Origin: Patescibacteria group bacterium
GTDB lineage: Bacteria > Patescibacteriota > UBA1384 > DATEAH01
Assembly (NCBI GenBank): GCA_035288465.1
Contig: DATEAH010000005.1
Span: 67,636 to 131,635, forward strand
Length of the DNA: 64,000 nt
Direction of reading: 5' to 3'
Shown here: positions 1 to 64,000 of the stretch, piece after piece
How positions within the stretch are numbered: position 1 is the stretch's first letter
How the letters are laid out: the number at the start of each line of letters is the position of its first letter
Notes under the pieces: generated by a model
What the model was told of the DNA's origin: nothing
Database searches by the model: none
What the model saw: the letters and a program-made list of their open reading frames with translations, nothing else
Translations under genes and position numbers: made by a program

Positions 1-417
1 GTAGAGGACTCGGAGTGGCGAGGCCCGCCCTCTGCCCTTAACAATCCCTCTCCCGGCACGCCAAAAGTGAATTTTTCATTCAGTGGAACAGTCCTTCCGA
101 AAACGGAGTTTCGGCTTTCCACGAATTCCAAAATCCACTTTTTGATACAAATAATTCCTAGGTTTTTAAAATTAAATTTGCCTGTTAGAAGTTGGTACTG
201 ATTCGGAGCCTGAAAACATTGGAAATTGATAAATTTAATAAGCGACAAGCTCGATTTAAAAGAAAAACGTAAATACCAGAGTGTCTGACAGATCAGCAAA
301 TTTAATTTTTCTGAGCGTGGCAGGGGATGGAGTCGTAGAGGTAAGGGGATGGCCTTTGCAACTTCGAATCCCCTTATCTTTACAAAAAATAAGTATCTTT
401 TACCCTCACAAAAATAA

Positions 418-522
418 TATAAGAACCTCTCGCTTCGCTCGAGAACCTTGTTGCGTGCTTGCGCTACCCCTTCGGGTCTGCGGCTTCGCCTTGCAAGCGA
501 TGCAATAAAAAAGTCACCATCG
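418..522. repeat. GC-rich structured repeat copy 1 (about 95 nt, 90% identical to copy at 3738-3842)
   Basis: Direct sequence comparison: ataagaacctctcg...gcaataaaaaag shared by both copies; internal inverted repeats (tctcg...cgaga; ttattgc...gcaataa); GC-rich in AT-rich intergenic DNA. Confidence 0.8.
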
Positions 523-632
523 AGGCGACAAAAAAATATTACAAAACTTGACAAAGTTTGACACAATTTGCTACAATATAAATATCATAAGAGAGAAACG
601 AACTTGCAACTGCGTGCTGCAAGCAACGCCTC

Positions 633-1160
633 TCATTTTTTATACTCTAATTTTTCCTTTTCATACTCAAGAAAAGTCTTATACGATTGAAAATCTTTTA
701 ATAAAGAAGATTGTGCTTTTAGATTTGGGATAATAATTCTTCGCAATTTTCTTTTTGAGATCAAGTATTTATAAAGGCAACGAAAATCTCCATCTCCCGA
801 GACAATTACCGCTTTATCGTAATTGTTGTATTCGATCGCGGCGGAATATAAAACCAATTCAGCATCAATATTTCCTTTTGGTTTGCCTAAATTATCTTTG
901 GTGGTTGGTTTAAAAATTAGTTTATACCCGCAAGATTGAAGCTGTTGATACATTTTTGATTGTTCTTTAATATAGCCGATAAAAAGGAAAGCTTTTGAAA
1001 CACGGAATTTGTCAGTTAGATAAATTCTGAATTTTTTAAAATCGAGCCGCCAACCTTTATAAATTTTCTTCCCCTTTTTATTAAAAAGGTCTTTATTCGT
1101 CCCAAGATTTAAGTTTTGGCTATCAATGAAAGCATAAATTATGGGAAATCTTTTTTTCAT
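633..1160 (-). CDS. NYN-domain (LabA/PIN-like) predicted ribonuclease
   Basis: 175 aa; FIDSQN...SGDGDF motif pattern of NYN/DUF88 family; RBS ggaga upstream of ATG. Confidence 0.6.
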   Translation of the reverse strand: MKKRFPIIYAFIDSQNLNLGTNKDLFNKKGKKIYKGWRLDFKKFRIYLTDKFRVSKAFLFIGYIKEQSKMYQQLQSCGYKLIFKPTTKDNLGKPKGNIDAELVLYSAAIEYNNYDKAVIVSGDGDFRCLYKYLISKRKLRRIIIPNLKAQSSLLKDFQSYKTFLEYEKEKLEYKK

Positions 1161-1270
1161 ATTTTTTCTCCAGCTTTAATCCTACTCCAAAATCAGCCGA
1201 AAAGCAATGTTATTTTTTGACAAAAGAGCTTATTTTTTGTAAAATAAAGTGGCTCAAAAAGGAGATGAGA

Positions 1271-1858
1271 AATGTGGGCATCCTGAACAGGTTGTTTGGC
1301 GGTTCAAATCCTTTAGATCAAAGAGTTAAACAGATCGCCGATGAATTGGGTAGAAAATGCCGAGAATATCTTCAACAGCACCAGATTAACCCACAAACAG
1401 AAGCAATTAATATTGGTACTGCTTGTGGAATTATAAGAAAAGCCCATCACCCCGCACAATTTACTGATATTGCTTTTGACCTAATGACTTATCCTTCGGA
1501 AGTAGCTTATGGAATTGTAAATTATTTTGACTATTTTACCCCACAGCTCGGATTTATCCCGGTTGGCACGATAATGGTTGCTTTATCAAAAATTGAATCG
1601 TTGTATCCGGGAGGCGTAATAATCCGGCTATCATTTGCCAAAGAAAATCCAGAACTTATGGAGGTTATTGAGTCAAAAGAAGAAAGAATCAAAAGAGCCG
1701 GCAAAATAATTGCGGTTGGCATCCTTTTTACTCAAGAAACTCTCCGAGGAGCAAGGACAATGTACAAAAATAATGTCTTTGATCCATTGGTTCAAGCGGC
1801 AACCATCGAAGAATTGCGGAATTTTGACCCAGAAGTTGCTAGCGCAATTATCAGTTAA
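1271..1858 (+). CDS. hypothetical protein
   Basis: ORF 1217-1858; start moved to ATG 1271 preceded by aaaggag RBS; no recognizable domain. Confidence 0.5.
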   Translation, partial: NVGILNRLFGGSNPLDQRVKQIADELGRKCREYLQQHQINPQTEAINIGTACGIIRKAHHPAQFTDIAFDLMTYPSEVAYGIVNYFDYFTPQLGFIPVGTIMVALSKIESLYPGGVIIRLSFAKENPELMEVIESKEERIKRAGKIIAVGILFTQETLRGARTMYKNNVFDPLVQAATIEELRNFDPEVASAIIS

Positions 1859-1895
1859 GCCCTAAGAGGCTTCGCCCTTTCAGGGCTTTTTTTAT
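1859..1895 (+). terminator. rho-independent terminator (plus strand)
   Basis: gggcttcgccctttcagggc hairpin then TTTTTTT. Confidence 0.6.
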
Positions 1896-1936
1896 AATAA
1901 AAAAACCCGTTGGGGGTGGTGAGACCCGAAACGGGT
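1896..1936 (-). terminator. rho-independent terminator (minus strand)
   Basis: cccgtttcgggtctcaccacccccaacggg hairpin followed by T-run on minus strand. Confidence 0.6.
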
Positions 1937-1958
1937 GGATAATAAAGAAAAGTTGAAA

Positions 1959-2978
1959 TTAGATGCCGAGGATTAGTTTGGCTTGATTAATAAGATCTTG
2001 AGTTAGTGATATTGGCTTGAGTTGATATGCTTTCTCGAGATTGCCGAGAGCTTCCTTGATCATTGCCTTATCTTGAGTTAAAACTCCGAGTCGAAATTGT
2101 GAACGACCATATCTCATATAGATATCGGGTGTTTTTTTATAATTTTCAACATAAGATTTACAGTAAACATTTATCAATTGGTATCGAGAAATATTATATT
2201 TATTGAAGCTTTCTTCGAGGTCTTTTAAGTGTTGTTTGATACTATCAGGTACCCCTACGAAGGGATCCCAATTAAAAGTTTTTTCTTCTTGAATATATAA
2301 TTCATCTGCTTCCATGCTTATTTCAAGAAACCATATATTAATAAGACACCCTATTACTGTTAAATCTTGTGGATCTGATATCTTAGAAAATTGTTGTTTA
2401 AATGATGCGAATGCCTCAGATCCAACATCTCGATAACTAGTAAGCTTAGCTTCATCTAGCTTGCGTTGACAAGCGACACAAAGAGAAATCATCTTTACAA
2501 CTTCTGTAGTCTCTTTGGGGTGAGAGAAAACTCCTTCATCTATAATTATTTTTTCGGTTGCAGCTGAATCAGCAAGATATTGTTGGCTAAAGTCTGGATC
2601 TTTAGAGAATAAAAAAGACTTGGCATCCCAGACTTCATTTTTTTCATTATTGGCCAAATATATCGACGCAGAAAGAGTATAAGCCATTACTTTTTTTCCT
2701 AAAGCATTAGAAATTTTCGCCGACCATCTTATTAATTCAAAATCTTCATTGAATTCTATATCATTTTCTTTGTCTTCTTTCTCTAAAATATTTAACATAT
2801 TTACGGCATCTATATATTTCCCTTCATCAAAATATCCCTTCATAAGAGCTAGTGAAATAATTCTGGACATTTCGTAATCTGATACTACAAACTTATCTTC
2901 GGCATAAATTATGTTGGAGAATACTAATATTAATAGGACAAAGAGTGCGAGGAAAATGCTGCGTGGCGCTTGTTTCAC
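1959..2978 (-). CDS. secreted hypothetical protein (signal peptide)
   Basis: 339 aa; N-terminal hydrophobic signal MKQAPRSIFLALFVLLILVFSNIIYA; gaggtga RBS. Confidence 0.6.
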   Translation of the reverse strand: MKQAPRSIFLALFVLLILVFSNIIYAEDKFVVSDYEMSRIISLALMKGYFDEGKYIDAVNMLNILEKEDKENDIEFNEDFELIRWSAKISNALGKKVMAYTLSASIYLANNEKNEVWDAKSFLFSKDPDFSQQYLADSAATEKIIIDEGVFSHPKETTEVVKMISLCVACQRKLDEAKLTSYRDVGSEAFASFKQQFSKISDPQDLTVIGCLINIWFLEISMEADELYIQEEKTFNWDPFVGVPDSIKQHLKDLEESFNKYNISRYQLINVYCKSYVENYKKTPDIYMRYGRSQFRLGVLTQDKAMIKEALGNLEKAYQLKPISLTQDLINQAKLILGI

Positions 2979-3128
2979 TTGTCTTCACCTCGGGTTGGTA
3001 AGGTACAAGGCGCTTGGGTCTTGCCTTTTGTTCAATTGACATTATTTTAGCTTTATTGCCTAAAATTGTCAAGAAAAAACCCACCTTAGGTTTGGTACCC
3101 CTGGGTGGGCAAAAAAATAGTGACAAGG

Positions 3129-3659
3129 TTATTCGGTGGCAGAAGCCAAGATGTTAATGCCACCGACTAATGGTAGTTGGAGACAATTGTTTGGAATTTG
3201 ATAATTCTTCTTGACAATTATGGCTGAAATTGCACCTTCGTGCGACGCAGTCAGCCAATAAGGTTCTTCCCCAATGGGAATGCGAGCATCATACAATGGT
3301 TGAATCCAATATTGTCCGCCAGCAAACGCATAAACAGCGACGTCATGCTGATCAGGATTAACATTAAAGGTTCGCCCCTCAACTACTTTGACAATTGGTT
3401 CGTAAATGTTAGTATCATCAACATGGACATTGCCATAATAGGCTTGGGTGCCGTCGATAATGATTTCGGGTTGATCTGAGGGTGTGTGCGATATTGGCGA
3501 AATACTGATTTTGTATATCGGCAATAAGGTAATTTCCCTAACTGACGAATTACTATAAACATAACCGACACTATAACCGCGTTGCTCCGAAGATGCGCAA
3601 CCGGCAACGAAGATAGTGATTAGTGCCAAAATGGCGAGCACAGCCAACACGTGTTTCAT
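3129..3659 (-). CDS. hypothetical lipoprotein
   Basis: Start at MKHVLAVLAILALITIFVAGC (lipobox VAGC) with gagagga RBS; ORF track gives longer 3129-3698. Confidence 0.6.
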   Translation of the reverse strand: MKHVLAVLAILALITIFVAGCASSEQRGYSVGYVYSNSSVREITLLPIYKISISPISHTPSDQPEIIIDGTQAYYGNVHVDDTNIYEPIVKVVEGRTFNVNPDQHDVAVYAFAGGQYWIQPLYDARIPIGEEPYWLTASHEGAISAIIVKKNYQIPNNCLQLPLVGGINILASATE

Positions 3660-3707
3660 CTGGATCTCGTCCTCTCGGGGTAGGTTGTTAATGTTCAAAT
3701 TAGTTAA

Positions 3708-3736
3708 ATTTTACACTTATAGTATAATTTTGTCAA
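3708..3736 (-). promoter_or_regulatory. sigma70-like promoter TTGACA-17-TAAAAT for lipoprotein gene
   Basis: Minus-strand TTGACAaaattatactataagtgTAAAAT about 40 nt upstream of start codon. Confidence 0.5.
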
Positions 3737-3737
3737 T

Positions 3738-3842
3738 AAGAACCTCTCGCTTTGCACGAGAACCTTATTGCTTCGCTTACGCGCTACCCTTTCGGACTGC
3801 GGCTTCGCCTTGTAAACGACGCAATAAAAAAGCCGCACTTGG
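3738..3842. repeat. GC-rich structured repeat copy 2
   Basis: About 90% identity to 418-522; abuts the -35 box of the lipoprotein promoter. Confidence 0.8.
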
Positions 3843-3883
3843 GCTGGATGAGCCGGGCGCGGCATTTGAAAATGGAATAATTA

Positions 3884-4501
3884 TTATCCCAAATCTATAT
3901 CGTCTTCGGGATCAAAACCCTCAAATAAACGCTCAAAGATCGCAGCTTCCTCTGATGACAGATTGTTGATTTGAGCAATATCAATACCATAATTAGCGAG
4001 AACCTCCCGAATCGTCGGCAAGAAAAGATCGCTAGCCTGATCAAGTTTATCCTTAAGTTCTGGCGTCATGGCCTCGGCGGGAATATGAACCATAATACTT
4101 CCCCATGGGGCACTGACCAAAAGAGAAATAACTGACTTTACCCTAATCCCCAAATCTTCCATTGTTTTGACAGTCTCACTCTCTCGACCTTCGAGCAATT
4201 TATTTTCAATCTGGCCTAAGAAACTAAAGACTTCCTTAATATCTTCAAGATGAGCGTATTCATCCGGATGTTCGCGACAATAAACCTTAAAGTCATCAAT
4301 CATTTTGCTTTTTTCGCGATTAAACATCGCGTTAGTTATCCCGCCGGTAATCATTCCATTAAATAATTCGGAAATCATTGGATGTTGTCGCCAAGCATTT
4401 GCTCGTTGTTCGACAAAAATTTCAATGCAGACACAGATCTCTTCGTAGGTCAAGCTGATCGTCTCCTTTGGGGTGATATACTGAAAAAACAGATATATCA
4501 T
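3884..4501 (-). CDS. hypothetical protein
   Basis: 205 aa ORF, no recognizable motif. Confidence 0.5.
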   Translation of the reverse strand: MIYLFFQYITPKETISLTYEEICVCIEIFVEQRANAWRQHPMISELFNGMITGGITNAMFNREKSKMIDDFKVYCREHPDEYAHLEDIKEVFSFLGQIENKLLEGRESETVKTMEDLGIRVKSVISLLVSAPWGSIMVHIPAEAMTPELKDKLDQASDLFLPTIREVLANYGIDIAQINNLSSEEAAIFERLFEGFDPEDDIDLG

Positions 4502-4603
4502 ACTTTTTTGATTAAATAAAGTCAGGAAAAAAAGAGGCGGTGCAAATTTTGTAATTTGAACTGCCTCGGGCAGAAAAAGATTAGAAATTAATTATTAAGT
4601 TGG

Positions 4604-5296
4604 TTATGTAGCGACAGTTGGCTCTGGAACTTCCGGTTCGGCTGGAATTTCTGGTTCAAATTGTTCATAGCCTAGTTGCTGACAAACTTTGATTATGTAT
4701 TGGAGGTTCTCTAATTTACCGCCATTTTGCTCGAAGTATTCCAAACGCACTGCTGGCGACGTTACAATAATATCTTGTCCAAAACCACCCGTTAGAAGAT
4801 GATAACGCCACTCACCCATATTGATTTCGCAACGTTCCGGATTATCAAATTCCTTATTGTCACAGGCATCGCTATAGAAAGTGAACCGGCCTGAATATTC
4901 AAGTCCCACAAATCCTTGAGCAATCTTGATCGCTTCCTCAAATTTCATCCCGAAATCATGGCCTACCTGGCTAAAGGAGACAAAATCCGGCCACATCCTG
5001 TCAACTGCAATAGCATAATAATTCGCTGGCTTGTAATTCTGTGTATCTGCATCATATCCACCTTCAATTATCGGGCTATCCGTATGGTTAAAACGAGCAA
5101 TTTGTAATCCTGTTCCAACAACGACTCTTCCGGTATCAATTAAGTCTTGTGGAGCTTCAAGATAAGCATTAAACCAGCGTTGATTTCTTCGAGCCTCTTT
5201 CCAGCCGATTACCACCGCGTTAATGACCGTGCAAACTGCGTTCTTTAGTCGCATGTGATCTGGAAACTTGAAAAACAGTTCTTCGGTTGCGCTCAT
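4604..5296 (-). CDS. hypothetical protein
   Basis: 230 aa ORF with aaggagg RBS; acidic Pro/Glu-rich C-terminal tail; locally elevated GC. Confidence 0.55.
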   Translation of the reverse strand: MSATEELFFKFPDHMRLKNAVCTVINAVVIGWKEARRNQRWFNAYLEAPQDLIDTGRVVVGTGLQIARFNHTDSPIIEGGYDADTQNYKPANYYAIAVDRMWPDFVSFSQVGHDFGMKFEEAIKIAQGFVGLEYSGRFTFYSDACDNKEFDNPERCEINMGEWRYHLLTGGFGQDIIVTSPAVRLEYFEQNGGKLENLQYIIKVCQQLGYEQFEPEIPAEPEVPEPTVAT

Positions 5297-5380
5297 ACTA
5301 GCTGACCTCCTTGCCTTTCTTGGATTGTCTGTATTTTACAACAGAAAATTTTACTTGTCAATAATTAACTATACAAAGGG

Positions 5381-5409
5381 TTTACAAATGACAAAAAAAT
5401 GTGTATAAT
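5381..5409 (+). promoter_or_regulatory. sigma70-like promoter TTTACA-17-TATAAT for typA
   Basis: -10 ends 8 nt before ATG 5418, implying a leaderless or near-leaderless mRNA. Confidence 0.5.
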
Positions 5410-5417
5410 AACAAAGT

Positions 5418-7238
5418 ATGGAATTAAGAAATATTGCAATTATTGCCCATGTTGATCACGGCAAAACGACTTTGGTTGACGGGCTCTTAAAACAATCGAA
5501 CACCTTTCGAGATAATGAGGCAGAAATGTCTCAGGATTTAATTATGGACTCAAATGATCAAGAAAGGGAACGCGGGATTACCATTTTAGCTAAAAATACG
5601 GCGGTGCATTACAAAGATGTCAAAATCAATATTATTGATACACCCGGACATGCTGATTTTGGTGGTGAAGTGGAACGCACTTTGAATATGGCAGACGGGG
5701 CGATTTTGCTAATTGATGCCCAGGAAGGACCGATGCCCCAGACCAAATTTGTTCTCAAAAAAGCTTTGGAAATTGGCTTAAAATTAATTGTGGTAATTAA
5801 TAAAATCGACAAGCGCGATGTCCAAGTGGCAAACACCCTTAATAAAACTTATGATTTATTTTTAGATCTGGCGACTCATGAATCTCAACTGGATTTTCCG
5901 GTTTATTTTTGTATTAGCCGTGAAGGCAAAGCTTGGGATGAATTGCCCCAGGATTGCCAAGAAGCGGCGGATTTGACGCCAATTTTTAAAGCAATTCTAA
6001 AATATATCCCAGCTCCTGATACAGATAGCAATAAACCTTTCCAAATGCAGGTGACTAATTTGGATTGGGATAATTTTCAAGGCAAATATGCGGTTGGTAG
6101 AATTACGAATGGTAAAACTGAGGAAAAACTCGCGGTTTCAATTGTAAATTCCGAGGGGGTTTTAGGAACTGCTCGGATTGAAAAAATTTATGTCAACCAG
6201 GGCTTAAAAAAAGTTGAAGTAAAAAAGGCGGAGGCTGGCAATATTGTGGCTATTACCGGAATACCGAATGCTAATATCGGCGACACGATTGCGGATTCTA
6301 AAAATCCAATCGCCCTGCCGCCAATTAAAATCGAAGAGCCAACTTTGAAAATGGCGATTTCGGCTAACACCTCGCCTTTTGCCGGTCTGGAAGGCGAATT
6401 TGTGACCAGCCGTCAAATTTTAGAACGAATTAAAAAAGAGCTGCAAACCAATATTTCCTTAAAGCTCGAAGAAAATGGGACCGAATTTATTTTGTCTGGC
6501 CGCGGAGAATTACATTTGTCGGTTTTTATCGAAACTTTACGGCGTGAAGGTTTTGAACTTCAAGTGAAAAAACCACAGGTTATCACCAAAGGAATTGACG
6601 GCACAATCTCGGAACCGGTTGAAGAATTAACGATCGATGTTGATTGCGATAAAATTGGGGTTGTTAAAGCCGAAGTTGGTAAAAGAAAAGGTATTTTACT
6701 TTCTCATGACCAAAACAGTGATGGGACAACCCGTTTGGTGTACGAAATTACCACCAGAGGTTTATTGGGCTTGAGAAACCAGTTGCTGAGAATTACTCGC
6801 GGCACGGCAACTTTGAATTCGATTTTTCTTCGTTTTCAGCCTGCTGGCGCTGAGCTGCCGAAACTTCGAAACGGGGTTTTGATTGCTTCGGCTGGCGGAA
6901 AGGCGGTTGCATATGGAATAAATATCGCACAAGGTCGCGGCATGACCATAATTGAACCTAATGCCCAAGTATACGCGGGACAAATTATTGGTTTAAATAA
7001 TCGTGGCGAAGATCTTGAAATTAATGTCACCAAAGAAAAACAAAAAACCAATATTCGTTCTTCGACTTCTGATATCGCGGTTATTTTAACCCCGCCAACC
7101 CTTTTGTCGCTCGAACAATGTTTGGATTTTTTGGAAAACGATGAATTTTTGGAAGTAACACCGAAGAATTTGCGGCTTCGAAAAATAATTTTAGACGCAG
7201 TATCGCGCGCAAAAGCCAAAAAAGTGAACTCAAATTAA
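5418..7238 (+). CDS. typA: translational GTPase TypA/BipA
   Basis: 606 aa; [13 protein letters not shown]1 motif, [13 protein letters not shown]; full-length BipA architecture. Confidence 0.95.
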
Positions 7239-7246
7239 TTTTTTAA

Positions 7247-7783
7247 TCAACCTTTGCCAAGAGTTTTTTGGCCAGGTTTCCAGCCAGCCGGACTCATTTC
7301 GCCGGTTTGTAGGGCTTTGAGAACTCGCAAAATTTCGGTCACACTTCTGCCAACATTATTATCGGAAACTAAAATATAACGAATGATTCCTTTGGGATCA
7401 ATGATAAAAGTGCCTCTTGAGGAAATTCCGGAGGCTAAATCTATTTCATATTTTTGAATGGCTTCTTTGTTGATATCTGATAAGAGCGGGAATTTTATAT
7501 CGCCTAGTTGTCTTGACCATTCCTGATGGGCATAAACGCTGTCGACACTGACTCCTAAAATTTCCGTGTGGCTATCTGCGAATTCCTGATATTTTTTATT
7601 CAGAGCGATAATTTCCGTCGGACAGACAAAACTAAAATCCAAGGGATAAAAAAAGAGAATTACCCACTTTTTACGATAATCTTTTAAGTTGTATTTCTTG
7701 ATATGGTTGGCTTTGAAACCTTCAAGAATAATATTGGGGGCTTTTTGACCAAGTTTAATCATTTTTTTCCTTTCTTTTGCCAC
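7247..7783 (-). CDS. peroxiredoxin (AhpC/TSA family)
   Basis: 178 aa; FFYPLDFSFVCPTE peroxidatic-cysteine motif. Confidence 0.9.
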   Translation of the reverse strand: MAKERKKMIKLGQKAPNIILEGFKANHIKKYNLKDYRKKWVILFFYPLDFSFVCPTEIIALNKKYQEFADSHTEILGVSVDSVYAHQEWSRQLGDIKFPLLSDINKEAIQKYEIDLASGISSRGTFIIDPKGIIRYILVSDNNVGRSVTEILRVLKALQTGEMSPAGWKPGQKTLGKG

Positions 7784-7797
7784 GAGATGGCGAAGTA

Positions 7798-7990
7798 TGG
7801 CTGAGCCATTTTTCGTGGCTCCGGGACAGGGATTCGAAGGGCTAAAGCCCGTCTCAACGCAGTCGTGGTATTTTTATTTCACGATTTGTGTAATAATTTC
7901 AGCATAAATAATTTTGTGGTTTGCGCAACGGGGTTCTCGCCAGATCACGGACAACTCAAAATCTTCCTATAAAACTGAAAAATTTTGAGT
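7798..7990 (-). mobile_element. putative miniature tRNA-linked element A (between tRNA-Gln and peroxiredoxin gene)
   Basis: Contains terminator-like hairpin, gaacccNNNgcg block, AT-rich block, conserved hairpin gggctttagccc (7839-7850) and a 23-nt duplicate of the tRNA-Gln 3' end (7816-7838). Confidence 0.4.
7816..7838 (-). repeat. duplicate of tRNA-Gln 3' end (T-loop to CCA), 1 mismatch
   Basis: ttcgaatccctgtcccggagcca vs tRNA tccgaatccctatcccggagcca at 7991-8013; lacks T-stem 5' strand so not a tRNA. Confidence 0.85.
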
Positions 7991-8064
7991 TGGCTCCGGG
8001 ATAGGGATTCGGACCCCAATTTTCAGGACCAAAACCTGACGTCCTGCCATTAGACGATCCCGGA
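7991..8064 (-). tRNA. tRNA-Gln (anticodon TTG), CCA encoded
   Basis: Hand-folded cloverleaf: acceptor tccggga/tcccgga, D-stem gtct/ggac, anticodon stem tcagg/cctga, loop ttTTGgt, T-arm tgggg-tccgaat-cccta. Confidence 0.85.
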
Positions 8065-8130
8065 ATCTGCTTTAATTCTATCACAAATTATGCTTATTTA
8101 AAATAAAATCACCCAATTTGGGTGATTTTG

Positions 8131-8151
8131 TATATCTTGAGTGGATAATAA
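8131..8151 (+). repeat. 21-bp direct repeat identical to rnpB 3' end (copy distal to rnpB)
   Basis: atatcttgagtggataataag identical to 9165-9185; both copies preceded by a GC hairpin plus gatttt. Confidence 0.85.
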
Positions 8152-8187
8152 GATGAATTAATAATATAATACAACCAGGAGGAAATA

Positions 8188-9108
8188 ATGAATGGACCAG
8201 AAATATTTTCGGAATCAAATGGAGAACATGATCACAACGAATTTTCTAATATTCCAATAGACCCAGAAATTTCAGAGGAAAATACTAAAGCCCGAGAACT
8301 TACAAGTTTAACGATAGACTTTTTGCATAATGCTCACATTTCTAAAGAAAAAAGAGGTAATCCAGAGCTACAAGATGCAACTTTAATGAGATTATTCCAA
8401 GACCAGTCCTGGCGTCTCAGAGTTAATAAAGCAACCCAGAAAGCAGATCAAGAGTGGCAAAAGACAGCCAAAACTTTTACAGTCGCGAGAGAGTTGTCGC
8501 GAGAAGCACCCTTTGTTACTCCGTCGTTTGCTTGTCCTTCGCCATTTGTTGAATTGTTAGCTGATTATGATCAGGGCTTAGAAATTGCTAAACTTAAAGA
8601 AAATTCACCATTGGAAAGTTGGCTAGAAGCTTATATTCGCGAAAGACCGGTTAAATTTTATAATCCTTCTCATAGTCTTGCATCTCCTGATCTTATTGCA
8701 CTTAGACGTGAAGGAAAATCGGCAGTAATAGTTGCCGTTGGCGAAGCGAAAAGAGGTTATCTCGGTGTCGGGGAAAGACCTTCTCAATCTAGGGATCGCA
8801 GAGAGGGATTGCCACAATTTAGAAAAATACTTAGAGATCTCCCTAAAAGAGTTAAACTTCTCAATTCTAATCTTTCTTCCATGAGAGAAAAAAGGCCATT
8901 TCTAAAAGAAATTGATGAATTTGCGGTTGCAGGTTTAACCGAATTGAAAAAATATTTAATAGTCCCATTTGATGTCGCTACTCCTCGTGAAGACATGAAA
9001 ATTCGAGGTCTTGAGCCTTGGGAAAGAGATGAAATGAGTTTTTCACGCCAAGAATTGGCTTACCTTTCATTGTTATTAGTGCGTCAATCAAAAATAAAAA
9101 AACAATAA
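8188..9108 (+). CDS. hypothetical protein (cargo of the segment bounded by rnpB 3' end repeats)
   Basis: 306 aa; strong aggagg RBS; no recombinase or other recognizable motifs. Confidence 0.6.
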   Translation: MNGPEIFSESNGEHDHNEFSNIPIDPEISEENTKARELTSLTIDFLHNAHISKEKRGNPELQDATLMRLFQDQSWRLRVNKATQKADQEWQKTAKTFTVARELSREAPFVTPSFACPSPFVELLADYDQGLEIAKLKENSPLESWLEAYIRERPVKFYNPSHSLASPDLIALRREGKSAVIVAVGEAKRGYLGVGERPSQSRDRREGLPQFRKILRDLPKRVKLLNSNLSSMREKRPFLKEIDEFAVAGLTELKKYLIVPFDVATPREDMKIRGLEPWERDEMSFSRQELAYLSLLLVRQSKIKKQ

Positions 9109-9126
9109 GATCTAAATCAAAAATTA

Positions 9127-9160
9127 TAATTTAAAAAATCGTCCTAAACTGGGACGATTT
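9127..9160. terminator. bidirectional rho-independent terminator
   Basis: aaaaaatcgtcctaaactgggacgattttt: hairpin flanked by A-run and T-run, between convergent ORF 8188-9108 and rnpB. Confidence 0.6.
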
Positions 9161-9164
9161 TTAA

Positions 9165-9540
9165 ATATCTTGAGTGGATAATAAGCCGAGTTTTGTTCCG
9201 CCAATTGGCGGAAGATAATCATCTATCTTTGCGGTGGGTCCCAAAATGTCCAAAACGAGCAGCTTCATTACCATATGGTGACATTTCAGTCCATTCCACC
9301 TTGCACCGGATAGGGTTTACCACTTTCCGATGTTACCATTGGAAAGAGAGGCTTCTTAGGTCCTCACTTTTCACCCTTACCACGCCTCATCGGCGGGCGG
9401 TTTAGTTTCTGTGACACTTTCCCTCGTTCGCACGGCCCTTCATCCCCAAATGTTAATCTGAAGGGTGCGGGGTATCCTGCTCTGTGGTGCTCGGACTTTC
9501 CTCTCCACCTCATCGGTGGAGCGATTATCTAATCCACTCA
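9165..9540 (-). ncRNA. rnpB: RNase P RNA (bacterial type A)
   Basis: Minus strand contains GAGGAAAGTCCGagCaCC (P4 5' strand) and ACAaAACtCGGCTTAT (P4 3' strand); P1 helix gtcttgagtggat/atccactcaaga; length about 375 nt. Confidence 0.85.
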
Positions 9541-9544
9541 AGAC

Positions 9545-9573
9545 AGCCTAATTTTACCAAATAAAGCCTATTT
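9545..9573 (-). promoter_or_regulatory. sigma70-like promoter TTGACA-17-TAAAAT for rnpB (inside uvrA 3' end)
   Basis: TTGACAaaataggctttatttggTAAAAT, -10 ends about 5-7 nt before P1. Confidence 0.55.
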
Positions 9574-9575
9574 TG

Positions 9576-12446
9576 TCAAGTATTTTTCAAGAGTTTTTTG
9601 AGGTATTGGCCGGTGTAGGATTTGGCCACTTTGGAAACCGCTTCAGGGGAACCGGTGGCTGTCACATAGCCGCCTTTTTCGCCACCTTCTGGGCCTAAAT
9701 CTATTAGCCAGTCGGCAGCTTTAATGACATCCATATTATGTTCGACGACTAAAACTGAATTTCCCATCTCCACTAAGCGATCTAAAACACCCATTAATTT
9801 GGTAATATCTTCAAAATGCAAACCAGTGGTAGGTTCGTCTAAAATATACAGGGTTGAACCGGTGGCTTTGCGCGATAATTCCGTGGCTAATTTAACCCGC
9901 TGCGCTTCCCCACCAGACAAGGTAATTGCCGATTGTCCCAAATGAATATAGCCTAAACCAACGTCGTCTAAAATTTTTAATTTTTCTCGAACTTGGGGAA
10001 TATTTTCAAAAAATCCAAGAGCCTCAACCACCGTCATTTCCAAAACATCCGCAATAGTTTTGCCTCGAAAATGGATTTCCAAAGCTTCTTTGTTGTATCT
10101 TTTGCCTTTACATTCTTCGCAGGTGATCCAAATATCGGGTAAAAAATGCATTTCAATTTTTATCTGACCTTCGCCATGGCAAGTCTCACATCTGCCGCCC
10201 TTAACATTAAAGGAAAAACGACCGGCACGATATCCTCTAAGTTTCGCTTCTGGAGTTGAGGCAAAAAGTTCGCGAATTGGTGTAAACAAACCGGTGTAGG
10301 TAGCCGGATTTGAACGAGGAGTGCGGCCAATCGGCGATTGATCAATCATAATGACTTTGTTGAGATATTCAAGGCCGCGAATTTCTTGGTGTTTGCCGGG
10401 CGCGACTCTTGAACGATGGAATTTTTTCGCCAAGGCTTTGGCTAAAATTTCACAAATCAAGGTTGATTTTCCCGATCCAGAAACGCCAGTAACACAAGTT
10501 AGTAAACCTATTGGAATTTTAACATTGATCTTTTTGAGATTAAATTCTTCGGCACCAATAATTTCCAAAAATTTATGATTAGGTTGGCGGCGTTTTTCAG
10601 GGATGGGGTTGGCTTTTTTACCAGATAAATATTGGCCAGTAATTGATTTAGGATTTTTTGAAATTTGGCTGACGGTGCCTTGAGCAATAATTTTTCCACC
10701 TAAATCGCCGGCTCCAGGTCCAATATCAAAAATATAATCGGCAGCTATTATAGTTTCCATATCATGTTCAACTACAATCACGCTATTGCCTAAATCACGC
10801 AAATCCTTGAGAGTTTTGAGCAATCTGCTGACATCGCGCTGGTGCAAACCAATCGAAGGCTCATCTAAAATATAAACGACGCCGACTAAACCAGAACCAA
10901 TTTGCGTGGCAAGCCGGATTCGCTGCGCTTCCCCACCAGCCAGAGTGGCAACATTACGATTTAAGGTTAAATAGGATAAACCGACATTTTCCAAAAATTT
11001 TAAACGCGCTTTAATTTCTTTTAATATCTGGTTGGCAATAATTTTATTTTTTTCGCTTAATTTCGCGTCAAGTTTTTTAAAAAATTCAATTAGTTTTTCG
11101 ACAGATAATTGCGCCACTTCAATAATTGATTTATCGGCCAAAGTGATAGCTAGGGCTTCGGGTTTTAAGCGCTGACCATGGCAAGTTGGACAAATTTTTT
11201 CTACCATATATTTTCTAATTTCCGAGCGAATAAAATCTGAGTCAGTTTCCATATATCGACGCTGAAGATTAGGAACAACACCTTCAAAATTTGTCACATA
11301 TTCTCGAACGGATCCGGCACCGGATGAGACTTGATAAACCTCGTTGCCGGTACCATATAAAACCAAATTCAGGGTCTTGCCGCTTAATTCTCGAACCGGG
11401 ACATTAACGGAAAATTTATGTACAACGGCGACCTTATCTAAAATTCTTTGAAACCAAGTAGAATGGGAAACAGTTCTGACCCATGGCCGAATGGCGCCCT
11501 CAGCCAAGGTTAAATTTTTGTTGGGAATTACCAAATTTGGTTCAACCTCTAATTTTGTCCCTAATCCTTGGCAATCCGGACATGCGCCATGTGGGGAATT
11601 AAAAGAAAAAAGCCGAGGCTGAATTTCTGGCAAACTAATCCCACAATCAGGACAGGCAAAATGTTCAGAAAAAATTATATCTCGGTCATTTTCAAAATCA
11701 TGAATATAAATAATGCCATCACCCAGATCTAAAGCTGTTTCCACCGATCCTGAGAGCCTGGTTTTATCTAAACCCTTAGATAACATCAAGCGGTCCACTA
11801 CGACTTCGATTGAATGTTTTTTATTTTTATCCAATTTTGGGACTTGCGATAAATCGTAAACTGATTTGTCAACCCGGACCCGCACAAAACCGGCTTTAGC
11901 AATTTCTTCAAAAACCTTTTTGTGCTCGCCTTTTTGGTCTAAAATAATCGGCGATAAAATCATCACTTTTTTTTCGGGTTTTTTAGATTTGGCAATTAAG
12001 TTGGCAATTTGTTTGACAATTTGGGTTGGGGTTTGGCTTTGTATGGGTTTGCCACAATTTGGACAATGCGGTTCGCCGATTCTGGCAAATAATAAGCGCA
12101 GATAATCATAAATTTCGGTAATGGTGCCGACCGTGGAACGAGGATTTTTAGAGGCTGATTTTTGGTCAATGGAAATAGCCGGAGACAAACCTTCAATGTA
12201 ATCCACATCTGGTTTTTCCATCACCCCTAAAAATTGTCGCGCATATGAAGATAAACTCTCGACATAACGGCGCTGGCCTTCGGCATAAATTGTATCAAAA
12301 GCTAAAGATGATTTTCCAGACCCGGATAACCCGGTAAAAACGACTAATTTATCTCTGGGAATTTCCAAACTGATATTTTTTAAATTATGTTCACGAGCAC
12401 CAATTATTTTAATTTTTCCGCCAGCAAATTTTGGAGTTTTTGGCAT
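9576..12446 (-). CDS. uvrA: excinuclease ABC subunit A
   Basis: 956 aa; two ABC ATPase modules ([18 protein letters not shown]), zinc-finger cysteines, LSGGE signature motifs. Confidence 0.97.
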
Positions 12447-12671
12447 CTTGAAGCCTTTCTATGAGTTCAAATTTATAATATTATAATAATATGTCAAAAA
12501 TATATACCAATGAACAATTATATCACGAATGTCAAGAGAATAAAAGTGTTATAAATTGCGTTTTTGAAAATTAAAATTTATTTTTTGGAATTTTTAAATC
12601 ATTTGATATATAATAGAGTTAAATTATCAGCTTTAATATAAAGAGTTTAATTAAATAGATTGGAGTCTATT

Positions 12672-13097
12672 ATGGCAATGTTCGATCAAAACAAACCGGT
12701 GACCAAGAAGGTCTCGGAAACGGTTGTCGGCGTGGATGTGAATTTAACTGGTAATTTGAAAAGTGACGGCGACATCCAAATTAACGGTAAGGTTAAAGGA
12801 GAAGTGGACACCAAAAGCGATTTATTTATTGGTGACCAAGCAGTCATTGAAGGTTCAATCAAGGGCAAAAATGTGGTTGTCACTGGACAGGTGCGTGGAA
12901 ATTTACAGGCTTTGGAAGATTTGGAAATCTCGCCGACTGGTAAAGTTTTTGGCGATTTAGTGACCAAAAATTTAATTGTGAAAAAAGGCGCTTCTTTTAC
13001 CGGCAAAAGTACGATGGGCGAAAACGGCAAAAAAGAATTAAAACCAATTTATGAATTAGAAGAACTCAAAGCTAAGGACCATATAAAGAATTCATAA
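12672..13097 (+). CDS. bactofilin (CcmA/DUF583) cytoskeletal protein
   Basis: Repetitive beta-helical sequence GNLKSDGDIQINGKVKGEV...; start taken at ATG 12672 after ggag RBS (ORF track starts at TTG 12660). Confidence 0.75.
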   Translation: MAMFDQNKPVTKKVSETVVGVDVNLTGNLKSDGDIQINGKVKGEVDTKSDLFIGDQAVIEGSIKGKNVVVTGQVRGNLQALEDLEISPTGKVFGDLVTKNLIVKKGASFTGKSTMGENGKKELKPIYELEELKAKDHIKNS

Positions 13098-13103
13098 ATT
13101 AAA

Positions 13104-13919
13104 ATGTACTATTTTGTTTTAGAGCAAGCGAAAAATCGTTGGCAAGCCGGTTTTCAAAATCGCATCGCAGCCTTTTTGGATGATTTGCAGATTGTGGGTG
13201 AAATTGCGAAGGCAAATCCAATTCAAAAAGTCGAAGAACTCTGCCAGCTCGGTTTGAAAAAAGGGTATCATACGATTGTGATTATTGGCACCGACACCAC
13301 TATCAGCACTTTGGCCGCTCTGATTGCTAAACAAGGTGCCACTTTGGGAATTGTGCCGATTGATCCGGAAAGCAGTTTTTACAATTTAATTGGCTGCACA
13401 AATTGGGAACAAGCCTGCCTCGCATTGCCAAAAAGAAGGGTTGCCACTTTTGACATGGGACAAGCTGGGGCAGAACGATTTTTTTTAACCTATGTTAAAA
13501 TTGCCCCTGATAAGGCTAAAAAACCATCGCAAGTTTTGTTGGAGATTGCGGACTTTAAAGCTGAGGTACCGGCTTTAAGTATGACCGTGGCAAATGGTCC
13601 TTTGGGAGATGCTGATTCTGAATTAATGCGCCAAGGTTTTTCGGATAGTCTCTTGGATATCTATGTCACCACTCAAGTTGGCCAAACCAATAGTTCAATT
13701 ATCTCCTCAATCTTCAAAACAGAACAAAAAACCACCTTTTCAAGCTTATTTCACGCCGATAGATTTAGAGTTTCGGGCCTGGAACAAATTTTAAATGTTT
13801 TGGGACCTGACGATAGAATTTTGACGAAAACTCCAATCGAATTTTCAATCGTTCCGAGCGCGATTAAAGTAATTATTAAAAAATCATCTGGGGTAAAGGC
13901 TCCAGTGAAACATCAATAA
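13104..13919 (+). CDS. hypothetical protein (weak resemblance to lipid/NAD kinase catalytic fold)
   Basis: 271 aa; VIIGTDTTIS region weakly like GGDG(T) kinases; low confidence annotation. Confidence 0.35.
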   Translation: MYYFVLEQAKNRWQAGFQNRIAAFLDDLQIVGEIAKANPIQKVEELCQLGLKKGYHTIVIIGTDTTISTLAALIAKQGATLGIVPIDPESSFYNLIGCTNWEQACLALPKRRVATFDMGQAGAERFFLTYVKIAPDKAKKPSQVLLEIADFKAEVPALSMTVANGPLGDADSELMRQGFSDSLLDIYVTTQVGQTNSSIISSIFKTEQKTTFSSLFHADRFRVSGLEQILNVLGPDDRILTKTPIEFSIVPSAIKVIIKKSSGVKAPVKHQ

Positions 13920-13978
13920 GGTTAAGGCTTGATTATTTTGCTTTCCTATTATATAATATAAAAACATAGGAGGTTTCG

Positions 13979-14494
13979 ATTAAGAAAAGATTAATCTCAA
14001 ATTGGCAAATCCAATCCCCCAAAGTGCGTTTGGTTGATGAAAATGGTGAGTTTGTGGGAATTTTAGAGCGCGATAAGGCGATTTTTTTTGCCAAAGACCG
14101 CGGTTTTGACTTGGCGATCGTGGCTGAAAATGCTAATCCACCAGTGGCCAAATTAATTGATTTTGGTAAGTACCAGTATGAACAGGAAAAAATTGCCCGC
14201 AAACAAAGAAAAGGTAAAACAGGTGAATTAAAAGAAATTCGAATTGGCTTTAAAATTTCCGAGCACGATTTGGACATCAAGATCAAACGGGCGGAAAAAT
14301 TTATTGTCAAAGGCCATCGCGTTCGCGTAAATTTAAGGCTCAGGGGACGGGAAATGCAATTTCAACCCAGAGCTTATGAAATGCTGGCAAAATTTGCCGA
14401 AAAATTAGCAAAAATTAGCACCATTGAATCCCCAGCCAGCAAAGAACGCAATCAATTTAACATCTTGTTAAAACCGGCCAAAAGCCAAAACTAA
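13979..14494 (+). CDS. infC: translation initiation factor IF-3 (ATT start codon)
   Basis: IF-3 N- and C-domain motifs (VRLVDENGE..., KEIRIGFKISEHDL); in-frame ATT at 13979 6 nt after AGGAGG; ORF track begins at internal 14024. Confidence 0.9.
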   Translation: MKKRLISNWQIQSPKVRLVDENGEFVGILERDKAIFFAKDRGFDLAIVAENANPPVAKLIDFGKYQYEQEKIARKQRKGKTGELKEIRIGFKISEHDLDIKIKRAEKFIVKGHRVRVNLRLRGREMQFQPRAYEMLAKFAEKLAKISTIESPASKERNQFNILLKPAKSQN

Positions 14495-14560
14495 AAAGAT
14501 TATAAAATTTAAATTTGAAAATATTTATTTTGATATTGATGAATAATTTGAAGGAATGAA

Positions 14561-14758
14561 ATGAAGTTAAAAACACATCGAGGATTAGCAAAAAGAATTA
14601 AAAAAACTAAAACTGGCAAGATTAAACGCAGATCAGCCTTTATTTCGCATTTATTAAGTAAAAAATCAGCGGCTCGCAAACGCCGACATGCTGTGTCACA
14701 AGACGTAAGCATGGCAGATCGAAAAGTGGTGAGAAAATTAGTCCCATATAATAAATAA
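14561..14758 (+). CDS. rpmI: 50S ribosomal protein L35
   Basis: 65 aa highly basic, [16 protein letters not shown]...KRRH pattern; aaggaa RBS; follows infC. Confidence 0.85.
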
Positions 14759-14870
14759 GATTAAAAATAAAATTGAAAAAATTAAAGATGCAGAGTAAAA
14801 ATTAAAAATCTAATAGTATTTTTATCTTTTCTCTCTAATCTTTTATTTTGAACGACCAAAGGGAGTAAAT

Positions 14871-15218
14871 ATGCCAAGAATCAAGCGCGGCGTAATGGTT
14901 CGAAAAAGACATAAAAAAATTAAAAAGCTGACCAAGGGTTACATGAAAACCCGCCAGGCTTCAATTAAAAAAGCCAAAGAGGCGGTGGTGAAGGCTGGAC
15001 AACACGCCTATCGAGATCGCCGAGGCAAGAAAAGATTAATGCGCCGACTTTGGATTAGCCAATTAAATGCCTATTTGAAAGCCAACGAGATTAGTTATTC
15101 AAAATTTATGGGTCTTTTGAAAAAGAATAAAATTGAACTTAATCGAAAAATTTTAGCCGAACTCGCCCAAAATGAATCCGGGATTCTTAAGAAAATTATT
15201 GAAGAAGTCAAAAGTTAA
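14871..15218 (+). CDS. rplT: 50S ribosomal protein L20
   Basis: MPRIKRGVMVRKRHKK...; classic infC-rpmI-rplT order. Confidence 0.95.
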   Translation: MPRIKRGVMVRKRHKKIKKLTKGYMKTRQASIKKAKEAVVKAGQHAYRDRRGKKRLMRRLWISQLNAYLKANEISYSKFMGLLKKNKIELNRKILAELAQNESGILKKIIEEVKS

Positions 15219-16750
15219 TACATGTTTTGGTCTTTGGGACGATATTGGAGAGCCTCAGCTAAATGTTGAGGGTGAATTTGAGTACTATTTTCTAAATCGG
15301 CAATGGTTCTGGCTAATTTTAAAACCCGATGATATGCTCGAGCAGATAAATTAAGTTGCATAGCGGCATTTTTAAGTAAATTCTGCGATTTTTCGTCCAA
15401 TTGGCAGAATTTTTTTATATCTTGAACTTTCATTTCTGAATTGGTGAGGATTTTTAAATCTGAAAAGCGAGTGCGTTGTCTATCTCTGGCTGATTCAACC
15501 CGTTTTCTAATTTTGGCAGATTCTTCGGAAACTTTTTCCGAGGTTAATTTTTCTAATTTTACCGCGGGGATTTCAATATGAATATCGATTCGATCTACGA
15601 GAGGCCCTGAGATTTTTTTCTGATAATGCATAATTTGGCTTGGTCCACAAACGCATTGCCTTTTGGGATCATTTAAATAACCACACGGGCATGGATTCAT
15701 GGCGGCCACTAAGGTAAAATGGGCGGGAAATTGCAGGGTTCCTAGGGCCCTGGAAATGGTAATGATTCGATCTTCCAAGGGTTGCCTGAGAGCTTCTAAA
15801 ACTGCCCGGCCAAATTCTGGCAATTCATCTAAAAACAAAACTCCTTTGTGCGCTAAAGTGACTTCACCTGGTCGAGGATGTGCGCCACCACCCACCAAAG
15901 AGATGTTAGAAGCAGTATGGTGAGGCGAGCGAAATGGCCTAGAAGAAATTAATGGTGAATCATATGGCAAAATTCCTGCCACCGAATAAATTTTGGTGAT
16001 TTCTAATGATTCTTCGGGGGTCATTTTGGGCATAATCGAAGGCATGGCCCGTGCCAGTAAGGTTTTGCCAGATCCTGGCGGTCCAGACATTAAGACATTA
16101 TGTGCGCCAGCGGCGGCGACTTCTAAAGCGCGCTTGGCTTGTTCTTGGCCAGCGATATAGGCCATATCAAAATCATATAATTCATCCTTATCTAAAGTTA
16201 ATTTACCGGCAGATTTGATTTTGGAAATCTGTTTTTCCATTTTAAGATGATATATGAGTTGTTTAAGACTTGAAACTGGATACAAATCTAGGCCAGCCAC
16301 TAATTCGGCTTCGGCTAAATTTGATTCCGGCAGATAAATTTTTTGAATGCTTGATTTTTTGGCCATTAAAGCCATGGGTAAAATCCCAGAAATCCGGCGC
16401 AATTTGCCATCTAATGATAATTCACCCAAAAATAAATTCTCGTGCGAATTTAAAAAAGTCGGGATTTGCTCTGAGGCTGCTAAAATCCCAACTGCAATCG
16501 CTAAATCAAAAGCTGGTCCAGATTTTGGCAAATCAGCCGGCGCTAAATTTACTGTTAACCGACGATCCGCCATTTTGGCTGATGAATTCTTGATCGCCGC
16601 TCGGACTCGCTCTTTTGATTCTTCAACGGCTTTGTCTGGTAAACCAACCATATTAAAAGCAGGTAAACCAGAAGAGATATCGGCTTCGACCTCAATTGGT
16701 AAAGCTTCGAGTCCAACCACTGATGCGGCTAAGATCTTTGCCACAGCCAT
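15215..16750 (-). CDS. comM: Mg-chelatase-like AAA+ ATPase ComM/YifB
   Basis: 511 aa; N-terminal Lon-like domain, Walker A GPPGSGKT, C-terminal conserved cysteines. Confidence 0.9.
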   Translation of the reverse strand: MAVAKILAASVVGLEALPIEVEADISSGLPAFNMVGLPDKAVEESKERVRAAIKNSSAKMADRRLTVNLAPADLPKSGPAFDLAIAVGILAASEQIPTFLNSHENLFLGELSLDGKLRRISGILPMALMAKKSSIQKIYLPESNLAEAELVAGLDLYPVSSLKQLIYHLKMEKQISKIKSAGKLTLDKDELYDFDMAYIAGQEQAKRALEVAAAGAHNVLMSGPPGSGKTLLARAMPSIMPKMTPEESLEITKIYSVAGILPYDSPLISSRPFRSPHHTASNISLVGGGAHPRPGEVTLAHKGVLFLDELPEFGRAVLEALRQPLEDRIITISRALGTLQFPAHFTLVAAMNPCPCGYLNDPKRQCVCGPSQIMHYQKKISGPLVDRIDIHIEIPAVKLEKLTSEKVSEESAKIRKRVESARDRQRTRFSDLKILTNSEMKVQDIKKFCQLDEKSQNLLKNAAMQLNLSARAYHRVLKLARTIADLENSTQIHPQHLAEALQYRPKDQNMY

Positions 16751-16802
16751 ATTTTCTCCTAATCTTTTAGCTCTGTTTTATCTTAACTATATTCTACCAC
16801 AA

Positions 16803-16860
16803 ATTTGAAATTGTTATTTAAAAAAGCCGTGACAGGGTATTGATCTCGAAGGATCAGTTC
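16803..16860 (-). terminator. rho-independent terminator with nested hairpin
   Basis: Minus strand aagccgttgcacggaactgatccttcgagatcaataccctgtcacggcttttttaaa. Confidence 0.5.
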
Positions 16861-16881
16861 CGTGCAACGGCTTGAAAAAAA

Positions 16882-17262
16882 TTAGTACGAACCTCCTCTT
16901 TCAATGTATGGGAGCGAAGATTTTCCAATTTTATTATTGGCAAAACTTGTAAAAACCCTCCAACCTCCGTGACTGCGTAAATGCGCAACCTGAATTCTTG
17001 AATTGAGCCCATTCCATCTTTCGGCAAAGGGGTAGGCGGCAACTTGATCTTCAAAAAGCTGGATGTCTCCAGCCCTCAATAATCCCAGGGCGGCAAATGC
17101 CACATCTGTCCGAAAACAACCTAATTCTTCAGGATAGGTGGGAAAACGACGCAACCAAAATATGGCTTTCCTTCTAATAATTCTTGGGGCAAAATAGCAT
17201 AGGGTAATAAGAATCCATCTTTTAAATTCCACAATCATGCCACTCTTGCTGACTTTCCACAT
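16882..17262 (-). CDS. hypothetical protein
   Basis: 126 aa ORF co-oriented with pyrG, 7-nt gap from upstream ORF. Confidence 0.45.
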   Translation of the reverse strand: MWKVSKSGMIVEFKRWILITLCYFAPRIIRRKAIFWLRRFPTYPEELGCFRTDVAFAALGLLRAGDIQLFEDQVAAYPFAERWNGLNSRIQVAHLRSHGGWRVFTSFANNKIGKSSLPYIERGGSY

Positions 17263-17268
17263 TGACGA

Positions 17269-17934
17269 TCACGCCCCTTTGTCCTTTAGGATGGTGGTAA
17301 TTTCTTCATCTGAGAGACCTAACGATTTACCCATCCCTAGAGTGCAAGCCTTCCAAATATGACCTGAGGCCATTCCTTTCAACCTGGCAGTAATTATCTT
17401 TCTTCCCTCTTCTCGCCTTGTTGTAATCTGGCAGAGATAAATGGCATATGTGAATGCGCAATGGTTAATTGAATGGGGATGTCCTCCCTCACGATGAAGC
17501 CTTGTGTACCTTTCCTTGTATTTATCTGCCAAAAAGTTATAAATGCGTTCCTGATCTTCTGGAGATGTCCTTTCCCGCCAGACTTCAAGACCCGCTAAAT
17601 GAAGCTCCTGCTCTAAGAAATAGTCGCTGTCTTTGCCCAGCCAGGGCAAATAATCATTCCCCATACACATAAAGGGAAGATCCGGGTAAACCTTCACTCT
17701 ACCTTCGATATGGTCTAAACCCGCATCTGTAGTTAGAAATCTGCTTACCTCCGGGTCAAGCCTAAATGGTGGGGAAAGTACAATGATATCTTGACCCCAA
17801 TCATCAAATCCGGTAGGTCCGGCTTTACGCACAAGAATGTCTTGCAGGCTTTGCATATTCCACACCTCACCTGGTTCGAGATGTCGTCCCAAGAGTACTA
17901 AAGATATTTTATTATAATTTATAGCAATTGTCAA
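17269..17934 (-). CDS. hypothetical protein
   Basis: 221 aa; start overlaps pyrG stop region; elevated GC; no recognizable motif. Confidence 0.5.
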   Translation of the reverse strand: MTIAINYNKISLVLLGRHLEPGEVWNMQSLQDILVRKAGPTGFDDWGQDIIVLSPPFRLDPEVSRFLTTDAGLDHIEGRVKVYPDLPFMCMGNDYLPWLGKDSDYFLEQELHLAGLEVWRERTSPEDQERIYNFLADKYKERYTRLHREGGHPHSINHCAFTYAIYLCQITTRREEGRKIITARLKGMASGHIWKACTLGMGKSLGLSDEEITTILKDKGA

Positions 17935-17937
17935 GAG

Positions 17938-19539
17938 TTAATCTCTATTTTTTATCGCCGCTCCAATAAAACCCAAAAATAATGGATGAGGTTTAATTGG
18001 TCTTGATTTGAATTCGGGATGGGCTTGGGTAGCAACGAAATAGGGATGATTCGCCAACTCAATAAATTCGACTAATTTTTTATCAGGTGAGTTGCCGGAA
18101 AAAATTAAGCCATTTTTTTGTAAAATTTGATGATATTCCGGATTAACTTCATAACGATGTCGATGCCTTTCTGCGATTTGATTTTTTCCGTATAATTTTC
18201 TGATCTTAGAATCTGGTTTTAAAATTGCCGGATACGAGCCCAAACGCATCGTGCCGCCCATTGACTTAATTTTTAATTGCTCTGGTAAATATTCGATAAC
18301 TGGATACTTAGTTTTTGGGTTAAACTCGGTGGAGTTTGCATCATGCAATTTACACATATTTCGAGCAAATTCGATTACAGCAACCTGCAAACCCAAACAT
18401 AAACCCAAAAAAGGAATTTTATTTTCACGGGCAAATTGAATCGCTTTGACCTTACCTTCGATGCCACGAATCCCAAAACCTCCAGGCACTAAAATGCCAT
18501 CAACTTTAGATAATATTTTATTAATTTTAAGGGTATTTTCGCTATCTACCCCGATAATATTTATTTTCGTTTGGTAAGCTATGCCGGCATGACGCAAAGC
18601 TTCCACCACGGAAATATAGGCGTCAGGATGATCTAAATATTTTCCAACCATAGCAATATTAATCGTTTTTTTAACATCGTGACATTTTTTGACAATTTGC
18701 CGCCAATCATTAAGGTTAGGTTTTTTAAATCTTAATTTAAATTTTTTAGCCACTTGCCGAGCTAATCCGGCTTTGGCTAAATTTAAAGGAATTTCATAAA
18801 GTGAATTGGCATTTATTGCTTCAATGACATTTTTTTCATCAACATCACAAAAAAGAGCAATTTTTTTACGGATTGAATCACTTAATTTTTCCTTACATCT
18901 AACGACTAAAAGACCGGCTTGAATGCCATCGCTGCGTAAAAGTTGAACGCTTTGCTGAATCGGCTTGGTTTTGGCTTCTTCAGACGGATAAATATAAACA
19001 ATTTTTACCACATGAATATATAAAACATTTTCTTCGCCGACGTCATGACGAAACTGGCGGGCAGCTTCGATAAAAGGCAAACCTTCGATGTCACCAATCG
19101 TGCCACCAATTTCACAAATTAAAAAATCCGCCTGAGATTTTTGGGCGGCTAATTTGATGCGACGTTTAATTTCCTCGGTAACATGAGGAATAATTTGGAT
19201 GGTGCTGCCCAAAAAATCACCATGCCGTTCTTTTTCGGTAACAGCGGAATAAATAATTCCCGTAGTAAAATTTGAAAGTTGCGATAAATTTTCGCCAACA
19301 AACCTTTCATAATGACCTAAATCCAAATCGGTTTCGGTACCATCTTCGGTCACAAAAACCTCACCATGTTGAAAAGGATTCATGGTGCCAGCATCCTTAT
19401 TTAAGTACGGATCAACTTTTAGCATTCCAACTTTGAAACCTGATTTTTTTAACAATAACCCTAACGATGCTGCCGTAATCCCCTTACCAATACCGGAAAC
19501 AATGCCGCCGGTAATAAAAATATACTTAGTTTTGGACAA
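17938..19539 (-). CDS. pyrG: CTP synthase
   Basis: 533 aa; N-terminal synthetase domain (IFITGGVVSGLGKG-like) plus C-terminal glutamine amidotransferase (GLCLG, HRHRYEVN). Confidence 0.95.
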   Translation of the reverse strand: MSKTKYIFITGGIVSGIGKGITAASLGLLLKKSGFKVGMLKVDPYLNKDAGTMNPFQHGEVFVTEDGTETDLDLGHYERFVGENLSQLSNFTTGIIYSAVTEKERHGDFLGSTIQIIPHVTEEIKRRIKLAAQKSQADFLICEIGGTIGDIEGLPFIEAARQFRHDVGEENVLYIHVVKIVYIYPSEEAKTKPIQQSVQLLRSDGIQAGLLVVRCKEKLSDSIRKKIALFCDVDEKNVIEAINANSLYEIPLNLAKAGLARQVAKKFKLRFKKPNLNDWRQIVKKCHDVKKTINIAMVGKYLDHPDAYISVVEALRHAGIAYQTKINIIGVDSENTLKINKILSKVDGILVPGGFGIRGIEGKVKAIQFARENKIPFLGLCLGLQVAVIEFARNMCKLHDANSTEFNPKTKYPVIEYLPEQLKIKSMGGTMRLGSYPAILKPDSKIRKLYGKNQIAERHRHRYEVNPEYHQILQKNGLIFSGNSPDKKLVEFIELANHPYFVATQAHPEFKSRPIKPHPLFLGFIGAAIKNRD

Positions 19540-20455
19540 TTGTGGCTCCTCCTGCCCCTCTTTTTAAAAATTTGTTTATTGCAATTTCTGCATTTTGGAC
19601 ATTTTCTATCCAGATAATATTTTTATCTCGACGAAACCATGTCATTTGCCTACGGGCGAAGTTTCTGGTTCGAGTTTTAGCAGTTTGTAAGGCTTCTTCA
19701 AGACTTATATTCCTGCGAACATATTCACCTATTTCCCGATATACTAAACCTGATATGGCCGGTAAATTAAAGTCATATCCGGCTTTATATAATTTTTGAA
19801 CTTCCTCAACCAATCCCTTTTTAACCATTTCGTCTAACCGCTGATTTATCTTTTCATATAATTTTTCCCGCGAGACTTTGACGCCAATTTTTAAAATCCG
19901 ATAACATGGTTTATCGGCAGTCTTAAGTTTTGAAAACTTCTTGCCAGAGGTTATGCATACTTCCAAGGCGCGAATTAGACGCCGTTTATTTTTTAAATCA
20001 ATCTTGCCAAAAGTATCCGGGTCTTTAATTTTGAGTAATTTTTGTAAAGCTGCGAGCGATTTTTTGGCTAATTTGAGGCGTAATTTTGAATCCAAGCTAA
20101 TGGGTGGAAGCTTAAAATTATAACAAACCGCATCAATATATAAACCGGTGCCGCCAACCATAAAGGGTAATTTACCTTTTTTATGGATTTGATTTATGGT
20201 TTTTTGGGCTAATTTTTGAAAATCAGCTACGGAAAATTCTTGATCTGGTTTGATAATATCTAACAGATAGTGCGGGACAACTTGTTGTTCTTTTTTTGAA
20301 GGCTTGGCGGTTCCGATGTCCATTTTTTCATAAATGGTCCTCGAATCTGCAGAAATTATTTCACCATTAAATTTTTTGGCAAGGTGAATTGCCCAAGAAG
20401 TTTTACCCGAGGCGGTTGGTCCTAAAATTACAATTAACGGTTTTTCGATAGTCAT
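19526..20455 (-). CDS. miaA: tRNA dimethylallyltransferase
   Basis: 309 aa; P-loop ILGPTASGKT, DSRTIYEKMDIGTAKP. Confidence 0.9.
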   Translation of the reverse strand: MTIEKPLIVILGPTASGKTSWAIHLAKKFNGEIISADSRTIYEKMDIGTAKPSKKEQQVVPHYLLDIIKPDQEFSVADFQKLAQKTINQIHKKGKLPFMVGGTGLYIDAVCYNFKLPPISLDSKLRLKLAKKSLAALQKLLKIKDPDTFGKIDLKNKRRLIRALEVCITSGKKFSKLKTADKPCYRILKIGVKVSREKLYEKINQRLDEMVKKGLVEEVQKLYKAGYDFNLPAISGLVYREIGEYVRRNISLEEALQTAKTRTRNFARRQMTWFRRDKNIIWIENVQNAEIAINKFLKRGAGGATIVQN

Positions 20456-20613
20456 TTATCTTTATAAACCTTTTTGTAAAACATCCGCTAAAATTATAAA
20501 ACCACCGGTTTTTGATAACCAGGCAAGCGTGATAAAAGCTGAAAAAAGCAAAATCACAATTAATCCGGCCATTATTTTATCGCGCCTTGAAGATAACATT
20601 ATTACTCCTTAAA

Positions 20614-20817
20614 TTATTTTTTAGGTTTATTTTTGGCTTTATTTTTTTCCGCCATTTCCGCTTTCATTTTCCAAACTTCAAATAAGCCAGCGCCCTCAAC
20701 TGGCATTTTTTTACGATGTTTTACCTCTCTTTTTTCGGCTTTGGTCTTGCCTTTCCAGTCTTCATAATTTAGCGCATCAAGATCATTAATTGATTGATTT
20801 CGAACTGGTTTGAACAT
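20614..20817 (-). CDS. small basic hypothetical protein
   Basis: 67 aa Lys-rich ORF. Confidence 0.35.
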   Translation of the reverse strand: MFKPVRNQSINDLDALNYEDWKGKTKAEKREVKHRKKMPVEGAGLFEVWKMKAEMAEKNKAKNKPKK

Positions 20818-20862
20818 TTAAATTTCTCCTACTTCAAAATCCAAAAACCTAAAATAGATATA

Positions 20863-21066
20863 TTATCTTTCGACTAAAAAGGCGATTTTGACATTAGCTT
20901 TAAATTCGGTGATTTTATTATCCTGAATAGTCGCGTTTTGTCCAACGACATCAACACCGGTAATATTTCTAATGGTTTTTGCGGCTTGATCAACCGCGTG
21001 CTTGGCGGCATCTTCCCAGCTGGTTTCGGAAGTGCCAATTAGTTCGACAATTTTTACAACGGCCAT
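20863..21066 (-). CDS. dodecin (flavin-binding) family protein
   Basis: 67 aa; VKIVELIGTSETSWEDAAKHAVDQA...VKIAF pattern typical of dodecins. Confidence 0.7.
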   Translation of the reverse strand: MAVVKIVELIGTSETSWEDAAKHAVDQAAKTIRNITGVDVVGQNATIQDNKITEFKANVKIAFLVER

Positions 21067-21078
21067 AATTCTCCTTTA

Positions 21079-21984
21079 TTATTTTAAAAATTTGTAAACT
21101 GAATGAGCGGCGATGGCGCCCTCTGCCATTGAAGGCAAAATCTGCCAAAATTGCTCAGAACCGGTAGTAATATCACCGGCCGCCCAAACGCCTTTAAGGT
21201 TGGTCGCACCACCCGGGTCAATCACAATAAAACCTTGTTCGTCTAATTTAATGCCTAAATTTTTCGCTAAAGTGGCATTTGGGGTTGAGCCGATTTCAAT
21301 AAAAACACCATCAACTTTGAGATCTTTTTGGGCAGTCGGGCTTTGCAAACTCAAACTTTCAACCACCTCTTTGCCGTTAATTTTGGTCGTTTTGGTAGAA
21401 AGAATAATTTCAACATTTTTTCGAGCTTTGATTTTATCTTGCCAATAAGGTTCCGCACGCAATTTATCCTCAGCTTCAATAATATAAACTTTTGGACAAA
21501 TGTCAGCTAATAAATTTGCCGAGGCTAAACCGGCATCGCCACCACCAATCACAGCGACAATACGATCTTTAAAAAAGCGGCCATCACAAGTGGGGCAATA
21601 ACTGACGCCCCGACCCAAAAGTTCTTCCTCGCCTGGCACACCTAATTTGCGGCGTTCCATACCAGTAGTTAAAATTACGGTTTTAGTGGGGATTTTTTCA
21701 GCTTGTTCGGTTTCGACTTCAAAACCAGTCTCGGTTTTTTTAATCTTAGTAACTTTGTCGTTTTTCATCTCCACGCCCAATTTTTTAATCTGGGCAATAA
21801 TTTTCGAGGCTAACTCAGCCCCTGAGATTTTTTCAAAACCTGGATAATTTTCGATCTCATAGGCATTTTCCATTGCCCCACCAGAGGCGACACAAATTAA
21901 TAAAGTTTTTAAATCGTATCTGGCGGCATAAAGAGCGGCGGCTAAGCCGGCTGGTCCCCCACCAACAATAATCAAATCATACAT
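21079..21984 (-). CDS. trxB: thioredoxin-disulfide reductase
   Basis: MYDLIIVGGGPAG FAD motif, CPTCDG redox-active disulfide, second GGGD NADPH motif; start at MYDL after gaaggaga RBS. Confidence 0.9.
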   Translation of the reverse strand: MYDLIIVGGGPAGLAAALYAARYDLKTLLICVASGGAMENAYEIENYPGFEKISGAELASKIIAQIKKLGVEMKNDKVTKIKKTETGFEVETEQAEKIPTKTVILTTGMERRKLGVPGEEELLGRGVSYCPTCDGRFFKDRIVAVIGGGDAGLASANLLADICPKVYIIEAEDKLRAEPYWQDKIKARKNVEIILSTKTTKINGKEVVESLSLQSPTAQKDLKVDGVFIEIGSTPNATLAKNLGIKLDEQGFIVIDPGGATNLKGVWAAGDITTGSEQFWQILPSMAEGAIAAHSVYKFLK

Positions 21985-22194
21985 GTTATCTCCTTCTAGT
22001 CGCAAATCCGAAATTCGAATATCTAAATCATAAATAAGTTACAATTTTTAATATCTAATTTTCAAATTTTTGGGTACTTATTACATAGAATCTTATAACC
22101 ATATTTATCATACCAAATTCTGAGGACAAAAAAAGCCCCGTACCTTGGGAAAAGCACGGGGTCAACCGCAAACGAGAAATATTGAAATAATTAA

Positions 22195-22653
22195 TTAATG
22201 TTGACGAGTGGCTCGATGCTGACCTTTTTGATATTGCGTATAATCATAAAGGGCTTCAAAGAATTGTTGAAGTTTGTCAAAATCTTGAACTATAATAACC
22301 TGATTGGTTATAATGCTTGAACATAACCCTCTTAACATTTTCATTTCTTCCCGAAACGCATCCTGTCCAGAAAAAGTCTCAACACCATCACTTGCCTGCA
22401 AGTCATCCCGGGCACCTTTAGCCAATAAATAATTTGGCTCATTCTTAAAATGCCGAGTATGAATCCTTAGGGTTTCAATATCTTCAATCTCTTGAACAAC
22501 AGAATTTAGAAATTCTTGAGCTCTGCCAATTGCCCAAAGAGTTTTTTGATCACGGTTGCCCCTTTCAATATTAACTAAGGCAGTTTTCACCCTAATTGTT
22601 AACAATGCCGTAATGGAAATCATCTCTCTATTAACAAGTTGGTCAGTCGCCAA
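22195..22653 (-). CDS. hypothetical protein
   Basis: 152 aa ORF, last gene of GC-elevated cluster. Confidence 0.45.
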   Translation of the reverse strand: MATDQLVNREMISITALLTIRVKTALVNIERGNRDQKTLWAIGRAQEFLNSVVQEIEDIETLRIHTRHFKNEPNYLLAKGARDDLQASDGVETFSGQDAFREEMKMLRGLCSSIITNQVIIVQDFDKLQQFFEALYDYTQYQKGQHRATRQH

Positions 22654-22705
22654 TCAGATCACCCCTTTTCTTGATGTAGATTTGAATAACAATCTTTGTC
22701 CAAAA

Positions 22706-23752
22706 TTAATCGTCCCATTCGGGAGGATAAGGAAAAGTGTCTAAATCGTAACCGACCTCCACCAAATCACGATCAATAGCTCTTTTAATACCGGTTTTGG
22801 CTTCAAAATCTAATTGGGCAGCCAGGCGCCGGTGAATGGCTGGCCAATCCTCTCTTGGCAAATACTTCTCGGTTGACCAAGCAAAGTCAGTCCAAGGATT
22901 ATCTCGCATCCGCTTTAAATATCCTGCTAAATCTAAGGTTTCGAAATAGGCGCCATAAAGATGCAAGCTAGTTGAAAGTCCATTCATCTCGCCCGGTACA
23001 ATTTGAATTCCCAAGGCATTCGTGAGCCTAATTGCCCATAACCTTTGGTATTCCGACAAAGCATACATATTCATAGGCCAGCCATTGAAAAGATCATGGG
23101 ACCGAAATATTATGACCCAAACTAGATTATAGGTTTCTTCTTCACAATTCGGATCCTGCAAAAGCCGGAATTGGATCATTTGCAGACAGGGGGCATCTTC
23201 AGAAAAGTTATCAATTTGTGGAATCCAAGTATGCAGCATGTAGTCGCGACCAAAACGATGTTTTGACATCCAGTCTTTTTGCATTTTCTCAATCATTAAC
23301 TTGTCTTGCGATTCAAAATATGTCGTGGCCGGTAAAACAACTTGTACCTCTCTTTCTAAGCGCTGATGGTAAGAATAATCCCAATAAGCTTCCTTTTCAT
23401 CCTCTTCGGTTCTAATGGTAATATCTTTCACCCAGCCATCATGAACTCCAAAACAAACCTCATCTCGATAAACTAACAAACCCTCGGGGGCATCACAACA
23501 ACCAAAGCTATGCAATCTCGGTTCATTAAGCGGCTTTCGGATTGTGTAACCCATGCACGCATCAAATCCGAGCGGAAAGCCTTCTTGATGTTTGGGGGTC
23601 CGTTCCCTTGATCCCAAAAACCAGCAAGCTAAACAAAGTTTGTGCCAGACTTCAGGGACATAATCTCCAACAATACCGATGAACGGGAGCGTACCTTGTT
23701 GTGGTAATTGTGTTAAGTCTTCGATAAGAGCGCGTTCTTGCTGATTCGCCAT
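22706..23752 (-). CDS. divergent thymidylate-synthase-superfamily enzyme (ThyA-like fold, function uncertain)
   Basis: 349 aa from MANQQ; ThyA-like GFPL motif, active-site region DAPCLQMIQF (PCL instead of PCH) and FRSHDLFNGWPMNMYAL matching ThyA [19 protein letters not shown]. Confidence 0.7.
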   Translation of the reverse strand: MANQQERALIEDLTQLPQQGTLPFIGIVGDYVPEVWHKLCLACWFLGSRERTPKHQEGFPLGFDACMGYTIRKPLNEPRLHSFGCCDAPEGLLVYRDEVCFGVHDGWVKDITIRTEEDEKEAYWDYSYHQRLEREVQVVLPATTYFESQDKLMIEKMQKDWMSKHRFGRDYMLHTWIPQIDNFSEDAPCLQMIQFRLLQDPNCEEETYNLVWVIIFRSHDLFNGWPMNMYALSEYQRLWAIRLTNALGIQIVPGEMNGLSTSLHLYGAYFETLDLAGYLKRMRDNPWTDFAWSTEKYLPREDWPAIHRRLAAQLDFEAKTGIKRAIDRDLVEVGYDLDTFPYPPEWDD

Positions 23753-23798
23753 TACTGATCGACCTCCTCGGGTTTTGCGCGGAGTTATAGATGGGATT

Positions 23799-24170
23799 TC
23801 AACGGCAGTACGGGCTATCGCGCCAACCGGCTTCAATATTCTGAATTTCTGATTTAATATCCTCAACCACATCCATTCCACTGGCTTGTAATGCAGCTAC
23901 CATTTCTCTGGTAAAAAACACGCAATCTATTTTCCCATTAACTAATGCCTGATAACTCGTTTCTGTTTCTCGAGGTGGTTTGGGAATAGGACTGACAACA
24001 AAAAATATATTTGCCCGCTCTGCTGGCCGCAGCCCAAACATTAAACCTAATTCTTGGATTTGACTAATTTCTACCGGAGTTAATAGCTCTTGAGCCGCCT
24101 CATCGATAACTAACATTTCTCTGACTTCAAGTTGGTAAGGAAAAAATTCAGGTGAATCTTTAGTTGCCAT
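23799..24170 (-). CDS. hypothetical protein
   Basis: 123 aa ORF between dCMP deaminase and TS-like gene. Confidence 0.5.
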   Translation of the reverse strand: MATKDSPEFFPYQLEVREMLVIDEAAQELLTPVEISQIQELGLMFGLRPAERANIFFVVSPIPKPPRETETSYQALVNGKIDCVFFTREMVAALQASGMDVVEDIKSEIQNIEAGWRDSPYCR

Positions 24171-24184
24171 GGGTACCGACCTCC

Positions 24185-24724
24185 TTAAATAACCTTGCGG
24201 GTTGTTTTGGTTTCATAATTATATTGTTCGACGGCAATATTTGATTCCATCGCCAGTTGGATCGCAAGCTCAAAATCGGTTTTTTCTTCTCCTTTTTCAG
24301 CCTCATCAACTCTTTTAACCCGAGCATATTCTTGGGCAAATACAATCCTTTTTACCCCATAAGCGGCTTGCCTTTTCATGCATTGAGTGCAACATAATCT
24401 CGAAATATACAAAGTGCTACCATCAAATTCACTTCGCGAACGAGAAAGCGTGGCGTTGTCTTCAGCGTGCAAACCCCTACAAGCGTTTCCATGCTTTTTT
24501 GCACAACCAACATGAGGATTATTACAATGCGGATGATCAGGCAATGGTCCATTATAGCCGGTATCAATAATATGATGATTGGGATTGGCATAAACGCAGG
24601 CGACCCGATTATTAATACAGACTGGTCTTTTTGCAAATATAGCCACAATATCCATAAAGGTTTCGTCCCAAGACGGACGTTCGGGTTCGAAAATATCTTC
24701 TTGGTCTTTGTCCACTCGACTCAC
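24185..24724 (-). CDS. dCMP deaminase (ComEB-like zinc deaminase)
   Basis: HAEDNA zinc-binding motif and CCTQC (PCxxC-type) motif; probable GTG start, a second in-frame GTG at 24715 has a better-spaced gggagg RBS. Confidence 0.8.
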   Translation of the reverse strand: MSRVDKDQEDIFEPERPSWDETFMDIVAIFAKRPVCINNRVACVYANPNHHIIDTGYNGPLPDHPHCNNPHVGCAKKHGNACRGLHAEDNATLSRSRSEFDGSTLYISRLCCTQCMKRQAAYGVKRIVFAQEYARVKRVDEAEKGEEKTDFELAIQLAMESNIAVEQYNYETKTTRKVI

Positions 24725-25018
24725 CTCCCGGAGAGTAACCAGCCAAATAAAATCGTTTCAGCTACAACAGCAATTACAACCGCGCCAACTATAATTAATA
24801 TCCCCACCAACCCCATGACAAGTTTGTTCAGCCCTCGAACCATCATTCGCTCATCTCCTTGTTAAGGAACTCACTTATAAAAAATAGAGTTTAAGCCCAT
24901 TTGAATTTGGGTAAACCCTCCTTAATTTTTATCTTACATTTTCAGTAATTAATTGCAAGTGGATAAATTTATTTCACCTCTGTATTTTGACCATAAAATT
25001 TGCTATAATCATAGCTAA

Positions 25019-25091
25019 GCCCCTGTAGCTCAATGGATAGAGCGCTTCGCTTCGGACGAAGAGGTTGCGGGTTCGACTCCTGCCAGGGGCG
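25019..25091 (+). tRNA. tRNA-Arg (anticodon TCG)
   Basis: Hand-folded: acceptor gcccctg/caggggc, anticodon stem cttcg/cgaag, loop ctTCGga, T-arm gcggg-ttcgact-cctgc. Confidence 0.85.
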
Positions 25092-25094
25092 AGT

Positions 25095-25166
25095 GGGCCT
25101 GTAGCTCAGTGGTAGAGCATCTGCCTCTTAAGCAGAGTGTCGAGGGTTCGATCCCCTCCAGGCCCT
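25095..25166 (+). tRNA. tRNA-Lys (anticodon CTT)
   Basis: acceptor gggcctg/caggccc, anticodon stem tctgc/gcaga, loop ctCTTaa, T-arm gaggg-ttcgatc-ccctc. Confidence 0.85.
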
Positions 25167-25259
25167 TTTCCGGAAAGAAAACTCTTTTGAGGTTTTTTTC
25201 GGAAAATGGCTTGTGGTGGTAAGAACCCACAGGCGATAAATAAACAATTGAGTAAAAAG

Positions 25260-25288
25260 TTGATATTTTAGCAAAGACTTAATATAAA
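25260..25288 (+). promoter_or_regulatory. sigma70-like promoter TTGATA-17-TATAAA inside element C
   Basis: ttgatattttagcaaagacttaatataaa; 30-nt block nearly identical to element B (47338-47366). Confidence 0.45.
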
Positions 25289-25323
25289 TCAAAATGTTGT
25301 TGCATCGGGACGGGGTTTACCCC

Positions 25324-25343
25324 TTCGATCCCCTCCAGGCCCT
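25324..25343 (+). repeat. exact duplicate of tRNA-Lys 3' end (T-loop to discriminator)
   Basis: ttcgatcccctccaggccct identical to 25147-25166. Confidence 0.9.
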
Positions 25344-25437
25344 ATAATCAAAAGCGCTCTTTTTGAGAGGTTTGCGATTATTGCTTGGAAGATGCGAGAA
25401 GCCGTTAGCGGCAAGGTAAAAACCAAAAATAAGGTAG

Positions 25438-25698
25438 TTATTTAACAACAACCTTGTAGATTTTAACGAAGACCCAAGTAGCAATATAACCGGCAATAAA
25501 AGCGGAAACCAGTCCGAGAAGCAGTTTACCAAACGACATGGTGGTCGTATCCCAAATAATACTTAGATTGACTCCGTGAAACCATGTTTGAAAGATAGAC
25601 CGGCTAATGTCGGGCAACAACCAAACTAATAAGCCGCAAAAAAGCGAGACCAAGGTTAAAAATGTTGCCACCGCCAAAGGCGTTTTCTTGGTGTCCAT
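25438..25698 (-). CDS. small membrane protein
   Basis: Start MDTKKTP after gggaggg RBS; two predicted TM helices. Confidence 0.5.
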   Translation of the reverse strand: MDTKKTPLAVATFLTLVSLFCGLLVWLLPDISRSIFQTWFHGVNLSIIWDTTTMSFGKLLLGLVSAFIAGYIATWVFVKIYKVVVK

Positions 25699-25739
25699 AA
25701 ACCCTCCCACTAATTAATTTATTTTTTAGCTAATTTTAT

Positions 25740-26120
25740 TTAAATTAGTTTACCCAAGACAACGATAGCAAAAAGAACTATCGCGTTGATTATTGTCAAA
25801 ACGGTTAAATTCGGAGTGGGTACCTTTTTTATTTTTCGGTCAATTATTAAAACCGCGATTATCCCATCAAGAACAAAAAGTCCCATTTTTATCCAGAACA
25901 GAATATTACCCTTAAGTTCTTCCGCTTCCTGAAAATAAAGCACCAACCCGGTTGCCAAGAGCCAACCGGCGGCAATTGTACCTGTCAATCGCATCATCTG
26001 AAAAATTTTGAGCCGTTCCTGACTTACTCCCTCCTTGATATTAAGTAAAACAGAAAAAACAACAACACCGATAATTACTCCGGCACCAACGATGTGCAGG
26101 ATAAGAAACAATGCGTGCAT
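25740..26120 (-). CDS. small membrane protein
   Basis: Start MHALFLILHIVGAG after agaggt RBS; multiple TM helices. Confidence 0.5.
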   Translation of the reverse strand: MHALFLILHIVGAGVIIGVVVFSVLLNIKEGVSQERLKIFQMMRLTGTIAAGWLLATGLVLYFQEAEELKGNILFWIKMGLFVLDGIIAVLIIDRKIKKVPTPNLTVLTIINAIVLFAIVVLGKLI

Positions 26121-26235
26121 ATTACCTCTTTGTTTAATTATATCAAAATCCGAGGTAAGGTTCAAACGAGCATATTAAACCTGAGGTTTTTTGTGGTATT
26201 ATTAAGATATAATCATATATTAAAAAAGGAGAAAT

Positions 26236-27039
26236 GTGGAGACAAAATTGACTCCGTTTGATAAATTGCTTGATTTGACCGGCAAAACAGCGATTGTTAC
26301 CGGCGGAGCGATGGGAATAGGTTTAGGAATCACCGCGCGTTTGGCTGAGGCAGGAGCCTCTGTTTTAATTGCGGATTTGGACGAAAACGCCGCTAATAAA
26401 AGTGCTCAGGGCTTAAGCACACAAGGATTCAAAGTTAGGGTAGTTAAAACCGATGTTTCGAACGAAACCGAGGTTAACAAAATGGTTCAAACTGCTGTTC
26501 AGGATTTTGGTGGTCTCGATATTATCATCAACAATGCCGGCATTTACCCCCAGATGCCGCTTGCCAAAATGACTAAGGAAGATTTCGATCGAGTTGTTGC
26601 CGTTAATTTGCGCGGAGTTTTTTTATGCACGGAAGCAGCCTCAAAACAGATGATTTCCCAAGGCCGGGGCGGTAAAATTATTAACATTACTTCAATAGAT
26701 GCTTTACATCCGTCGATGGTTGGTCTTGCCCATTACGACGCTTCCAAGCATGGTGTCTGGGGCTTTACTAAAAATGCGGCCCTTGAACTTTCTCAACATA
26801 AAATTTGGGTTAACGCCATCGCACCGGGCGGTATTACAACCCCCGGGGTTTCTAAAATGCCGCCAGCGCCAGGCGTTGATATGAAAAAATTTATGGCGGC
26901 TTTTCTGGCGAAAATCCCGATGCACCGCATGGGAGACCCTGACGACATCGGCAAAGTTGCTTTGTTTTTGGCTTCGGACATGTCCTCGTATCTGACTGGC
27001 GAGCAAATCGTGGTTGACGGCGGCGTGTTATTAAGTTGA
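26236..27039 (+). CDS. SDR-family oxidoreductase
   Basis: TGGAMGIG Rossmann motif, NNAG, catalytic YxxxK (YDASK). Confidence 0.85.
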   Translation: METKLTPFDKLLDLTGKTAIVTGGAMGIGLGITARLAEAGASVLIADLDENAANKSAQGLSTQGFKVRVVKTDVSNETEVNKMVQTAVQDFGGLDIIINNAGIYPQMPLAKMTKEDFDRVVAVNLRGVFLCTEAASKQMISQGRGGKIINITSIDALHPSMVGLAHYDASKHGVWGFTKNAALELSQHKIWVNAIAPGGITTPGVSKMPPAPGVDMKKFMAAFLAKIPMHRMGDPDDIGKVALFLASDMSSYLTGEQIVVDGGVLLS

Positions 27040-27226
27040 TTTTAGTAAAATGATAAATATATTAATCGCAAAAGGGGGAATATCCGATTGTATGAATGCC
27101 CGAATGTCCCTGATTGAAAATACTATCCAAGCCAAAAATCTCTGATTTTTGAAAAAGAGCGACACCAAATCGGAATAAAATTAATTCTTTGAATTAATTT
27201 ATTGATAACGGAGATTACCGCGATGT

Positions 27227-27309
27227 GCCCGCGTGGCGAAATGGCAGACGCGCTAGGTTTAGGACCTAGTGAGCGAAAGCTCATGGGGGTTCAAGTCCCT
27301 CCGCGGGCA
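27227..27309 (+). tRNA. tRNA-Leu (anticodon TAG), class II with long variable arm
   Basis: acceptor gcccgcg/cgcgggc, anticodon stem gctagg/cctagt, loop ttTAGga, variable arm tgagcgaaagctcat. Confidence 0.85.
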
Positions 27310-27311
27310 GA

Positions 27312-27345
27312 GACCAAAAATCCTCCAAATTAGGAGGATTTTTTA
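27312..27345 (+). terminator. rho-independent terminator after tRNA-Leu
   Basis: aaaaatcctccaaattaggaggatttttt. Confidence 0.6.
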
Positions 27346-27491
27346 ATATTACCCTATAAAATTTTCTATCGTAACGATTAGAGGGCGGGATTGTGGGGAT
27401 CGACCCCACAAAAAAAGGCGAAAACCTACTGACAATTCAAATAGGCTTTCGCCAAAAATAACAAATGAAAATAAATCAAATAAACTCAAAG

Positions 27492-28367
27492 TTACGAACG
27501 AATAAAGTTCCGGCTAATTTCTTGCCACAAGCTAATATCCAAAGAAGTATCTTTGGGCAATCTAACCGGAATATCGGCTCGTGTAATCGGTTTGACATCA
27601 AGGTTGGTTTTTTGAGCTAATTCAAAAACTGATTTTCTTTCTTGAGCAATATGGATAATTGAGGGTCGACCAGATTCATACAAGTAATCTCTTACAAACT
27701 CATAATCATCAACTGCCAAAGCAATTTCTGGGCCAATTTGATCAACATAGCCTGCCGAAGTCCACATATCTGTTGGTGCTTGAGGATGTTCAAAGGGAAC
27801 CGGCTTGAATGAAGTTCTAATAATCAAATAATTACGTGAGTTGTTGTGATTCGAAAATATCTTTTCGCCCATTAACTTAGTTTCAGCATAATAATTAATA
27901 GGATTAGGGCAATCTTTTTCAGAATACAACCCGCGCTTGCCATCATAATCGGACGGATAATCTCGCTCCCCATCAAAAACATAATCGGTAGAAATGTAAA
28001 CGAAATAACATTCAGCTCCTCGCGCCGCTCTGATTTCGGCAGCTATCCTCGAAAGAATATTCGTACCTCTAACATTAATCTTATGGCAAAGTTCTCGATC
28101 TTTTTCAGCACCGGCAACATCTGTAAAAGCAGCTAAATGCAAAACGACATCGGGCCGGAATAGACAAAATACATTTCTCACTTGATCAATATCACAAATA
28201 TCCATGATTTGAAATTCAGCTGCAGGAAATTCGCCTATGCAATTACTATCAATTTCGACAACATCGGTCAACATTAGTTTGTGACTATCAAGCCGATAAA
28301 CCAACTTTGAAGCCAAAAGACCGGCTGCGCCAGTAACGAGGATCTTGGACGGTTTTGGGATTCTCAT
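27492..28367 (-). CDS. rmlD: dTDP-4-dehydrorhamnose reductase
   Basis: ILVTGAAGLLASKL Rossmann N-terminus and STDYVFDG motif. Confidence 0.8.
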   Translation of the reverse strand: MRIPKPSKILVTGAAGLLASKLVYRLDSHKLMLTDVVEIDSNCIGEFPAAEFQIMDICDIDQVRNVFCLFRPDVVLHLAAFTDVAGAEKDRELCHKINVRGTNILSRIAAEIRAARGAECYFVYISTDYVFDGERDYPSDYDGKRGLYSEKDCPNPINYYAETKLMGEKIFSNHNNSRNYLIIRTSFKPVPFEHPQAPTDMWTSAGYVDQIGPEIALAVDDYEFVRDYLYESGRPSIIHIAQERKSVFELAQKTNLDVKPITRADIPVRLPKDTSLDISLWQEISRNFIRS

Positions 28368-28888
28368 CGGTTCTCGACCTCCAGGAAGGGATATTGGTCA
28401 TAGGGGATGGGATGTTCGTCGGGCTTTGTTGGATTATATATATGACTGACGTAGTAATTCAAGACGCAAGGTTTGTTGTATAGGGGTGTAAAACCATGAT
28501 ACCAACCGGGTGGGATAACAACAATTCCCGGTTTTAGGTCACCAATATAATATTCAAGATACCAATTAAGCTCTAATAATTCGGATTTGGTACGGCGACC
28601 ACTACCATCCAATCTGAAAACTACTATTTTAGCGTTTCCATGGCTCACGCGCATACAATCTGTTTGCAACTTGTGAAGGTGCCAGGCCCTCTTAACCCCA
28701 AAAGCAGTTTTGCTTTCGTTGGATTGTCCTGAGTTTTTATCAAAATAGATGTTGTTCCGGTCAAGTGGCGCATATACATTATAAATTCCGTAGCCACGAT
28801 CATCCATCTTAATATCTTCGGGTTGATAATAAAATACCTGCGGTTTTATAATGGTTCGATCCAGAGTAGGATCCAACAACTCAACCAT
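28364..28888 (-). CDS. rmlC: dTDP-4-dehydrorhamnose 3,5-epimerase (cupin)
   Basis: 174 aa cupin with RmlC-like AWHLHKLQ...KIVVFRLDGSG region; overlaps rmlD start by 4 nt. Confidence 0.6.
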   Translation of the reverse strand: MVELLDPTLDRTIIKPQVFYYQPEDIKMDDRGYGIYNVYAPLDRNNIYFDKNSGQSNESKTAFGVKRAWHLHKLQTDCMRVSHGNAKIVVFRLDGSGRRTKSELLELNWYLEYYIGDLKPGIVVIPPGWYHGFTPLYNKPCVLNYYVSHIYNPTKPDEHPIPYDQYPFLEVENR

Positions 28889-28996
28889 CTCCTTGAGATA
28901 TGATTCTGGGACTGAAAATATTATATCAGAAAGTTTGATAAAATCAAAGATAAGGCATAAAAATGCCTCTTCTTCTTTATATCTTAAGGTCTAAGA

Positions 28997-29131
28997 TTAT
29001 TTTTTATCTTTTTTTTGACAGCCACACTGACAGCCCTTGTCACAGGTACAGCATTTACAGCAAATGCCCGGTTCGCAAGAACATTCACAGTCTTTGTCAA
29101 TTGGCATAGTACATTTTTTACATTTTGCCAT
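28997..29131 (-). CDS. cysteine-rich 44-aa protein (metallothionein-like)
   Basis: Not in ORF track (<60 aa). MAKCKKCTMPIDKDCECSCEPGICCKCCTCDKGCQCGCQKKDKK: 14 Cys/44; aaggaag RBS 5 nt before ATG. Confidence 0.5.
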   Translation of the reverse strand: MAKCKKCTMPIDKDCECSCEPGICCKCCTCDKGCQCGCQKKDKK

Positions 29132-29156
29132 TAAGCTTCCTTTCATTATATTAATA

Positions 29157-30251
29157 TTAATTTTTAAAATTTTTGGAAGAGGGGGCGGTTTTTGTGGGTG
29201 TAGGAGCAGGGGTAGCTGGGGCGGGCGTGGCAGAAGCTGGCGTGGCAGTTGGACTGATACCTTTTAAGAAAAAAGAAATTATAATCATCACCACACATAT
29301 TCCAAAAATAATTGCCAACTCAATAATTTTTCGGTTATTAATTTCGTTAAAAATGTTGCGAATTAAGGGATCAATAATTTTGGCGATTAATTTGCTTTCT
29401 TTAGTATCAGAAACTGAAGTAAGACTAGGGATAAACCGATAAATTAAATTTGCAGTTGAACTTAAAATTAGCAATAACCCAGAAGGAATCATAATTGGTA
29501 TTGACAACCAGCGGAAAAAAGATCGCCAAGAAACTCGAGCCATCAACCCAATCACAAATAGAAATAAAATTAACAAAAAACTTAAACTATAGAAAACGAT
29601 TCGAAAAACTAAATACCATGAACCACCTTTTGCCCAAAATAATGCCGTACCACTCGTGGCAGTGGGCTGAAAGGAATAAGTAAATGAATCATTTAATTTG
29701 GAATTTTCGGTTTGAAATTGGCTTATAAATTCAGTTTTTAAATCAGCAAAAGACTTGCCAGAAATTCGGCATTCAAGTCCATTTTCGCTAAAGATATTAT
29801 AATTTGTAACTTGGGCTTGAGTACATACCGGTAAACTCGGATATTTAGCTTCTAAGCCCTGGAAGAAAAAATCTTCAAAACTTTTAGTCAATTCACTTGA
29901 GGCAAGATTAATTTCAAATTTGTCAGTTTTGCCATAAAGCCAAGCATAAGAACTATCAATATTTTTTTCTATTTCAGATTGGAGCAGTTCGGGCTTGATG
30001 TCTTTTTTAACAAAATCAATCAGGCGGTCGAATTGCGCCGCTTCTTTTGGATCTTTAGTTTCAACTTTGAGCAACTCTAAAAAGCTGGGGATGGTTTTGG
30101 TTAAATTAGTATAAAAATTAGCTTTTCTAAGTTCCTTTTTAACAAAATTGGCATTTAAAAAAGTGGCTTTAAAATTTACCATATAAATTACGACTGAAAA
30201 AATTAAAACCACTAAAAATGCTAAAAAAAACCCTAAACACGAGTGGCGCAT
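29157..30251 (-). CDS. membrane protein with Pro/Thr/Ala-rich C-terminal tail
   Basis: 364 aa; N-terminal TM, multiple C-terminal TM helices, tail TATPASATPAPATPAPTPTKTAPS. Confidence 0.55.
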   Translation of the reverse strand: MRHSCLGFFLAFLVVLIFSVVIYMVNFKATFLNANFVKKELRKANFYTNLTKTIPSFLELLKVETKDPKEAAQFDRLIDFVKKDIKPELLQSEIEKNIDSSYAWLYGKTDKFEINLASSELTKSFEDFFFQGLEAKYPSLPVCTQAQVTNYNIFSENGLECRISGKSFADLKTEFISQFQTENSKLNDSFTYSFQPTATSGTALFWAKGGSWYLVFRIVFYSLSFLLILFLFVIGLMARVSWRSFFRWLSIPIMIPSGLLLILSSTANLIYRFIPSLTSVSDTKESKLIAKIIDPLIRNIFNEINNRKIIELAIIFGICVVMIIISFFLKGISPTATPASATPAPATPAPTPTKTAPSSKNFKN

Positions 30252-30349
30252 TGTCCTCCTTTAATTTTTAAAATAGATTCGAGACAATTTTATTATAACT
30301 AATATGAAGGGCAAAAAAAAGAGCCCGAAAAGGTAAAAAATGAATTACC

Positions 30350-30778
30350 CTAACGGGCTGGAGATAGGTTTGGAATCTCATTAAAATTAAAATCTTCGGG
30401 AAGATCTTCAGCAAGAACAGGCTCACCATTTGCATCGAGAATGATTTGGCTGGCAAGATGATATTTTTCTTCGATTTTCCGGCGAATTGAAACGAGTTGT
30501 CCGGGAGTGAGTTTTTCGATAATTTCGAGGGGATATAGATGTTGAACTGGAACTAAACCAAAGTGATTCATAATCACTTTCCATGATTCATGGTCTAAAC
30601 CTTCACGAATAACATCCCATGGTCTTGAACCACCAACGTCATGGGATCCACTCCATTGTTTCCCCTGATGTCCAAAATCAACGGCAAATCTTTCCATTTT
30701 GGAGGTAAATTTATCTGGTTGTTCATATTCGATTGAAAAACAACCAATAGTAACCCGGCGCTCAACCGATGCTACCAA
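30350..30778 (-). CDS. hypothetical protein
   Basis: 142 aa ORF. Confidence 0.45.
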   Translation of the reverse strand: MVASVERRVTIGCFSIEYEQPDKFTSKMERFAVDFGHQGKQWSGSHDVGGSRPWDVIREGLDHESWKVIMNHFGLVPVQHLYPLEIIEKLTPGQLVSIRRKIEEKYHLASQIILDANGEPVLAEDLPEDFNFNEIPNLSPAR

Positions 30779-30842
30779 GTTGCTGACTCCTTTCCGAAAA
30801 TACCGTTTGGTTGGGATTCGCGACTTATTAAATTTTACCTCG

Positions 30843-30882
30843 AAACTTAAAAAAAGTAAATAAAAAAAGCCCGTTAGGAGTC
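30843..30882. terminator. bidirectional rho-independent terminator
   Basis: aaaaaaagcccgttaggagtcaaaagcacagggttttcccctaacgggttttt. Confidence 0.55.
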
Positions 30883-30927
30883 AAAAGCACAGGGTTTTCC
30901 CCTAACGGGTTTTTAAAATCGCGAAAA

Positions 30928-32055
30928 TTATGATGGCTGATAATTTGTGGTCCAAGAAATATTACCGTACCAACCACCATTTTCCGTGGCTTTCATTTGT
31001 TCATAGCTCGATTCATGCAAGCGATAAATATAAATTCCTGAAGGGGCGAGCATTGCCAAATCTCGAGGGTTGGTCTTTGGACACCAACACACATCAGTAA
31101 TTCTTTCATTAACCTTTATGATTTGGTTTTCAAGCCAGGTGTCACAATTCACCAGATATAATTTGCGAGGATTGGCAATAATTCGATTCCCAAAATACAT
31201 TACTACTTTTGCATCAGGCGAAAGATAAATTCGGTCAATATCACCATTATTAATCACTAAGTGTGGCTGAGCTGGTGCGGATTGAGCATTAACTACAAAA
31301 GCGCCAATATTATTAACCTTAAAGAGAAGCTGTTCGCCACTTGGAAGCCATTGCAGACATAATGGTTCAAATTCAATGAAACTGTCTCCCTGACAAATCA
31401 GGCGAGGATCAGCACCGTTAGCCCCAATGATCATAATCTGGTAATGGTTTTCCGAGGTCCAACGTACAAAAGCGATTTGGGTAGCATCCGGAGAAAAGAC
31501 TGGAAATTGATCAGTGCAGTTTTCATCAGATTGATAAAATCGTTCAGTTTCAGAACTGAGTCGATATCGATAAAGACCATCATTTTCTACTCCATAAATT
31601 AGCAAATCTTCCTTAGGTGACCAAGATCCCGGAGTCGCATTATAAAAAACGACTTGATCTTGACCATGATCGTCTACCACCGCCAAATAGTGAAAATCGT
31701 CGCCGACTCGACACATATAGGACAAAAGCTTGGATGATGGCGACCAGGACATAAAGGCTTCTGGAGCAACATTGCTCATCACTAATCCTAACCAAGGTTC
31801 ACCACTAGCTTTGTAAAGCATCATGGAGGTTGAGGCAAAATTTGAGGAAGATACATTATAAGCTATAAATCCAACAGGCAAAGGCTTGAGCTTTGGTCCC
31901 AAATAGTGAGGATCATTATTTGAATCATTAGTGACACTACCACAGCCTATTAACATAAAGCCCAGAAACAAGAAAATCACCAACCAAAGCACAAATCTGA
32001 AAATCTTTGCAGTTTGCAGTTTCATCTCGAGCACCTCCTTGAGGTCTTTTTTCAA
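30928..32055 (-). CDS. periplasmic beta-propeller protein (TolB/PD40-like repeats)
   Basis: 375 aa; N-terminal TM/signal; repeated SPD(A/G)... PD40-like motifs. Confidence 0.6.
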   Translation of the reverse strand: MKKDLKEVLEMKLQTAKIFRFVLWLVIFLFLGFMLIGCGSVTNDSNNDPHYLGPKLKPLPVGFIAYNVSSSNFASTSMMLYKASGEPWLGLVMSNVAPEAFMSWSPSSKLLSYMCRVGDDFHYLAVVDDHGQDQVVFYNATPGSWSPKEDLLIYGVENDGLYRYRLSSETERFYQSDENCTDQFPVFSPDATQIAFVRWTSENHYQIMIIGANGADPRLICQGDSFIEFEPLCLQWLPSGEQLLFKVNNIGAFVVNAQSAPAQPHLVINNGDIDRIYLSPDAKVVMYFGNRIIANPRKLYLVNCDTWLENQIIKVNERITDVCWCPKTNPRDLAMLAPSGIYIYRLHESSYEQMKATENGGWYGNISWTTNYQPS

Positions 32056-32217
32056 TTTATTAAAGAACGGGAATTCATTATCTAATATTGGGTTAAATAT
32101 AGTCTTTAATAATCAATTTGTCAAGTTGTTTTGGAAAATAAAAGATCAATAATGGGTTGTTCATAATATTGGTTTGAGATTTTTAAATAATAGTTTATAC
32201 TGGGTTTAGGAGGAATT

Positions 32218-32622
32218 ATGGAAGAAGCTAAAAAAATCATTTTAATTGTTGAAGACGAGCCTTCTTTGTTAAACGTACTCGAGGAAAAATTTACTAAAGA
32301 AGGTTTTGAGGTGATGAGGGCCGCTGATGGCCAAGAAGGCTTGGACAAATTTGGACAAAAAACACCAGACTTGGTTTTACTAGACATTATTATGCCGATT
32401 ATGAATGGAATTGAGATGTTAACTAAGATGCGCGAAATGCCAAAAGGTAATCAAATTCCCGTGATCTTATTAACCAACCTGACGAGTCCGCCAGAGCCAT
32501 CTTTTCGAAAAATAATTGGCGAATCGTCAGAATATTTGGTCAAAAGTGACTGGAAACTTGACGACGTTGTTGAAAAAGTTAAAAATAAATTGGCCAAAGA
32601 TAATTTGCCAACTCAAAAATAA
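32218..32622 (+). CDS. single-domain response regulator (CheY-like receiver)
   Basis: KIILIVEDEP...LLDIIMP...K receiver motifs (phospho-acceptor Asp context). Confidence 0.85.
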   Translation: MEEAKKIILIVEDEPSLLNVLEEKFTKEGFEVMRAADGQEGLDKFGQKTPDLVLLDIIMPIMNGIEMLTKMREMPKGNQIPVILLTNLTSPPEPSFRKIIGESSEYLVKSDWKLDDVVEKVKNKLAKDNLPTQK

Positions 32623-32638
32623 TTTCAAAATTCAATTT

Positions 32639-34204
32639 TTAGGTCAAATTTCTTGTACCCTCTTTTTCTTTCATCCCAGAAAGCGGCAAACTGACATAAA
32701 AAGTGGCGCCTTTATTTTGTTTTGATTTAAACCAAGTCTTGCCACCGACCTGATCTAAAATCGCTTTCATCAAATATAAACCTAAGCCGGCACCTTGGGT
32801 GCTTCGCTCTTTGATATTATCAGCTCTAAATAATTTATTATAAACATTGGCCTGCTGTTTTTTGGGAATCCCATAACCATTATCAGCCACTCTAATTAAA
32901 ACATTGGTTTTATCTTCTTTAATAGTAATACTGACTTTCCCTTTATTTGGAGTATATTTAATCGCGTTAGTAATTAAATTTTGCAGAATGACGCGGACAA
33001 TTTTTTCATCGGCATTAATTTTTGGCAAGCCTTTTTCATATATTTGCTTAATATTTAATTTCTTTTCAGCAATTTTTGGACCTAATTCATCAAGAACTGA
33101 TTTAGCAATTAAAGGAAAATCTACAGGCACGGGTTTGATGATCAAAGTGCCCATTTCAATTCGTGAAACATTTAACAAACCATTCACCAAAGCGATCATT
33201 CTTTCATTGCTGTTATAAATTTCCTGAAGATAATTTTGTTGGTTATCGGTTATTTTGCCCGCATCGCCGGCCATTAATAATTCAGCATACCACTTAACCG
33301 AAGAAAGTGGGGTGCGAAGCTGGTGGGACGCTAAAGAGACAAATTCAGTTTTTGCCCGATCGATTTCTCTTTCTTTGGTGACATCTCGCAAAACTACCAC
33401 ACAGCCGGTTACCAAACCTAATTTATTTTTAAGAGGAGCGGCTGATCCCGAAACTGGAATCCGATTTTTGTCTTGACGAATTAAAACTGTCTGATTAGGA
33501 GCGTCAATAATTTCACCACTGGTTAATGAATTTTTAATGAATTGGTCGCAAATTGCTTCATCAATTTCATTAATTAATTTAATAATTTCTTGATATTGCT
33601 TGCCAATCGCTTGATCGGCGGTGTATCCGGTCACTTTTTCGGCAACCCGGTTAAACATCGTAATTTTTAAATCCCGATCAAGCGTAAAAACCCCGTCACC
33701 AATGCTGTGCAAAATCGCATCGGTTTTTTCTTTTTCTTTGGTAATATAGCTTACCGTATCTTTAAGCTCAACAGTTCTTTCCTTAACTTTTCTTTGCAAA
33801 TTATTGGTATTTTCTCGCCGTTCGTTGTCTAATTCCTTTAAATCATCAATCATTAAATTTAGAGTGACAATAAATTCGGTAAATTCATCTTTGATATTAG
33901 GTACTTCAATTCGACTGCTAAAATCTCCTCGGATGGCTTTTTCCATTATAGGAATTATTTTTGCCAATCGATTCTGGGCATACTTTTTTTGATTCTCTTT
34001 CTCCAGATGTAATTTATCAATCATTGAATTTATTGCTAAAATAAACTCGGAATCTGGATTAGAATTATCAAGTTCGGACAATTTTTCCGAAAAATCACCT
34101 TGAGAAATTTTCTTAAGAATTGGTAAAATCGCTTGGATTTGGTTTTGGTGATTTTGGCCAAGATTGTTAGCGGTTTCTTTTTTATTTTTTGAGAACAAAA
34201 ACAT
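32639..34204 (-). CDS. sensor histidine kinase with PAS domain
   Basis: H-box SHQLRTPLSSV, G-boxes DNGYGIP / GAGLGL, PAS-like segment. Confidence 0.85.
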   Translation of the reverse strand: MFLFSKNKKETANNLGQNHQNQIQAILPILKKISQGDFSEKLSELDNSNPDSEFILAINSMIDKLHLEKENQKKYAQNRLAKIIPIMEKAIRGDFSSRIEVPNIKDEFTEFIVTLNLMIDDLKELDNERRENTNNLQRKVKERTVELKDTVSYITKEKEKTDAILHSIGDGVFTLDRDLKITMFNRVAEKVTGYTADQAIGKQYQEIIKLINEIDEAICDQFIKNSLTSGEIIDAPNQTVLIRQDKNRIPVSGSAAPLKNKLGLVTGCVVVLRDVTKEREIDRAKTEFVSLASHQLRTPLSSVKWYAELLMAGDAGKITDNQQNYLQEIYNSNERMIALVNGLLNVSRIEMGTLIIKPVPVDFPLIAKSVLDELGPKIAEKKLNIKQIYEKGLPKINADEKIVRVILQNLITNAIKYTPNKGKVSITIKEDKTNVLIRVADNGYGIPKKQQANVYNKLFRADNIKERSTQGAGLGLYLMKAILDQVGGKTWFKSKQNKGATFYVSLPLSGMKEKEGTRNLT

Positions 34205-34258
34205 ATCAGCCTGTGTTTAACCGGTTAAATTAAATTTGATGGTTTTTATTTTTAATAA

Positions 34259-34699
34259 TTAGCGCGTGACTGAAATCGTAACATTATTTTCCGCATCAGG
34301 TGCAGAAATTGTTACCCTCCCATTTGCAGTTTTAACAATTTCGTAGCCGGCGCCATTAGTCGAGACCCCTTGGGGATCGGTAGGAATTGAGGTTAAATAA
34401 ACTTCATTGGTGGTCAAAACTGACAAATCAATCAAGCCAGTGCAGGTTCCGCCTGATTTGCAAATTTCTGTGTTGACTGCGGTAATTGAAGCTGGTAAAT
34501 TGCCATTGTTATCCAGAGAATACTGATAAACGGCGTTGAGAACGGTGTTGACGTTCGTCCATCTTTGGGCATTTCTGGAGTCTGCTAATTGTTTGCCAGG
34601 ATTAATAGCAACAATGACAATTGCCGCTAAAATGGCAATAATAGCAATCACCAATAAAATCTCCAAAAGAGTGAAGCCTTTTTTTGAAAACTGATACAT
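34259..34699 (-). CDS. type IV pilin (major pilin candidate)
   Basis: Start [27 protein letters not shown] (prepilin cleavage/methylation motif) after aggagg RBS; ORF track extends to 34768. Confidence 0.8.
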
Positions 34700-34743
34700 T
34701 GATACCTCCTTGTTATATTTTAATTTTATTATAACATATTTGT

Positions 34744-35151
34744 TTAAAAATTTGCTACCTCCAGCCATGAGGTAAGATGAATTTGTGGAGAAATGGTATC
34801 AAGAGTAACTCGGACTTTTTTTATAACTGACTTAACCGTACCAGTCGCGGTCACGGTTCGATTTTGACCAGATTGTATGGTGACAGTATAATTACACGTT
34901 CCCGGGCCTAAAATTAAACTACCAGAGCCTTCATACGAAGTGGCGTCTCTAATTTTTTGTAAACCTTCCTCAGCACAGGCGTTGGCTAATGATTTGGCCT
35001 GACCAGATTGCTCTTTGGAAAAACTAGTCCTTGAGCTTCCTAAGCCGAGCAAAATTAAGGAAATTGCCACCGATAAACTCACGGCGCCGGCAATTAAAAC
35101 ACTAATTAGGGTGATATAGCCTGAAAATTTTACTTTACAATTAGATTTCAT
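34744..35151 (-). CDS. pilus-associated minor pilin-like protein
   Basis: 135 aa, N-terminal hydrophobic segment, in pilin gene array. Confidence 0.45.
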
Positions 35152-35163
35152 TTAATCCCCATT

Positions 35164-35700
35164 TTATCTTAAACTGGCGCTGGTATAAAAAGTTTTATGA
35201 TAATCATATTCATTTCTCGAATTATTATTAACATAACTAATAGTCATTTGAATTCTAATAATGTCTTTAGTGCCGGTTCTGGTAAGATTTTGAAAGGTTA
35301 AATTTGAAATTGTAATTCGTGATGATATTAAGGAAACTGGCGCTAAGTTTCCCTCTTTAATCCTCAAAATTCCCGAAGATTGATCAAAAATTGTGGGACT
35401 TTTGCTAACATCTGGCACATTTAAAGATAAGGTGGGAGACGAAATCCCTTGGTTGGGAGAATTAATTCCGGCTGAGTTGCGAATAGTTTGGGAAATAATT
35501 TGCATTGCTTGCGAACCTTGCTCTTCGACCTCAGCCATGGTTTGATTTTTGATTCGAGATTCTAAGGTTAAAGAAATAAAGATTGAAATAGCCAAAAGTA
35601 ATAGAGAAGCTAAACTCGTATAAAGTAATAATTCAATCATGGTAAAACCAGCCTTAAAGCTTGTTTTTGGGGCAGATTTTAGAGATTGATTATTTTTCAT
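35164..35700 (-). CDS. prepilin-type N-terminal cleavage/methylation domain protein (minor pilin)
   Basis: KAGFTMIELLLYTSLASLLL motif. Confidence 0.7.
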   Translation of the reverse strand: MKNNQSLKSAPKTSFKAGFTMIELLLYTSLASLLLLAISIFISLTLESRIKNQTMAEVEEQGSQAMQIISQTIRNSAGINSPNQGISSPTLSLNVPDVSKSPTIFDQSSGILRIKEGNLAPVSLISSRITISNLTFQNLTRTGTKDIIRIQMTISYVNNNSRNEYDYHKTFYTSASLR

Positions 35701-35726
35701 TAATTTAGACTCCTAAAACTTACTCG

Positions 35727-37520
35727 TTAAAAAATACTCCAAGCAAAATCATACCAAAAATCTAAAACTGCGGAACCATTGGTGCCGTGTTGGCTAAATG
35801 CATCGCCTGCAGGTGCGGCATAAAAAGCATTATTAGCGCCATCCCAAACCAATGAATATAAATCTAAATTAGAATCTGCTAACAAAACCATAATATCATC
35901 GGTATCAGTTTCTGAAATCATTCGCACACTTGAGACATCACCCAAAGAATATGGCGCCGTATTGATCGCGGTTGAGGTTAAATCCCAAGTATTTGTGGCG
36001 GGATTATAAGTTTTAAATTTAGGGGCATAATTTCCAGATAACTCAGAAAAAACTATTAATGCTAAGCTGGCGCTAACCGGTTCAAAACCAGGTTGATAAT
36101 TTCGGGAAATTCTAAGATCTGCTGAGGTGGTGATTCGACCATTAGTGGTAGCGGTTAATAAAGGGGTATAATTAGCCCGGTAACAATTAATTTGAACATT
36201 TCGTGTCGTAGAATCTTTGTCGCAGGCGAGAAAATAATCTGCTCCGGGTTGACCAATAATTGAAACTGGTCCGACGGCACCAGGTTGTGTTGGGCTAACT
36301 GCCGCAGTTGCCCAGCCTCCCCCACCACTTCCATTGGCGGTAAAAACATTAACACTTAATCGTTTATTAGAGGAGTTGCTGGTATAAACTAAACCACCTT
36401 TAGTGTTATTATTTGGGCTCCAATCAAAATCAACAACCCGGTTGGAATTCAAATTTGATCGACTAGGATGGGTAGTAAAAAGGGTCCAACTATCTTGAAC
36501 ATAGCTTGAACCATTAAAATATTGAGTGGTAATAATTTTCGCTTGGTCATAAATTGCCAACATCACTTCGTTTGAACTTGGTCGATTCTTCAAAACAATA
36601 TAATTAGGCCTCGCCGTCGCCGCACCAATTAATTGACAGGAAATACTTGAAGCTGACCAGGAAATCCCATTCCAAATCTTGAACTTGGGAATATTAGTAT
36701 TATCAGTATATACCACCATAAAATCACCGTTTGACAAATATGCACCATCAAAATTCTGGACGTCCAAAAAGGTGTTTGCAGACCAGCTTGATAAAAGATT
36801 TACATTTCCCCAACCAGTCCCATTAAAAACCTGAGCGTAAATAAATTGAGTGGTACTATTAAAGTGACGAGAAACTAAAATTTTCTCATTTCTGGTCGCC
36901 GAGGCAAAAATTCGAGCGGCTCGCAAAGCCTTATTAGCAGTTGCCAAATCAATATCAGCAGCCGCGGTCGCAGCCCCCCAAATACCAGAATTAGCATCAA
37001 AAGTTTTATACATAATTGTATCTGCAGTTGTACCACCATCTCCATAAACCAAAAAACCGCCTTTTTTGTTTTGTATCGTTTTTTGCCAATTAGTCAGATA
37101 GGTTACCAAAGAAATGGTACCTGGACGCTGCAAATTTTGCGGCCAGGTGACAGTTGAGGTGATCTGCTTTCGATTGACATCAACGGTTGAGATGGCGATT
37201 TGACGAGTAAAAATATCTGTCACATCTTGAGTTCCAGAAAAAGTCCAAACATTTGCCGAGATTGCCAAACCATGATTTCCATCAGTTAAATTTGTAAAAT
37301 TGGCATTTCTAATGTTTCTTGTCGCTTCCAAGCCTTCTTCGGCTAAATCTGCGGCACGTGCTTTTTGGCCCGCGATCATGGTAGTTTGTTTACCGTAAAT
37401 AATCGTCCCGACAAGAGTGGCGGTGATTAGTGAAAATAAGGCGGCTGACAATAAAGCTTCAATTAGCGAAAAACCAGTTGAAGATTGTTTGTTATAAATT
37501 AGGAAAAATAATTTAGTCAT
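35727..37520 (-). CDS. large prepilin-domain protein (597 aa minor pilin / tip-associated candidate)
   Basis: N-terminal GFSLIEALLSAALFSLI prepilin motif followed by long Ser/Thr/Asn-rich region. Confidence 0.65.
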   Translation of the reverse strand: MTKLFFLIYNKQSSTGFSLIEALLSAALFSLITATLVGTIIYGKQTTMIAGQKARAADLAEEGLEATRNIRNANFTNLTDGNHGLAISANVWTFSGTQDVTDIFTRQIAISTVDVNRKQITSTVTWPQNLQRPGTISLVTYLTNWQKTIQNKKGGFLVYGDGGTTADTIMYKTFDANSGIWGAATAAADIDLATANKALRAARIFASATRNEKILVSRHFNSTTQFIYAQVFNGTGWGNVNLLSSWSANTFLDVQNFDGAYLSNGDFMVVYTDNTNIPKFKIWNGISWSASSISCQLIGAATARPNYIVLKNRPSSNEVMLAIYDQAKIITTQYFNGSSYVQDSWTLFTTHPSRSNLNSNRVVDFDWSPNNNTKGGLVYTSNSSNKRLSVNVFTANGSGGGGWATAAVSPTQPGAVGPVSIIGQPGADYFLACDKDSTTRNVQINCYRANYTPLLTATTNGRITTSADLRISRNYQPGFEPVSASLALIVFSELSGNYAPKFKTYNPATNTWDLTSTAINTAPYSLGDVSSVRMISETDTDDIMVLLADSNLDLYSLVWDGANNAFYAAPAGDAFSQHGTNGSAVLDFWYDFAWSIF

Positions 37521-37522
37521 TT

Positions 37523-37981
37523 TTAATAACTTACCATGCCTTTTTCGTTTAATATAATCGTTCTCGTATTATTAGAGGTGGACAAAATAATATTACCAAT
37601 ATTGATTGGAAAGCCGGTTAATTTATCAAAAACTACTTCGGTGGCATTTCCTGAACAGCTGATGGTCGAGGGCAATTCAAAAACTTCATCAAAACTGCTC
37701 TCGCGTCCAAGGTAATTGTTACCTTTAAAAAGCACCAAACTTCCAATTTGCGCTTTAAATCCCCAGCTTGAATCACCTTCGCCAGATCTAGATAAAGCTT
37801 GGGCACGACGCAAGGTTTGGGCGGTGATTTCAGCGGCAATATCCAAATCATTTTTTACCTGAAAAGATTGAAAAATGGGAGCTGTTAAACCAACCATAAC
37901 GGCAAAAACCGAAATGGCTAATAAAACTTCCAAAAGAGTAAAACCCAAGCGATTTTTAGTTTTTCGATGATCTCTTTTCAT
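37523..37981 (-). CDS. prepilin-type pseudopilin
   Basis: LGFTLLEVLLAISVFAVMVGL motif. Confidence 0.7.
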   Translation of the reverse strand: MKRDHRKTKNRLGFTLLEVLLAISVFAVMVGLTAPIFQSFQVKNDLDIAAEITAQTLRRAQALSRSGEGDSSWGFKAQIGSLVLFKGNNYLGRESSFDEVFELPSTISCSGNATEVVFDKLTGFPINIGNIILSTSNNTRTIILNEKGMVSY

Positions 37982-38013
37982 AAATCTATCAGCTTCTATT
38001 ATTAGTTCATTAT

Positions 38014-39120
38014 TTATTTGTTCATGCCGCCGATTAAACTATAAATTGGCATAATTACCGATAAAGCAATTAATAAAACTACCACCCAAACGATAATGAG
38101 CAGCACTGGCTCTAAAATAATGGCTAAATTTTTGGTGGTAAGATTAATTTTTTCTTCATAAATTTTACCAATTTTTAACAAAACATCTGATAAATTTCCG
38201 GACTGTTCTCCGGCGACAATCATTTGCTGTAAAGGGTTTGATATTAAATTATTAATCTTGGGAAGATTGGCAAAAGTTTTTTTAAAAGAATTGCCTTCAG
38301 CAATACTAACTTCAAAATACCCATAAAGTTTTTTAAAAGCCCGAAAAGTCGCCACCCCCTTCAAAGAACTCAAAGCATCACTTATCGGTAAACCTGCCTC
38401 TAATAAATTTCCCAAGATATAACCAAACCGAGAAATTTCAATTTCTAAAATTAATCTTTTGGTGCCAGGCAATCTAAATAATAACCCTTGACCTAAATGT
38501 TTGGTTTTGGAATTAAAAAATAAAAAATAGACTAAAAAAATTGTAAATAGTAAAAAAAATGGGACAACATAAATACCATATTGACCTAAAAATTCGCCTA
38601 GCGCAATTAAAGCCCTAGTGGTGATTGGCAAATCAATTCTTAATTGTTTAAAAACCGAGGCTAATTTTGGTAAAATAAACCAAGCGATCCCGGTTCCAAC
38701 TACTAACGCCATAAGTAATATCAAGATTGGGTACATGGTCGCGGAATAAATTTGTGATTTGAAAATTCGATCTTTGCGACGTTCCTCGACAATCATTTTT
38801 AAATTTTCAGCTAAACGACCAGATTGTTCACCAACCCGCACCAAAGAAATAATATAGTCTGGAAATATTTTTAATTTAGCTAAGGCCCGCCAAAGTGCGG
38901 AACCGGAATTTATTTCTTCTTCAAGGTCAGTCATAATTTTCAACATTTTAGCAGTTTTGGTTTCAGATTTGACCGCTTCAATCGCTTGAATCATGGTCAT
39001 GCCAGAAGTCAAAAGCATGGCTAAATTTTCAATAAAATAATCTTTTTCTTGACGAAAACCGATATTAAAAGGCGAACGAGAACGTTTTTGTGGAGGTTTT
39101 TTGGTAGCAGTTTGATTCAT
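38014..39120 (-). CDS. pilC: type IV pilus platform protein PilC (GspF family)
   Basis: 368 aa with two GspF-type repeats and three TM segments. Confidence 0.85.
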   Translation of the reverse strand: MNQTATKKPPQKRSRSPFNIGFRQEKDYFIENLAMLLTSGMTMIQAIEAVKSETKTAKMLKIMTDLEEEINSGSALWRALAKLKIFPDYIISLVRVGEQSGRLAENLKMIVEERRKDRIFKSQIYSATMYPILILLMALVVGTGIAWFILPKLASVFKQLRIDLPITTRALIALGEFLGQYGIYVVPFFLLFTIFLVYFLFFNSKTKHLGQGLLFRLPGTKRLILEIEISRFGYILGNLLEAGLPISDALSSLKGVATFRAFKKLYGYFEVSIAEGNSFKKTFANLPKINNLISNPLQQMIVAGEQSGNLSDVLLKIGKIYEEKINLTTKNLAIILEPVLLIIVWVVVLLIALSVIMPIYSLIGGMNK

Positions 39121-39126
39121 ATAATT

Positions 39127-40773
39127 TTATCCTTCGGGCGAAGCAACCCTGAGCAATTCTTCTAAAGTGGTGAGTCCAAATTTGACTTTTTGAATACCAT
39201 CTTCAAACATAGATTTGTGCCCCTGAGTTCGAGCTAAGGCTTGAATTTGATTTGAAGAAGGATTTTTCAAAATCAAGCTATTTAATTCGCCAGAGTTTGG
39301 GATTAATTCAAAAATTGCCGTTCGTCCCTTAAAGCCGGTTTGGTTACAACTTGCACAACCCTTGCCCTCATAAAGGGTTTGATTCTCTTGAAAATATTTT
39401 TCAGCATTTGGAAGAATTTTTTTAAGGCTGGCTAATTTGACATTTTTTGAGTGACGACAACTTGGACAAATCTGGCGTACCAATCTTTGGGCAACCACTA
39501 ATTCCAAAGTCGAGGCCAAGAGAAATGGCTCAATACCCATATCTAAAAGTCTCGGAATTGCGGTCGAAGCATCATTGGCGTGAAAACTTGAAAGTAATAA
39601 GTGTCCTGTTAAAGCGGCATTAACGGCAATTTCGGCAGTTTCACGATCTCTAATTTCGCCAACCAAAATAATATCTGGATCTTGCCTGATAATTGAACGC
39701 AAACCTTTCGCAAAAGTTAAATTAGTCCGAGGATTGATTTGAATTTGACTGGTACCGACAATTCGATATTCAACTGGTTCTTCGATAGTGGTAATATTCA
39801 CTTCAGTGGCATTTAATATTTTGAGCAAAGCATATAAACTGGTAGTCTTACCAGAACCGGTCGGACCAGTGGCTAAAATCATCCCAAAAGGTTTTTTGGC
39901 AATTTTTTTTACTAATTCCTGATCAGTCGGAGAAAGTCCTATATCTTCTAAGGTAAAACTCCTCACATATTGGGAAAGTAAACGAATCGCTACGGTTTCT
40001 CCATCCAGGGTTGGCACGACCGAAATTCTCATATCAATTATTTCTGATTTATGAATAAGACGCATGGTGCCGTCTTGCGCCGCGTAATGTTCGTCGATTT
40101 GCATATTAGAGGAAACTTTGATGCGGTTTAAAATATTTTCATAAATTAATTTAGGTAATCTGCCCGCTTCTCTTAAAACACCGTCAATGCGAAATCTAAT
40201 AACTGCTTCTTTGCTTTGCGGTTCAAAATGGATATCTGAGGCTCTAAAAATCAAAGCATCTTCAATAATCGCTTGAATGATTTCTGGAGCGATTCTTTTT
40301 TCTGAAGCGATAATTTCGCTAAAACGAGTTTTAAGAGGCGCCTTATAGTGGATAAAGGCAGTTTCAATTTCTTCACCAAAAGCATAAGCTAATATAATTT
40401 TTTTATCTTTGAAAATTGTCTTTGTTTTCTCATCTAAAATCTGACTTGGATAATCTGTGGCTAAAATAACTTGATCTTCAGTTTCTTTAAACAACAAAAG
40501 GTGTAATTTTTTGGCAATTTCTTTGGGTATTCGCAAAACTTGTTCGCGAGTCGGTTGATAATAATTTAAATCCGCAAAAGCGACCTTATATTGCTCAGCG
40601 ATCGCTTGACCCAGGATAGCTTTACTAATAATACCGGTATTTAATAAATATTCAATCACTGAAACACGATTGAGTTTATGATTTTTTTCAGCTTGCTTGA
40701 GATCTTCTTTGGTAATATATTTTTCGCTTAAAAGGATTTCTTTGATCTTTTCTTCAAGAATTCCTAATTTCAT
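39127..40773 (-). CDS. pilB: type IV pilus assembly ATPase PilB (GspE family)
   Basis: Walker A GPTGSGKTT, Asp box, His box, tetracysteine motif CxxC...CxxC. Confidence 0.9.
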   Translation of the reverse strand: MKLGILEEKIKEILLSEKYITKEDLKQAEKNHKLNRVSVIEYLLNTGIISKAILGQAIAEQYKVAFADLNYYQPTREQVLRIPKEIAKKLHLLLFKETEDQVILATDYPSQILDEKTKTIFKDKKIILAYAFGEEIETAFIHYKAPLKTRFSEIIASEKRIAPEIIQAIIEDALIFRASDIHFEPQSKEAVIRFRIDGVLREAGRLPKLIYENILNRIKVSSNMQIDEHYAAQDGTMRLIHKSEIIDMRISVVPTLDGETVAIRLLSQYVRSFTLEDIGLSPTDQELVKKIAKKPFGMILATGPTGSGKTTSLYALLKILNATEVNITTIEEPVEYRIVGTSQIQINPRTNLTFAKGLRSIIRQDPDIILVGEIRDRETAEIAVNAALTGHLLLSSFHANDASTAIPRLLDMGIEPFLLASTLELVVAQRLVRQICPSCRHSKNVKLASLKKILPNAEKYFQENQTLYEGKGCASCNQTGFKGRTAIFELIPNSGELNSLILKNPSSNQIQALARTQGHKSMFEDGIQKVKFGLTTLEELLRVASPEG

Positions 40774-40806
40774 TTCCCTCCTTTGAAATTAGAACTGGCG
40801 GTATTT

Positions 40807-41190
40807 TTATTTTTTGAAAAAATCCTGAACGTGTTTAACAATTTCCACAATCGGCACATCAGATTTAATATAATATTCATTTGCGCCTAAATCTTTGGCT
40901 TTTTGAATATCTTCTTCTTGACTTAAATTCGAAAGAGCAATAATTGGGGTCTGGTTATGCATCACTTTTAATTTTTCCATCACCTCATATCCATCCATAT
41001 CAGGCATAATTAAATCTAAAACAATTAAATCAAAATTTTCTTTTTCTAATATTTGCATGGCTTTAATGCCATTATCTACAGACACAATTTTAAAACCCGC
41101 ATCTGATAATTTTAATTCAAGAGCTCTGGCTAAGGATTTTTCATCATCAGCCACAAGGATTTTTTTATAAATTGCTTTTGGGACAGCCAT
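40807..41190 (-). CDS. single-domain response regulator (CheY/PilH-like)
   Basis: KILVADDEKS...LDLIMPDMDGYE...K receiver motifs. Confidence 0.85.
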   Translation of the reverse strand: MAVPKAIYKKILVADDEKSLARALELKLSDAGFKIVSVDNGIKAMQILEKENFDLIVLDLIMPDMDGYEVMEKLKVMHNQTPIIALSNLSQEEDIQKAKDLGANEYYIKSDVPIVEIVKHVQDFFKK

Positions 41191-41285
41191 AAAAGCCTTT
41201 CCAAAATGATAAATTCATTTTCAATATTAAAAACTAATCGCCGATTAATAATGGCTAATTATATTTGAATGTTATTTCAAGATTA

Positions 41286-41603
41286 TTATAAAATCTTAAT
41301 CCAACCGTCAACTGCATTGACTAAAATTTTATCACCACTTCGAATTGCCAGGGTGGCATTTCTGGTGCCAACCAAACAAGGGATATCTTTTTCTTTGGAA
41401 ATAATCGCCGCATGTGAAGTCAAGCCGCTTTCATCAGTAATAATGGCGCCGGCTTTTTTAAGCGTGGAGGCAATACCAGGATTAATCGAGTGGGCGACAA
41501 AAATCTCACCTTTTTTAAAACCTGTTAAATCAGCTTTGGTGCCAATAATTTTTGCAATCCCAGTATATTTGCCTGGATTTGCGACTATTCCCTTAATTGT
41601 CAT
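41286..41603 (-). CDS. stand-alone PEP-utilizing enzyme mobile (phosphohistidine) domain protein
   Basis: 105 aa; ITDESGLTSHAAIISKEKDIPCLVG matches PEP-utilizers GGxTSHAAI phospho-His motif. Confidence 0.7.
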   Translation of the reverse strand: MTIKGIVANPGKYTGIAKIIGTKADLTGFKKGEIFVAHSINPGIASTLKKAGAIITDESGLTSHAAIISKEKDIPCLVGTRNATLAIRSGDKILVNAVDGWIKIL

Positions 41604-41698
41604 CGCATCCCCTTTGTAATTTGATTATACCACAAATTATACTAAAAATAAAAAAGAGGCGATAGGCAATTCCGGCGGAAAATAATTTCCAACTAGAA

Positions 41699-42211
41699 TT
41701 AGCCGTGCCTCTGGCTAAAAGATCGGGGTGGTGGTTGGTTATAGGTGATGAAAACACAAATTGCTTCCACAATTGAAAATGGCCAATCCTCACCAGAACA
41801 AATGATTGATCCTTGATGGTTGTGCTTATCTTCAATTAAGCAATGCAAACTTGCGCTTGGTCCCATCTTAAAAGTCATTAAATATTCTGCCTCAGCTGGG
41901 TTTTGGCAAATCTTGGCGCCTTTGCTGCGCAAATATTGTTCGAAGGAAAGCCTTGCTTGATTGACGCCACATGAGTATGTTGTGCTATTAATATGGAAGG
42001 TCCTGTTTGTAACCTTAATGGAGATTGTAATTTCATCAATAAAAATACGGATAAAGATAAAGAAAGCTAAAAGAGCTAAAATTGTTAAAGGGATTATTGG
42101 CGATAATTTAAAACCGTTAAGATAGGCTGAGGTAATTTTTCCCGCAACAACAACAATAAATAATAAGCTCGCCGATGTTAATATCCATCTTATGATTTGG
42201 CACTTATTCAA
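41699..42211 (-). CDS. membrane protein
   Basis: 170 aa, two N-terminal TM helices. Confidence 0.5.
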   Translation of the reverse strand: MNKCQIIRWILTSASLLFIVVVAGKITSAYLNGFKLSPIIPLTILALLAFFIFIRIFIDEITISIKVTNRTFHINSTTYSCGVNQARLSFEQYLRSKGAKICQNPAEAEYLMTFKMGPSASLHCLIEDKHNHQGSIICSGEDWPFSIVEAICVFITYNQPPPRSFSQRHG

Positions 42212-42311
42212 GAGGTTAACCCTCCTTCATGAGTTCTGGAAAAACCAAACCAATATTTCGATTATATTCTACTTTTAACTAAAAATCAAAACCCAAATTA
42301 ACAGCCAGAAT

Positions 42312-43241
42312 TTAACAGCCAGAATCTACTCTTAAAAGAGGGCTATTTATTTTTTCTTCATAATTTAAGATCGTGGTAATATTTTTATTTTCAATTGTCG
42401 TCAATAACGAATTTGAATAGCTCGTATTTACACTATACCAATTCTGTTGGGCAAAATAACATTGTAAATCTTTATGAACAAAAGCTCGGCCATGTCTGGC
42501 ATATATTTCATTTCTGGCGACTTTTAGCAACCAAGGGGTTAAATTAATTAATTCAGATTCTGAAATTATTCGCGTATTTGAATCACTAATCACATAATTA
42601 TTCGTGGGAGTAGTTCCAGATTTAGTAGCTGACGAAGTTGATTGAGAGGAGTTAGTCGGAGGAGTCAGATCATAATCATAATCGGTACTGGCAGTAAATT
42701 GACCAAGTTGTAAAGAAAGCTTAATATTGACCTTGCTGGTGGCGTTATTTTTTTCAAAATTTAAATAAGCTTGAAAATCTTTTTCTTCAATCCTTATCCG
42801 GGCTGCGCCGCCACCCGTAGAATATCCGCGGCTACCCAAACCCCATTTTTGGTCAGAGGCTAAAAGCATATAATGATAATAAACTTGAGTCAGACTATCG
42901 GTGGTTTCCATTGTTTTTTCAATACTTTCATTAGTACCGGTTCCCTTTTCGGATTTAGTAACAACTGAAGCTGGATATTTTAGAGCCTCTTCGAGATTTT
43001 GCAAAGTTTGGGAACTATTCTGGGTCGTGGTGGTAGTGGGTGTGCTGGTCTTTTTTAATTTAGCGGCTAAGTATCGCCAACCGAAAAATCCGCCAACTCC
43101 CAATAAGATTAGAGCAAAAACAATTATTAAAATAATAATCAACAGCGTCTTGCTGCCTTTATTTGGCGCAGGTGTTGATGGTGTGGGCGAAGCAGGCACT
43201 GGAGACGGTTTTGGTGTAGATTCAGTTTTAGAATCTACCAT
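42312..43241 (-). CDS. YARHG-domain membrane-anchored protein
   Basis: N-terminal TM; C-terminal ...RNEIYARHGRAF... YARHG motif. Confidence 0.7.
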   Translation of the reverse strand: MVDSKTESTPKPSPVPASPTPSTPAPNKGSKTLLIIILIIVFALILLGVGGFFGWRYLAAKLKKTSTPTTTTTQNSSQTLQNLEEALKYPASVVTKSEKGTGTNESIEKTMETTDSLTQVYYHYMLLASDQKWGLGSRGYSTGGGAARIRIEEKDFQAYLNFEKNNATSKVNIKLSLQLGQFTASTDYDYDLTPPTNSSQSTSSATKSGTTPTNNYVISDSNTRIISESELINLTPWLLKVARNEIYARHGRAFVHKDLQCYFAQQNWYSVNTSYSNSLLTTIENKNITTILNYEEKINSPLLRVDSGC

Positions 43242-43321
43242 TTCCCCTCCTTTTTTAACGCTAAAATTCTTGCGATAACTTTATCATACCATATTAAGAA
43301 TAATATTTAACCTATTTATAT

Positions 43322-43729
43322 TTAATTTATTATATTTTTCAGAAAAAATTTCAAATCTAAACTAGTTTTTTGCGTAAGATCATATTGAGCGATTTTTGAA
43401 ATATCAATCCAGCTAAAATCTGCTCCCTCTTTTAAAGTCATGGCTGATTTCGCCAAATCACTTTCAACATAAAAAACATAACGATAAGTATTAAATTCTT
43501 TGTTTAAATAATCTCGAACTGGTTTGATTTGTTCAGTCTGGATATTGATACCTAATTCTTCTTTTAATTCACGAATAAAACAATCTTTTGGTGATTCTGA
43601 TTTTTGGTTTAAACCACCAAAAAAAGCCCATTTTCCAGGATTAAATTTAGTTTTAAAATCCCTTTGGTGTAAAAGGATGGTTTTGTTTTTCGGATTATAT
43701 AAAAACCCGCCGGCCCAAAATTTTTCCAT
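43322..43729 (-). CDS. NUDIX hydrolase
   Basis: Nudix box GGLNQKSESPKDCFIRELKEELGI. Confidence 0.85.
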   Translation of the reverse strand: MEKFWAGGFLYNPKNKTILLHQRDFKTKFNPGKWAFFGGLNQKSESPKDCFIRELKEELGINIQTEQIKPVRDYLNKEFNTYRYVFYVESDLAKSAMTLKEGADFSWIDISKIAQYDLTQKTSLDLKFFLKNIIN

Positions 43730-43864
43730 AATTCCATTTTAACCAAAAAATCAATCAATCTCAAATATTAAAGTCTTGATTTTAAACATTAATCATATTA
43801 CAGCCATAATCAGCGTGTAAAAAATACAACGCGAAAGATAAGCCCTGGAGGTGAGTCCTATTTT

Positions 43865-44236
43865 TTATTTCTCGAAAGGTTCTTTAATAATTTTTTTGGC
43901 TTCTTCAACGCCTTTGCGGGCGGCTTCGCCAACTTCCTCGGCACCCTCTTTAGCGGTGCTGCCAATAGCCGTTACAGCTTTTTTAGAAACCTCCTCAACC
44001 GCTTCTTCGGTAGTTTTTCCCGAACCCTCCAAAGCCTTTACGACCCCAACAAAAACCCCTTTAACGCCTTCGGTAACATCAACTACACCCTCTTTGCCAA
44101 GATCAATAATGGCGCCAAAAATATCGCCAATGTCATGCGTGCCTTCTTTGACAATGTCGGCGGTGGTTTTCATTAAAGCTTCTGAGACTTCGCCAGTCCC
44201 CTCAACTGAACTTTTTAAAATCTCTTTTAAATCCAT
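43865..44236 (-). CDS. hypothetical Ala/Glu/Lys-rich repetitive protein
   Basis: 123 aa; aaggagg RBS; the overlapping plus-strand ORF 43851-44324 lacks RBS. Confidence 0.5.
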   Translation of the reverse strand: MDLKEILKSSVEGTGEVSEALMKTTADIVKEGTHDIGDIFGAIIDLGKEGVVDVTEGVKGVFVGVVKALEGSGKTTEEAVEEVSKKAVTAIGSTAKEGAEEVGEAARKGVEEAKKIIKEPFEK

Positions 44237-44312
44237 TTTCCTCCTTAAAATTATTTTTTTATTTCAAGATATTTCTGTGCTTAAAAAACTTATCCTTCGA
44301 AATCTTGGCAAA

Positions 44313-44390
44313 TGGGGTGGCTGATGGGATTTGAACCCACGATTTCCAGTACCACAAACTGGCGCTTTAGACCGCTAAGCTACAGCCACC
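44313..44390 (-). tRNA. tRNA-His (anticodon GTG) with encoded G-1 and CCA
   Basis: g-gtggctg/cagccac-c-cca, anticodon stem ccagt/actgg, loop ttGTGgt. Confidence 0.85.
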
Positions 44391-44395
44391 ATATT

Positions 44396-44947
44396 TTATT
44401 TCACAATGCTGACTTCTATAGAATCGTCGAGAAAATGATGCGGATTTGAATCATATTTTTCTGATTTTCTAACTTCATTCAAATAATCTTTCATGACATG
44501 GCTTTCAGATTGGGCTCTTGAGGCTAAAATAATTGAACCTGGGTGTAATTTTTTTTCTAACATTTTTAGATATGTTGAATTTTCTTCGGGGTTAGCATCC
44601 AAAAAAACCAAATCAAATTTAATATCCATGACGGGTAAAGTTTCTAAAATATCGCCAGAAATAACCTCAACAATATGATCTAATTCGGCGGATCTAACTG
44701 TTTGCATTAATATTTGGATGGCATGAAAATTGCTCTCCGCGGCAAACAAATGACCATCTTCGGGCATTGCCGCCGCTAAAAATAAACTGGCATAGCCAAT
44801 ACCGGCGCCAATATCTAAAACATTTTTAGGTTGATTTTTTTGCACGGTTTCGCCCAAAAAGATGGCCTCTTCGCGGCTAATAATGGGAATTCTTTGCATG
44901 GCGGCTTCTTCTTCTAATTTGCTGATTAAATATTCATATGTTTGCAT
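44396..44947 (-). CDS. SAM-dependent O-methyltransferase (class I)
   Basis: VLDIGAGIGYASLFLA motif I; start at MQTYEY after AGGAGG RBS; ORF track's longer version overlaps tRNA-Arg. Confidence 0.8.
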   Translation of the reverse strand: MQTYEYLISKLEEEAAMQRIPIISREEAIFLGETVQKNQPKNVLDIGAGIGYASLFLAAAMPEDGHLFAAESNFHAIQILMQTVRSAELDHIVEVISGDILETLPVMDIKFDLVFLDANPEENSTYLKMLEKKLHPGSIILASRAQSESHVMKDYLNEVRKSEKYDSNPHHFLDDSIEVSIVK

Positions 44948-44967
44948 TTTGCCTCCTAATATTGGCT

Positions 44968-45043
44968 TGGCACCCTCGGCCAGAATCGAACTGGCAACCT
45001 CCACCTTAGAAGGGTGTTGCTCTATCCGTTGAGCTACGAGGGC
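44968..45043 (-). tRNA. tRNA-Arg (anticodon TCT), CCA encoded
   Basis: acceptor gccctcg/cgagggt (G1-U72), anticodon loop ctTCTaa, T-arm ttgcc-agttcga... Confidence 0.8.
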
Positions 45044-45143
45044 ACAATTTTCAATACCTAAATCAAGCATATTATAACACAAAATAGAAGTGATTTAAAC
45101 TTTTATTTTGAGTTTATATTTTTAAAAAAGAGCTAAATTGTTT

Positions 45144-46199
45144 TTAGAGTCCGGCTTCAAGTTTTTTACGGCGATGAATCAAATACCAAAGCAAAAAGCC
45201 CAAAATTGCTACTCCGGCTAAGCCAAAAAATGCTAAATAAATTGGATCTGTCCAATTTATTTGGTCAATAGATAAACCATTGGTGGACGTGGATTTTTTC
45301 GTGCTACTTTTAGCTAGGGTAATTTCGGCTTCGTTGGAGTTAACTGATTCTTTAGTGCCTTTGTAGGCTCGAACCATATAAGTATATTTTATATCTGTGG
45401 TTACATTAGAATTAATAAAATTAGTAATAGCAGATGTGGTTTGTGCAACTTGCTTAAAATCTTTAACCTCGCCGCCTTTGCGAAAAACTCGATAACCATC
45501 AACATTGGTGGTGACAGATTTTGTCCAAGAAATTTTTGCCGCGGTTTTTGAGTCTGAGGTGATTTTTTCGGCTCTGACGGCGGTTGGAGCTTTAATGGTG
45601 GTGGTAGTATTGGCAGCGGGTGAAGCCCCAGCATTAGTAGAAGTATCGACACCAGTTGGAGTATCATCAGCATCAGCAGGCGCAGCAGGCGGCGTGGTAT
45701 CAATTCCAAAAGTTTTAAAACCAAAGTCTTTATCATTATCAACAGTTGAATCCCAATAAGCGTGGCCATTGACGTATTTATTACTATCAGTATATGACCA
45801 TTGCGTGTTTGTGGTTGAAGCATTTAAATAAATACTGTAAGTTTGTCCAGGAACAACATCAATATTGGTGATATCAAAACTATTCCAACCATTAATAGCG
45901 GCTTGGCCAAACATTTGCGTCAAAACCGTACCCGCTTCACCCGAACGAACATATAGATCGAGGGTACCAACAGCATTTGTGATATAGACCACAACCATGG
46001 TTAATTTTTCCATGGTGGGTTTAAAAGTTTGCCCGATCCGCTGATGGCTTTTAATTGCCAATGAGCCATCTGAACTGGTCACTTCATGACTTTGATCTAA
46101 GGTACCATCAGCCGCCTGAAGCGTCCCGCTTGAGGCAAAAACCAAGGTAAAAATCGCAAAACTAACCAAGATATTAAAAATCTTTTTAATCTTGAACAT
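45144..46199 (-). CDS. secreted surface protein with fibronectin-III-like domain and C-terminal TM anchor
   Basis: Signal peptide, FN3-like segment (ISWTKS...GYRVFR...YTYMVRAY), C-terminal hydrophobic helix plus RRKK. Confidence 0.6.
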   Translation of the reverse strand: MFKIKKIFNILVSFAIFTLVFASSGTLQAADGTLDQSHEVTSSDGSLAIKSHQRIGQTFKPTMEKLTMVVVYITNAVGTLDLYVRSGEAGTVLTQMFGQAAINGWNSFDITNIDVVPGQTYSIYLNASTTNTQWSYTDSNKYVNGHAYWDSTVDNDKDFGFKTFGIDTTPPAAPADADDTPTGVDTSTNAGASPAANTTTTIKAPTAVRAEKITSDSKTAAKISWTKSVTTNVDGYRVFRKGGEVKDFKQVAQTTSAITNFINSNVTTDIKYTYMVRAYKGTKESVNSNEAEITLAKSSTKKSTSTNGLSIDQINWTDPIYLAFFGLAGVAILGFLLWYLIHRRKKLEAGL

Positions 46200-46301
46200 T
46201 CCCCCTCCTTTTAGAATTAGGTTATAGGTTTCAGGTTCGAGGTTTTAGTTAAAATTAGAAGCTATCACATAGAAGCTATAACCTATTTTATTATTTAAAA
46301 T

Positions 46302-46646
46302 TTAAAAACCATTTGGCAATAAAATCCAGATAAATCTATTATACCCAAGGACTGCTGATAATACAATTAGAAGTCCGGCTTCGACAATAACTACTCCCCA
46401 CAACCAAGTACGATTTTCTAATTTTTTATAATAGATTAAAGAAAGCATCACAAAAATTGTTAAACTGCCGACCAGCATGAGTGAACCCATTGTCATATCA
46501 AAGGTTTTGGGGCTTGCGATCCAAGTGGCTTGTGGATTTCTGATTTTAGCGTATTCATATTCCAAAAAACTGCTACCGAGCCAAAAAAATCCTGCTGCCA
46601 AGATTAAAAGTAATAAATTATTTAGATGTTTGATGTTTTTTTTCAT
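46302..46646 (-). CDS. membrane protein
   Basis: 114 aa, 3-4 TM helices. Confidence 0.5.
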   Translation of the reverse strand: MKKNIKHLNNLLLLILAAGFFWLGSSFLEYEYAKIRNPQATWIASPKTFDMTMGSLMLVGSLTIFVMLSLIYYKKLENRTWLWGVVIVEAGLLIVLSAVLGYNRFIWILLPNGF

Positions 46647-47266
46647 TTATTTGATACTTCTTTTATCACCCCATATTTGGCAATTTTTTGATGATTTCTT
46701 TCTGCCCACCAAATATCACCATATGACCAATGCCAATACTCACTTGGATAATTTGATAAACCAGCCTTAGCCAATGCTGTAAACATTATTTTCCGATTAT
46801 TTTGAAGATACACCGGCAATTTAGATTGAATGGATTTGGCATTTTCTTGATAAGATAATTTTGAGCTTTTCATCGGTACTTTTCGGTCATTCTTCCACAA
46901 CCTCAAATCTACGGCTCCACCAGTCATATGGCCGGAGGCATATTTGCCATCAGCGGGGGCAACATATTTTTCAACTTCTTTGATAATTCTTTTTTCTGAC
47001 CATTTGGGATATTTTTTAGTAAATTTACAGATAAAGTCTTTAAAAATTTTTCTTTGAACATATTGTGGCCGCCACGCATCACCAATAATAAAGGTCATTC
47101 CGTTTGGTAAAAATTTTTCTGCTTTTTGCAACATTTTAGCAACAGTTTTTCTTAAATATGCGGTTTTTTCTTTTTTCATTCTTGAAGCATCTAAATCAAT
47201 CACAAAATTAGGACATAATTTTTTAAGATTAACCAAAGGCTCATTTGATTCAATAATTTTTATCAT
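46643..47266 (-). CDS. D-Ala-D-Ala dipeptidase (VanX-like, peptidase M15)
   Basis: DAWRP, SGHMTGGAVDL, EYWHW motifs of VanX family. Confidence 0.8.
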   Translation of the reverse strand: MIKIIESNEPLVNLKKLCPNFVIDLDASRMKKEKTAYLRKTVAKMLQKAEKFLPNGMTFIIGDAWRPQYVQRKIFKDFICKFTKKYPKWSEKRIIKEVEKYVAPADGKYASGHMTGGAVDLRLWKNDRKVPMKSSKLSYQENAKSIQSKLPVYLQNNRKIMFTALAKAGLSNYPSEYWHWSYGDIWWAERNHQKIAKYGVIKEVSNK

Positions 47267-47282
47267 TAGGGTAATAACTTCT

Positions 47283-47450
47283 AGTGGGTAACGAGAGTCG
47301 AAGGGCTGAAGCCCGTCTCAACGCAATTGAATTAAAATTTATTTAATGTTTTTGCTAAAATATCACGTTGATTTTAATAAGTGACTAACGCTTCGGGTTC
47401 GACACACTTACTTATTTCTTTTTGCCGTTTTTAGACGGTACAAAGAAATA
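47283..47450 (-). mobile_element. putative miniature tRNA-linked element B (downstream of tRNA-Trp, upstream of vanX-like gene)
   Basis: Terminator-like hairpin, gaacccgaagcg block, promoter-like block, conserved hairpin gggcttcagccc, 20-nt duplicate of tRNA-Trp 3' end (47283-47302, 2 mismatches). Confidence 0.4.
47338..47366 (-). promoter_or_regulatory. sigma70-like promoter GTGATA-17-AATAAA inside element B
   Basis: Minus-strand gtgatattttagcaaaaacattaaataaa; would transcribe hairpin + tRNA-end copy + vanX-like gene. Confidence 0.4.
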
Positions 47451-47522
47451 AGCGGGTAACGGGAGTCGAACCCGTGTCTTCAGCTTGGAAAGCTGACATA
47501 ATAACCACTATACGATACCCGC
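47451..47522 (-). tRNA. tRNA-Trp (anticodon CCA), no encoded CCA end
   Basis: acceptor gcgggta/tacccgc, anticodon stem cagct/agctg, loop ttCCAag, T-arm acggg-ttcgact-cccgt. Confidence 0.85.
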
Positions 47523-47526
47523 AAAC

Positions 47527-47603
47527 TGGTCGGGGTGGTGAGATTTGAACTCACGATCTCCACGTCCCAAACGTGGCGCCTTAAGCCACTAGGCCACACC
47601 CCG
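47527..47603 (-). tRNA. tRNA-Pro (anticodon TGG), CCA encoded
   Basis: acceptor cggggtg/caccccg, anticodon stem ccacg/cgtgg, loop ttTGGga. Confidence 0.85.
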
Positions 47604-47697
47604 TTAAAAATTCAAATTATAAATTCAAAATAATATTCGAACTTCGAATTTATTTAATTATACTTGAAAATTGACAAAAAATCCAGATTAATTTAAA

Positions 47698-48450
47698 TTA
47701 AACTTCGCGCATTTTAGCAACTGGTTTTTTATATAAGCCGCGAATCAAATTCCATCTCACCACTTTTAAAGCCCATAAAAAGCGAATGCCATCACGAATC
47801 GGATTCACTGTGCCTTTGGTTCTCGCAAACCAGTCAACCGGGACTTCAGCAATTTGGTATCCTAGAAATTTGGCGATCGTTAAAATTTCAATATCAAAAC
47901 TAAAACGGGCAAAGGTTTGCCTGGGAAATATCTCTTGCGCGGCTTTGGCGGAAAATAGTTTAAAGCCGCACTGCGAATCTTTTATTTTTAAACCAGTAAA
48001 AATCTTAAAAAAGAAATTCAAAAACCGACCACCCAAAATGCGGTATAAGGGTTGTTTTTTCTTTAAATGTCCCTCTTCTAAATATCTCGAGCCAATCATC
48101 ACCTCAAATTTGTCTTTGTAGGCTAATAATTTTTCCACTTGTTCAATTGGGGTGGCATTGTCGGCATCAGCAAATAAACGCCAATCACCTGTCGCCTTGA
48201 GCATGCCAGTTTTAACAGCAAAACCTTTGCCATGATTTTTATCTTGAATAATTGCCTGACAAAAATCCTTGCCGGCAGTTAATTTTTGTAAAACCTCGGC
48301 AGTATTATCTGGGCTACCATCATCAACAAAAATTAATTCCACGGAATAATCTTGCGAGGTGGCAAATTTTTCAAAAACAGCCCATGTCGTTTCTAAATTT
48401 TTCGCTTCTTTATAACAAGGAATTATAATTGATAAAAAAGGTTTATTCAT
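47698..48450 (-). CDS. GT2-family glycosyltransferase (polyprenyl-phosphate sugar transferase-like)
   Basis: LSIIIPCYKEAKNL, DDGSPD, DADN motifs. Confidence 0.85.
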   Translation of the reverse strand: MNKPFLSIIIPCYKEAKNLETTWAVFEKFATSQDYSVELIFVDDGSPDNTAEVLQKLTAGKDFCQAIIQDKNHGKGFAVKTGMLKATGDWRLFADADNATPIEQVEKLLAYKDKFEVMIGSRYLEEGHLKKKQPLYRILGGRFLNFFFKIFTGLKIKDSQCGFKLFSAKAAQEIFPRQTFARFSFDIEILTIAKFLGYQIAEVPVDWFARTKGTVNPIRDGIRFLWALKVVRWNLIRGLYKKPVAKMREV

Positions 48451-48465
48451 TTTTCTCCACTCTAT

Positions 48466-50667
48466 TTATTTCAAATCATAGACTAAAATCGAATCACCAA
48501 TCACCGCCGTCGGTTTAATATTATCCAAATATGAATAATCTGGTTGATTTTCTTTTGGTCCAAAATATTTTGACATCTGATAAAAAGTTGCGGAAACTGC
48601 CAACCAGCCCTTGGTTTCTCCAAATTTAGAATGCCACTCAACTGCACCCGGAATATAATATGTTGGTACGCCACCGCCAAAATAATCAACTTTAATTTCA
48701 GAAATATGATTTTCTTTCGTATATTCGGCTAAGCGTTTAAGATCTTGGCCCCAATCTAAGTTAGAATCTACCAAAATTTGATGTTTTTTTAAGCCCAAAA
48801 CCAGTCTAATTTCATTAAAATATCCCATATAATGCGGATAAGTAAAAGCAGTTTCCAATAATAGCCATACACTCAAACCAGAAACGGCAAATGTTCTCCA
48901 GCTAATTTTAGAAATTAAGACTGGTCGGACAAATCTGCCAATCAAGAGATATAAAAATGGTAAGGTTGGAATCAAATGCCTAATGCCGATATTTAAATTA
49001 CCATTAATGGAAACGGCAAAATATATTATTGGCATCACCAAAAACAATACTAAGTTCCAAGCATCTTCGCGCCGTTCGTCAGGAGAAATTAGACTACTTT
49101 TTCTCTTTATTAATCCAATGATTATTCCCGCAAAAGAGGCAAAAAGCAAAATCAAAACTGGCAAAGATTCTTTGAATAAGAAAGCAAGTGGAAAGTATAA
49201 CTTAAAGCCCATTTGCGAAAACTTACCCAGCAAAAAGGCGGTGTGACCTCCTTCGGCGTGGGCAAAAACCATTATAAACCCTAATAAATAATGTCCAAAG
49301 GCTGAGACAACCGGAATGCCAGCTAAAGTTTTCAAGAAATGGTTAAAAGGCGCTTGGCCGACAGTTGGCAAGGAAACATCGATTAAATGTTTTTCGACGT
49401 CGAGCGGAGTTCGCCAATAAAAGGCAAGATACACCAACCAAACCAAAACAAAGCCGATTACCACAATTTGTATTAACGCCCACATTTGCTTGCCAAAAAA
49501 TGCCCAAAATTTTTGGTCTTTGCGCATTAAAATTACCCAAAAAATTAAATAAACCCCCATCATTGGGATTAATAAAAAGGCGGAATATTTTAGTAATTGC
49601 GCCACCCCAAAAATCAAGCCGGCGATAATTAAATTTTTCCGAGTTGCGTGACGTAAGTAGCGATCATAAAAGAATATTCCGGCCAAAAAAGCCAATGTCG
49701 CGGCAATATCAGTCGTCACCCAATGGCCATGAGCTAAAATATTTGGACTTAATATATATAGGAATAGGACAAATAAGCTTGTTCTGGTGCCGTATAATTT
49801 TTTAGCCCAAATAAATACCAGCCAACCCACTAAAAGCGTTAATAAAATCATGGGAATTCTTGACCAAAACAGAATAAAATCTGCGGAATTGCCAGCTCGA
49901 TACAAGAATTGCCAGCCTGCTTCCCACTGATTAGCGTCTTTCCAGCTCCAATCATCAAAAAAGTTATTCAGCTTTACAAAGGTTAACGGCAGGGCCGCAA
50001 AGGCTTTAGACAATGGTGGATGTTCAGGATTTAAGCGCATGTCCTGTTTTTCGAGATAACCATAGCCGGCGGGAATATGAGCAATTTCATCCACAATACC
50101 TGAATCATTTTTAGAAACAACTAAAGAAACCGTGAACATAACCAATAACATTAGCATTGCCACTAAATATACATTTTGGTCTTTGCGCACTTTTGCCAAA
50201 GATTCAGGATTAATTTTGTAGGTCCAAAATTTATTCGCCAGAAAATTCCAAATCAAAACTGCTAAAGTCGCCACCAACAAAGCTGATAATTGTGCTAAGG
50301 CTGTTTGGCTAAAAATCATGCCGGCCGCTGGTCTAATAATCATAAAAACCAAAGTGTTAAAAATTAAACCCACAACACTGACAGCGATAAATCTGCCAAA
50401 ATAAATCGCGCCGACCGTGCGTTTATCTTCAGCTTCCAAGCCGGCTTTGTATTCCTTGCGAAAAGTCCACAAACTATTCCAAATAAAACTATTGGTCACT
50501 GCCACCGCAAAAGAAATGACCTTGGCAAAAACCTCATTCGAGGCAAAATAAGAGGTCAAATGCGTCAATAGAAAAAAGATTAGCCAATCGACTAAAGTGT
50601 TCGAAACGCCCACCACGGCAAATTTTAGAAATTGAATAAAATTGTCTTTTTCTAATAATTTCATCAC
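48466..50667 (-). CDS. GtrA-like domain fused to GT39/GT83-type (ArnT/PMT-like) membrane glycosyltransferase
   Basis: N-terminal GtrA motif (FLKFAVVGVSNTLVDWLIFFLL), about 14 further TM helices. Confidence 0.7.
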   Translation of the reverse strand: MMKLLEKDNFIQFLKFAVVGVSNTLVDWLIFFLLTHLTSYFASNEVFAKVISFAVAVTNSFIWNSLWTFRKEYKAGLEAEDKRTVGAIYFGRFIAVSVVGLIFNTLVFMIIRPAAGMIFSQTALAQLSALLVATLAVLIWNFLANKFWTYKINPESLAKVRKDQNVYLVAMLMLLVMFTVSLVVSKNDSGIVDEIAHIPAGYGYLEKQDMRLNPEHPPLSKAFAALPLTFVKLNNFFDDWSWKDANQWEAGWQFLYRAGNSADFILFWSRIPMILLTLLVGWLVFIWAKKLYGTRTSLFVLFLYILSPNILAHGHWVTTDIAATLAFLAGIFFYDRYLRHATRKNLIIAGLIFGVAQLLKYSAFLLIPMMGVYLIFWVILMRKDQKFWAFFGKQMWALIQIVVIGFVLVWLVYLAFYWRTPLDVEKHLIDVSLPTVGQAPFNHFLKTLAGIPVVSAFGHYLLGFIMVFAHAEGGHTAFLLGKFSQMGFKLYFPLAFLFKESLPVLILLFASFAGIIIGLIKRKSSLISPDERREDAWNLVLFLVMPIIYFAVSINGNLNIGIRHLIPTLPFLYLLIGRFVRPVLISKISWRTFAVSGLSVWLLLETAFTYPHYMGYFNEIRLVLGLKKHQILVDSNLDWGQDLKRLAEYTKENHISEIKVDYFGGGVPTYYIPGAVEWHSKFGETKGWLAVSATFYQMSKYFGPKENQPDYSYLDNIKPTAVIGDSILVYDLK

Positions 50668-50739
50668 CCTCCTTAAATAGCACCTTTTTATAATAAAGTC
50701 ATCTTATTCATTTTATCAAATTATTATCAATTTTAAAAA

Positions 50740-52371
50740 TTATCGGGAAGCCGGATTTGCCGTTTTAGCGACGGTGTCTTTTGGTGTTACCCAAAAACCT
50801 AAGTATTTGCCAATCATTAATCGAGTTTGAGCTTCAATAGCCGGTAGAGAACCAAAAATAACCGCAGAAATGGGAATTAAAAACCATTGCAAAACCATTT
50901 CAATATATTTAGCCGGTGAATAATGCCTTGGCCGAGGTGGTAATAACAAGGTGGAAATTGTGGCGGAAATAATAATACCGGCCCAAGTCAACATCAATAA
51001 ATATCTGGCGAAAATTGGCAAATTATGACCCAAAACATCGGTTCGAAATTCGGGGTGGAAAACAAAAGGGAACCAAATCGTAAAAGCAATCAGCAAAGAA
51101 GCGGTCGCCCAATTAATATGCCCCTCAATCATGCGAAAAATCTGCACCAATTTTTCCCATCTCGGGATATCTTTATGACGGTGTGATTCTCTAACAAAAT
51201 AAGGAAAATGTTCAATTCCCCAAGCCCAGCGTCTTTTTTGAAGATATTGATTTTTTAACGACAGCCACCAATTTTTTCCTAAAACTGCGTCCATATAAAC
51301 CGGACAGGAAATTGGCACCGTTTGATGATCGCCAGCATATTTGAAAAAGGCGCGATAATATTGCCTTGAATCCTCAGAAACAATGGTTTTATCCCAAAAA
51401 TTAATATCTTTTAAAGTCCGCCAACTCATCGCTTGTGAGGAAAAATTGACCATTCGATAAGGCCGGGTCGATTCAATCATTTGCCAAAAACTGCTTGAAA
51501 ATGCCACCAAACGGTTAATCGAGGGCACTTGCCAAATATTGTTGGAATATAAAGGAATTGGTTGGAAACTGCGAAAACGGCGTTTGGGATGAATAATATA
51601 TTTATAAGTCAAACAGGAGAAATATTTCGGATGGACTCGGGTATCAGCATCAAAATTAGAAACTAAAATGTTTTCATCGGCAATTTTTTGCGAGCTCAAA
51701 TATTTTTTTAAAATTCCGGCGGCCCAACTCGAATTAGCACCCTTGCCCTTGAGCTCGCCGACAATATCGGCAGGATGATAGGTAATCATAAATTTATGCA
51801 TTTTCCCGCCAAATTCTTCTTGCAAGGCTTTGGCTTTTGGGTGGATTTCTTCGCCTTCTCTTTCTTCCATGGCCACGACCACAATTAAACGATTATTTGG
51901 CCACTCAGCATTGAGATAAGAATTAATTGAAGCTGACAAAACCTGCAACGGTTCTTTGAAGGTTGGTAAAATTACGACTTGGAATATTTTTTCCCAATCT
52001 AAAAAGCCAATTTTGAGGGCTTTTTTAGCTTTGCGAATTTCAATAGCTAATCTTTTTCTTTCAAAATAGCCTGCTTTTTCTTTTTGTTCTATTAAACTCC
52101 ATAAATAAAGTTTGGGATTTTTCTTAAGTTTTTTCATACGTGTTATCCAATTAACGCGACAATCCCGTTTAATTCGTAAATACCCTGAAATCAAATAACC
52201 GCCAAAAATAATGGCACGGACCAGCCAGTAAAAATCAAAAATAATCACAAAAATTGCGATCCAAGTCGGATATGTGGCGGCAATAATGATTGGGGCGATT
52301 AGGACTAACCAGGAAATTGTCCCCGGGATATAATCCAAAAAGCGGGTTTTATAATAGAGATAATTGATCAT
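50740..52371 (-). CDS. membrane-bound processive GT2 glycosyltransferase (cellulose/chitin-synthase-like)
   Basis: DAD motif (FDADTRV) and QxxRW motif (QKRRWAWG) between TM segments. Confidence 0.7.
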   Translation of the reverse strand: MINYLYYKTRFLDYIPGTISWLVLIAPIIIAATYPTWIAIFVIIFDFYWLVRAIIFGGYLISGYLRIKRDCRVNWITRMKKLKKNPKLYLWSLIEQKEKAGYFERKRLAIEIRKAKKALKIGFLDWEKIFQVVILPTFKEPLQVLSASINSYLNAEWPNNRLIVVVAMEEREGEEIHPKAKALQEEFGGKMHKFMITYHPADIVGELKGKGANSSWAAGILKKYLSSQKIADENILVSNFDADTRVHPKYFSCLTYKYIIHPKRRFRSFQPIPLYSNNIWQVPSINRLVAFSSSFWQMIESTRPYRMVNFSSQAMSWRTLKDINFWDKTIVSEDSRQYYRAFFKYAGDHQTVPISCPVYMDAVLGKNWWLSLKNQYLQKRRWAWGIEHFPYFVRESHRHKDIPRWEKLVQIFRMIEGHINWATASLLIAFTIWFPFVFHPEFRTDVLGHNLPIFARYLLMLTWAGIIISATISTLLLPPRPRHYSPAKYIEMVLQWFLIPISAVIFGSLPAIEAQTRLMIGKYLGFWVTPKDTVAKTANPASR

Positions 52372-52740
52372 TTAAAAACCTTGAGAAAGATAAAATCTAA
52401 TTAGTTCTAAAGTTAAAATTTCAATAAATGTAATAATTAAAATCAAAAAATAGCTTGCCATTTTTTCCCGAAGATAAGCTTTTTGCGCCAAATATAAATT
52501 CATCATTAAAACCAAAGTGTTAAAAATTGGCAGTAAATATAAAGTATAATTGGCTAACAAGCGGTTGGTAATCAGCGGCGAATAAATTTGGCCAATTGCG
52601 CGCATTTTCCAAATCCACAAAATCCAAATCACCACTAGCATGGCTAAATTTGCCAAATTAATTGACAAAATTACTTTATTTTTCCAAAAAGAAAAGGATC
52701 TTTTGGGAAGAATTTGATTTAATAAACTGGTAAAATCCAT
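52372..52740 (-). CDS. small membrane protein
   Basis: 122 aa, 4 TM helices, abuts previous gene. Confidence 0.5.
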   Translation of the reverse strand: MDFTSLLNQILPKRSFSFWKNKVILSINLANLAMLVVIWILWIWKMRAIGQIYSPLITNRLLANYTLYLLPIFNTLVLMMNLYLAQKAYLREKMASYFLILIITFIEILTLELIRFYLSQGF

Positions 52741-52751
52741 TTTTATTTCCT

Positions 52752-52823
52752 AGCCGTCTCCCGGATTTGAACCGGGGACCTTCACTTTACGAAAGTGCTG
52801 CTCTACCGCTGAGCTAAGACGGC
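52752..52823 (-). tRNA. tRNA-Thr (anticodon CGT)
   Basis: acceptor gccgtct/agacggc, anticodon loop ttCGTaa, T-arm ccccg-gttcaaa-tccgg; no CCA. Confidence 0.8.
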
Positions 52824-52872
52824 AAAATCTGAGTAATTTCAATCTTATTTTAGCACTTTTTGGCAATCTTCA

Positions 52873-52931
52873 CAATTTAAAAAGCGGGATACCGGGATCG
52901 AACTGGCGCCTCCACCTTACCTGCCCGCCAT
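52873..52931 (-). repeat. degenerate tandem copy of tRNA-Gly 3' half immediately downstream of tRNA-Gly
   Basis: gtggaggcgccagttcgatcccggtatcccgct vs tRNA-Gly aagaggtcgccggttcgaatccggtctaccgct; preceded by GGCGCC palindrome; cannot fold into full cloverleaf. Confidence 0.7.
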
Positions 52932-53003
52932 CGATAGAATGAGCGGTAGACCGGATTCGAACCGGCGACCTCTTCCTTGGGAAGGAAGCATTCTGCCACT
53001 GAA
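52932..53003 (-). tRNA. tRNA-Gly (anticodon CCC)
   Basis: acceptor gcggtag/ctaccgc, anticodon stem cttcc/ggaag, loop ttCCCaa, T-arm cgccg-gttcgaa-tccgg. Confidence 0.85.
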
Positions 53004-53170
53004 CTACTACCGCACTTCTTATATATTAGCAAATTCAAGGCTAATAAAAAAGGAAGGCCATACTCGGATGATGCGGGGGTGATAGCAAAAATCTGCTATC
53101 CATCTTCCGAACACGGCCTTTTCGCCTGTTGGTAGGGTTTTCTGCTGGTTGGGATGGGTTGGGTCGCGGT

Positions 53171-53497
53171 CTATCGGATGAGTGGTTCGACGGACAACTT
53201 GATCCCGGTGCGTTCCTGGCCATCAATGACCAGATTAGCGAAAGCCGGCCGGCAGATCAAGTCAATCCCTGAGGGAGCCAAGTAGCCGCGCGCGACAGCG
53301 ATCGCCTTAACGGCCTGATTCAAGGCGCCGGCGCCGATGGACATGATTTCTGCCCGACCCTTTTCACGGATGGTACCGGCGATTGCGCCAGCGACTAAAT
53401 TGGTATTGGACTTGCTCGAGACCTTGAGGATGCCGTTTGACATTTGCCGCGGGGACGACGATGACTTTACTGCACTCGGTGCAACAGATCCTGCCAT
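53171..53497 (-). CDS. spoVS: SpoVS-family protein (stage V sporulation protein S homolog)
   Basis: ILKVSSKSNTNLVAGAIAGTIREKGRAEIMSIGAGALNQAVKAIAVARGYLAPSGIDLICRPAF...GIKLSVEP closely parallels SpoVS; start may be internal Met 53443; GC about 58%. Confidence 0.8.
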   Translation of the reverse strand: MAGSVAPSAVKSSSSPRQMSNGILKVSSKSNTNLVAGAIAGTIREKGRAEIMSIGAGALNQAVKAIAVARGYLAPSGIDLICRPAFANLVIDGQERTGIKLSVEPLIR

Positions 53498-53595
53498 TTC
53501 TGCGACTCTCCCTTCAGTTGTGTGGCGGGTTTTGCGACTGGTTTGTGGCTGTCCCCCAGGCTGAAGTCAGCAGAAAATCCCTTGAAACTGCTTTA

Positions 53596-53624
53596 TTTAT
53601 AGCAAAAAACTCTGGAAATGTCAA
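53596..53624 (-). promoter_or_regulatory. consensus sigma70 promoter TTGACA-17-TATAAA upstream of spoVS
   Basis: Minus-strand ttgacatttccagagttttttgctataaa in AT-rich DNA immediately before GC-rich leader. Confidence 0.5.
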
Positions 53625-53693
53625 GATTAAATTAAAAAATACCCTAAATAAAGGGTAAAAAATCATTTAAATCTTGATAAAAAAATATATAAA

Positions 53694-54290
53694 TTAAAAC
53701 GAACGGGCAATAGTTACGATAATAAAAATTCCGGTGGCATTGAGGAAAAAAGACAGTAGCAAGAATTGCCAATTTTTCATTTTGGAGATTCCTAAAATGC
53801 CAATTCCCATTTCGTCTGGCATTGGCGAAGCAATAATTGCAGCACCAATTAAAGGAGTAAACCATGCAAAATAAGGGGTATTAAATATTTTAAAAAGATA
53901 TGATCCTTTAATTTTTTCAAAAAATGGTTTCAACTCCCCAAAAATTTTATCTTTAAAAAAACGAAAGATTAAATAGTCACCAATTACCGCACCAGTTCCA
54001 GTTAATATTGCAACTTCGAAAGGATTTAATATATCAGCCAAATTATACAAAATCACCATTGCCGGTGCAACCGTAAAGGTAGAGACGAAAAACATCCCAG
54101 TAATAACTGCTCCGAAATACCCCATTTCCCCAATTTTTTCAATAATATTTTTAATCAAATCAGATTCGGCAAAATAAAATAAGAGAAATATACTAATAAC
54201 CAACAAGGTTGTATTTTTATATTGCCAACCCTGATAAGTTTTAACAGGATAGTCAATAATTTCTTTTATTTTCTGGCGATATTCAGCCAT
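53694..54290 (-). CDS. membrane protein
   Basis: 198 aa, 5-6 TM helices. Confidence 0.5.
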   Translation of the reverse strand: MAEYRQKIKEIIDYPVKTYQGWQYKNTTLLVISIFLLFYFAESDLIKNIIEKIGEMGYFGAVITGMFFVSTFTVAPAMVILYNLADILNPFEVAILTGTGAVIGDYLIFRFFKDKIFGELKPFFEKIKGSYLFKIFNTPYFAWFTPLIGAAIIASPMPDEMGIGILGISKMKNWQFLLLSFFLNATGIFIIVTIARSF

Positions 54291-54397
54291 TTTCCCTCAC
54301 TCTTTCTTGATTTAATTTTATCAAAGACAAGACATAAAATAAAGCCAAATCATATTTACAAATACGAATTTTATGGTAAAATAAGATTACAAATCAT

Positions 54398-54472
54398 GGG
54401 GCCGTGGTGTAGCCTGGTTAACACGCGAGCTTGTCAAGCTTGAGATCGCCAGTTCAAATCTGGTCGGCCCCG
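54398..54472 (+). tRNA. tRNA-Asp (anticodon GTC)
   Basis: acceptor ggggccg/cggcccc, D-stem gtgt/acac, anticodon stem cgagc/gcttg, loop ttGTCaa. Confidence 0.85.
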
Positions 54473-54550
54473 GTTTTAAAATCTTTCTTTCGAAAGATTT
54501 TTCTTTATTTTAAGAGTAAATTTTGATAAAATAGAACAAGGGATTAAAAA

Positions 54551-55435
54551 ATGAAAAGAAAAATTATTTTAATTTGCGACACCAAAAATGAAATTGATGA
54601 CCAGTTTGCGATCGCCTATGCTTTAAAATCTCCCGAGATTAATCTTTTAGGCATAGTGGCTAGCCAAAACAATCGCAAGCAAGGCAAAAAATCGCTGGAA
54701 ACAAATTACCTTGAAGCTAAAAATATTATTAAATTGGCGAAGGCGAAAATTCCAGTTTTTAGGGGCGCTAATTCCCCACTAAATTTAGCAGATAAGCCTA
54801 AAAATTCCGAGGGGTTAATTTTTATTATTCGAGAAATCACTAAAAACCCACAAAAAATAGATTTGGTTTGCACTGGTCCTGCCACTGAATTAGCGAGTTT
54901 AATCCTAAAACGACCAGACTTAGTAAAAAAATGTCGCATGATTTGGTTGGGTGGTTTTAAAAATCAAAAGGAAGCTGAAAAATTTAAATGTCGAGAGGAA
55001 AATTTTTTGGGCGATATTAAAGCTGCAAAAATTTTGTTTGAGACTGAAGCAAATTTAATTATTATACCAGCATGGGGAACAGCTGATGATTTGGTCTTAC
55101 AATCGAAGAATTTGAGCGAAGAGTTAAAATCACAAAAATCGCCTCTTGCAAATTATTTAGGAGAAATTATTGATAATAATTGGACGAAACCCAAAATTAT
55201 TAGTAAAATTTTACCACACGTACTAAAAAGATTTTGGGTATTTTTTGACTTAGCCGCCGTGGCGGTGAGTAAAAATTATGGGATAGTTTCTCAACAAAAA
55301 ATTCCAGCTCCTAAAATTCGAAAAAATCAATTTATTTTTCCAAAAAACAACAAATTTAAAATTACGATTATTGATAAAATTGACGCGCCAGCGATTTTGA
55401 CGCAAGTGAAAAAATACTTGCTTGGCGGAAATTAA
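54551..55435 (+). CDS. nucleoside hydrolase (IU-NH family)
   Basis: N-terminal DTKNEIDDQFAIAYAL aspartate cluster. Confidence 0.75.
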   Translation: MKRKIILICDTKNEIDDQFAIAYALKSPEINLLGIVASQNNRKQGKKSLETNYLEAKNIIKLAKAKIPVFRGANSPLNLADKPKNSEGLIFIIREITKNPQKIDLVCTGPATELASLILKRPDLVKKCRMIWLGGFKNQKEAEKFKCREENFLGDIKAAKILFETEANLIIIPAWGTADDLVLQSKNLSEELKSQKSPLANYLGEIIDNNWTKPKIISKILPHVLKRFWVFFDLAAVAVSKNYGIVSQQKIPAPKIRKNQFIFPKNNKFKITIIDKIDAPAILTQVKKYLLGGN

Positions 55436-55988
55436 AATTAAACCAAAGGAGAAAATGAAAACCAAAGATAATAGCAAATTAGCTTTTGTCGATATTGAAA
55501 CTACTGGTCTTGACAGACACAAACACGAAATTATCGAAATCGGTTTATTGATAGTCAATCCTGAAAATTTTGAGATTTTAGAAACCTGGCATAAAAGAAT
55601 TAAACCTTATAATTTGCGCGGCGCAGATCCGGTCGCTTTGCGAATTAATCATTTCGACCCGAAAATTTGGGAAAAAGCTTCAGAACCCCGAGCGGCCCTG
55701 GAAGAATTTTCTCGCAAAACCCGCGATAGTTATTTGGTCTCACATAATATTTCTTTTGACCGACCATTTTTAGAAGATCATTTTCGACGCTGGCAAATTC
55801 CGGTACGCTGGCATTACCATAGTTTAGACACAATCTCATTTGCTTACTGCAAATTGCAGGATCTGGAAAGTTTAAAATTATCCAGATTGGCTGAGAGGCT
55901 CGGAATTGTTCAAGAAAAAGAACACGCCGCGCTTGACGACGTGATGACTTGTTATCGGGTTTTTCGAAAATTAGTTGAGGAAAATTAA
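55422..55988 (+). CDS. DnaQ-like 3'-5' exonuclease (DEDDh)
   Basis: FVDIETTGL Exo I motif, YLVSHNISFDRPFL Exo II, HAALDD Exo III. Confidence 0.8.
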   Translation: MAEIKIKPKEKMKTKDNSKLAFVDIETTGLDRHKHEIIEIGLLIVNPENFEILETWHKRIKPYNLRGADPVALRINHFDPKIWEKASEPRAALEEFSRKTRDSYLVSHNISFDRPFLEDHFRRWQIPVRWHYHSLDTISFAYCKLQDLESLKLSRLAERLGIVQEKEHAALDDVMTCYRVFRKLVEEN

Positions 55989-56013
55989 TTATAATTTGTA
56001 TAAAAAATCATTA

Positions 56014-57072
56014 TTATTTTACAAAACGCCAAATTCTCGTTTTCTTTTTAACATTTTCAAACCAAACATTTATAGCGTCATTAATCTTGCCTTTGCGCTC
56101 GGTCAGCATCACCACATGATAGGCATGCTTACTTTTGCAAACCACAATTTCGTTAGTGCCCATTTTGCCAATTTTATCATTACATTCTGTGCCTAATTTG
56201 GCAGCGACATCTTTCATATATACCCAGCCCAAATCGCCACCCTTATCTTTGGAATTGACATCTTCAGAGTATTTTGTGGCTAAAGTGGCAAAGTTATTAT
56301 TTTTGCTCGCATCGGCTCTAAAGGCTTCAGCTTTTGCTGATAAAGCATCCTTGGTTTTTTTATCAGCTTTATCTGGAATCTGAAGTAGGATTTGCTTGAG
56401 GTTAACTTTTAAGGGTATTTCTTCATTTAATTTCTCACGCAATAAACGATCACGAATTAAGCTTTTAAAATATTGGATGTCAAAACCCCACAATTCCTCA
56501 AGAAGTTTGGTGACTTTATCTTCGCCACCTTCTCCAACGACTAATTGTTGATAAGTATCTTCAACTTCTTTGTCGGTGACTTTAATGCCATATTTGGCAG
56601 CTTCACGTTTGTAAATTTCTTGGTTAATCATATCTTCGAGTGCCGCCGCTTTATAATCTTGGCTTGGTTTTTGTTTGGTTTTTTCATAATAATGTTCCAA
56701 ATATCCCAATCTGATATTATAATCTTTGAGTAAAATTGGGTTAGCGCCCACGGTTGCGGCTGGATATGGCACAATTTTTTGCGCCCATTTTGCGGCTGTA
56801 TTATTCCAATGGTACTTATATAATCCAATTCCAAAAACTACCACTAAAATTATAAAAACTGCCACAATTCCAATCACAATACTCCAAATTAAACGTTTGC
56901 GAAAAGTATGAACATCTTTTGAACCAGTAAAAATAGTTTTAAAGGATTTAAAAAAGTTTTTGAAAAAGTTCAAAAATCCGAACCAAATTCGAGCAAATAT
57001 TGAAAGTAAAGACTTAGGTTTTTTAGTTTCATTTGGCTCTTCGGCATGATAAGATACAAAACCATTTGACAT
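56014..57072 (-). CDS. membrane-anchored parvulin-type peptidyl-prolyl isomerase (PrsA/SurA-like)
   Basis: N-terminal TM; C-terminal rotamase region KGGDLGWVYMKDV...KSKHAYHVVML. Confidence 0.7.
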   Translation of the reverse strand: MSNGFVSYHAEEPNETKKPKSLLSIFARIWFGFLNFFKNFFKSFKTIFTGSKDVHTFRKRLIWSIVIGIVAVFIILVVVFGIGLYKYHWNNTAAKWAQKIVPYPAATVGANPILLKDYNIRLGYLEHYYEKTKQKPSQDYKAAALEDMINQEIYKREAAKYGIKVTDKEVEDTYQQLVVGEGGEDKVTKLLEELWGFDIQYFKSLIRDRLLREKLNEEIPLKVNLKQILLQIPDKADKKTKDALSAKAEAFRADASKNNNFATLATKYSEDVNSKDKGGDLGWVYMKDVAAKLGTECNDKIGKMGTNEIVVCKSKHAYHVVMLTERKGKINDAINVWFENVKKKTRIWRFVK

Positions 57073-57093
57073 AAAACTCCTTATTTAATCTCT

Positions 57094-57876
57094 CTAAAAT
57101 ACAGTATACCATTTTAAAGTCGCAAGTATAAGGGCAAAAATAATGATGAAAATTATAATAAATTCAGCAATATCACGATTTTTTAATTCTTTTTTAGCTT
57201 TTAACAGCAACAAACCCGAAAAAGTATAAAAGACTAAAATTAATATGATACTTTGAGTGGCAAAACTGGCTGGCCAAAATGATAACACGACAAAAACTTC
57301 GAGCATGACTAAACCGAGCAGAGAAACAAAAGGTAAAATAAAATCTGAAAAAACATTTGTCGCCCAAAATAAATAATAAAAAAGCCCAAGGCTGATTATT
57401 AAAATTAAAACCATGCTAAACCAAAGGGCTAAGCCGAAATTAAAATAAATGCTATAAATTACCCAAAAATCTAAAAATGCCGCGAGATTTAAAACAAAAA
57501 ATAAAAAATTAAAAACTAATATATTTTTGGGATCTTTGGGCCTTTCGAGGGGAATTTTTTTATAATTTATAAAAAAGAGTAAGTTGGCAATAATACCCAA
57601 AAAAATCACAATTTGTCTTAAAAGTCCGGAAGCTTCAAAAAATAGGAAAAAAACCACGCCAAAAATTAAGAGTAGGGGCAGGATTAATTTTTTCATTTTG
57701 AGCCGTTTGCGCCTAATAAGATCCGGGCCCAAAATCCAAAAAATTGCGAGGATAAAACCAATGGAAATTGGAATCAAGATTGCCCAAAAAAATTGTTGCT
57801 TAAAATATAAAGCTTCAAAAAAACCAAAAAGAACAAGGATGAAAACTGTAATTTTAATTTTATCGGCAAAGTTCAT
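57094..57876 (-). CDS. polytopic membrane protein
   Basis: 260 aa, about 8 TM helices. Confidence 0.5.
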   Translation of the reverse strand: MNFADKIKITVFILVLFGFFEALYFKQQFFWAILIPISIGFILAIFWILGPDLIRRKRLKMKKLILPLLLIFGVVFFLFFEASGLLRQIVIFLGIIANLLFFINYKKIPLERPKDPKNILVFNFLFFVLNLAAFLDFWVIYSIYFNFGLALWFSMVLILIISLGLFYYLFWATNVFSDFILPFVSLLGLVMLEVFVVLSFWPASFATQSIILILVFYTFSGLLLLKAKKELKNRDIAEFIIIFIIIFALILATLKWYTVF

Positions 57877-57881
57877 TTGGT

Positions 57882-59294
57882 TTACTCCCCTGAGCTCGAA
57901 CTGCTCGAAGAGGTGATTGATTGAAAATCTGCGCCTAAAATTATGATGATATCGGCTTGGGTGGTCGAGGCTGGATTTTGTTGGGAAACTTGAGCAGAAA
58001 TTAATTGCTGCAGTAATTTAAGCGTGGCGGGCTTGGCGCCAGAGGTATAATCGATTATTTTAGTAGTTGAGGTTTTTTCGGCATTAGTAACATTAATAAT
58101 ATTTAGGCCTTCTTTTTTGAGCAAATTGGCGGTAGTGGTAGCCAGACCCACTGTCGTAGAGCCATTTTTAACTTCAATTTTTGCCGCTTCGGATTCGACA
58201 TTACCTGTTTCAAAAATATTCTTGGCAATCAATTGAATTTGATCATAATCGCCAATGCCCGCTTTTGGAATTAAAACAAACATGCCATTATATGTTGCCG
58301 ATTTCAAAACACCCTTGGTGCTATTATCAAACACCTTGTTGATTATTTTGCTTCGATCAATATTTTTGGTAAGTGTGACTAAGCGCTCAACTTCCTTAAA
58401 GCTCAAATCTGTAGTGAAATGCTGATCAATTATTTTGAGTAATTTAATAATTTTTCCAACATCAAAAAATGACAATTTAACCGCTTTATCTTTAATCGCG
58501 GTTAAAACCTGCTGCTGCCTTTTAGCGCGGTCAAAATCAGAACTAGTTTCTCTGGAACGGGCATACTTTAGGGCTAAGGAGCCGCTCATATGTTGCTGGC
58601 CTTTAGAAATTTTTAAAGTTTGGTAACCATAATTATCTGTTGGATAATAGGGATCGTAAAGATTTTTTTCAACATAAATATCGATACCGCCCAACTCATC
58701 AACAATATTTTCAAAACCGACAAAATCCATTTTAATATAATAATGGATGGGCAAATCAGTCACATCTGTAATAGTTTGTTTCAAATATTCATAACCATTT
58801 TCTGGCGCCTTAGCAATTAATAAACTATGTTTGGTAGTGGAATTTTTAGCATTATTGGCTTTCTCCTTACCTAGGGCATAAACAGAATTAATTTTTACAT
58901 AAGAACTTGTGCCCGGAGCTTTGACATATAAATCTCGGGGGATAGAAATTAAAGCCGCTTTATTTTCAGAGGGTTTAATTGATAAAATCATAATTGTATC
59001 GGTTAATTCTGGCCCCTGATGACCCGAACCTGGCATGCCCAGCAAGAGCACGTTTACCCGATCAGCGTCTTCACCATTAAGTTTCGCATCAGATTTGCCA
59101 GTCACTCGAGAGATTAAATTTAAAAATGGTGATTTTGATGCTGAACCTTGGTTGAAAAAATTAAAAATTGAGGAAATTCCAAAAGCCGCTAGCCAAGCAA
59201 TTAGAATAATCCCAAAAATTACCGAAGTCCAAATTAAAGCTTTTTTAGCTTTTTTGGGTTTTTGTTTTGGTCCAAGATTCATATGGTTAAGCAA
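57882..59294 (-). CDS. LytR-CpsA-Psr (LCP) family cell-envelope phosphotransferase
   Basis: N-terminal TM; VNVLLLGMPG...TDTIMILSI...ISIPRDLYV LCP core motifs. Confidence 0.8.
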   Translation of the reverse strand: MLNHMNLGPKQKPKKAKKALIWTSVIFGIILIAWLAAFGISSIFNFFNQGSASKSPFLNLISRVTGKSDAKLNGEDADRVNVLLLGMPGSGHQGPELTDTIMILSIKPSENKAALISIPRDLYVKAPGTSSYVKINSVYALGKEKANNAKNSTTKHSLLIAKAPENGYEYLKQTITDVTDLPIHYYIKMDFVGFENIVDELGGIDIYVEKNLYDPYYPTDNYGYQTLKISKGQQHMSGSLALKYARSRETSSDFDRAKRQQQVLTAIKDKAVKLSFFDVGKIIKLLKIIDQHFTTDLSFKEVERLVTLTKNIDRSKIINKVFDNSTKGVLKSATYNGMFVLIPKAGIGDYDQIQLIAKNIFETGNVESEAAKIEVKNGSTTVGLATTTANLLKKEGLNIINVTNAEKTSTTKIIDYTSGAKPATLKLLQQLISAQVSQQNPASTTQADIIIILGADFQSITSSSSSSSGE

Positions 59295-59408
59295 ATTACC
59301 TCATATTATTTAAAAATTAAAAGATCTTTTTTAACAAAGATTGGTTTTACATTCATTTTTAATTATATGGCACGAGGCTTAATTAGTCAATAAAATTGTA
59401 GAATTTGA

Positions 59409-59807
59409 TTATTTAAGTTTAAAATTGTAAAAAGGCAAGACTTGGCGATTTTTAGAAAATTTGTGGTTTTTAAACTTAATAAATCCAGCCTGGGTCATTT
59501 TGAGAATATTTTTTTCGTTTTTGATGCCGATAATTGGGATTTTTAGGCTTTCAGCCAAAGCATTTGCACAAGAAATTCCAACCCTCAAACCCGTGAAAGA
59601 ACCGGGTCCGTGGTTAACAATAATGGTTTTGAGATCTTTGAGATTGACTTTGTTTTTTGATAATAGCTGGTCGATTCTAATTAATAAATTTTCTGATTTT
59701 TTTTCAGAATGCCATTTTAAAACTTTTTGAATTTTTTTCGGCCAAAAAAGGCAAATTGCCAAATTTGGTCCGGCAGTATCAATTGCCAAAATCATAATTT
59801 TCCTCAC
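59409..59807 (-). CDS. tsaB: tRNA t6A biosynthesis protein TsaB (truncated YeaZ-type, N-terminal domain only)
   Basis: ILAIDTAGPNLAICLF...GPGSFTGLRVGISCANALA; only 132 aa. Confidence 0.7.
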   Translation of the reverse strand: MRKIMILAIDTAGPNLAICLFWPKKIQKVLKWHSEKKSENLLIRIDQLLSKNKVNLKDLKTIIVNHGPGSFTGLRVGISCANALAESLKIPIIGIKNEKNILKMTQAGFIKFKNHKFSKNRQVLPFYNFKLK

Positions 59808-60264
59808 TTAAAACAATTTTTCGGCGATTTTCGTCAAGATATTCAAAGTTGAACCATTTCGTGTTTGAAGGTAAAATATGTTTAATTTTTTCTGGCCATT
59901 CTATCACCACCAAATTTTCGGGCGTAAAATATTCTTGGAGTTCTTTTTCGAAAACAGGATCAACTCCCCTTAACCGATATAAATCAATATGAATTAGATT
60001 TTTAGCTGCAAGATGCTTACTGCTAACTCGGTATTCTTTTATTAATATAAAGGTCGGGCTAGTGATTGGTTTTTTAATTCCCAATCCCCTAGCCAATCCT
60101 TGTACAAAACAGGTTTTACCACTCCCTAAATCTCCAGCCAATGCTAAAACTTGCCCATTTTCACGGGCTAGTTTTTTGGCAAATTTTTTGGCAAATTCCT
60201 GGGTATATTTAGCGGAATTAGAAATTTTTTGCAATTTTATTTCTCCAAATTTGAAATCCGACAA
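59779..60264 (-). CDS. tsaE: tRNA t6A biosynthesis ATPase TsaE
   Basis: LAGDLGSGKTCFVQGLARGLGI P-loop; overlaps tsaB start. Confidence 0.8.
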   Translation of the reverse strand: MSDFKFGEIKLQKISNSAKYTQEFAKKFAKKLARENGQVLALAGDLGSGKTCFVQGLARGLGIKKPITSPTFILIKEYRVSSKHLAAKNLIHIDLYRLRGVDPVFEKELQEYFTPENLVVIEWPEKIKHILPSNTKWFNFEYLDENRRKIVLSEENYDFGN

Positions 60265-62278
60265 AAATAATTAATAAGCTGGAACCTGCAATGGCCAAGA
60301 TCCAGCCTAAATTTGAAATTGCACCATTAGATTTTACCCTATTATCAGTCCCAATTGCAAGATCTGAAGGTGCGGCTTTGGCAGTTTTCGCCCCGAGTAA
60401 TGAATTTTGATTAGTTTCCCCGGTTTTTTCTTTTGTATTTTTACCTTGAACATTTAAAATAATTTTAATATCAGCTAAAAATCTGGGCATTAACCTAAAA
60501 CCAGCCGAGGTTTTGGAAATTATGCCGGTGATTTGAACCCAATCTCCTTTTTGCATTTTTGGCTTTTTAAAGCCAGCTGAAGTTGAAATATAAATTCGAA
60601 CTTTTCCTGAGCCATCATCTATATAAAAAGTATTGCCTGATGATGAAATAATCTTACCCTTAATTTGGACTAATTGTCCTGAATATTCTCCCACATCACC
60701 TGATTTAATATTTTTCGCCGCCGGAGTACCAAAAGAACCAAGAATAATAATATCGCCAGGTTCGCGAATTTTAATGCGTTTTTCCCCACCAGATTCGGAA
60801 ATTTCACCTGAGACCCTAATTTTATCGCCAATTTTTAAATTGGGAAAAAGTTTTTTAGAAAAATAAATTTGAATTCCTGAAGTTTCGTCTTGAAGATAAA
60901 AATATAATTTAGAAAAAGTGCCCGGCAAAACTGTGACTAATCCTTCAACTAAGATCGGTTTGCCTTTGGCTAATTTTTTAGCATTTAAAATCGTGGAGAT
61001 GGTTGGGACGGTTTGGATTTCCTGAATGATATTCTTAGCATTTGGAGTAATTTTTGTCGTCCAAAACCAACTTGTTCCAGATTTTGCCCAACTTTGGCCT
61101 TCAGGAGCTAAAACGTATTTTGCCGATGACGAAGCTTGGCCAAAATTAGGCCATAATAATCTGGCAACATCACCCGAATCATTTAGGGAAATTTTGGTTT
61201 CTTTTTTGTAAAAAACTAGAAAACGACCAGGCAAAATTTGGGTATTGTCGGGAATTAAAAATGGCGTGCTCCCGCCCTCGCCATCATCCAAATACCAACC
61301 AGAAAGATCAATGGTTTTTGTGCCGGAATTATATAATTCAATAAACTCATCATCTGTATCAGTGGCTGGGTGGGGCAAAATTTCAGATATTATGACATTA
61401 TATATAGGAATAAAGAAAGTGCCAAAAGAAATTTGATTAGAAATACTAATTTTTTTAGGCTCAAGGGCAATGGTTTTAATGGTCAGATAATATGTTTGAC
61501 CAGGATCTAAATCTGAAAGTAGATATTGGGTTTGGTCAAGATTATCAATTGTGATAATAAGACTAGTTGGTCCGGTGGAAGAAGTAGCTTGCAAGATTTG
61601 GTATTGGAAAAAGTTTGCATCAAGACTCTTTGTCCAATTTAGTTTTGCGGAATTACCAGTAATTTCCGCGGCTTCATCCAAATTGACTGGTGCGGTTCCC
61701 GGTGATGGATTTGCCTCATCTATAAAATCCATCGCAAAATCATCAGAATCTTCATTGACTGGCATCCTTGTTAAAGAATGTCCTGTGGGAACGCCTGGGT
61801 GGGGATCAAAACAAGTATCAGGGGTTGGGCAATATTCTTTTTCCCATACCACCATATCAATTTCTAAATTTGCACTATCCTTTAAAATCACTAAATCGCC
61901 GGTGTTAGAAAGACTAAGTGGGGAATTTTCAAAGTCTGGGGTAAAATGATATAAATTTTCAAAACCATTTTTCTTCCTGGCAATTGTTAAAAATTTGTGA
62001 GCACCAATTTTTACTCCCGCCGGAAAAATAAAAGTCTCGGACAAATCTGTTAATTTCCAGTTCTCAAGATTAATATCTGTTGAGAGCGGATTAAAAATTT
62101 CGAGCCACTCCTCATCAGCATCTGTGCCCGGAGTATCATAAAAAACCTCAGAAATTAACAAGTGACCAGCACTCGAGTTTTGGGCTTGGGCTTTAGAATT
62201 TTGAGGAAAAACTAAAAATACTAAAATAAAGATTAAAATTAGCCCAAAAAAATTAAATTGAGTTCGCTTTTTGAGCAT
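60218..62278 (-). CDS. secreted surface protein with two lamin-tail domains and C-terminal TM anchor
   Basis: Signal peptide; LLISEVFYDTPGTDADEEWLEIFN and VIISEILPHPATDTDDEFIELYN LTD signatures; C-terminal hydrophobic helix. Confidence 0.65.
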   Translation of the reverse strand: MLKKRTQFNFFGLILIFILVFLVFPQNSKAQAQNSSAGHLLISEVFYDTPGTDADEEWLEIFNPLSTDINLENWKLTDLSETFIFPAGVKIGAHKFLTIARKKNGFENLYHFTPDFENSPLSLSNTGDLVILKDSANLEIDMVVWEKEYCPTPDTCFDPHPGVPTGHSLTRMPVNEDSDDFAMDFIDEANPSPGTAPVNLDEAAEITGNSAKLNWTKSLDANFFQYQILQATSSTGPTSLIITIDNLDQTQYLLSDLDPGQTYYLTIKTIALEPKKISISNQISFGTFFIPIYNVIISEILPHPATDTDDEFIELYNSGTKTIDLSGWYLDDGEGGSTPFLIPDNTQILPGRFLVFYKKETKISLNDSGDVARLLWPNFGQASSSAKYVLAPEGQSWAKSGTSWFWTTKITPNAKNIIQEIQTVPTISTILNAKKLAKGKPILVEGLVTVLPGTFSKLYFYLQDETSGIQIYFSKKLFPNLKIGDKIRVSGEISESGGEKRIKIREPGDIIILGSFGTPAAKNIKSGDVGEYSGQLVQIKGKIISSSGNTFYIDDGSGKVRIYISTSAGFKKPKMQKGDWVQITGIISKTSAGFRLMPRFLADIKIILNVQGKNTKEKTGETNQNSLLGAKTAKAAPSDLAIGTDNRVKSNGAISNLGWILAIAGSSLLIIFVGFQIWRNKIAKNF

Positions 62279-62370
62279 TTTCTCCTTGGTGGGAAAATAA
62301 AATCAATAATTAATCTAATTATACCACGCCAAATTAATAGTTAAAAGTTTTTAAAATTTGTTAAAATCTA

Positions 62371-62399
62371 TTGACAAATTAGATTATTTTTGATATAAT
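62371..62399 (+). promoter_or_regulatory. perfect-consensus sigma70 promoter TTGACA-17-TATAAT
   Basis: ttgacaaattagattatttttgatataat directly upstream of GC-rich transcription unit. Confidence 0.55.
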
Positions 62400-62469
62400 G
62401 TGAAAATTGCGAAAGCAAGGCCGAAAATCCGCCTTTCGGTGGATGATTCTGCTGCAAAGGGGTGTTGTA

Positions 62470-63786
62470 ATGTCTAGGTTGTATCCGGTTGTTCTGCTAG
62501 TGCTGGTTGTCTCCGTCTTCTCTGGCTGCGGAGGTAGCAATGAGAGTCTGATTCCACCAGTTGGTGGACAGGTTGTCACCACGCCACCGACCGGCCGCGT
62601 CATCGCCTTTGGCGAGGTTGCGAACCTTGCCCGCGGCACGACCATGCACCTCCGGCTGAACCGACAGGGAACAGAGGTACGCGAGTACGAGGTGGCGTTC
62701 CTGTCAACGTTCACACAAGGTCCGGATCACCTCATTGTCTGCCAGACCCCCGCCAGCTTGGCGGTGGGAGCCGGGGATTCCGGATCCCCTCTGATGACGT
62801 CCGATGATCAACTCGCTGGCGCGCTGGCTTTTGGCTGGGACGGCGATGACCACCGGTTCATGGCCCGGTCCATCGACGACATGCTCCGGCTTACCCCGGC
62901 GTCACCCGATCGCGGGATTACATTCAAGGAGCAGGAGATCCCGCTGTCCTATTTCCTGCAAGGAGTCTCTATCCCCACCCTTCAACGGCTAGCAACCCTG
63001 GATCGGACAGGGGTGTCTGACAAGTTCCAGATAATCCCTACGAATCCAGGGAGCAACCGACTGGCTACCTCGGTGCCCATGCCAGGTCAGTCAATCTCGG
63101 TGAATTACATCACCGGACCGCTGGTGACCGGCGGAGCAGTCGGGACCATCACCCATCAAACAGGTGATGACCAGTGGCTGATCTTCGGCCATCAGCTGGA
63201 CAACTTCGGTGAAAGGGCGTTGCCGGTTTCTCTCGCGTCGATGGACGTGATGGTCGAGACGACCTTCGGGTCGTTTAAGCAAGCTCATCCACTCAACCAG
63301 CCAATCGGAACTCTAGTCGAGGACCGGATGTACGGCTGTCGCGTTGACCCTAACCGAAACCCCGAGACGTTCCCGGTGACGGTTCGAGTCAACTACAACG
63401 ACAAGACCGAGAAGTACATCCATCAGGTCGCTGCCGACAAGAGCAGTGGTGTTGAGTTGTACTTCATCTTGGTCGGCATCCTGGCACCACTCGACCAGGT
63501 CTTCAATAAGTATGGACCTGGTACGGCCGAGGGCACATTGATTCTTCGTCTCCAGGGCGCAGGCACACAAACCTACGAAATCACCGTGCCCGAGCCGGCC
63601 ATCGACTACGGCGGCGACGAAGGTTACTACGAGGAGAATCCTTCTCCTCCGTATGTGTCGGATCTTTCCTTGGGTGTCGCGGAGGTGGTGATGACGAAGA
63701 TCTTTGACCTTGCACGGTACCATCCAGGTGTTTCTTTCGCCCGGGTGGAACTCAACGTCACACTCCACGACTTCAAGCCGACATAA
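62470..63786 (+). CDS. GC-rich lipoprotein with trypsin-like serine-protease signature
   Basis: Start MSRLYPVVLLVLVVSVFSGCGG (lipobox) after aaagggg RBS; GAGDSGSPLM resembles S1 GDSGGP catalytic-Ser motif; about 58% GC vs about 35% background. Confidence 0.55.
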   Translation: MSRLYPVVLLVLVVSVFSGCGGSNESLIPPVGGQVVTTPPTGRVIAFGEVANLARGTTMHLRLNRQGTEVREYEVAFLSTFTQGPDHLIVCQTPASLAVGAGDSGSPLMTSDDQLAGALAFGWDGDDHRFMARSIDDMLRLTPASPDRGITFKEQEIPLSYFLQGVSIPTLQRLATLDRTGVSDKFQIIPTNPGSNRLATSVPMPGQSISVNYITGPLVTGGAVGTITHQTGDDQWLIFGHQLDNFGERALPVSLASMDVMVETTFGSFKQAHPLNQPIGTLVEDRMYGCRVDPNRNPETFPVTVRVNYNDKTEKYIHQVAADKSSGVELYFILVGILAPLDQVFNKYGPGTAEGTLILRLQGAGTQTYEITVPEPAIDYGGDEGYYEENPSPPYVSDLSLGVAEVVMTKIFDLARYHPGVSFARVELNVTLHDFKPT

Positions 63787-64000
63787 TCACCGAGAAGGGA
63801 GGAAAACGCTTGCACGGTCAGAAGATCAGATTCTGCCGAGCTGCATGGAAAAGGCTGACAAGGGCGATTATCACCCACCAGCCCATCGAGGTCATCCTCA
63901 CGCGGCTTGCCGAGAAAGATCGAGCCGTGAAAGAAGCGGCGATTTGGTGCAGACGGCACCACGCCCATCCCGGCCTGACCATGTCACGGCTCCGAATCGC

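Follow-up and report, generated by a model that had tools for sequence, protein, structure and literature searches.

Copies of tRNA 3′ ends displaced behind three patescibacterial tRNA genes: candidate T-loop-targeted insertions

Introduction

Why does the 3′ end of a tRNA-Gln gene occur a second time, between that gene and the peroxiredoxin gene downstream of it? The question arises from a single stretch of 64 kb from a Patescibacteria group bacterium, a member of the candidate phyla radiation, the whole of which was analysed and is called the window here. The agents known to act at tRNA genes are integrase-bearing islands of many kilobases, whereas the segment found here is a gene-less insert of about 150 bp, present at three tRNAs of a bacterium with a tiny genome. 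An earlier note on this DNA had proposed a miniature non-autonomous integrative element or a deletion scar, in either case with the geometry of integrase attachment sites. Related genomes suggest, from their sequences, cassettes built around a GIY-YIG nuclease instead of an integrase.

Results

The resident tRNA-Gln(ttg) gene lies on the minus strand at 7991-8064 and is complete, with an encoded CCA, as determined by ARAGORN and by Rfam, in which it aligned to tRNA at 55.2 bits. The 23 nt at its 3′ end, tccgaatccctatcccggagcca, reappear as ttcgaatccctgtcccggagcca on the same strand at 7816-7838 with 2 mismatches (21/23 identical). Identity between the two starts exactly at T54 and stops exactly at the encoded CCA, and the flanks on both sides are unrelated. 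The displaced copy has the canonical T-loop UUCGAAU. The T-loop of the resident gene, by its sequence and the Rfam alignment, is UCCGAAU, in which C replaces the usual U at position 55. Neither ARAGORN nor Rfam called the displaced copy a tRNA. The earlier description of this copy as a tRNA-Gln tail that starts at T54, lacks the 5′ strand of the T-stem and is not a second tRNA agreed with the sequence and with both programs.

The resident gene and its displaced 3′ end are separated by a gene-less insert of 152 nt (7839-7990, minus strand), which belonged to no Rfam family and contained no conserved ORF or small peptide on either strand. A left-end hairpin, actcaaaat...attttgagt (7954-7990, minus strand), begins at the first base past tRNA-Gln. 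The insert further contains an AT-rich block (7870-7901, minus strand) and ends in a stem-loop, GCGTTGAGAC-GGGC-TTTA-GCCC (7839-7860, minus strand), that abuts T54 of the displaced fragment; the hairpin gggctttagccc (7839-7850) is contained in gcgttgagacgggctttagccc (7839-7860). A further hairpin, gagcca-cgaaaaa-tggctc (7803-7821, minus strand), pairs the CCA end of the fragment. The peroxiredoxin (AhpC-TSA) gene follows on the same strand at 7247-7762, with its ATG at 7762. The right-end hairpin, the one that sequesters the CCA and the peroxiredoxin start were all as first described.

The same layout had been said to recur at two other tRNAs, and both sites were found. The tRNA-Gly(tcc) gene (47451-47522, minus strand; ARAGORN, Rfam) is the last gene of a Pro-Gly tRNA pair and is followed by an insert of 148 nt (47303-47450, minus strand), with the right-end motif at 47303-47324 and CCGAAGCGTT at 47387-47396, and by a displaced copy of its 3′ end from T54 to the discriminator (47283-47302, minus strand; 18/20 identical). 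One change in the Gly fragment would break the acceptor stem, which marks the fragment as a predicted relic and not a working end. The tRNA-Lys(ctt) gene (25095-25166, plus strand; ARAGORN, Rfam) is the last gene of an Arg-Lys pair; its insert of 157 nt (25167-25323, plus strand) carries the right-end motif GCATCGGGAC-GGGG-TTTA-CCCC at 25302-25323, and its displaced copy (25324-25343, plus strand) is 20/20 identical, with no same-strand gene following. All three copies begin exactly at T54 and end exactly at the last base of the tRNA gene. Two of the three fragments have a gene start 17-53 nt behind them. A separate tRNA 3′ fragment was observed 24 nt after tRNA-Gly(ccc), at 52883-52916.

Comparison of the three inserts revealed shared ends and divergent interiors. 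The Gln insert has the same boundaries as the Gly and Lys inserts and a similar length, and showed no significant similarity to them beyond its terminus, length and boundaries. The interiors of the Gly and Lys inserts were significantly similar to each other (z 8.5), and both have hairpins at the left end too, with sequences unrelated to the Gln hairpin. The fragments are 87-100% conserved, far above the insert interiors. On the opposite strand, the AT-rich blocks of the Gly and Lys inserts have the form TGnTAAAAT, an extended -10 promoter form directed at the tRNA that matches the promoter consensus of this genome, as in repeat family D1; the corresponding promoter-like box in the Gln insert, TGTAATAAT, is weaker. 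Antisense promoter-like boxes in the inserts read TGCTAAAAT.

A 22-nt stem-loop motif, GCRTYGRGAC-GGGS-TTYA-SCCC, directly precedes all three displaced copies. A search with 27 nt, the motif plus TTCGA, gave 2 matches, compared with 0 expected in shuffles, and a structural pattern scan of 312 kb recovered 3 copies only, those at Gln, Gly and Lys. The Lys variant carries a compensatory change from C-G to G-C in the inner stem (GGGG/CCCC). In the outer stem, G-U pairs join UUGAG or AUCGGG to the T-loop UUCGA, a pairing possible on the tRNA-sense strand only. This covariation comes from three sequences only and is without statistical weight, and the folding energies of the stem-loops were no better than those of shuffled sequence (z -0.8 to +0.7). 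The conserved stem-loop and its one compensatory change lend weak support to the proposal of a small structured element, and the shuffle-like energies count against it. In Rfam 15, positions 7700-8100 matched tRNA only at E values up to 10, and the whole 64-kb window returned tRNAs and RNase P only at the gathering threshold.

A search for the motif in other genomes produced only matches that were taken as chance. The pattern GACGGGSTTYASCCCTTCGA was found 59 times among 185,579 species-representative genomes, nearly always in high-GC unrelated taxa. Seven of these loci were checked, including the sole candidate relative (L010), and no tRNA was nearby; since most matches were in high-GC unrelated taxa and these seven loci had no tRNA, the 59 matches were treated as chance. 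The 22-nt motif had 0 matches in IMG/VR and was absent from about 250 kb of related loci.

To compare tail duplication with chance, the 600 nt downstream of each tRNA were scanned for its last 20 nt, with up to 2 mismatches allowed. Such matches were found at 3 of 11 tRNAs and at 0 of 22,000 shuffled downstream regions. The tRNA-tail duplication is confirmed as real and far beyond chance. The intergenic DNA of the Gln site was matched by six contigs from different ENA/JGI samples, five of them identical and the sixth with a single difference, in the 5′ acceptor strand of the tRNA; four more contigs were 100% identical to the Gly-site DNA. Since at least ten independent metagenome assemblies have the same sequence, the arrangement is not an assembly artefact, a concern that the earlier note had raised.

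All 10 same-species contigs were occupied and essentially identical. No empty site was found among them, and mobility is therefore unproven. The five contigs from TypA relatives (L066-L068, L157, L158) were not syntenic and contained no orthologous tRNA-Gln/prx locus. The 306-aa neighbour protein proved to be an orphan and was of no use as an anchor for orthologous loci. Within about 17 kb of the same genome beyond the window, no further tRNA carried the element.

No integrase, transposase or endonuclease gene was found within the 64 kb, and no recombinase or nuclease was found in about 45 Pfam-scanned ORFs of the window or in the gene tables for about 17 kb beyond it, together about 81 kb of genome sequence. 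The adjacent DNA includes, some 7 kb from the window, a gene for a Y1 (IS200-like) transposase; the 14-nt repeats that flank this gene are absent from the window. Any link of the inserts to these repeats, or to those of 95 nt (419-513 and 3736-3832), was marginal or absent. Several other types of insertion were rejected. A group I intron in the T-loop does not fit a tRNA that is complete and uninterrupted upstream or an insert that ends in C, and there was no Rfam intron match. Intron and split-tRNA readings, a casposon-type or transposase target-site duplication and an IS200/IS605-type insertion were dismissed, given the complete upstream tRNA and the lack of splice features, of terminal inverted repeats and of a constant left-flank target.

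In related genomes, tRNA and tmRNA genes are followed by small nuclease cassettes. A 78-aa stand-alone GIY-YIG ORF was present in 68 informative metagenome loci. In 60 of these (88%), it stood behind a tRNA gene (46 loci, at 64-289 nt) or a tmRNA gene (14 loci) on the same strand. In a relative whose TypA is 80% identical (L068), tRNA-Lys is followed by the 78-aa ORF and then by a copy of the tRNA 3′ end. Displaced tRNA fragments were also present at GIY-YIG loci L069, L080, L107, L119, L121 and L091, and the endonuclease ORF lies inside the insert in L068, L069, L080, L107, L119 and L121. The cassettes bounded by a displaced fragment measure about 350-480 bp, and inserts with this geometry hold the 78-aa GIY-YIG nuclease as their sole gene, with no integrase. 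Loci L154 and L069 have a cassette at tRNA-Lys(ctt), the tRNA occupied in the window. At L110 and L136, only 26 nt and 72 nt, respectively, separate the tRNA from its copy, in both cases without an ORF. In the leaders of the relatives' cassettes, the CCA end of the tRNA or tmRNA is predicted to pair with a downstream complement, GCGAAG..TGG. The 78-aa proteins fall in the UPF0213/Slx1-like branch, with a profile E value of 1e-16 to 1zg2 (also PDB 1ywl and 7cq2). The literature and libraries searched record no role at tRNA genes for this branch, and no description of an association between GIY-YIG and tRNA/tmRNA genes was found in the literature searched.

The window inserts were compared directly with these cassettes. 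tblastn with a GIY-YIG protein detected no GIY-YIG sequence in the window, and an nhmmer profile of 72 ORFs detected no remnant of such an ORF in the inserts. Overall DNA similarity between inserts and cassettes was not significant (Smith-Waterman with shuffles, z at most 2.1), and blastn-short and an nhmmer profile of the inserts against the cassettes returned nothing significant. The leader motif CTTCGC..CGTGGYA had a single match on the two strands of the window taken together, at 7774-7796, and a second cassette-leader motif had one, at about 47396 in the Gly locus; both matches were noticed post hoc. The first of these, acttcgccatctcgtggcaaaag (minus strand), resembles the leader start of the relatives' cassettes (CCA-NN-CTTCGC...CGTGGCAAGCC) and may be the relic of an older GIY-YIG cassette. 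Only the two short signature motifs suggest that the window inserts may be homologous to the GIY-YIG cassettes.

Discussion

We give about an even chance to an explanation in which the window holds three non-autonomous or relic insertions that were targeted to the T-loop and replaced the tRNA 3′ end. The 23-nt copy would most likely be the original 3′ end of tRNA-Gln, displaced by a segment of about 175 bp that entered the T-loop between positions 53 and 54. This segment would have consisted of a replacement T-loop-to-CCA end and about 150 bp of non-coding DNA ending in the 22-nt stem-loop. Since the segment would bring a replacement end, the tRNA gene would stay intact and the old tail would be pushed downstream. 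The same event at tRNA-Gly(tcc) and tRNA-Lys(ctt) would have produced a three-member family of gene-less mini-cassettes. Spread may have resembled that of homing-endonuclease cassettes in which the gene end is duplicated. A donor copy would serve to repair a double-strand break at or close to the T-loop, with the 5′ two-thirds of the tRNA as left homology arm and the T-loop-to-3′-end repeat as a portable right arm. Because the window copies lack a nuclease gene, they would be relics, or non-autonomous elements whose nuclease is encoded elsewhere. The terminal stem-loop would take the place of the 5′ strand of the T-stem and could pair with TTCGA of the displaced fragment. It might either protect the fragment from being a target or a tRNA-like substrate, or be the recognised end of the element.

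This explanation is favoured by the exact boundaries at T54 and the last base at three tRNAs, by the shared 22-nt terminus, by the similarity of the Gly and Lys interiors, by the fixation of the arrangement in at least ten assemblies and by the context in relatives, whose GIY-YIG cassettes follow tRNA and tmRNA genes. The upstream copies are predicted to be the working ones, since neither program calls the fragments tRNAs and the Gly fragment carries a change that would disrupt the acceptor stem. C55 in the resident tRNA-Gln and the canonical U55 in the fragment are what would be expected if the resident end was imported and the fragment is native. Against it stand the lack of any nuclease or recombinase in the window or in the roughly 17 kb checked beyond, the lack of a GIY-YIG remnant or of significant overall similarity to the cassettes in the inserts, and the failure to find the 22-nt motif in the other collections searched. 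Further, a jump between tRNA species would first give a chimeric acceptor stem, and simple homing therefore fails to explain spread to three tRNA species. Since the fragments are far better conserved than the interiors, gene conversion or selection would also be needed.

The inserts could instead derive from tyrosine-integrase elements, either as attachment-site scars or as miniatures mobilisable in cis. An island would have entered the T-loop region and later lost its interior, so that attL remained within the regenerated tRNA, followed by about 150 bp and by the fragment as attR; a related integrase might still move the remnant. The geometry is that by which integrase islands are mapped, mostly at T-stem and T-loop sites (PMC4383910), identity blocks that stop at the tRNA 3′ end are typical, and the 22-nt terminus could be a binding site for a recombinase or accessory protein. 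We nevertheless consider this origin unlikely. There is no integrase among the scanned ORFs or in the adjacent DNA checked, and the relatives' inserts of this geometry hold a GIY-YIG gene only. An attP matches one tRNA, whereas one insert terminus is common to three tRNA species here, and the fragment has GCCC/CCCC left of the crossover region, where a core site should show an inverted repeat of the T-stem 3′ strand. Three independent deletions all ending at 148-157 nt would also be unlikely. The best class of explanation is still the one proposed earlier, a miniature non-autonomous element or a deletion scar. The integrase and attachment-site mechanism that this proposal implied is not supported: no recombinase was found in the scanned ORFs or the adjacent gene tables, the inverted core-site arm is missing and three tRNAs share one terminus.

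Selection on RNA, with the insertion origin secondary, would put the stem-loop and tRNA 3′-end copy to use as a tRNA-end mimic in the leader of the downstream gene or in a small RNA, with effects on translation, processing or stability. An RNA against the tRNA tail might equally arise from the antisense promoter. The far better conservation of motif and fragments than of the rest of the insert fits such a module, as do the compensatory inner-stem change, the strand-specific G-U pairing of the outer stem, the closeness of a downstream gene at two of three sites, the opposite-strand match to the promoter form of the genome and the similar pairing of the CCA end in the relatives' GIY leaders. The covariation is weightless in three sequences, however, folding energies are like those of shuffles, Rfam gave no match, the Lys copy has no downstream same-strand gene, the drift of the Gly fragment ignores tRNA pairing and the motif was found nowhere else, and we regard a selected RNA module as improbable. 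Decay of tandem tRNA duplicates or local slippage, with the second tRNA losing its 5′ two-thirds, is very improbable: tandem tRNA genes are common, and the fragment behind tRNA-Gly(ccc) fits such decay, but the same T54 breakpoint, 22-nt upstream sequence and spacing occur at three unrelated tRNAs, and no trace of a D-arm or anticodon arm lies upstream of the fragments.

A more specific form of the T-loop-targeted replacement is put forward tentatively, and we doubt that it will hold. The inserts may represent a new non-coding homing miniature of about 150 bp that needs only flanking T-loop-to-3′ copies and the 22-nt stem-loop, propagated in trans by stand-alone GIY-YIG (UPF0213/Slx1-like) nucleases that colonise tRNA and tmRNA 3′ ends across Patescibacteria and Bacteroidota. 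Bacteria would then have a homing system, as yet undescribed, that repairs a structured-RNA gene through replacement of its end and not by splicing. If the inserts are homing elements, no smaller tRNA-targeting mobile units would be known, and the widespread UPF0213 family would gain a function. Such elements would also have practical consequences, since they create tRNA pseudo-fragments, break contigs and put foreign terminators and promoters beside housekeeping genes such as the peroxiredoxin gene.

Integrase-less cis-mobilisable derivatives of tRNA-integrated islands are known as CIMEs. Like tyrosine-integrase islands, the sites described here have a complete regenerated tRNA, an insert and a same-orientation 3′ fragment from the T-loop region to the 3′ end. 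Regenerated tDNA plus displaced 3′ fragment is the principle by which Islander identifies integrase islands in tRNA and tmRNA genes, and the earlier note had been correct in recognising this geometry of tRNA-inserting elements (PMC4383910). Islands measure kilobases and occupy one tRNA each, whereas the window inserts are about 150 bp, gene-less and without an integrase nearby; in addition, their terminus is common to three tRNA species and their junction lacks core-site symmetry. MITEs, REP/RAYT elements and IS200/IS605-derived palindromic mini-elements are, like the inserts, small and non-coding, carry a hairpin at each end and occur several times in a genome. They do not, however, duplicate 20-23 bp of a gene end, and they have no tie to the T-loop.

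The nuclease cassettes of relatives have a parallel in phage T4, in which the free-standing GIY-YIG homing endonuclease SegB is encoded in the tRNA gene cluster (PMC2988022, PMC13096335). In both cases, a GIY-YIG gene lies among tRNA genes, and SegB drives preferential inheritance of the tRNA region. SegB differs from the relatives' proteins in being larger, encoded by a phage and not chromosomally, and equipped with a DNA-binding part, and no tRNA 3′-end duplication has been described for it. The relatives' 78-aa proteins belong with the UPF0213/Slx1-like domains, none of which is encoded in the window. In fungal mitochondria, mobile endonuclease ORFs carry a duplicated 3′ end of their host gene, as in Allomyces atp6 and Glomus atp6, atp9, cox2 and nad3 (PMC3630166). 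There, the hosts are protein-coding genes; here, a tRNA gene of a bacterium fills that role, and no endonuclease ORF occurs in the window copies. As with the mitochondrial ORFs (LAGLIDADG or GIY-YIG), in which the imported 3′ end is expressed and the native one lies silent downstream, the resident tRNA end would be the imported one, and the mitochondrial geometry matches that of the relatives' GIY-YIG cassettes in L068, L069, L080, L107 and L119.

RESULTS

The complete tRNA-Gln(ttg) gene, called by both ARAGORN and Rfam, occupies positions 7991-8064 of the minus strand, where its 3' end reads ...ggggTCCGAATCCCTATCCCGGAGCCA. As the earlier note had described, this tail recurs from the T-loop onward. 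The displaced copy, ...gcgttgagacgggctttagcccTTCGAATCCCTGTCCCGGAGCCA, lies on the same strand at 7816-7838, is 21/23 identical to the tRNA end by direct sequence reading, and is separated from it by 152 nt. Both limits of the copy are exact, at T54, where the T-loop starts, and at the encoded CCA, and the sequences flanking the two tails are unrelated to each other. The copy lacks the 5' strand of the T-stem and no tRNA was called there by ARAGORN or Rfam, in agreement with the claim that it is not a second tRNA. Also confirmed were the two hairpins that the note had drawn (gggc-ttta-gccc, and gagcca/tggctc over the CCA), the adjoining peroxiredoxin gene (AhpC-TSA, ATG at 7762) and the gene-less nature of the intervening DNA (the insert), in which no conserved ORF was found on either strand. 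Some 1.1 kb upstream, the strand of tRNA-Gln also encodes a bacterial class A RNase P RNA (175 bits; 9167-9540, minus); a 306-aa orphan gene, lacking any homologue among 5.8 billion proteins, lies between the two on the opposite strand.

A scan of all eleven tRNAs of the window bore out the reported recurrence of this layout at two others: tRNA-Gly(tcc) (47451-47522, minus), with an 18/20 copy at 47283-47302, and tRNA-Lys(ctt) (25095-25166, plus), with a 20/20 copy at 25324-25343. CCA is not encoded in these two genes and their copies end at the discriminator base; therefore, the duplication follows the gene's own end. Shuffled downstream regions yielded a tail match of this kind in 0/22,000 cases. 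Directly 5' of the copy, the 22-nt motif GCRTYGRGAC-GGGS-TTYA-SCCC (the terminus) was present at 3/3 sites, and the expected number of occurrences of the 27-mer of terminus plus TTCGA is zero. Assembly artefact, raised in the earlier note as a possible source of the duplicate, was excluded by independent contigs. Six from different ENA and JGI samples matched the Gln intergenic region, five identically and the sixth with one difference, in the tRNA 5' acceptor strand, and the Gly region was 100% identical in four more, one from another study. Elsewhere in the window, a lone tRNA 3' fragment (variable region, T-arm and acceptor strand; ggtggaggcgccagttcgatcccggtatcccgct) sits at 52883-52916 (minus) between tRNA-Gly(ccc), which ends 24 nt away, and tRNA-Thr; it matches all but 5/21 positions of the tRNA-Gly(ccc) tail and has neither insert nor stem-loop motif.

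The inserts measure 152 (Gln), 148 (Gly) and 157 nt (Lys) and, reading from the tRNA, consist of a long hairpin, a GAACCC...GCG block, an AT-rich block and the terminus. The left hairpin begins at the first base past the tRNA, with sequences unrelated among the three. Outside the terminus, Gly and Lys show clear homology to each other (z 8.5) and the Gln insert has no significant similarity to either; it has in common with them the terminus (21/22 vs Gly), length and boundaries. Searches of the inserts revealed no conserved ORF on either strand and no Rfam match. A 95-nt intergenic repeat (419-513 and 3736-3832, plus; 87-92% identical), which holds AAGAACCTCTCGCT / GAGAACCTTGTTGCG and GGCTTCGCCTTGCAAGCG, weakly resembles the central block of the Gln insert (z 3.4).

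RNAalifold analysis of the three sequences on the tRNA-sense strand predicted a two-part stem-loop at the terminus. The inner stem, GGGC/GCCC, is GGGG/CCCC in Lys, a compensatory change; in the outer stem, UUGAG (Lys AUCGGG) pairs with the displaced T-loop at UUCGA, in part by G-U pairing, which the opposite strand would not allow. Folding energies were no better than those of shuffles, and the three sequences give only a hint of a conserved RNA structure. The terminus and displaced fragments are much better conserved than the insert interior, possibly through gene conversion with the nearby resident end, element-level selection or RNA function. Read on the strand opposite the tRNA, the AT-rich blocks of Gly and Lys contain TGCTAAAAT, a good match to the genome's own TGnTAAAAT promoter form. 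The candidate promoters (TTGATT-16-TAAAAT with TG; 47332-47361, plus, and 25265-25292, minus) face the tRNA 3' end and would yield RNA antisense to the tRNA tail.

The upstream tRNA copies are the working ends. A change in the Gly fragment would put C opposite A in the acceptor stem. At tRNA position 55, U (pseudouridine 55) is almost universal. The resident tRNA-Gln T-loop, UCCGAAU (8005-8011, minus), has C at this position, whereas the displaced fragment has the canonical UUCGAAU, as would be expected had the resident end arrived with the insert and displaced the native one, now the fragment.

NCBI annotation assigns TypA to a Patescibacteria group bacterium, and the protein shares 80% identity with those of Candidatus Nealsonbacteria. 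Pfam scans of ~45 window ORFs and the gene tables of two overlapping contigs revealed housekeeping genes throughout (among them UvrA, IF3, L20, CTP synthase, MiaA, thioredoxin reductase-like, pilus genes and glycosyltransferases) and no integrase, transposase or homing endonuclease. A type IV pilus-like cluster (34259-41190, minus), comprising pilin-like N_methyl proteins, T2SSF, a T2SSE ATPase and a response regulator, adjoins a PAS histidine kinase. The segment 62000-64000 has a GC content of 52% vs ~38% elsewhere and carries a 459-aa ORF without a Pfam match; it is not rRNA by Rfam. In the same genome, ~7 kb left of the window edge, a 215-aa Y1 transposase gene (IS200-like, PF01797; L149:18300-19140) has inverted copies of GGGGGACGGTTCTC on either side and a tandem pair of them downstream. 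These 14-nt repeats are absent from the window; the related locus L157 ends in a similar gene.

In the related metagenome locus L068 (TypA 80%), tRNA-Lys(ttt) is followed by ~380 nt and then by a copy of its last 16 nt. The sole ORF of this insert encodes 78 aa with a GIY-YIG domain (Pfam E 8e-18), and proteins of this type fall in the stand-alone UPF0213/Slx1-like branch. A 5.8-billion-protein collection contained 452 relatives, mostly from Patescibacteria lineages and some from Bacteroidota. Eighty metagenome loci encoding such relatives were taken, of which 68 had enough upstream DNA to be informative. A same-strand tRNA lay 5' of the ORF in 46/68 (gap 64-289 nt, median 114) and a same-strand tmRNA in 14 of the remainder; thus, one or the other precedes the ORF in 60/68 (88%), at 64-350 nt. 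No description of this association was found in the open-access literature. tRNA-Ser and tRNA-Ala were the commonest hosts (loci L069-L148, L068, L153, L154, L157), and tRNA-Lys(ctt), occupied in the window, hosts a cassette in L154 and L069. The C55 T-loop variant also occurs in tRNAs adjoining GIY-YIG genes in L124 (Gly) and L072 (Ile).

A clear displaced tRNA 3' fragment follows the ORF in L069, L080, L107, L119 and L121. Fragment starts in relatives range from position 54 to 61; a longer fragment, in L091, begins in the anticodon arm. Upstream of a full cassette, L110 and L136 have a tRNA separated from the copy of its 3' end by a short ORF-less insert (26 and 72 nt), an arrangement that looks like serial invasion and decay. 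IMG/VR held only two GIY-YIG relatives; therefore, these cassettes are cellular, not phage, elements. Between the tRNA or tmRNA end and the ORF, cassette leaders (e.g., L100:255-365, L085:1353-1500, L069:1373-1500) have a conserved multi-helix layout: the CCA end and CTTCGC pair with downstream GCGAAG..TGG, enclosing a variable hairpin and a GTGG-yaag-CCAC hairpin, and next comes a hairpin whose GAAGCTTTAGCGAAG-type loop is conserved and whose stems are compensatory. Rfam gave no match at these loci.

Comparison of the window inserts with the cassettes by blastn-short, Smith-Waterman with shuffles and an nhmmer profile of the inserts revealed no significant similarity, and a profile of 72 GIY ORF DNAs detected no ORF remnant in them. 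Cassette leaders open with CCA-NN-CTTCGC...(hairpin)...CGTGGCAAGCC. The sole CTTCGC..CGTGGYA on either strand of the window is acttcgccatctcgtggcaaaag (7774-7796), 20 nt past the CCA of the Gln fragment. The signature CCGAAGCNTT, of which 9 kb of cassette leaders contain 12 copies, has a single occurrence in the window, within the Gly insert. Noticed post hoc, these two signatures are only suggestive of a link. The motif that the earlier note had proposed to seek elsewhere was present at the three tRNA sites of the window; in the collections searched, the only matches beyond them were judged to be chance. Matches to the terminus in species-representative genomes were judged to be chance from their taxa and from seven loci inspected; none was found in IMG/VR, or in ~250 kb of related loci by sequence profile and structure-pattern scan.

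DISCUSSION

Regenerated tRNAs with a displaced fragment are, as a class, already textbook. What is new here is a 150-bp gene-less insert that ends in a conserved stem-loop and recurs at three different tRNA genes of a single CPR genome. Since the three sites share their breakpoint and the motif upstream of it, decay of tandem tRNA copies can in practice be ruled out. The earlier note had seen in the duplication the geometry of an integrase att core, left by a miniature element or a deletion; this geometry does agree with an att scar or cis-mobilisable miniature, but no integrase was found in the scanned ORFs and gene tables, one terminus is common to three tRNAs and the junction is asymmetric. 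A selected RNA module would fit the conservation pattern and the dependence of the stem on G-U pairs, and may exist alongside an origin by insertion. Energetic, comparative and database analyses lend it no support.

Each of the three sites has an intact tRNA, then an insert whose ends are defined, then the displaced fragment from T54 to the gene end. The most likely explanation is break-repair end replacement in the T-loop region. After a break within or close to the T-loop, repair would draw on a donor carrying a tRNA 3' end, the insert and another copy of the stretch from T-loop to end. Homology would be provided on the left by tRNA bases 1-53 and on the right by the repeated tail, so that a conserved tRNA gene alone would be needed for spread between genomes. 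Spread of one insert family to three tRNA species would face a chimeric, non-functional acceptor stem, past which the mechanism gives no route. The window inserts, which lack a nuclease, would be either relics or non-autonomous copies relying on a nuclease encoded elsewhere.

End-replacement repair leaves the same picture as integrase islands (PMC4383910). The mechanism proposed here parallels that of fungal mitochondrial endonuclease ORFs that carry a duplicated gene end; in those, expression comes from the inserted end and the native one is silent (PMC3630166).

Follow-up and report, generated by a model that had tools for sequence, protein, structure and literature searches.

Partial copies of tRNA genes are a standard footprint for finding genomic islands. 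Integrases that insert islands and prophages into tRNA genes leave att repeats: the tRNA stays intact, and beyond it stands a displaced copy of its segment between T loop and 3' end, which drifts in sequence. The T-loop sublocation of such att sites was reportedly described by Williams in 2002, and decayed traces of the same kind are said to have been treated by She et al. in 2001 as 'gene capture' in Sulfolobus. At the E. coli tyrT and tyrV loci (NC_000913.3), exact 19-nt copies of the stretch between T loop and CCA follow the tRNA at distances of 175 and 178 nt, each with a GC hairpin immediately 5' of it; the annotated RttR sRNA ends at the CCA of the copy, and the covariance model of these RtT repeats, RF00391, scores 133-137 bits. 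To our knowledge, the origin and function of RtT repeats have been unsettled since their first description in 1978. CIMEs, which have been described at sizes of several kilobases and derive from identifiable ICEs, carry att-like repeats at their flanks and encode no recombinase; one acting in trans is presumed to mobilise them. Among CRISPR-associated transposons (CAST), type V-K is found mostly in cyanobacteria and type I-F mostly in proteobacteria, and we know of none in Patescibacteria. Both types home to tRNA-adjacent sites by means of a partial repeat followed by a matching spacer, a guide whose origin is unknown (PMC11656645).

The window analysed here, a stretch of 64,000 nucleotides from a Patescibacteria group bacterium, contains 12 structured-RNA genes, that is 11 tRNAs and rnpB (ARAGORN; Rfam at gathering and E<=1 thresholds). 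Genuine copies of their own 3' ends follow four of these: tRNA-Gln, tRNA-Lys(CTT), tRNA-Gly(TCC) and rnpB. The sequence-only reading of this DNA had seen the phenomenon correctly and placed it at five of 14 genes (Gln, Trp, Lys, Gly and rnpB). The annotation reduces this count to four of 12 and leaves no room for Trp, as ARAGORN, Rfam and a T-arm pattern scan detected no tRNA-Trp in the window; the name was probably given to one of the window's two tRNA-Gly genes (anticodon loops TTCCCAA and TTTCCAA). The case of tRNA-Gly(CCC) falls as well: the truncated pseudo-tRNA behind it matches tRNA-Arg(TCT) best, not the upstream tRNA-Gly(CCC), and we rejected it as a member of the family described below.

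We aligned each tRNA locally against its own 400-nt flanks, with shuffled sequences as a control. Among the tRNAs, a match to the own 3' end was confined to Gln, Lys-CTT and Gly-TCC, with scores of 18, 20 and 14; shuffled sequences reached 10-11 at most. In all three, the matched segment extends from position 53/54 to the end of the tRNA, and it lies downstream every time and upstream never. The remaining tRNAs lack such a copy, as had been claimed for seven of them; the other above-shuffle scores (Arg-TCG, Gly-CCC and Thr-CGT, together with an upstream match at Lys) come from a neighbouring tRNA gene. The 18-mers of the copies have no further occurrence in the window. All features are listed in Table 1.

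Table 1. Positions of the RNA genes, their 3'-end copies and the associated features in the window.
Locus	Feature	Position	Strand	Basis
Gln	tRNA-Gln(TTG), CCA encoded in the gene	7991-8064	-	ARAGORN; Rfam
Gln	hp1, 14-bp hairpin directly 3' of the tRNA, sequence not common to other units	7954-7990	-	folding
Gln	shared module: GAACCC block, AT-rich block, hp3 (7834-7861)	7834-7952	-	nhmmer E=6e-29; motif search
Gln	copy of tRNA-Gln, T-loop C56 to CCA, 21 nt, 1 mismatch (20/21)	7816-7836	-	exact-word search, local alignment
Lys	tRNA-Lys(CTT), no encoded CCA, last gene of Arg-Lys pair	25095-25166	+	ARAGORN; Rfam
Lys	hp1 hairpin	25167-25205	+	folding
Lys	shared module: AT-rich block (25261-25278), hp3 (25301-25328) with compensatory GGGG/CCCC	25205-25328	+	nhmmer; motif search
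Lys	copy of tRNA-Lys, T loop to discriminator, no CCA, 20/20 exact	25324-25343	+	local alignment
Gly	tRNA-Gly(TCC), no encoded CCA, last gene of Pro-Gly pair	47451-47522	-	ARAGORN; Rfam
Gly	hp1 hairpin	47413-47450	-	folding
Gly	shared module: AT-rich block (47348-47365), hp3 (47298-47325)	47298-47412	-	nhmmer; motif search
Gly	copy of tRNA-Gly, T loop to discriminator, 20 nt, 2 mismatches (18/20)	47283-47302	-	local alignment
rnpB	rnpB, bacterial class A RNase P RNA, complete	9167-9540	-	Rfam, 175 bits, model positions 1-367
rnpB	proximal repeat: true rnpB 3' end (core 9165-9185), terminator, sequence beyond	9105-9193	-	repeat alignment
rnpB	distal direct repeat: rnpB 3' end, terminator hairpin, ~30 nt further; exact 21-nt core (8132-8152)	8075-8160	-	repeat alignment
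rnpB	orphan ORF, 306 aa (921 nt), strong Shine-Dalgarno, between the rnpB-end repeats	8188-9108	+	
Gly-CCC	truncated pseudo-tRNA between tRNA-Gly(CCC) and tRNA-Thr(CGT)	52883-52929	-	tRNA alignment

The three tRNA-linked copies belong to units of a common build. Each unit comprises ~150 bases and ends in a hairpin and a copy of the last ~20 bases of the tRNA in front of it. Read from the tRNA, a variable long hairpin (hp1) is followed by a GAACCC block, an AT-rich promoter-like block, a conserved bulged hairpin (hp3) and the copy. The period from tRNA to copy is 175, 177 and 168 nt for Gln, Lys and Gly; the unit size proposed earlier was 150-170 bp. The modules are homologous (nhmmer E-values of 1e-27 to 1e-29), and they are the sole matches in 84 kb, each downstream of a tRNA; nhmmer found no solo copy of the module in these 84 kb, and the 10 kb added on each side of the window contributed no additional tRNA or unit. 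The 150-nt units contain no ORFs. The shared features on which the proposed family was built hold for the three tRNA units, the promoter-like block exactly in two of them, and the rnpB and Gly-CCC cases are other types of event.

Outside three conserved blocks, the units are ~60% identical to one another. The copies differ from their own tRNAs at 0-2 of ~20 nt, whereas the module interiors differ by ~40% among units, a disparity in sequence that suggests constraint rather than a neutral scar. Folding revealed that the hp1 hairpins are alike in structure and different in sequence; hp1 of the Gln unit folds with -12.8 kcal/mol on the sense strand and -6.0 on the antisense strand. This pattern is consistent with each module bringing its own terminator for a restored tRNA.

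Every copy has the orientation of its tRNA and stops at the last genome-encoded base, which is the discriminator in Gly and Lys and the CCA in Gln, whose gene encodes it. The copies are thus duplications of DNA and do not derive from a mature tRNA. At the other end, the T loop reads TTCGAAT in the Gln copy and TCCGAAT in tRNA-Gln, so that identity begins within the T loop, as a crossover there would predict. The copies also hold changes that would be incompatible with a functional tRNA, for example A for G71 opposite C2 in Gly, which fits a displaced fragment freed from tRNA selection. For the Gly copy, the similarity grows to a 28-nt stretch of the tRNA with 25 identical positions if a 9-nt insertion (CTTCAGCCC) is allowed. 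The 5' block abutting every copy (GAGACGGG) corresponds to the variable loop and the T-stem 5' strand of tRNA-Gly-TCC (GAcACGGG), followed by a 9-nt insertion. The block is present at the Gln and Lys loci too, where the T stems of the resident tRNAs differ, and it looks derived from the tRNA-Gly-TCC T stem. A Gly-type block at all three loci argues for transfer between loci, and its simplest reading would be spread from a Gly-type site. We rejected the idea that a unit is a decayed whole copy of its cognate tRNA, as the middle regions fit the cognate no better than they fit other tRNAs.

Directly 5' of the copy sits a hairpin of the form GGGS-TTYA-SCCC. Its motif, GACGGGSTTYASCCCTTCGA, matches three times against 0.00 expected, once in each tRNA unit and not at rnpB, which upholds the earlier proposal of a shared hairpin for these units. 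The 28-nt junction block is identical at 27 of 28 positions between the Gln and Gly units. Across its 10 pairs, the hairpin is 96.7% paired, with two compensatory pairs and with G-U pairs in all three copies; the covariation of the three sequences is not significant, as 54 of 500 shuffles equal it. The G-U pairs and compensatory changes speak for a fold of the sense-strand RNA or of single-stranded DNA and less for a double-stranded att site. Exact occurrences of the promoter-like block are confined to Lys and Gly, whose 18-nt AT-rich blocks are 17/18 identical, and the Gln version is degenerate. The block had been described as a promoter common to the units, which is borne out for Lys and Gly with respect to its presence; it reads better as a predicted extended -10 element (TTTGCTAAAAT) on the opposite strand. 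The conservation of the hairpin and of the AT-rich block suggests continuing selection on part of the module, which could serve as a recombination site or as a signal, in transcription or in RNA, on which the host relies.

The rnpB locus follows a different logic. Here the copy of the 3' end is identical over 21 of 21 nt, the period is 1033 nt, the shared hairpin is missing and an ORF lies inside, all of which speaks against the earlier grouping of rnpB with the tRNA units. The core belongs to direct repeats that align over ~90 nt at 78% identity, with the 21-nt RNA-gene core identical and the remainder at ~70%; the distal repeat overlaps the -35 region of the predicted promoter of the ORF. 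No homologue of the 306-aa protein was found in Pfam, PHROGs, the PDB, a word-indexed search of 5.8 billion sequences or a full HMMER search of 1.84 billion proteins, and its single-sequence AlphaFold (AF2) model is unusable (pLDDT 34). On visual inspection, its residues 165-187 show a PD...EAK pattern. Here an orphan gene was inserted in a separate event that duplicated a long stretch (~90 bp) of the target. Insertions of this type, reportedly described by Nobusato and Kobayashi and by Furuta et al. in 2010, likewise place a single foreign-looking gene between direct repeats of target sequence that are tens of bp long. Distinctive at rnpB are the target, which is the 3' end of the gene with its terminator, and the repeats, whose 21-nt RNA part is identical while the rest has diverged.

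A mobile origin of the tRNA units would call for a recombinase and for traces of movement. Pfam searches of the window and 10 kb on either side (84 kb) identified no integrase, transposase or other recombinase domain, in the units or elsewhere, in agreement with the earlier remark that the integrase is not encoded here; several ORFs in this region have no Pfam match at all. In the Gln/rnpB region, 24 contigs from different samples (ENA, JGI and Logan) are 100% identical, so that the look at population polymorphism that the sequence-only reading had called for revealed none in these assembled contigs. Together with the ~60% identity among units and the absence of solo or near-identical copies, this gives no support for calling the family active. 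The nearest other genomes have TypA proteins of 84%, 80% and 80% identity and no synteny with the window. The hairpin motif gave 59 matches in GTDB species genomes, all in GC-rich coding sequence of unrelated bacteria; a broad pattern of it found a single contig in JGI metagenomes, from the same population as the window, and the motif has no match in IMG/VR.

Related arrangements were found elsewhere. Behind tRNA-Lys(TTT) of the relative L083 come a GIY-YIG ORF and an exact 17-nt copy from T loop to discriminator. This is the geometry of the units with different cargo, as it also occurs at rnpB in the window, and it counts in favour of the integration reading given below. A small GIY-YIG gene stands after a tRNA in both L083 and L084, and the same GIY-YIG family occurs elsewhere without linkage to tRNAs. 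The units are not ORF-less versions of such cassettes, as the L083 and L084 leaders do not align with them; all they share is the 10-nt AACCCGAAGC, which is not significant. Three further candidate links were discarded. A Y1 transposase to the left of the window, which might have pointed to IS200/IS605 or RAYT elements, has flanking repeats of its own (GGGGGACGGTTCTC) that are absent from the window. Phage matches to the three tRNA 3' ends are phage-borne tRNA or tRNA-like genes and not attP sites. The group I introns of Patescibacteria tRNAs occupy the anticodon loop (PMC13011429).

The reading that we tentatively prefer, at a probability of roughly 40%, is that the three units belong to a family that integrates into tRNA genes at the T loop, duplicating the 3' end it displaces, and that they are non-autonomous or decayed. 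Such short modules, mobile now or formerly, would insert into the T loop. They would bring along a substitute for everything between T loop and 3' end and, behind it, hp1 as a hairpin terminator, which would keep the tRNA intact, and the original segment of the host would be displaced ~150 nt downstream and survive as the copy. The resulting geometry would be the attL/attR arrangement known from site-specific integrases whose crossover lies in the T loop. We infer this mechanism, the direction of the events and past mobility; having no coding content, the units would depend on a recombinase in trans, as non-autonomous or decayed derivatives do. At all three loci, the direct repeat from the T loop to the 3' end lies downstream in the orientation of the tRNA, as in att-type duplications, and the unit sits exactly where an element integrating into the T loop would. 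The comparable copy of a 3' end beyond rnpB, another structured-RNA gene, is a further likeness to integrase att repeats. Unlike these, the window has an interval of ~150 nt that carries no gene, no recombinase gene between or adjoining the repeats, and one family behind three tRNAs. Integration is further weakened by the copy junction, which on inspection lacks the inverted-repeat symmetry around the T loop seen in the core sites of tyrosine recombinases, by the lack of a recombinase in 84 kb, of polymorphism and of copies beyond this population in public genomes, metagenomes and viral contigs, and by the need for a single family to carry a different 3' end for each tRNA. The earlier analogy to CIMEs and MITEs captures the att-like flanking repeats and the missing recombinase and fails on near-identical copies with conserved ends: there are three units with differing hp1 sequences, they have no terminal inverted repeats, unlike MITEs, and, unlike CIMEs, they have no identifiable parent element and are ~60% identical rather than nearly identical.

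The sequence-only reading was aware of no described system with these properties. This is not upheld: of the known systems, the E. coli tyrT/RtT repeat comes closest and shares the geometry: a copy of the tRNA from T loop to 3' end in the same orientation, a GC-rich hairpin 5' of it and a region that is (nearly) non-coding. A unit might accordingly be transcribed on the tRNA strand, as trailer or from its own promoter, into a small RNA that ends in the hairpin and a tail equal to the tRNA 3' end; such a tail would use or compete for the factors that process or bind tRNA 3' ends, just as the E. coli RttR/RtT RNA terminates exactly at its copy of the tRNA-Tyr 3' end. We consider this somewhat unlikely. 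It draws on the periods, which closely resemble those of tyrT and tyrV with their 5' GC hairpin, on the pairing of the junction hairpin, whose compensatory and G-U pairs work on the tRNA strand only, on the greater sense-strand stability of hp1 (Gln, Lys) and hp2 (Lys), and on the conservation of copies and hairpin above the rest of the unit. The strand preference of the hairpins is nevertheless mixed, and the covariation is no better than noted above. The window also departs from RtT in ways that matter: there is no sequence or covariance-model similarity, with RF00391 giving no match in the window at E<=1 nor in the Lys and Gly units at E<=10 and every other Rfam model failing on the units as well; E. 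coli has a tandem repeat behind one tRNA species, whereas here single units with a different common interior stand behind three; and the RtT copy pairs with an upstream complement, which is absent here, the first bases of the copy pairing into the local bulged hairpin instead. One module behind three unrelated tRNAs would go unexplained, so that a mobile origin is still required.

A role as guide RNA would account for the same tail differently and strikes us as very unlikely. The module would consist of a promoter, a scaffold hairpin and 18-21 nt of sequence matching the neighbouring tRNA directly after the T-loop bases GGTT or GGTC. It would correspond, in orphan or miniature form, to the 'delocalized crRNA' of CRISPR-associated transposons or to the guide RNAs of transposon ends. 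The scaffold-like part, ending ...SCCC-TT, is indeed conserved and the next segment is tRNA-specific, starting at C56 (CGA...), with GGTT (Lys, Gly) or GGTC (Gln) in front of it in the tRNA; the shared module starts ~60 nt after that position, past the locus-specific hp1. Delocalized crRNAs of CAST I-F and V-K similarly join a conserved hairpin or partial repeat to a segment that matches the neighbouring tRNA-linked site, and different members match different tRNAs (PMC11656645). The window, with a module of ~110 nt, by contrast has no transposon genes or ends: the 84 kb contain no cas, tnsB/tnsC/tniQ, TnpB or IscB-like domains and no element that unites Tn7-like genes, a Cas effector and ends, the units lack Tn7-like TGT...ACA ends and terminal inverted repeats, no conserved sequence follows the tRNA-matching segment, and the two mismatches of the Gly segment would be hard to explain in a working guide. 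Independent neutral rearrangements, that is short or long-target duplications near highly transcribed RNA genes with shared blocks that converge on AT-rich or T-loop-like sequence and with neither function nor mobility today, are unlikely in our estimate. They suit the rnpB event, with its direct repeat around a single ORF, and the clonal population, and the similarity of GAACCC and TTCGA between units is T-loop-like and could be convergent, while the middle regions match the cognate tRNA at the level of noise. The junction block, the AT-rich block and the 20-nt hairpin core with its expectation of 0.00 stand against this, the E-values of 1e-27 or better rule out convergence, and all three units are alike in layout and lengths.

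A gene-less module of ~150 nt behind three tRNAs would mean either that elements targeting the T loop can shrink to MITE-like size in CPR bacteria, or that such footprints are retained as functional RNA or transcription signals. We regard it as decidedly unlikely that the units are working RNA genes of a new kind, in which a scaffold hairpin carries an 18-21-nt tail mirroring the 3' end of the adjacent tRNA as guide or mimic. As a guide, such an RNA might direct an RNA-guided mobile element to tRNA T loops as its homing sites; as a mimic, it might, in a CPR bacterium with a reduced genome, titrate toxin enzymes or those that process tRNA 3' ends or add CCA. The module would be a second, independent instance of the E. 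coli RtT geometry, and if the RNA-gene reading were true, it would also suggest what the E. coli repeats are. Island-finding tools and tRNA annotation in Patescibacteria should expect short false 'att' pairs of this kind.

The same 11 tRNA genes were found by ARAGORN and by Rfam in the window (38% G+C), and together with a complete class-A RNase P RNA gene (rnpB) they bring the count of structured-RNA genes to 12, not the 14 of the sequence-only reading. A permissive Rfam scan and a T-arm pattern scan of the window revealed no further RNA genes; the tRNA-Trp of that reading is absent in all of these searches and is probably explained by the two tRNA-Gly genes, whose anticodon loops read TTTCCAA and TTCCCAA. 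Four tRNA genes (Gln, His, Arg-TCT and Pro) end in an encoded CCA, which is missing from those for Lys, both Gly, Thr, Arg-TCG, Leu and Asp. Between tRNA-Arg(TCT) and tRNA-His lies an O-methyltransferase gene (44396-44947) of the same strand, separated from each by a spacer of only about 6-20 nt (region 44313-45043, minus strand); it is probably co-transcribed with both. The TypA protein of the window bears the NCBI name 'Patescibacteria group bacterium' and shares 80% identity with Candidatus Nealsonbacteria sequences; the closest non-self relative by TypA reaches only 84%.

Upon searching the final 18-30 nt of each RNA gene against the entire window, we found a second copy of the gene's own end for tRNA-Gln, tRNA-Lys(CTT), tRNA-Gly(TCC) and rnpB; in each case the copy follows shortly downstream and keeps the gene's orientation. 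The copy observation is thus real for four of the five genes originally proposed. The fifth case, behind tRNA-Gly(CCC), is a different kind of object: a truncated pseudo-tRNA from which the D arm and the anticodon arm's 5' half are missing. Its 5' end is acceptor-like, and its 3' half most resembles tRNA-Arg(TCT), not the upstream gene (of 29 aligned positions, 28 are bases and 25 identical). Local alignment of the three tRNAs with their flanks scored 18, 20 and 14, against a shuffled-flank maximum of 10-11. With the same control, no own-end match appeared upstream of the tRNAs or for the remaining window tRNAs, as had been claimed for the latter; the other scores above shuffle are neighboring tRNA genes.

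Features and their coordinates (window positions unless a locus is named)
Feature	Position	Strand	Basis or remark
tRNA-Gln 3'-end copy	7816-7836		search of gene ends against window
tRNA-Lys(CTT) 3'-end copy	25324-25343		search of gene ends against window
tRNA-Gly(TCC) 3'-end copy	47283-47302		search of gene ends against window
rnpB 3'-end copy	8132-8152		duplicate of 9165-9185; search of gene ends against window
rnpB, complete class-A RNase P RNA	9167-9540	minus	Rfam
ORF between rnpB repeats	8188-9108	plus, opposite to rnpB	306 aa; essentially sole gene there
Truncated pseudo-tRNA	52883-52929	minus	47 nt; between tRNA-Gly(CCC) and tRNA-Thr(CGT)
Y1 (PF01797) transposase, RAYT-like	L090 18300-19130		about 8 kb left of window start

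In all three tRNAs the copy matches from position 53/54 to the last gene-encoded base, which is the discriminator in Gly and Lys (no CCA) and CCA in Gln. The copies therefore originate from DNA and not from mature tRNA. At the Gln locus the T loop reads TCCGAAT in the tRNA and TTCGAAT in the copy, so module-derived sequence gives way to tRNA-derived sequence inside the T loop.

Each unit runs, on the tRNA strand, from the tRNA through a first hairpin, a GAACCC block, an AT-rich block and a 28-nt block to the remainder of the copy. The first hairpin (13-14 bp) begins at the first base past the tRNA and is unrelated in sequence among units; GAACCC lies inside the second, 51-57 nt past the tRNA. 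The AT-rich block TGATATTTTAGCAAARAC, taken by the sequence-only reading as a shared promoter, agrees at 17 of 18 positions in Lys and Gly but has a degenerate form in Gln. Its opposite strand reads TTTGCTAAAAT, an extended -10 form also found ahead of the tRNA-Thr (TGCTAAAAT) and rnpB (TGGTAAAAT) genes of this genome, so the direction of this promoter-like block is ambiguous. The proposed common hairpin is borne out by the 28-nt block TGCRTYGRGAC-GGGS-TTYA-SCCC-TTCGA, which has three matches where none is expected. It folds into a 10-bp junction hairpin with an AC bulge, whose 3' strand extends into the start of the T-loop copy. Pairing holds in 29 of 30 cells, and the G-U pairs become mismatches if the opposite strand is used. 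In two pairs both partners change (GGGC/GCCC to GGGG/CCCC; G-C to A-U, the latter involving a tRNA-specific T-loop base), and sliding the partners abolishes pairing. This covariation is suggestive only, because with three sequences 54 of 500 shuffles do as well.

A module profile spanning the second hairpin to TTCGA (about 115 nt) recovers the three units at E values of 1e-27 to 1e-29, with no further match in the window, 10 kb on each side or the relatives' loci; by sequence, the units are one homologous family. If a 9-nt insertion is allowed, the similarity between tRNA-Gly and its copy extends further (GAcACGGG---------TTCGACTCCCGTTACCCGCT against GAGACGGGCTTCAGCCCTTCGACTCTCGTTACCCACT), and the junction block's conserved GAGACGGG resembles the 5' strand of the tRNA-Gly T stem. 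The same block also stands at the Gln and Lys loci, where the T stems are TGGGG and GAGGG, which would be hard to explain unless the module had moved between tRNA loci.

The rnpB event has neither the junction hairpin nor the module. Its repeat is longer than initially described, aligning over about 90 nt at 78% identity and comprising the final 21 nt of rnpB (21/21), the terminator hairpin, whose stems differ by compensatory changes, and about 30 nt more. The ORF between the repeats has a strong Shine-Dalgarno sequence, a predicted -35 region inside the rnpB-end copy and unremarkable base composition. Its protein matched nothing in Pfam, PHROG or PDB and only itself in a 5.8-billion-sequence search and a full HMMER scan of 1.84 billion representatives; a single-sequence structure model was unusable. 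By eye, a PD...(E)AK pattern (SPDLIAL...VAVGEAK, residues about 165-187) is a candidate motif reminiscent of PD-(D/E)xK nucleases. Neutral rearrangement would fit this insert; as an account of the tRNA units it is improbable.

The geometry of the units matches the att duplications that remain when an integrase recombines within a tRNA gene's T loop. The most likely origin of the units would be a site-specific insertion at the T loop through which the tRNA 3' end is duplicated or replaced, making them miniature, non-autonomous or decayed integrative modules (probability about 0.4). For the three homologous units, the proposed family of tRNA-end-targeting elements comes close to this favored insertion reading, but no evidence of present activity was found. 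Over rnpB to ahpC, 24 contigs drawn from different samples are either 100% identical or one base apart, with no presence/absence polymorphism visible there. As suggested from the sequence, no integrase or transposase domain is encoded in the window or flanks. About 8 kb to the left, a Y1 transposase gene has inverted copies of GGGGGACGGTTCTC on its two sides (one upstream, two in tandem downstream), an arrangement like that of RAYT with REP sequences; we rejected a link to the units, as its repeats are missing from the window. Its neighborhood holds a fused LexA/S24-methyltransferase ORF, DUF433/DUF5615 toxin-antitoxin genes and many small ORFs, and varies by sample, L090 and L091 diverging past position 14963.

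A system of this kind has been described, contrary to the sequence-only reading: E. coli tyrT/tyrV, checked on sequence, is a close geometric match. The 19 nt from T loop to CCA recur without a mismatch 175 nt beyond tyrT and, at 178-nt intervals, three times beyond tyrV; a small GC hairpin stands in front of each copy. Rfam RF00391 (RtT) covers the copies, and the sRNA annotated as RttR terminates at the copy. The RF00391 model finds no match in the window, and an RtT-like RNA function of the units seems unlikely, if less so than neutral rearrangement. Each E. coli unit (L103, NC_000913.3 1285800-1287800) also contains an internal T-arm-like AAGGTTCGACTCGAG. A guide-like function is the least probable reading. 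Delocalized crRNAs of CRISPR-associated transposons combine a partial repeat with a short segment matching the tRNA-adjacent homing site (PMC11656645), and the tRNA-specific segment of the units likewise starts directly after the tRNA's GGTT/GGTC; unlike those transposons, the units have no transposon genes or ends. Downstream of the units stand a peroxiredoxin gene behind Gln, an M15 peptidase gene behind Gly and no same-strand gene behind Lys, which makes a tRNA-specific regulatory role for those genes unlikely.

When species genomes, JGI metagenomes and IMG/VR were scanned for the motif, only the same population or noise came back, and relatives at 80-84% TypA identity show no synteny. On the viral contig IMGVR_UViG_3300037346_000270 (L107 430-500, plus strand) there is a sequence resembling tRNA-Gly(TCC) whose D region is aberrant and which goes uncalled by ARAGORN; its final 20 nt are identical to those of the window tRNA-Gly(TCC). 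In a Nealsonbacteria-like relative (L083 12210-12690, minus strand; TypA 80%), a 78-aa GIY-YIG ORF comes after tRNA-Lys(TTT), and behind the ORF lies an exact 17-nt copy, GATTCCCACCGGACCCG, spanning T loop to discriminator. At a second locus (L084 14283-14691) a gene of this kind stands behind tRNA-Pro, with no copy; no general tRNA linkage of the GIY-YIG family was found, its leader fails to align with the units, and the many members on very short contigs suggest a repeated element. The L083 junction (GCCGCAGGCCGAGTGA before GATTCC) resembles the pre-copy sequence of E. coli RtT (GCGCGCAGCGCTGAGT before AATCC), both having a small GC hairpin whose loop is GCA and then GAGT, which may be coincidence.

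That the hairpin is conserved and the copies have diverged little suggests that the units are still under constraint, which leaves room for RtT-like and guide-like functions. The tRNA-Lys(TTT) case of L083 shows that insertions with the same duplication geometry and other cargo occur in the clade.

Follow-up and report, generated by a model that had tools for sequence, protein, structure and literature searches.

Introduction

Integrase-borne islands and prophages that occupy tRNA and tmRNA genes leave a recognizable footprint, in which attL is the restored gene and attR is a displaced 3′ fragment of that gene (Reiter, 1989; Williams, 2002; Islander/TIGER, PMC7192596). No report of rnpB, the gene for RNase P RNA, as an attachment site was found in the searchable literature. 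CIMEs are integrase-less, att-flanked elements that are left by ICEs or depend on them, as in the ICESt1/CIME system of Streptococcus thermophilus. Homology-facilitated illegitimate recombination is another way in which DNA can be gained; it is said to have been described in 2002, by de Vries and Wackernagel and by Prudhomme, for the uptake of related DNA. It usually deletes recipient DNA and leaves no 21-nt duplication.

Patescibacteria have small genomes, in which mobile elements are thought to be scarce. The DNA analyzed here, referred to as the window, is a stretch of 64,000 nucleotides from a Patescibacteria group bacterium (contig DATEAH010000005.1, positions 67,636–131,635). A first-pass annotation, made from the sequence alone, reported that the 3′ end of rnpB occurs twice in it, on either side of a 1-kb segment with one ORF, and proposed site-specific integration.

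The rnpB Gene and the Copy of its 3′ End

The rnpB gene (9167–9540, minus strand) encodes a full-length bacterial type-A RNase P RNA. It matches Rfam RF00010 with 175.3 bits (gathering score, 100), over model positions 1–367 and without truncation; the conserved GAGGAAAGUCCG and ACAAAACUCGGCUUA blocks are aligned, and P1 and P4 are intact. The P1 helix comprises 12 bp, with 9168–9179 pairing with 9532–9543 (inverted repeat I15). A consensus scan predicts the rnpB promoter at 9551–9579 on the minus strand (TTGACA-17-TAAAAT with TG before the −10 element, 11/12 matches), and two relatives, L086 and L087, have a promoter at the equivalent position.

The 21-mer ATATCTTGAGTGGATAATAAG occurs exactly twice in the 64 kb, with a start-to-start distance of 1033 bp. 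Copy A (9165–9185, minus strand), located by 21-mer search and Rfam, consists of the last 19 nt of rnpB (CUUAUUAUCCACUCAAGAU, i.e., the end of the CGGCUUA conserved block and the 3′ strand of P1) plus 2 nt. Copy B, found by the same 21-mer search at 8132–8152 (8131–8151 in the first-pass annotation, whose exact repeat is otherwise reproduced), is a stub of 21 nt that matches the rnpB 3′ end exactly and has the same orientation. When extended into the flanks, the repeat reaches 34 nt with 85% identity. None of 100 shuffles gave a chance 21-mer match, even with three mismatches permitted. The rest of rnpB is not present at copy B: no second RNase P match was obtained at E ≤ 1 within 7700–9700, and the upstream flanks of copies A and B have no similarity. 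Two other identities for copy B were considered and rejected. An inverted rnpB 5′ end or promoter shares with copy B only a 6-mer and the P1 core of 12 nt, whereas the 3′ end matches at 21/21 positions, and a degenerate second rnpB beneath the ORF was contradicted by the lack of both a covariance-model match and flank similarity. The direct repeat is made of the 3′ part of rnpB: one end carries the intact gene, the other a displaced fragment in the same orientation. Read in the rnpB sense, the order is rnpB, copy A, terminator A, the convergent ORF306 and its promoter, copy B, terminator B, the tRNA-Gln promoter, and tRNA-Gln.

The GC hairpins noted beside the two copies were recovered by inverted-repeat search and folding. 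Terminator A (9131–9165) is a bidirectional hairpin (stem ATCGTCC/GGACGAT; 14-nt arms, 93% complementary) that is common to the convergent rnpB and ORF306. Terminator B (8105–8129), which follows the stub in the rnpB sense, is a perfect 12-bp hairpin (stem ATCACCC/GGGTGAT; 12-nt arms, 100% complementary). Both fold stably on either strand (z-scores −3.1 to −4.1). Their stems differ by two base pairs, both compensated, and their loops also differ. The two terminators and the next ~25 nt give a flank similarity score of 25 (p about 0.005–0.01), and this weak homology, with the compensated changes, is consistent with a single rnpB 3′ flank having diverged into two versions. The terminator A stem is unique in the window, and its single occurrence in 64 kb led us to reject a generic genome-wide motif; the same stem is found at the rnpB terminator of L086. 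Homology of the window to L086 by blastn runs from 9580 down to 9129, terminator A included, and terminator A is an ortholog of the rnpB terminators that L086 and L087 have natively. Because its stem and flanks are common to these relatives, the DNA immediately distal to the restored gene end, which under an integrase model would belong to the arriving element, is not foreign.

The Orphan Gene between the Copies

ORF306 (8188–9108, plus strand), the sole long ORF between the copies, is convergent with rnpB and encodes an orphan protein of 306 aa. The sequence contains a ribosome-binding site, AGGAGG (8177–8182, plus strand), 5 nt before the ATG. A promoter is predicted by consensus scan at 8142–8170 on the plus strand (TGGATA-17-TATAAT, 10/12), with its −35 hexamer inside copy B; an alternative prediction on the same strand is TTGAGT-17-AATAAT at 8137–8165 (9/12). 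The in-frame codon log-likelihood of ORF306 is 0.215 per codon, compared with 0.26 ± 0.07 for window genes, and the other frames are negative. Its GC content (37.8%) and codon usage are host-like, compatible with a same-clade donor.

Among 5.8 billion clustered proteins (word-index search) and 1.84 billion cluster representatives (exhaustive phmmer), only the same gene was found. There was no match in Pfam, NCBIfam, PHROGs, PADLOC, or PDB sequences, no second copy in IMG/VR or by tblastn of phage and plasmid records, and no paralog in the window. The description of ORF306 in the first-pass annotation, as a lone ORF with an AGGAGG site that has no recognizable domains and is not a recognizable integrase, holds across every library searched. 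The single-sequence AlphaFold model has a pLDDT of 34 and is unusable. A decayed GH57 gene and a relative of the orphan gene of L088 were both ruled out by blastp and tblastx. On the scar explanation favored below, ORF306 is a passenger in the slot between rnpB and tRNA-Gln.

3′-end Copies at tRNA Genes

The tRNA-Gln(UUG) gene (7991–8064, minus strand; ARAGORN; Rfam 55.2 bits) has an atypical T-loop, TCCGAAT. Its promoter is predicted by consensus scan directly after terminator B, at 8075–8102 on the minus strand (TTTAAA-16-TAGAAT with TG, 9/12). Downstream of the gene is a module (7816–7990, minus strand) composed of a terminator hairpin (7952–7992), a ~113-nt segment, and a conserved hairpin motif that continues directly into 23 nt copied from the 3′ end of tRNA-Gln (7816–7838). 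The duplicate of tRNA-Gln claimed earlier thus exists, as a 3′ fragment of 21–23 nt and not as a second gene.

The same succession of gene, 35–41-nt terminator hairpin, ~110-nt insert, and 20–23-nt 3′-end copy is found at three of the 11 tRNA genes in the window (tRNA-Gln, tRNA-Lys, and tRNA-Gly). Only 3′ ends are copied at the window tRNA genes; there are no 5′-end copies. The three modules are mutually homologous and of equal size (~170 nt each), the ~113-nt tRNA-Gln insert being homologous to those after tRNA-Lys and tRNA-Gly. Their motif is GACGGGNTTNANCCC-TTCGA followed by the tRNA 3′-end copy, and the conserved hairpin beside the copies shows one compensatory change. The tRNA-Gln stub keeps the T-loop and T-stem sequence of the relatives, TTCGAATCCCTG, from which the working tRNA-Gln gene differs. 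If the insertion view holds, such a stub would be expected, because the working 3′ end would have been supplied by incoming DNA.

No sequence is common to the rnpB segment and the tRNA modules, so that a common mechanism is an analogy and not a demonstrated one; flank similarity of the terminator A/B type is absent in two of the three tRNA cases. Pseudo-tRNAs were rejected as an identity for the modules, since the scores of 5′ halves are not higher for cognate than for non-cognate tRNAs, as was a conserved antisense small RNA, for which no consensus structure emerged. The module motif has four matches in viral contigs, in a coding-like (peptide-like) context and without a tRNA 3′-end copy, and these were judged to be chance.

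The Locus in Relatives and within the Species

The nearest relatives are distant, with UvrA proteins 76–78% identical; the best match in a genome-collection scan with UvrA is only 62% identical. In the nearest relatives the gene order is uvrA-rnpB-terminator-GH57-tRNA-Gln. As they carry GH57 between rnpB and tRNA-Gln, in the same slot and orientation, the slot was ancestrally occupied, and in the two informative relatives (L086 and L087) rnpB does not abut tRNA-Gln. Synteny with the window is intact from IPPT through uvrA and rnpB to terminator A and is then broken: tRNA-Gln is kept and the slot gene differs. The slot after rnpB holds GH57 in L086 and L087, GmrSD and an unknown ORF in L104, and ORF306 here. 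L104 has nuclease genes at rnpB, a GIY-YIG ORF inside P3 and GmrSD beside the 3′ end; its 21-mer differs by 2 nt only, and its terminator is unrelated. The placement of rnpB is unstable in the clade. L086 has the gene on the uvrA strand, L087 and L104 have it inverted, and L088, L091, and L105 have no rnpB near uvrA. In the relatives typA is on other contigs with different neighbors; therefore, the tRNA-Gln/peroxiredoxin/typA side has been rearranged in the window lineage.

The 3′-end repeat of rnpB is confined to this genome among the relatives compared. The relatives have rnpB without ORF306 and the repeat is not a widespread motif, two points on which the proposed insertion depended. On the other hand, the empty rnpB site that the first-pass annotation suggested looking for in related genomes did not appear: relatives have GH57 in the slot and all same-species contigs are occupied. 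Same-species contigs that extend to the rnpB locus are all identical there, and every one carries the segment, so that there is no empty site in the species; these contigs likewise contain no excised form and no presence/absence polymorphism. A 1.8-kb region spanning both copies was recovered from at least eight independent assemblies (JGI, ENA, Logan), in which it is identical or differs by one SNP or a 16-bp deletion, the latter causing a frameshift in ORF306 in one sample. Among the source samples are JGI 3300025167, 3300025313, 3300025325, and 3300025159, ENA ERZ27254793 through ERZ27254867, and SRR3989430, SRR3990168, and SRR3990170.

Scans with 17-mers and 19-mers for an attP or empty site found nothing in IMG/VR. 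The metagenome 19-mer scan returned only the same locus and two further contigs (L084 and L085), with no single-copy site. These two were rejected as an empty or attP site; they amount to one chance match, because the match lies inside a DUF262-like coding region (AYLEWIIR) and they are homologous to each other. Among the 51 window ORFs (ORF306 and 50 others), no recombinase, integrase, or transposase family was detected, nor any TnsB/TnsC/TniQ or TnsD family, and the segment ends have no terminal inverted repeats.

Comparison with Described Systems

The locus resembles integrase islands in having an intact structured-RNA gene, a same-orientation 3′ copy of ~20 nt downstream, and identity that ends at the RNA 3′ end; tRNA-Gln, tRNA-Lys, and tRNA-Gly of the window carry classical copies from the T-loop to the 3′ end. 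It differs in that the target is rnpB, that neither the unit nor the 64-kb window contains an integrase, that the unit is small (1 kb, a single orphan gene), that the gene-proximal flank is of native type and not foreign, and that its occurrence is uniform, with neither an empty site nor polymorphism. The proposal of site-specific integration thus survives as far as the 3′-end repeat footprint goes, which is seen also at three tRNA genes, and fails on the recombinase, the empty site, and the foreign proximal flank. CIMEs share the att-like direct repeats around recombinase-less cargo; however, neither IMG/VR nor the scan of metagenome contigs yielded a cognate autonomous element with the 21-mer.

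Homology-facilitated illegitimate recombination is alike in its conserved anchor (rnpB/uvrA here) with a non-homologous joint on the other side, and in cargo coming from a related genome of similar composition, but not in the 21-nt duplication present here. In variable islets, which include defense or selfish nuclease genes beside stable-RNA genes, the slot gene varies among relatives as it does here, whereas the rnpB 3′-end repeat is peculiar to this genome. A transposon with target-site duplication would bring a transposase and inverted repeats at its ends, which the segment lacks, and here ~35 nt of native terminator separates the proximal repeat from the novel DNA. RNA-guided or Tn7-like insertion is similar in geometry alone, with the insert ~35–41 nt past a matched 20-nt site that is repeated at the opposite end of the insert; the 51 window ORFs include no transposition genes.

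Origin of the Repeat

The tests that separate a mobile island from a recombination scar all failed or were uninformative. We consider it about an even bet that the locus is a fixed scar of 3′-end-restoring recombination in a variable slot, and not a demonstrably mobile element. In such an event, DNA would have been exchanged in the slot between rnpB and tRNA-Gln, with the rnpB 3′ end as the crossover or anchor point. One partner would have supplied the complete rnpB 3′ end, and the end of the other would have been left as the 21-nt stub with its own terminator; as constraint acts on the RNA part alone, identity would end exactly at the RNA 3′ end. In the preferred polarity, a block of ~1.0 kb (the rnpB end, the clade-type terminator, ORF306, and its promoter) would have entered the resident rnpB from a related Patescibacterium, displacing the resident end and terminator B toward tRNA-Gln. 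The joint may have been made by a trans-acting site-specific recombinase, or by homology-anchored plus illegitimate recombination. We infer the insertion or replacement, its polarity, and its donor, and have not observed the event itself, since no empty site, excised form, or polymorphism was found. Against the scar are the flank similarity at only p about 0.01 and the distance of the closest relatives. This polarity further requires that rnpB once lay directly upstream of tRNA-Gln, where the two informative relatives have GH57, and that terminator A arrived with the block although it looks native.

On this last point the reverse polarity is simpler. The stub would then be a relic of a second rnpB, and the resident would be uvrA-rnpB-terminator A-slot gene, to which a block of stub, terminator B, tRNA-Gln, peroxiredoxin, and typA was joined, either through a rearrangement of the chromosome or because a homologous region was acquired. 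The breakpoint would have fallen 21 nt short of the end of a further rnpB copy, the remainder of which disappeared. The orthology of terminator A to the relatives' rnpB terminators, with terminator B the diverged one, argues for this order, as do the rearranged tRNA-Gln/peroxiredoxin/typA side and the unstable placement of rnpB in the clade. The 2-nt difference of the L104 21-mer makes a 21/21 match between related copies plausible by conservation alone. However, the breakpoint must happen to give the same type of 3′-terminal stub as at three tRNA genes, the covariance-model search left no other trace of a second rnpB, and it stays unexplained why the stubs are always 3′ ends downstream of an intact gene. 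We regard this alternative as possible but rather unlikely.

The rnpB unit and the three tRNA modules might also all derive from one uncharacterized targeting system that places DNA just past the terminators of stable-RNA genes, with a guide-like copy of ~20 nt at the far end. Targeting would be by 3′-end match and not by integrase crossover, ORF306 might be a component, and rnpB would represent a novel type of attachment site in Patescibacteria. This is a long shot.

It is very improbable that the segment is an autonomous mobile element in which ORF306, as a new type of recombinase or nuclease, recognizes the 21-mer and moves the 1-kb unit. The single-gene unit bounded by direct repeats and the nuclease genes at the L104 rnpB speak for it, and residues 167–188 of ORF306 (P167-D168, 17 residues, E186-A-K188) resemble a PD-(D/E)XK motif by eye only, with no profile match and a model at the pLDDT given above. 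Yet no profile, structure, or homolog backs an enzymatic fold, a mobile gene would be expected to have relatives where the protein, IMG/VR, phage, and plasmid searches returned no second copy, terminal inverted repeats are lacking, one sample tolerates the frameshifting deletion, and the unit includes a native-type terminator.

A functional role for the stub, as a −35 element or operator of ORF306 or, given transcription of the plus strand, as a 21-nt antisense to the RNase P RNA 3′ end, is similarly hard to credit. In its favor, copy B matches at 21/21 positions next to a hairpin that has diverged from terminator A, both predicted −35 hexamers are inside the copy, and the tRNA copies adjoin a conserved hairpin with a compensatory change. 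A promoter, however, requires 6 nt and not 21, and relatives do without the stub. Transcription is also predicted to start at ~8177, past copy B, which would leave the stub outside the ORF306 mRNA. Chance similarity or an assembly artefact, favored by nothing more than the general risk of repeat-induced misassembly in metagenomes, can practically be dismissed in view of the shuffles and the independent assemblies spanning both copies.

Implications

The rnpB case is at present a curiosity, if a thoroughly documented one. If the scar does derive from a 3′-end-restoring insertion, acquired DNA can land in rnpB as it does in tRNA and tmRNA genes. The locus is also an example of an orphan gene fixed beside an essential ribozyme gene, with a terminator in common. 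The wider pattern of 3′-end copies may matter more than the rnpB case. The three homologous, equal-size tRNA inserts suggest a miniature element family or a regulatory module not yet described. Downstream 3′-end copies are present at four of the 12 stable-RNA genes in the 64 kb; for tRNA genes, the architecture occurs at three of 11 in the window and, for comparison, at one of 19 in unrelated loci.

A duplicated 3′ end of RNase P RNA

Two things stand out here: the target, rnpB, is unusual, and the window also holds a family of tRNA-linked modules that is still unexplained. The 64-kb window contains the 21-mer ATATCTTGAGTGGATAATAAG in exactly two places, at the 3′ end of rnpB (9165-9185, copy A) and at 8132-8152 (copy B, or the stub). 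This repeat had been pointed out in the first-pass annotation, whose description holds in every feature apart from the coordinates of the first copy, which were one base off. rnpB is a full-length type-A RNase P RNA gene on the minus strand (9540..9167; Rfam, 175 bits, model positions 1-367, untruncated). Read in the rnpB sense, the 21-mer is CUUAUUAUCCACUCAAGAUAU; it contains the tail of the conserved block CGGCUUA, the entire P1 3′ strand and 2-3 more bases, and thus reaches about the mature 3′ end of rnpB. Copy B lies 1033 bp downstream of copy A in the same orientation and carries no additional rnpB sequence, a second RNase P match being absent at E<=1. No similarity was found between the regions upstream of the two copies.

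The minus-strand order is uvrA (12446..9576), a predicted strong rnpB promoter (TTGACA-17-TAAAAT, 9579..9551), rnpB, copy A, its adjoining hairpin terminator A (9165..9131), ORF306, copy B, terminator B (a perfect 12-bp hairpin, 8129..8105), a predicted tRNA-Gln promoter (8102..8075) and tRNA-Gln (8064..7991). ORF306, the 306-aa gene between the copies, lies on the plus strand (8188-9108; ribosome-binding site AGGAGG, 8177-8182), opposite to and convergent with rnpB, and terminator A is common to both genes. Both terminators form stable folds on both strands (z-scores -3.1 to -4.1).

The locus works like the duplication of an attachment site at tRNA and tmRNA genes. Integrase-less att-flanked remnants (CIME-like) and variable islets next to conserved genes are similar to it, but of the five features tested for integrase-type islands three are lacking: an integrase, a sporadic distribution and a proximal flank of foreign origin. 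The searchable literature yielded no account of rnpB serving as an attachment site, and the main text of the TIGER/Islander paper (PMC7192596) names only tRNA, tmRNA and protein-coding targets.

Modules downstream of tRNA genes

A scan with the terminal 20 nt from both ends of each of the window's twelve stable-RNA genes revealed downstream, same-orientation copies of the 3′ end for four of the twelve, and 5′-end copies for none. These four are rnpB (21/21, 1012 nt from gene end to copy), tRNA-Lys (20/20, gap 157 nt; unit of 177 nt at 25167-25343, plus strand), tRNA-Gly(UCC) (18/20, gap 148 nt; 168 nt at 47283-47450, minus strand) and tRNA-Gln (21/23 with CCA included, gap 152 nt; 175 nt at 7816-7990, minus strand). 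Each tRNA gene is followed by a terminator hairpin of 37-41 nt, an insert of ~110 nt and a 20-23-nt copy that starts at the T-loop TTCGA and runs to the 3′ terminus. The three inserts are mutually homologous (nhmmer E-values 1e-34 to 3e-41), and no further copy was found in the window or in the ORF306 segment. Every insert ends with a conserved motif fused directly to the 3′-end copy, which in the Gln and Gly modules is TGCGTTGAGACGGGCTTYAGCCC followed by TTCGA; the Lys hairpin is GGGG/CCCC, a compensated change, and the shared form is GACGGG-N-TT-N-A-N-CCC before TTCGA. The interiors were considered as remnants of the cognate tRNAs and rejected, since they are not cognate-tRNA-like. The modules match no Rfam family, and a conserved antisense fold was not found. 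They may be a family of miniature att-flanked elements or an undescribed regulatory module.

A comparable downstream copy accompanies one of 19 tRNAs in unrelated fetched loci (L045), so tRNA stubs are not unique to the window genome, yet they are enriched here. In L045, from an unrelated Oscillospiraceae MAG, a tRNA-Thr has a ~32-nt copy from T-arm to CCA 159 nt downstream, past a strong terminator (whole unit 1200-1461, minus strand), so that the stub footprint also exists in another lineage.

The tRNA-Gln stub retains the T-loop and T-stem of the relatives (TTCGAATCCCTG), whereas the working gene has an odd TCCGAAT...CCCTA, as is expected if incoming DNA supplied the working 3′ end. The T-loop TCCGAAT of the working gene (7991-8064, minus strand) places C at the near-universal U55, and the stub and the relatives have the canonical TTCGAAT. 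In contig L001 (JGI 3300025167), tRNA-Gln has an additional T-loop SNP, G to A.

A variable slot beside rnpB

Even the closest relatives share no more than 76-78% identity in UvrA. In L086 (78%), uvrA is followed by rnpB, a terminator, a GH57 gene on the opposite strand and tRNA-Gln(UUG); L087 (76%) has the same gene set with the entire rnpB cassette (promoter, gene and terminator) inverted. In L104 (70%), uvrA is followed by GmrSD, a 92-aa ORF and an inverted rnpB whose P3 contains a GIY-YIG ORF. Within the clade, rnpB has an unusually unstable position, with opposite orientations or, in L088, L091 and L105 (69-76%), absence near uvrA. With uvrA on the plus strand, the cassette lies at 10872-11238 (plus) in L086, at 10448-10808 (minus) in L087, and on the minus strand in L104. 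None of these three relatives with rnpB at the locus has the 3′-end repeat.

On the uvrA side, synteny is kept (bactofilin, DAGK-like, IF3, Mg-chelatase-like, IPPT), and it stops just beyond terminator A. The window has neither GH57 nor the genes that lie downstream in the relatives, whose typA is on other contigs with different neighbours. Because other genes fill it in the relatives, the stretch separating rnpB from tRNA-Gln is a variable occupied slot, not an empty attachment site; the proposed comparison with relatives turned up no empty rnpB site, the slot of L086 and L087 holding GH57.

In L086, rnpB and GH57 are bracketed by an exact 14-nt repeat, AAGGCTGATTTGAT (82% over 28 nt), situated immediately upstream of rnpB (10829-10856) and of tRNA-Gln (12584-12611). 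Its counterparts in L087 are inverted, and the repeat may be a recombination substrate for cassette inversion. The GmrSD-type (type IV restriction) gene and 92-aa unknown ORF of L104 (7025-9413), between uvrA and the rnpB 3′ end, are another, different occupant beside that end. The rnpB of L104 (9462-10100, minus strand) has a ~250-bp insertion in the P3 loop encoding an 81-aa GIY-YIG nuclease (Pfam PF01541, 3e-19); the Rfam alignment is confined to the sequence on its 3′ side, and the true 5′ strand of P1 and the promoter are found on its far side. No published report of a GIY-YIG insertion in bacterial rnpB was found.

Fixation in the population

Identical TypA, whose source name places the organism in the Patescibacteria group, is encoded on 23 contigs (JGI, ENA and Logan assemblies), and the 306-aa gene is present on every one that reaches the locus. 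Between the start of the peroxiredoxin gene and the stop of uvrA, 1.8 kb are 100% identical in seven further assemblies, and one more has a single SNP. No empty site or excised form was found among same-species contigs reaching the locus; as all of these carry a near-identical segment, it is fixed in the population. In L001, a 16-bp deletion (window ~8277-8292, L001 ~1950-1966) puts the acidic N-terminal stretch of ORF306 (45 residues) out of frame, and the gene caller restarts at TTG to give a 261-aa product.

Scans with a 17-mer and a 19-mer detected no attP-like site in IMG/VR and, among metagenome contigs, nothing beyond this locus except a single chance match in a DUF262-type gene. Matches in L084 (11128-11146) and L085 (1521-1539) were rejected as attP and judged chance, the 19-mer encoding AYLEWIIR within DUF262/GmrSD-like genes. 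These are two homologous genes from unrelated metagenomes, and the match extends to 23 nt in L085.

Terminators and the origin of the joint

An integrase-type crossover within the 21-mer predicts that terminator A is element DNA and terminator B native. The stem of terminator A (ATCGTCC/GGACGAT) is common, along with the A-run, the T-run and the next four bases, to the rnpB terminators of L086 and L087, and it occurs once in the window; in blastn, homology to L086 extends from position 9580 through terminator A as far as 9129. Terminator B differs at two stem positions, both compensated, and, taken with the ~25 nt that follow, is weakly similar to the terminator A flank in a collinear alignment (score 25, p about 0.005-0.01). 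The terminators and their flanks therefore seem to represent a single rnpB 3′ flank in two diverged forms, of which the clade-typical one, terminator A, is joined to the working rnpB; the simple insertion of a foreign island at attB is thereby excluded. Two readings would fit: the incoming block may derive from a related genome's own rnpB locus, or the stub side may be the newcomer.

With moderate confidence, we regard the locus as a fixed scar of recombination in a variable slot, with the rnpB 3′ end as crossover or anchor, because the footprint favours a 3′-end-restoring insertion while the evidence opposes a classical mobile island. Four points favour the former: the footprint is canonical, its identity ends where the RNA has its 3′ end, it recurs at three tRNA genes, and the tRNA-Gln stub has the older allele. 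The latter is opposed by the lack of a recombinase, cargo without relatives anywhere searched, population fixation, the occupied slot of the relatives and a native-type terminator within the unit. In the preferred polarity, the rnpB end, terminator A and ORF306 with its promoter would have come from a related Patescibacterium. In the reverse polarity, the stub would be what is left of another rnpB copy where a rearrangement was joined, which is a simpler account of the terminator data but a tentative and rather unlikely one. For the preferred scar, the joint could have been made by a trans-acting site-specific recombinase or by homology-anchored plus illegitimate joining; present data fit both.

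ORF306 and the remaining alternatives

ORF306 is a genuine coding sequence, with an in-frame codon log-likelihood of 0.215 per codon, compared with 0.26 ± 0.07 for 27 long window ORFs, and negative values in all remaining frames; its GC content is 37.8% (window mean 38.2%). It is also a complete orphan. No match was found in Pfam, NCBIfam, PHROGs, PADLOC, PDB sequences, phage genomes, plasmids or IMG/VR, and it retrieved only itself among 5.8 billion protein clusters and in an exhaustive phmmer search of 1.84 billion cluster representatives. An AlphaFold model built without an alignment is unusable (pLDDT 34). Among the remaining ORFs of the window, the 50 with a length of 114 aa or more gave no match to integrase, recombinase or transposase families. 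The earlier remark that the cargo is not a recognizable integrase is borne out, ORF306 matching no family; of the integration reading offered with it, the footprint stands and mobility lacks support (no recombinase, a fixed segment, no empty site). That the unit is an autonomous element and ORF306 a new recombinase is improbable. The same low probability is given to copy B being a functional regulatory copy, although the -35 hexamer of the predicted ORF306 promoter (TGGATA-17-TATAAT, 8142-8170) falls within it. That the duplication is an artefact is hardly conceivable: the 21-mer, with 3 mismatches permitted, matched in 0 of 100 dinucleotide-preserving shuffles.

By eye, residues 167-188 of ORF306 (PD...EAK) recall the PD-(D/E)XK nuclease motif, a lead only, without support. 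Adjoining the locus upstream of typA, the orphan-rich region 633-5296 holds seven ORFs. Five of the six tested (213, 339, 189, 205 and 230 aa) have no Pfam family; the untested seventh is 117 aa long, and the sixth tested encodes an NYN-domain protein.
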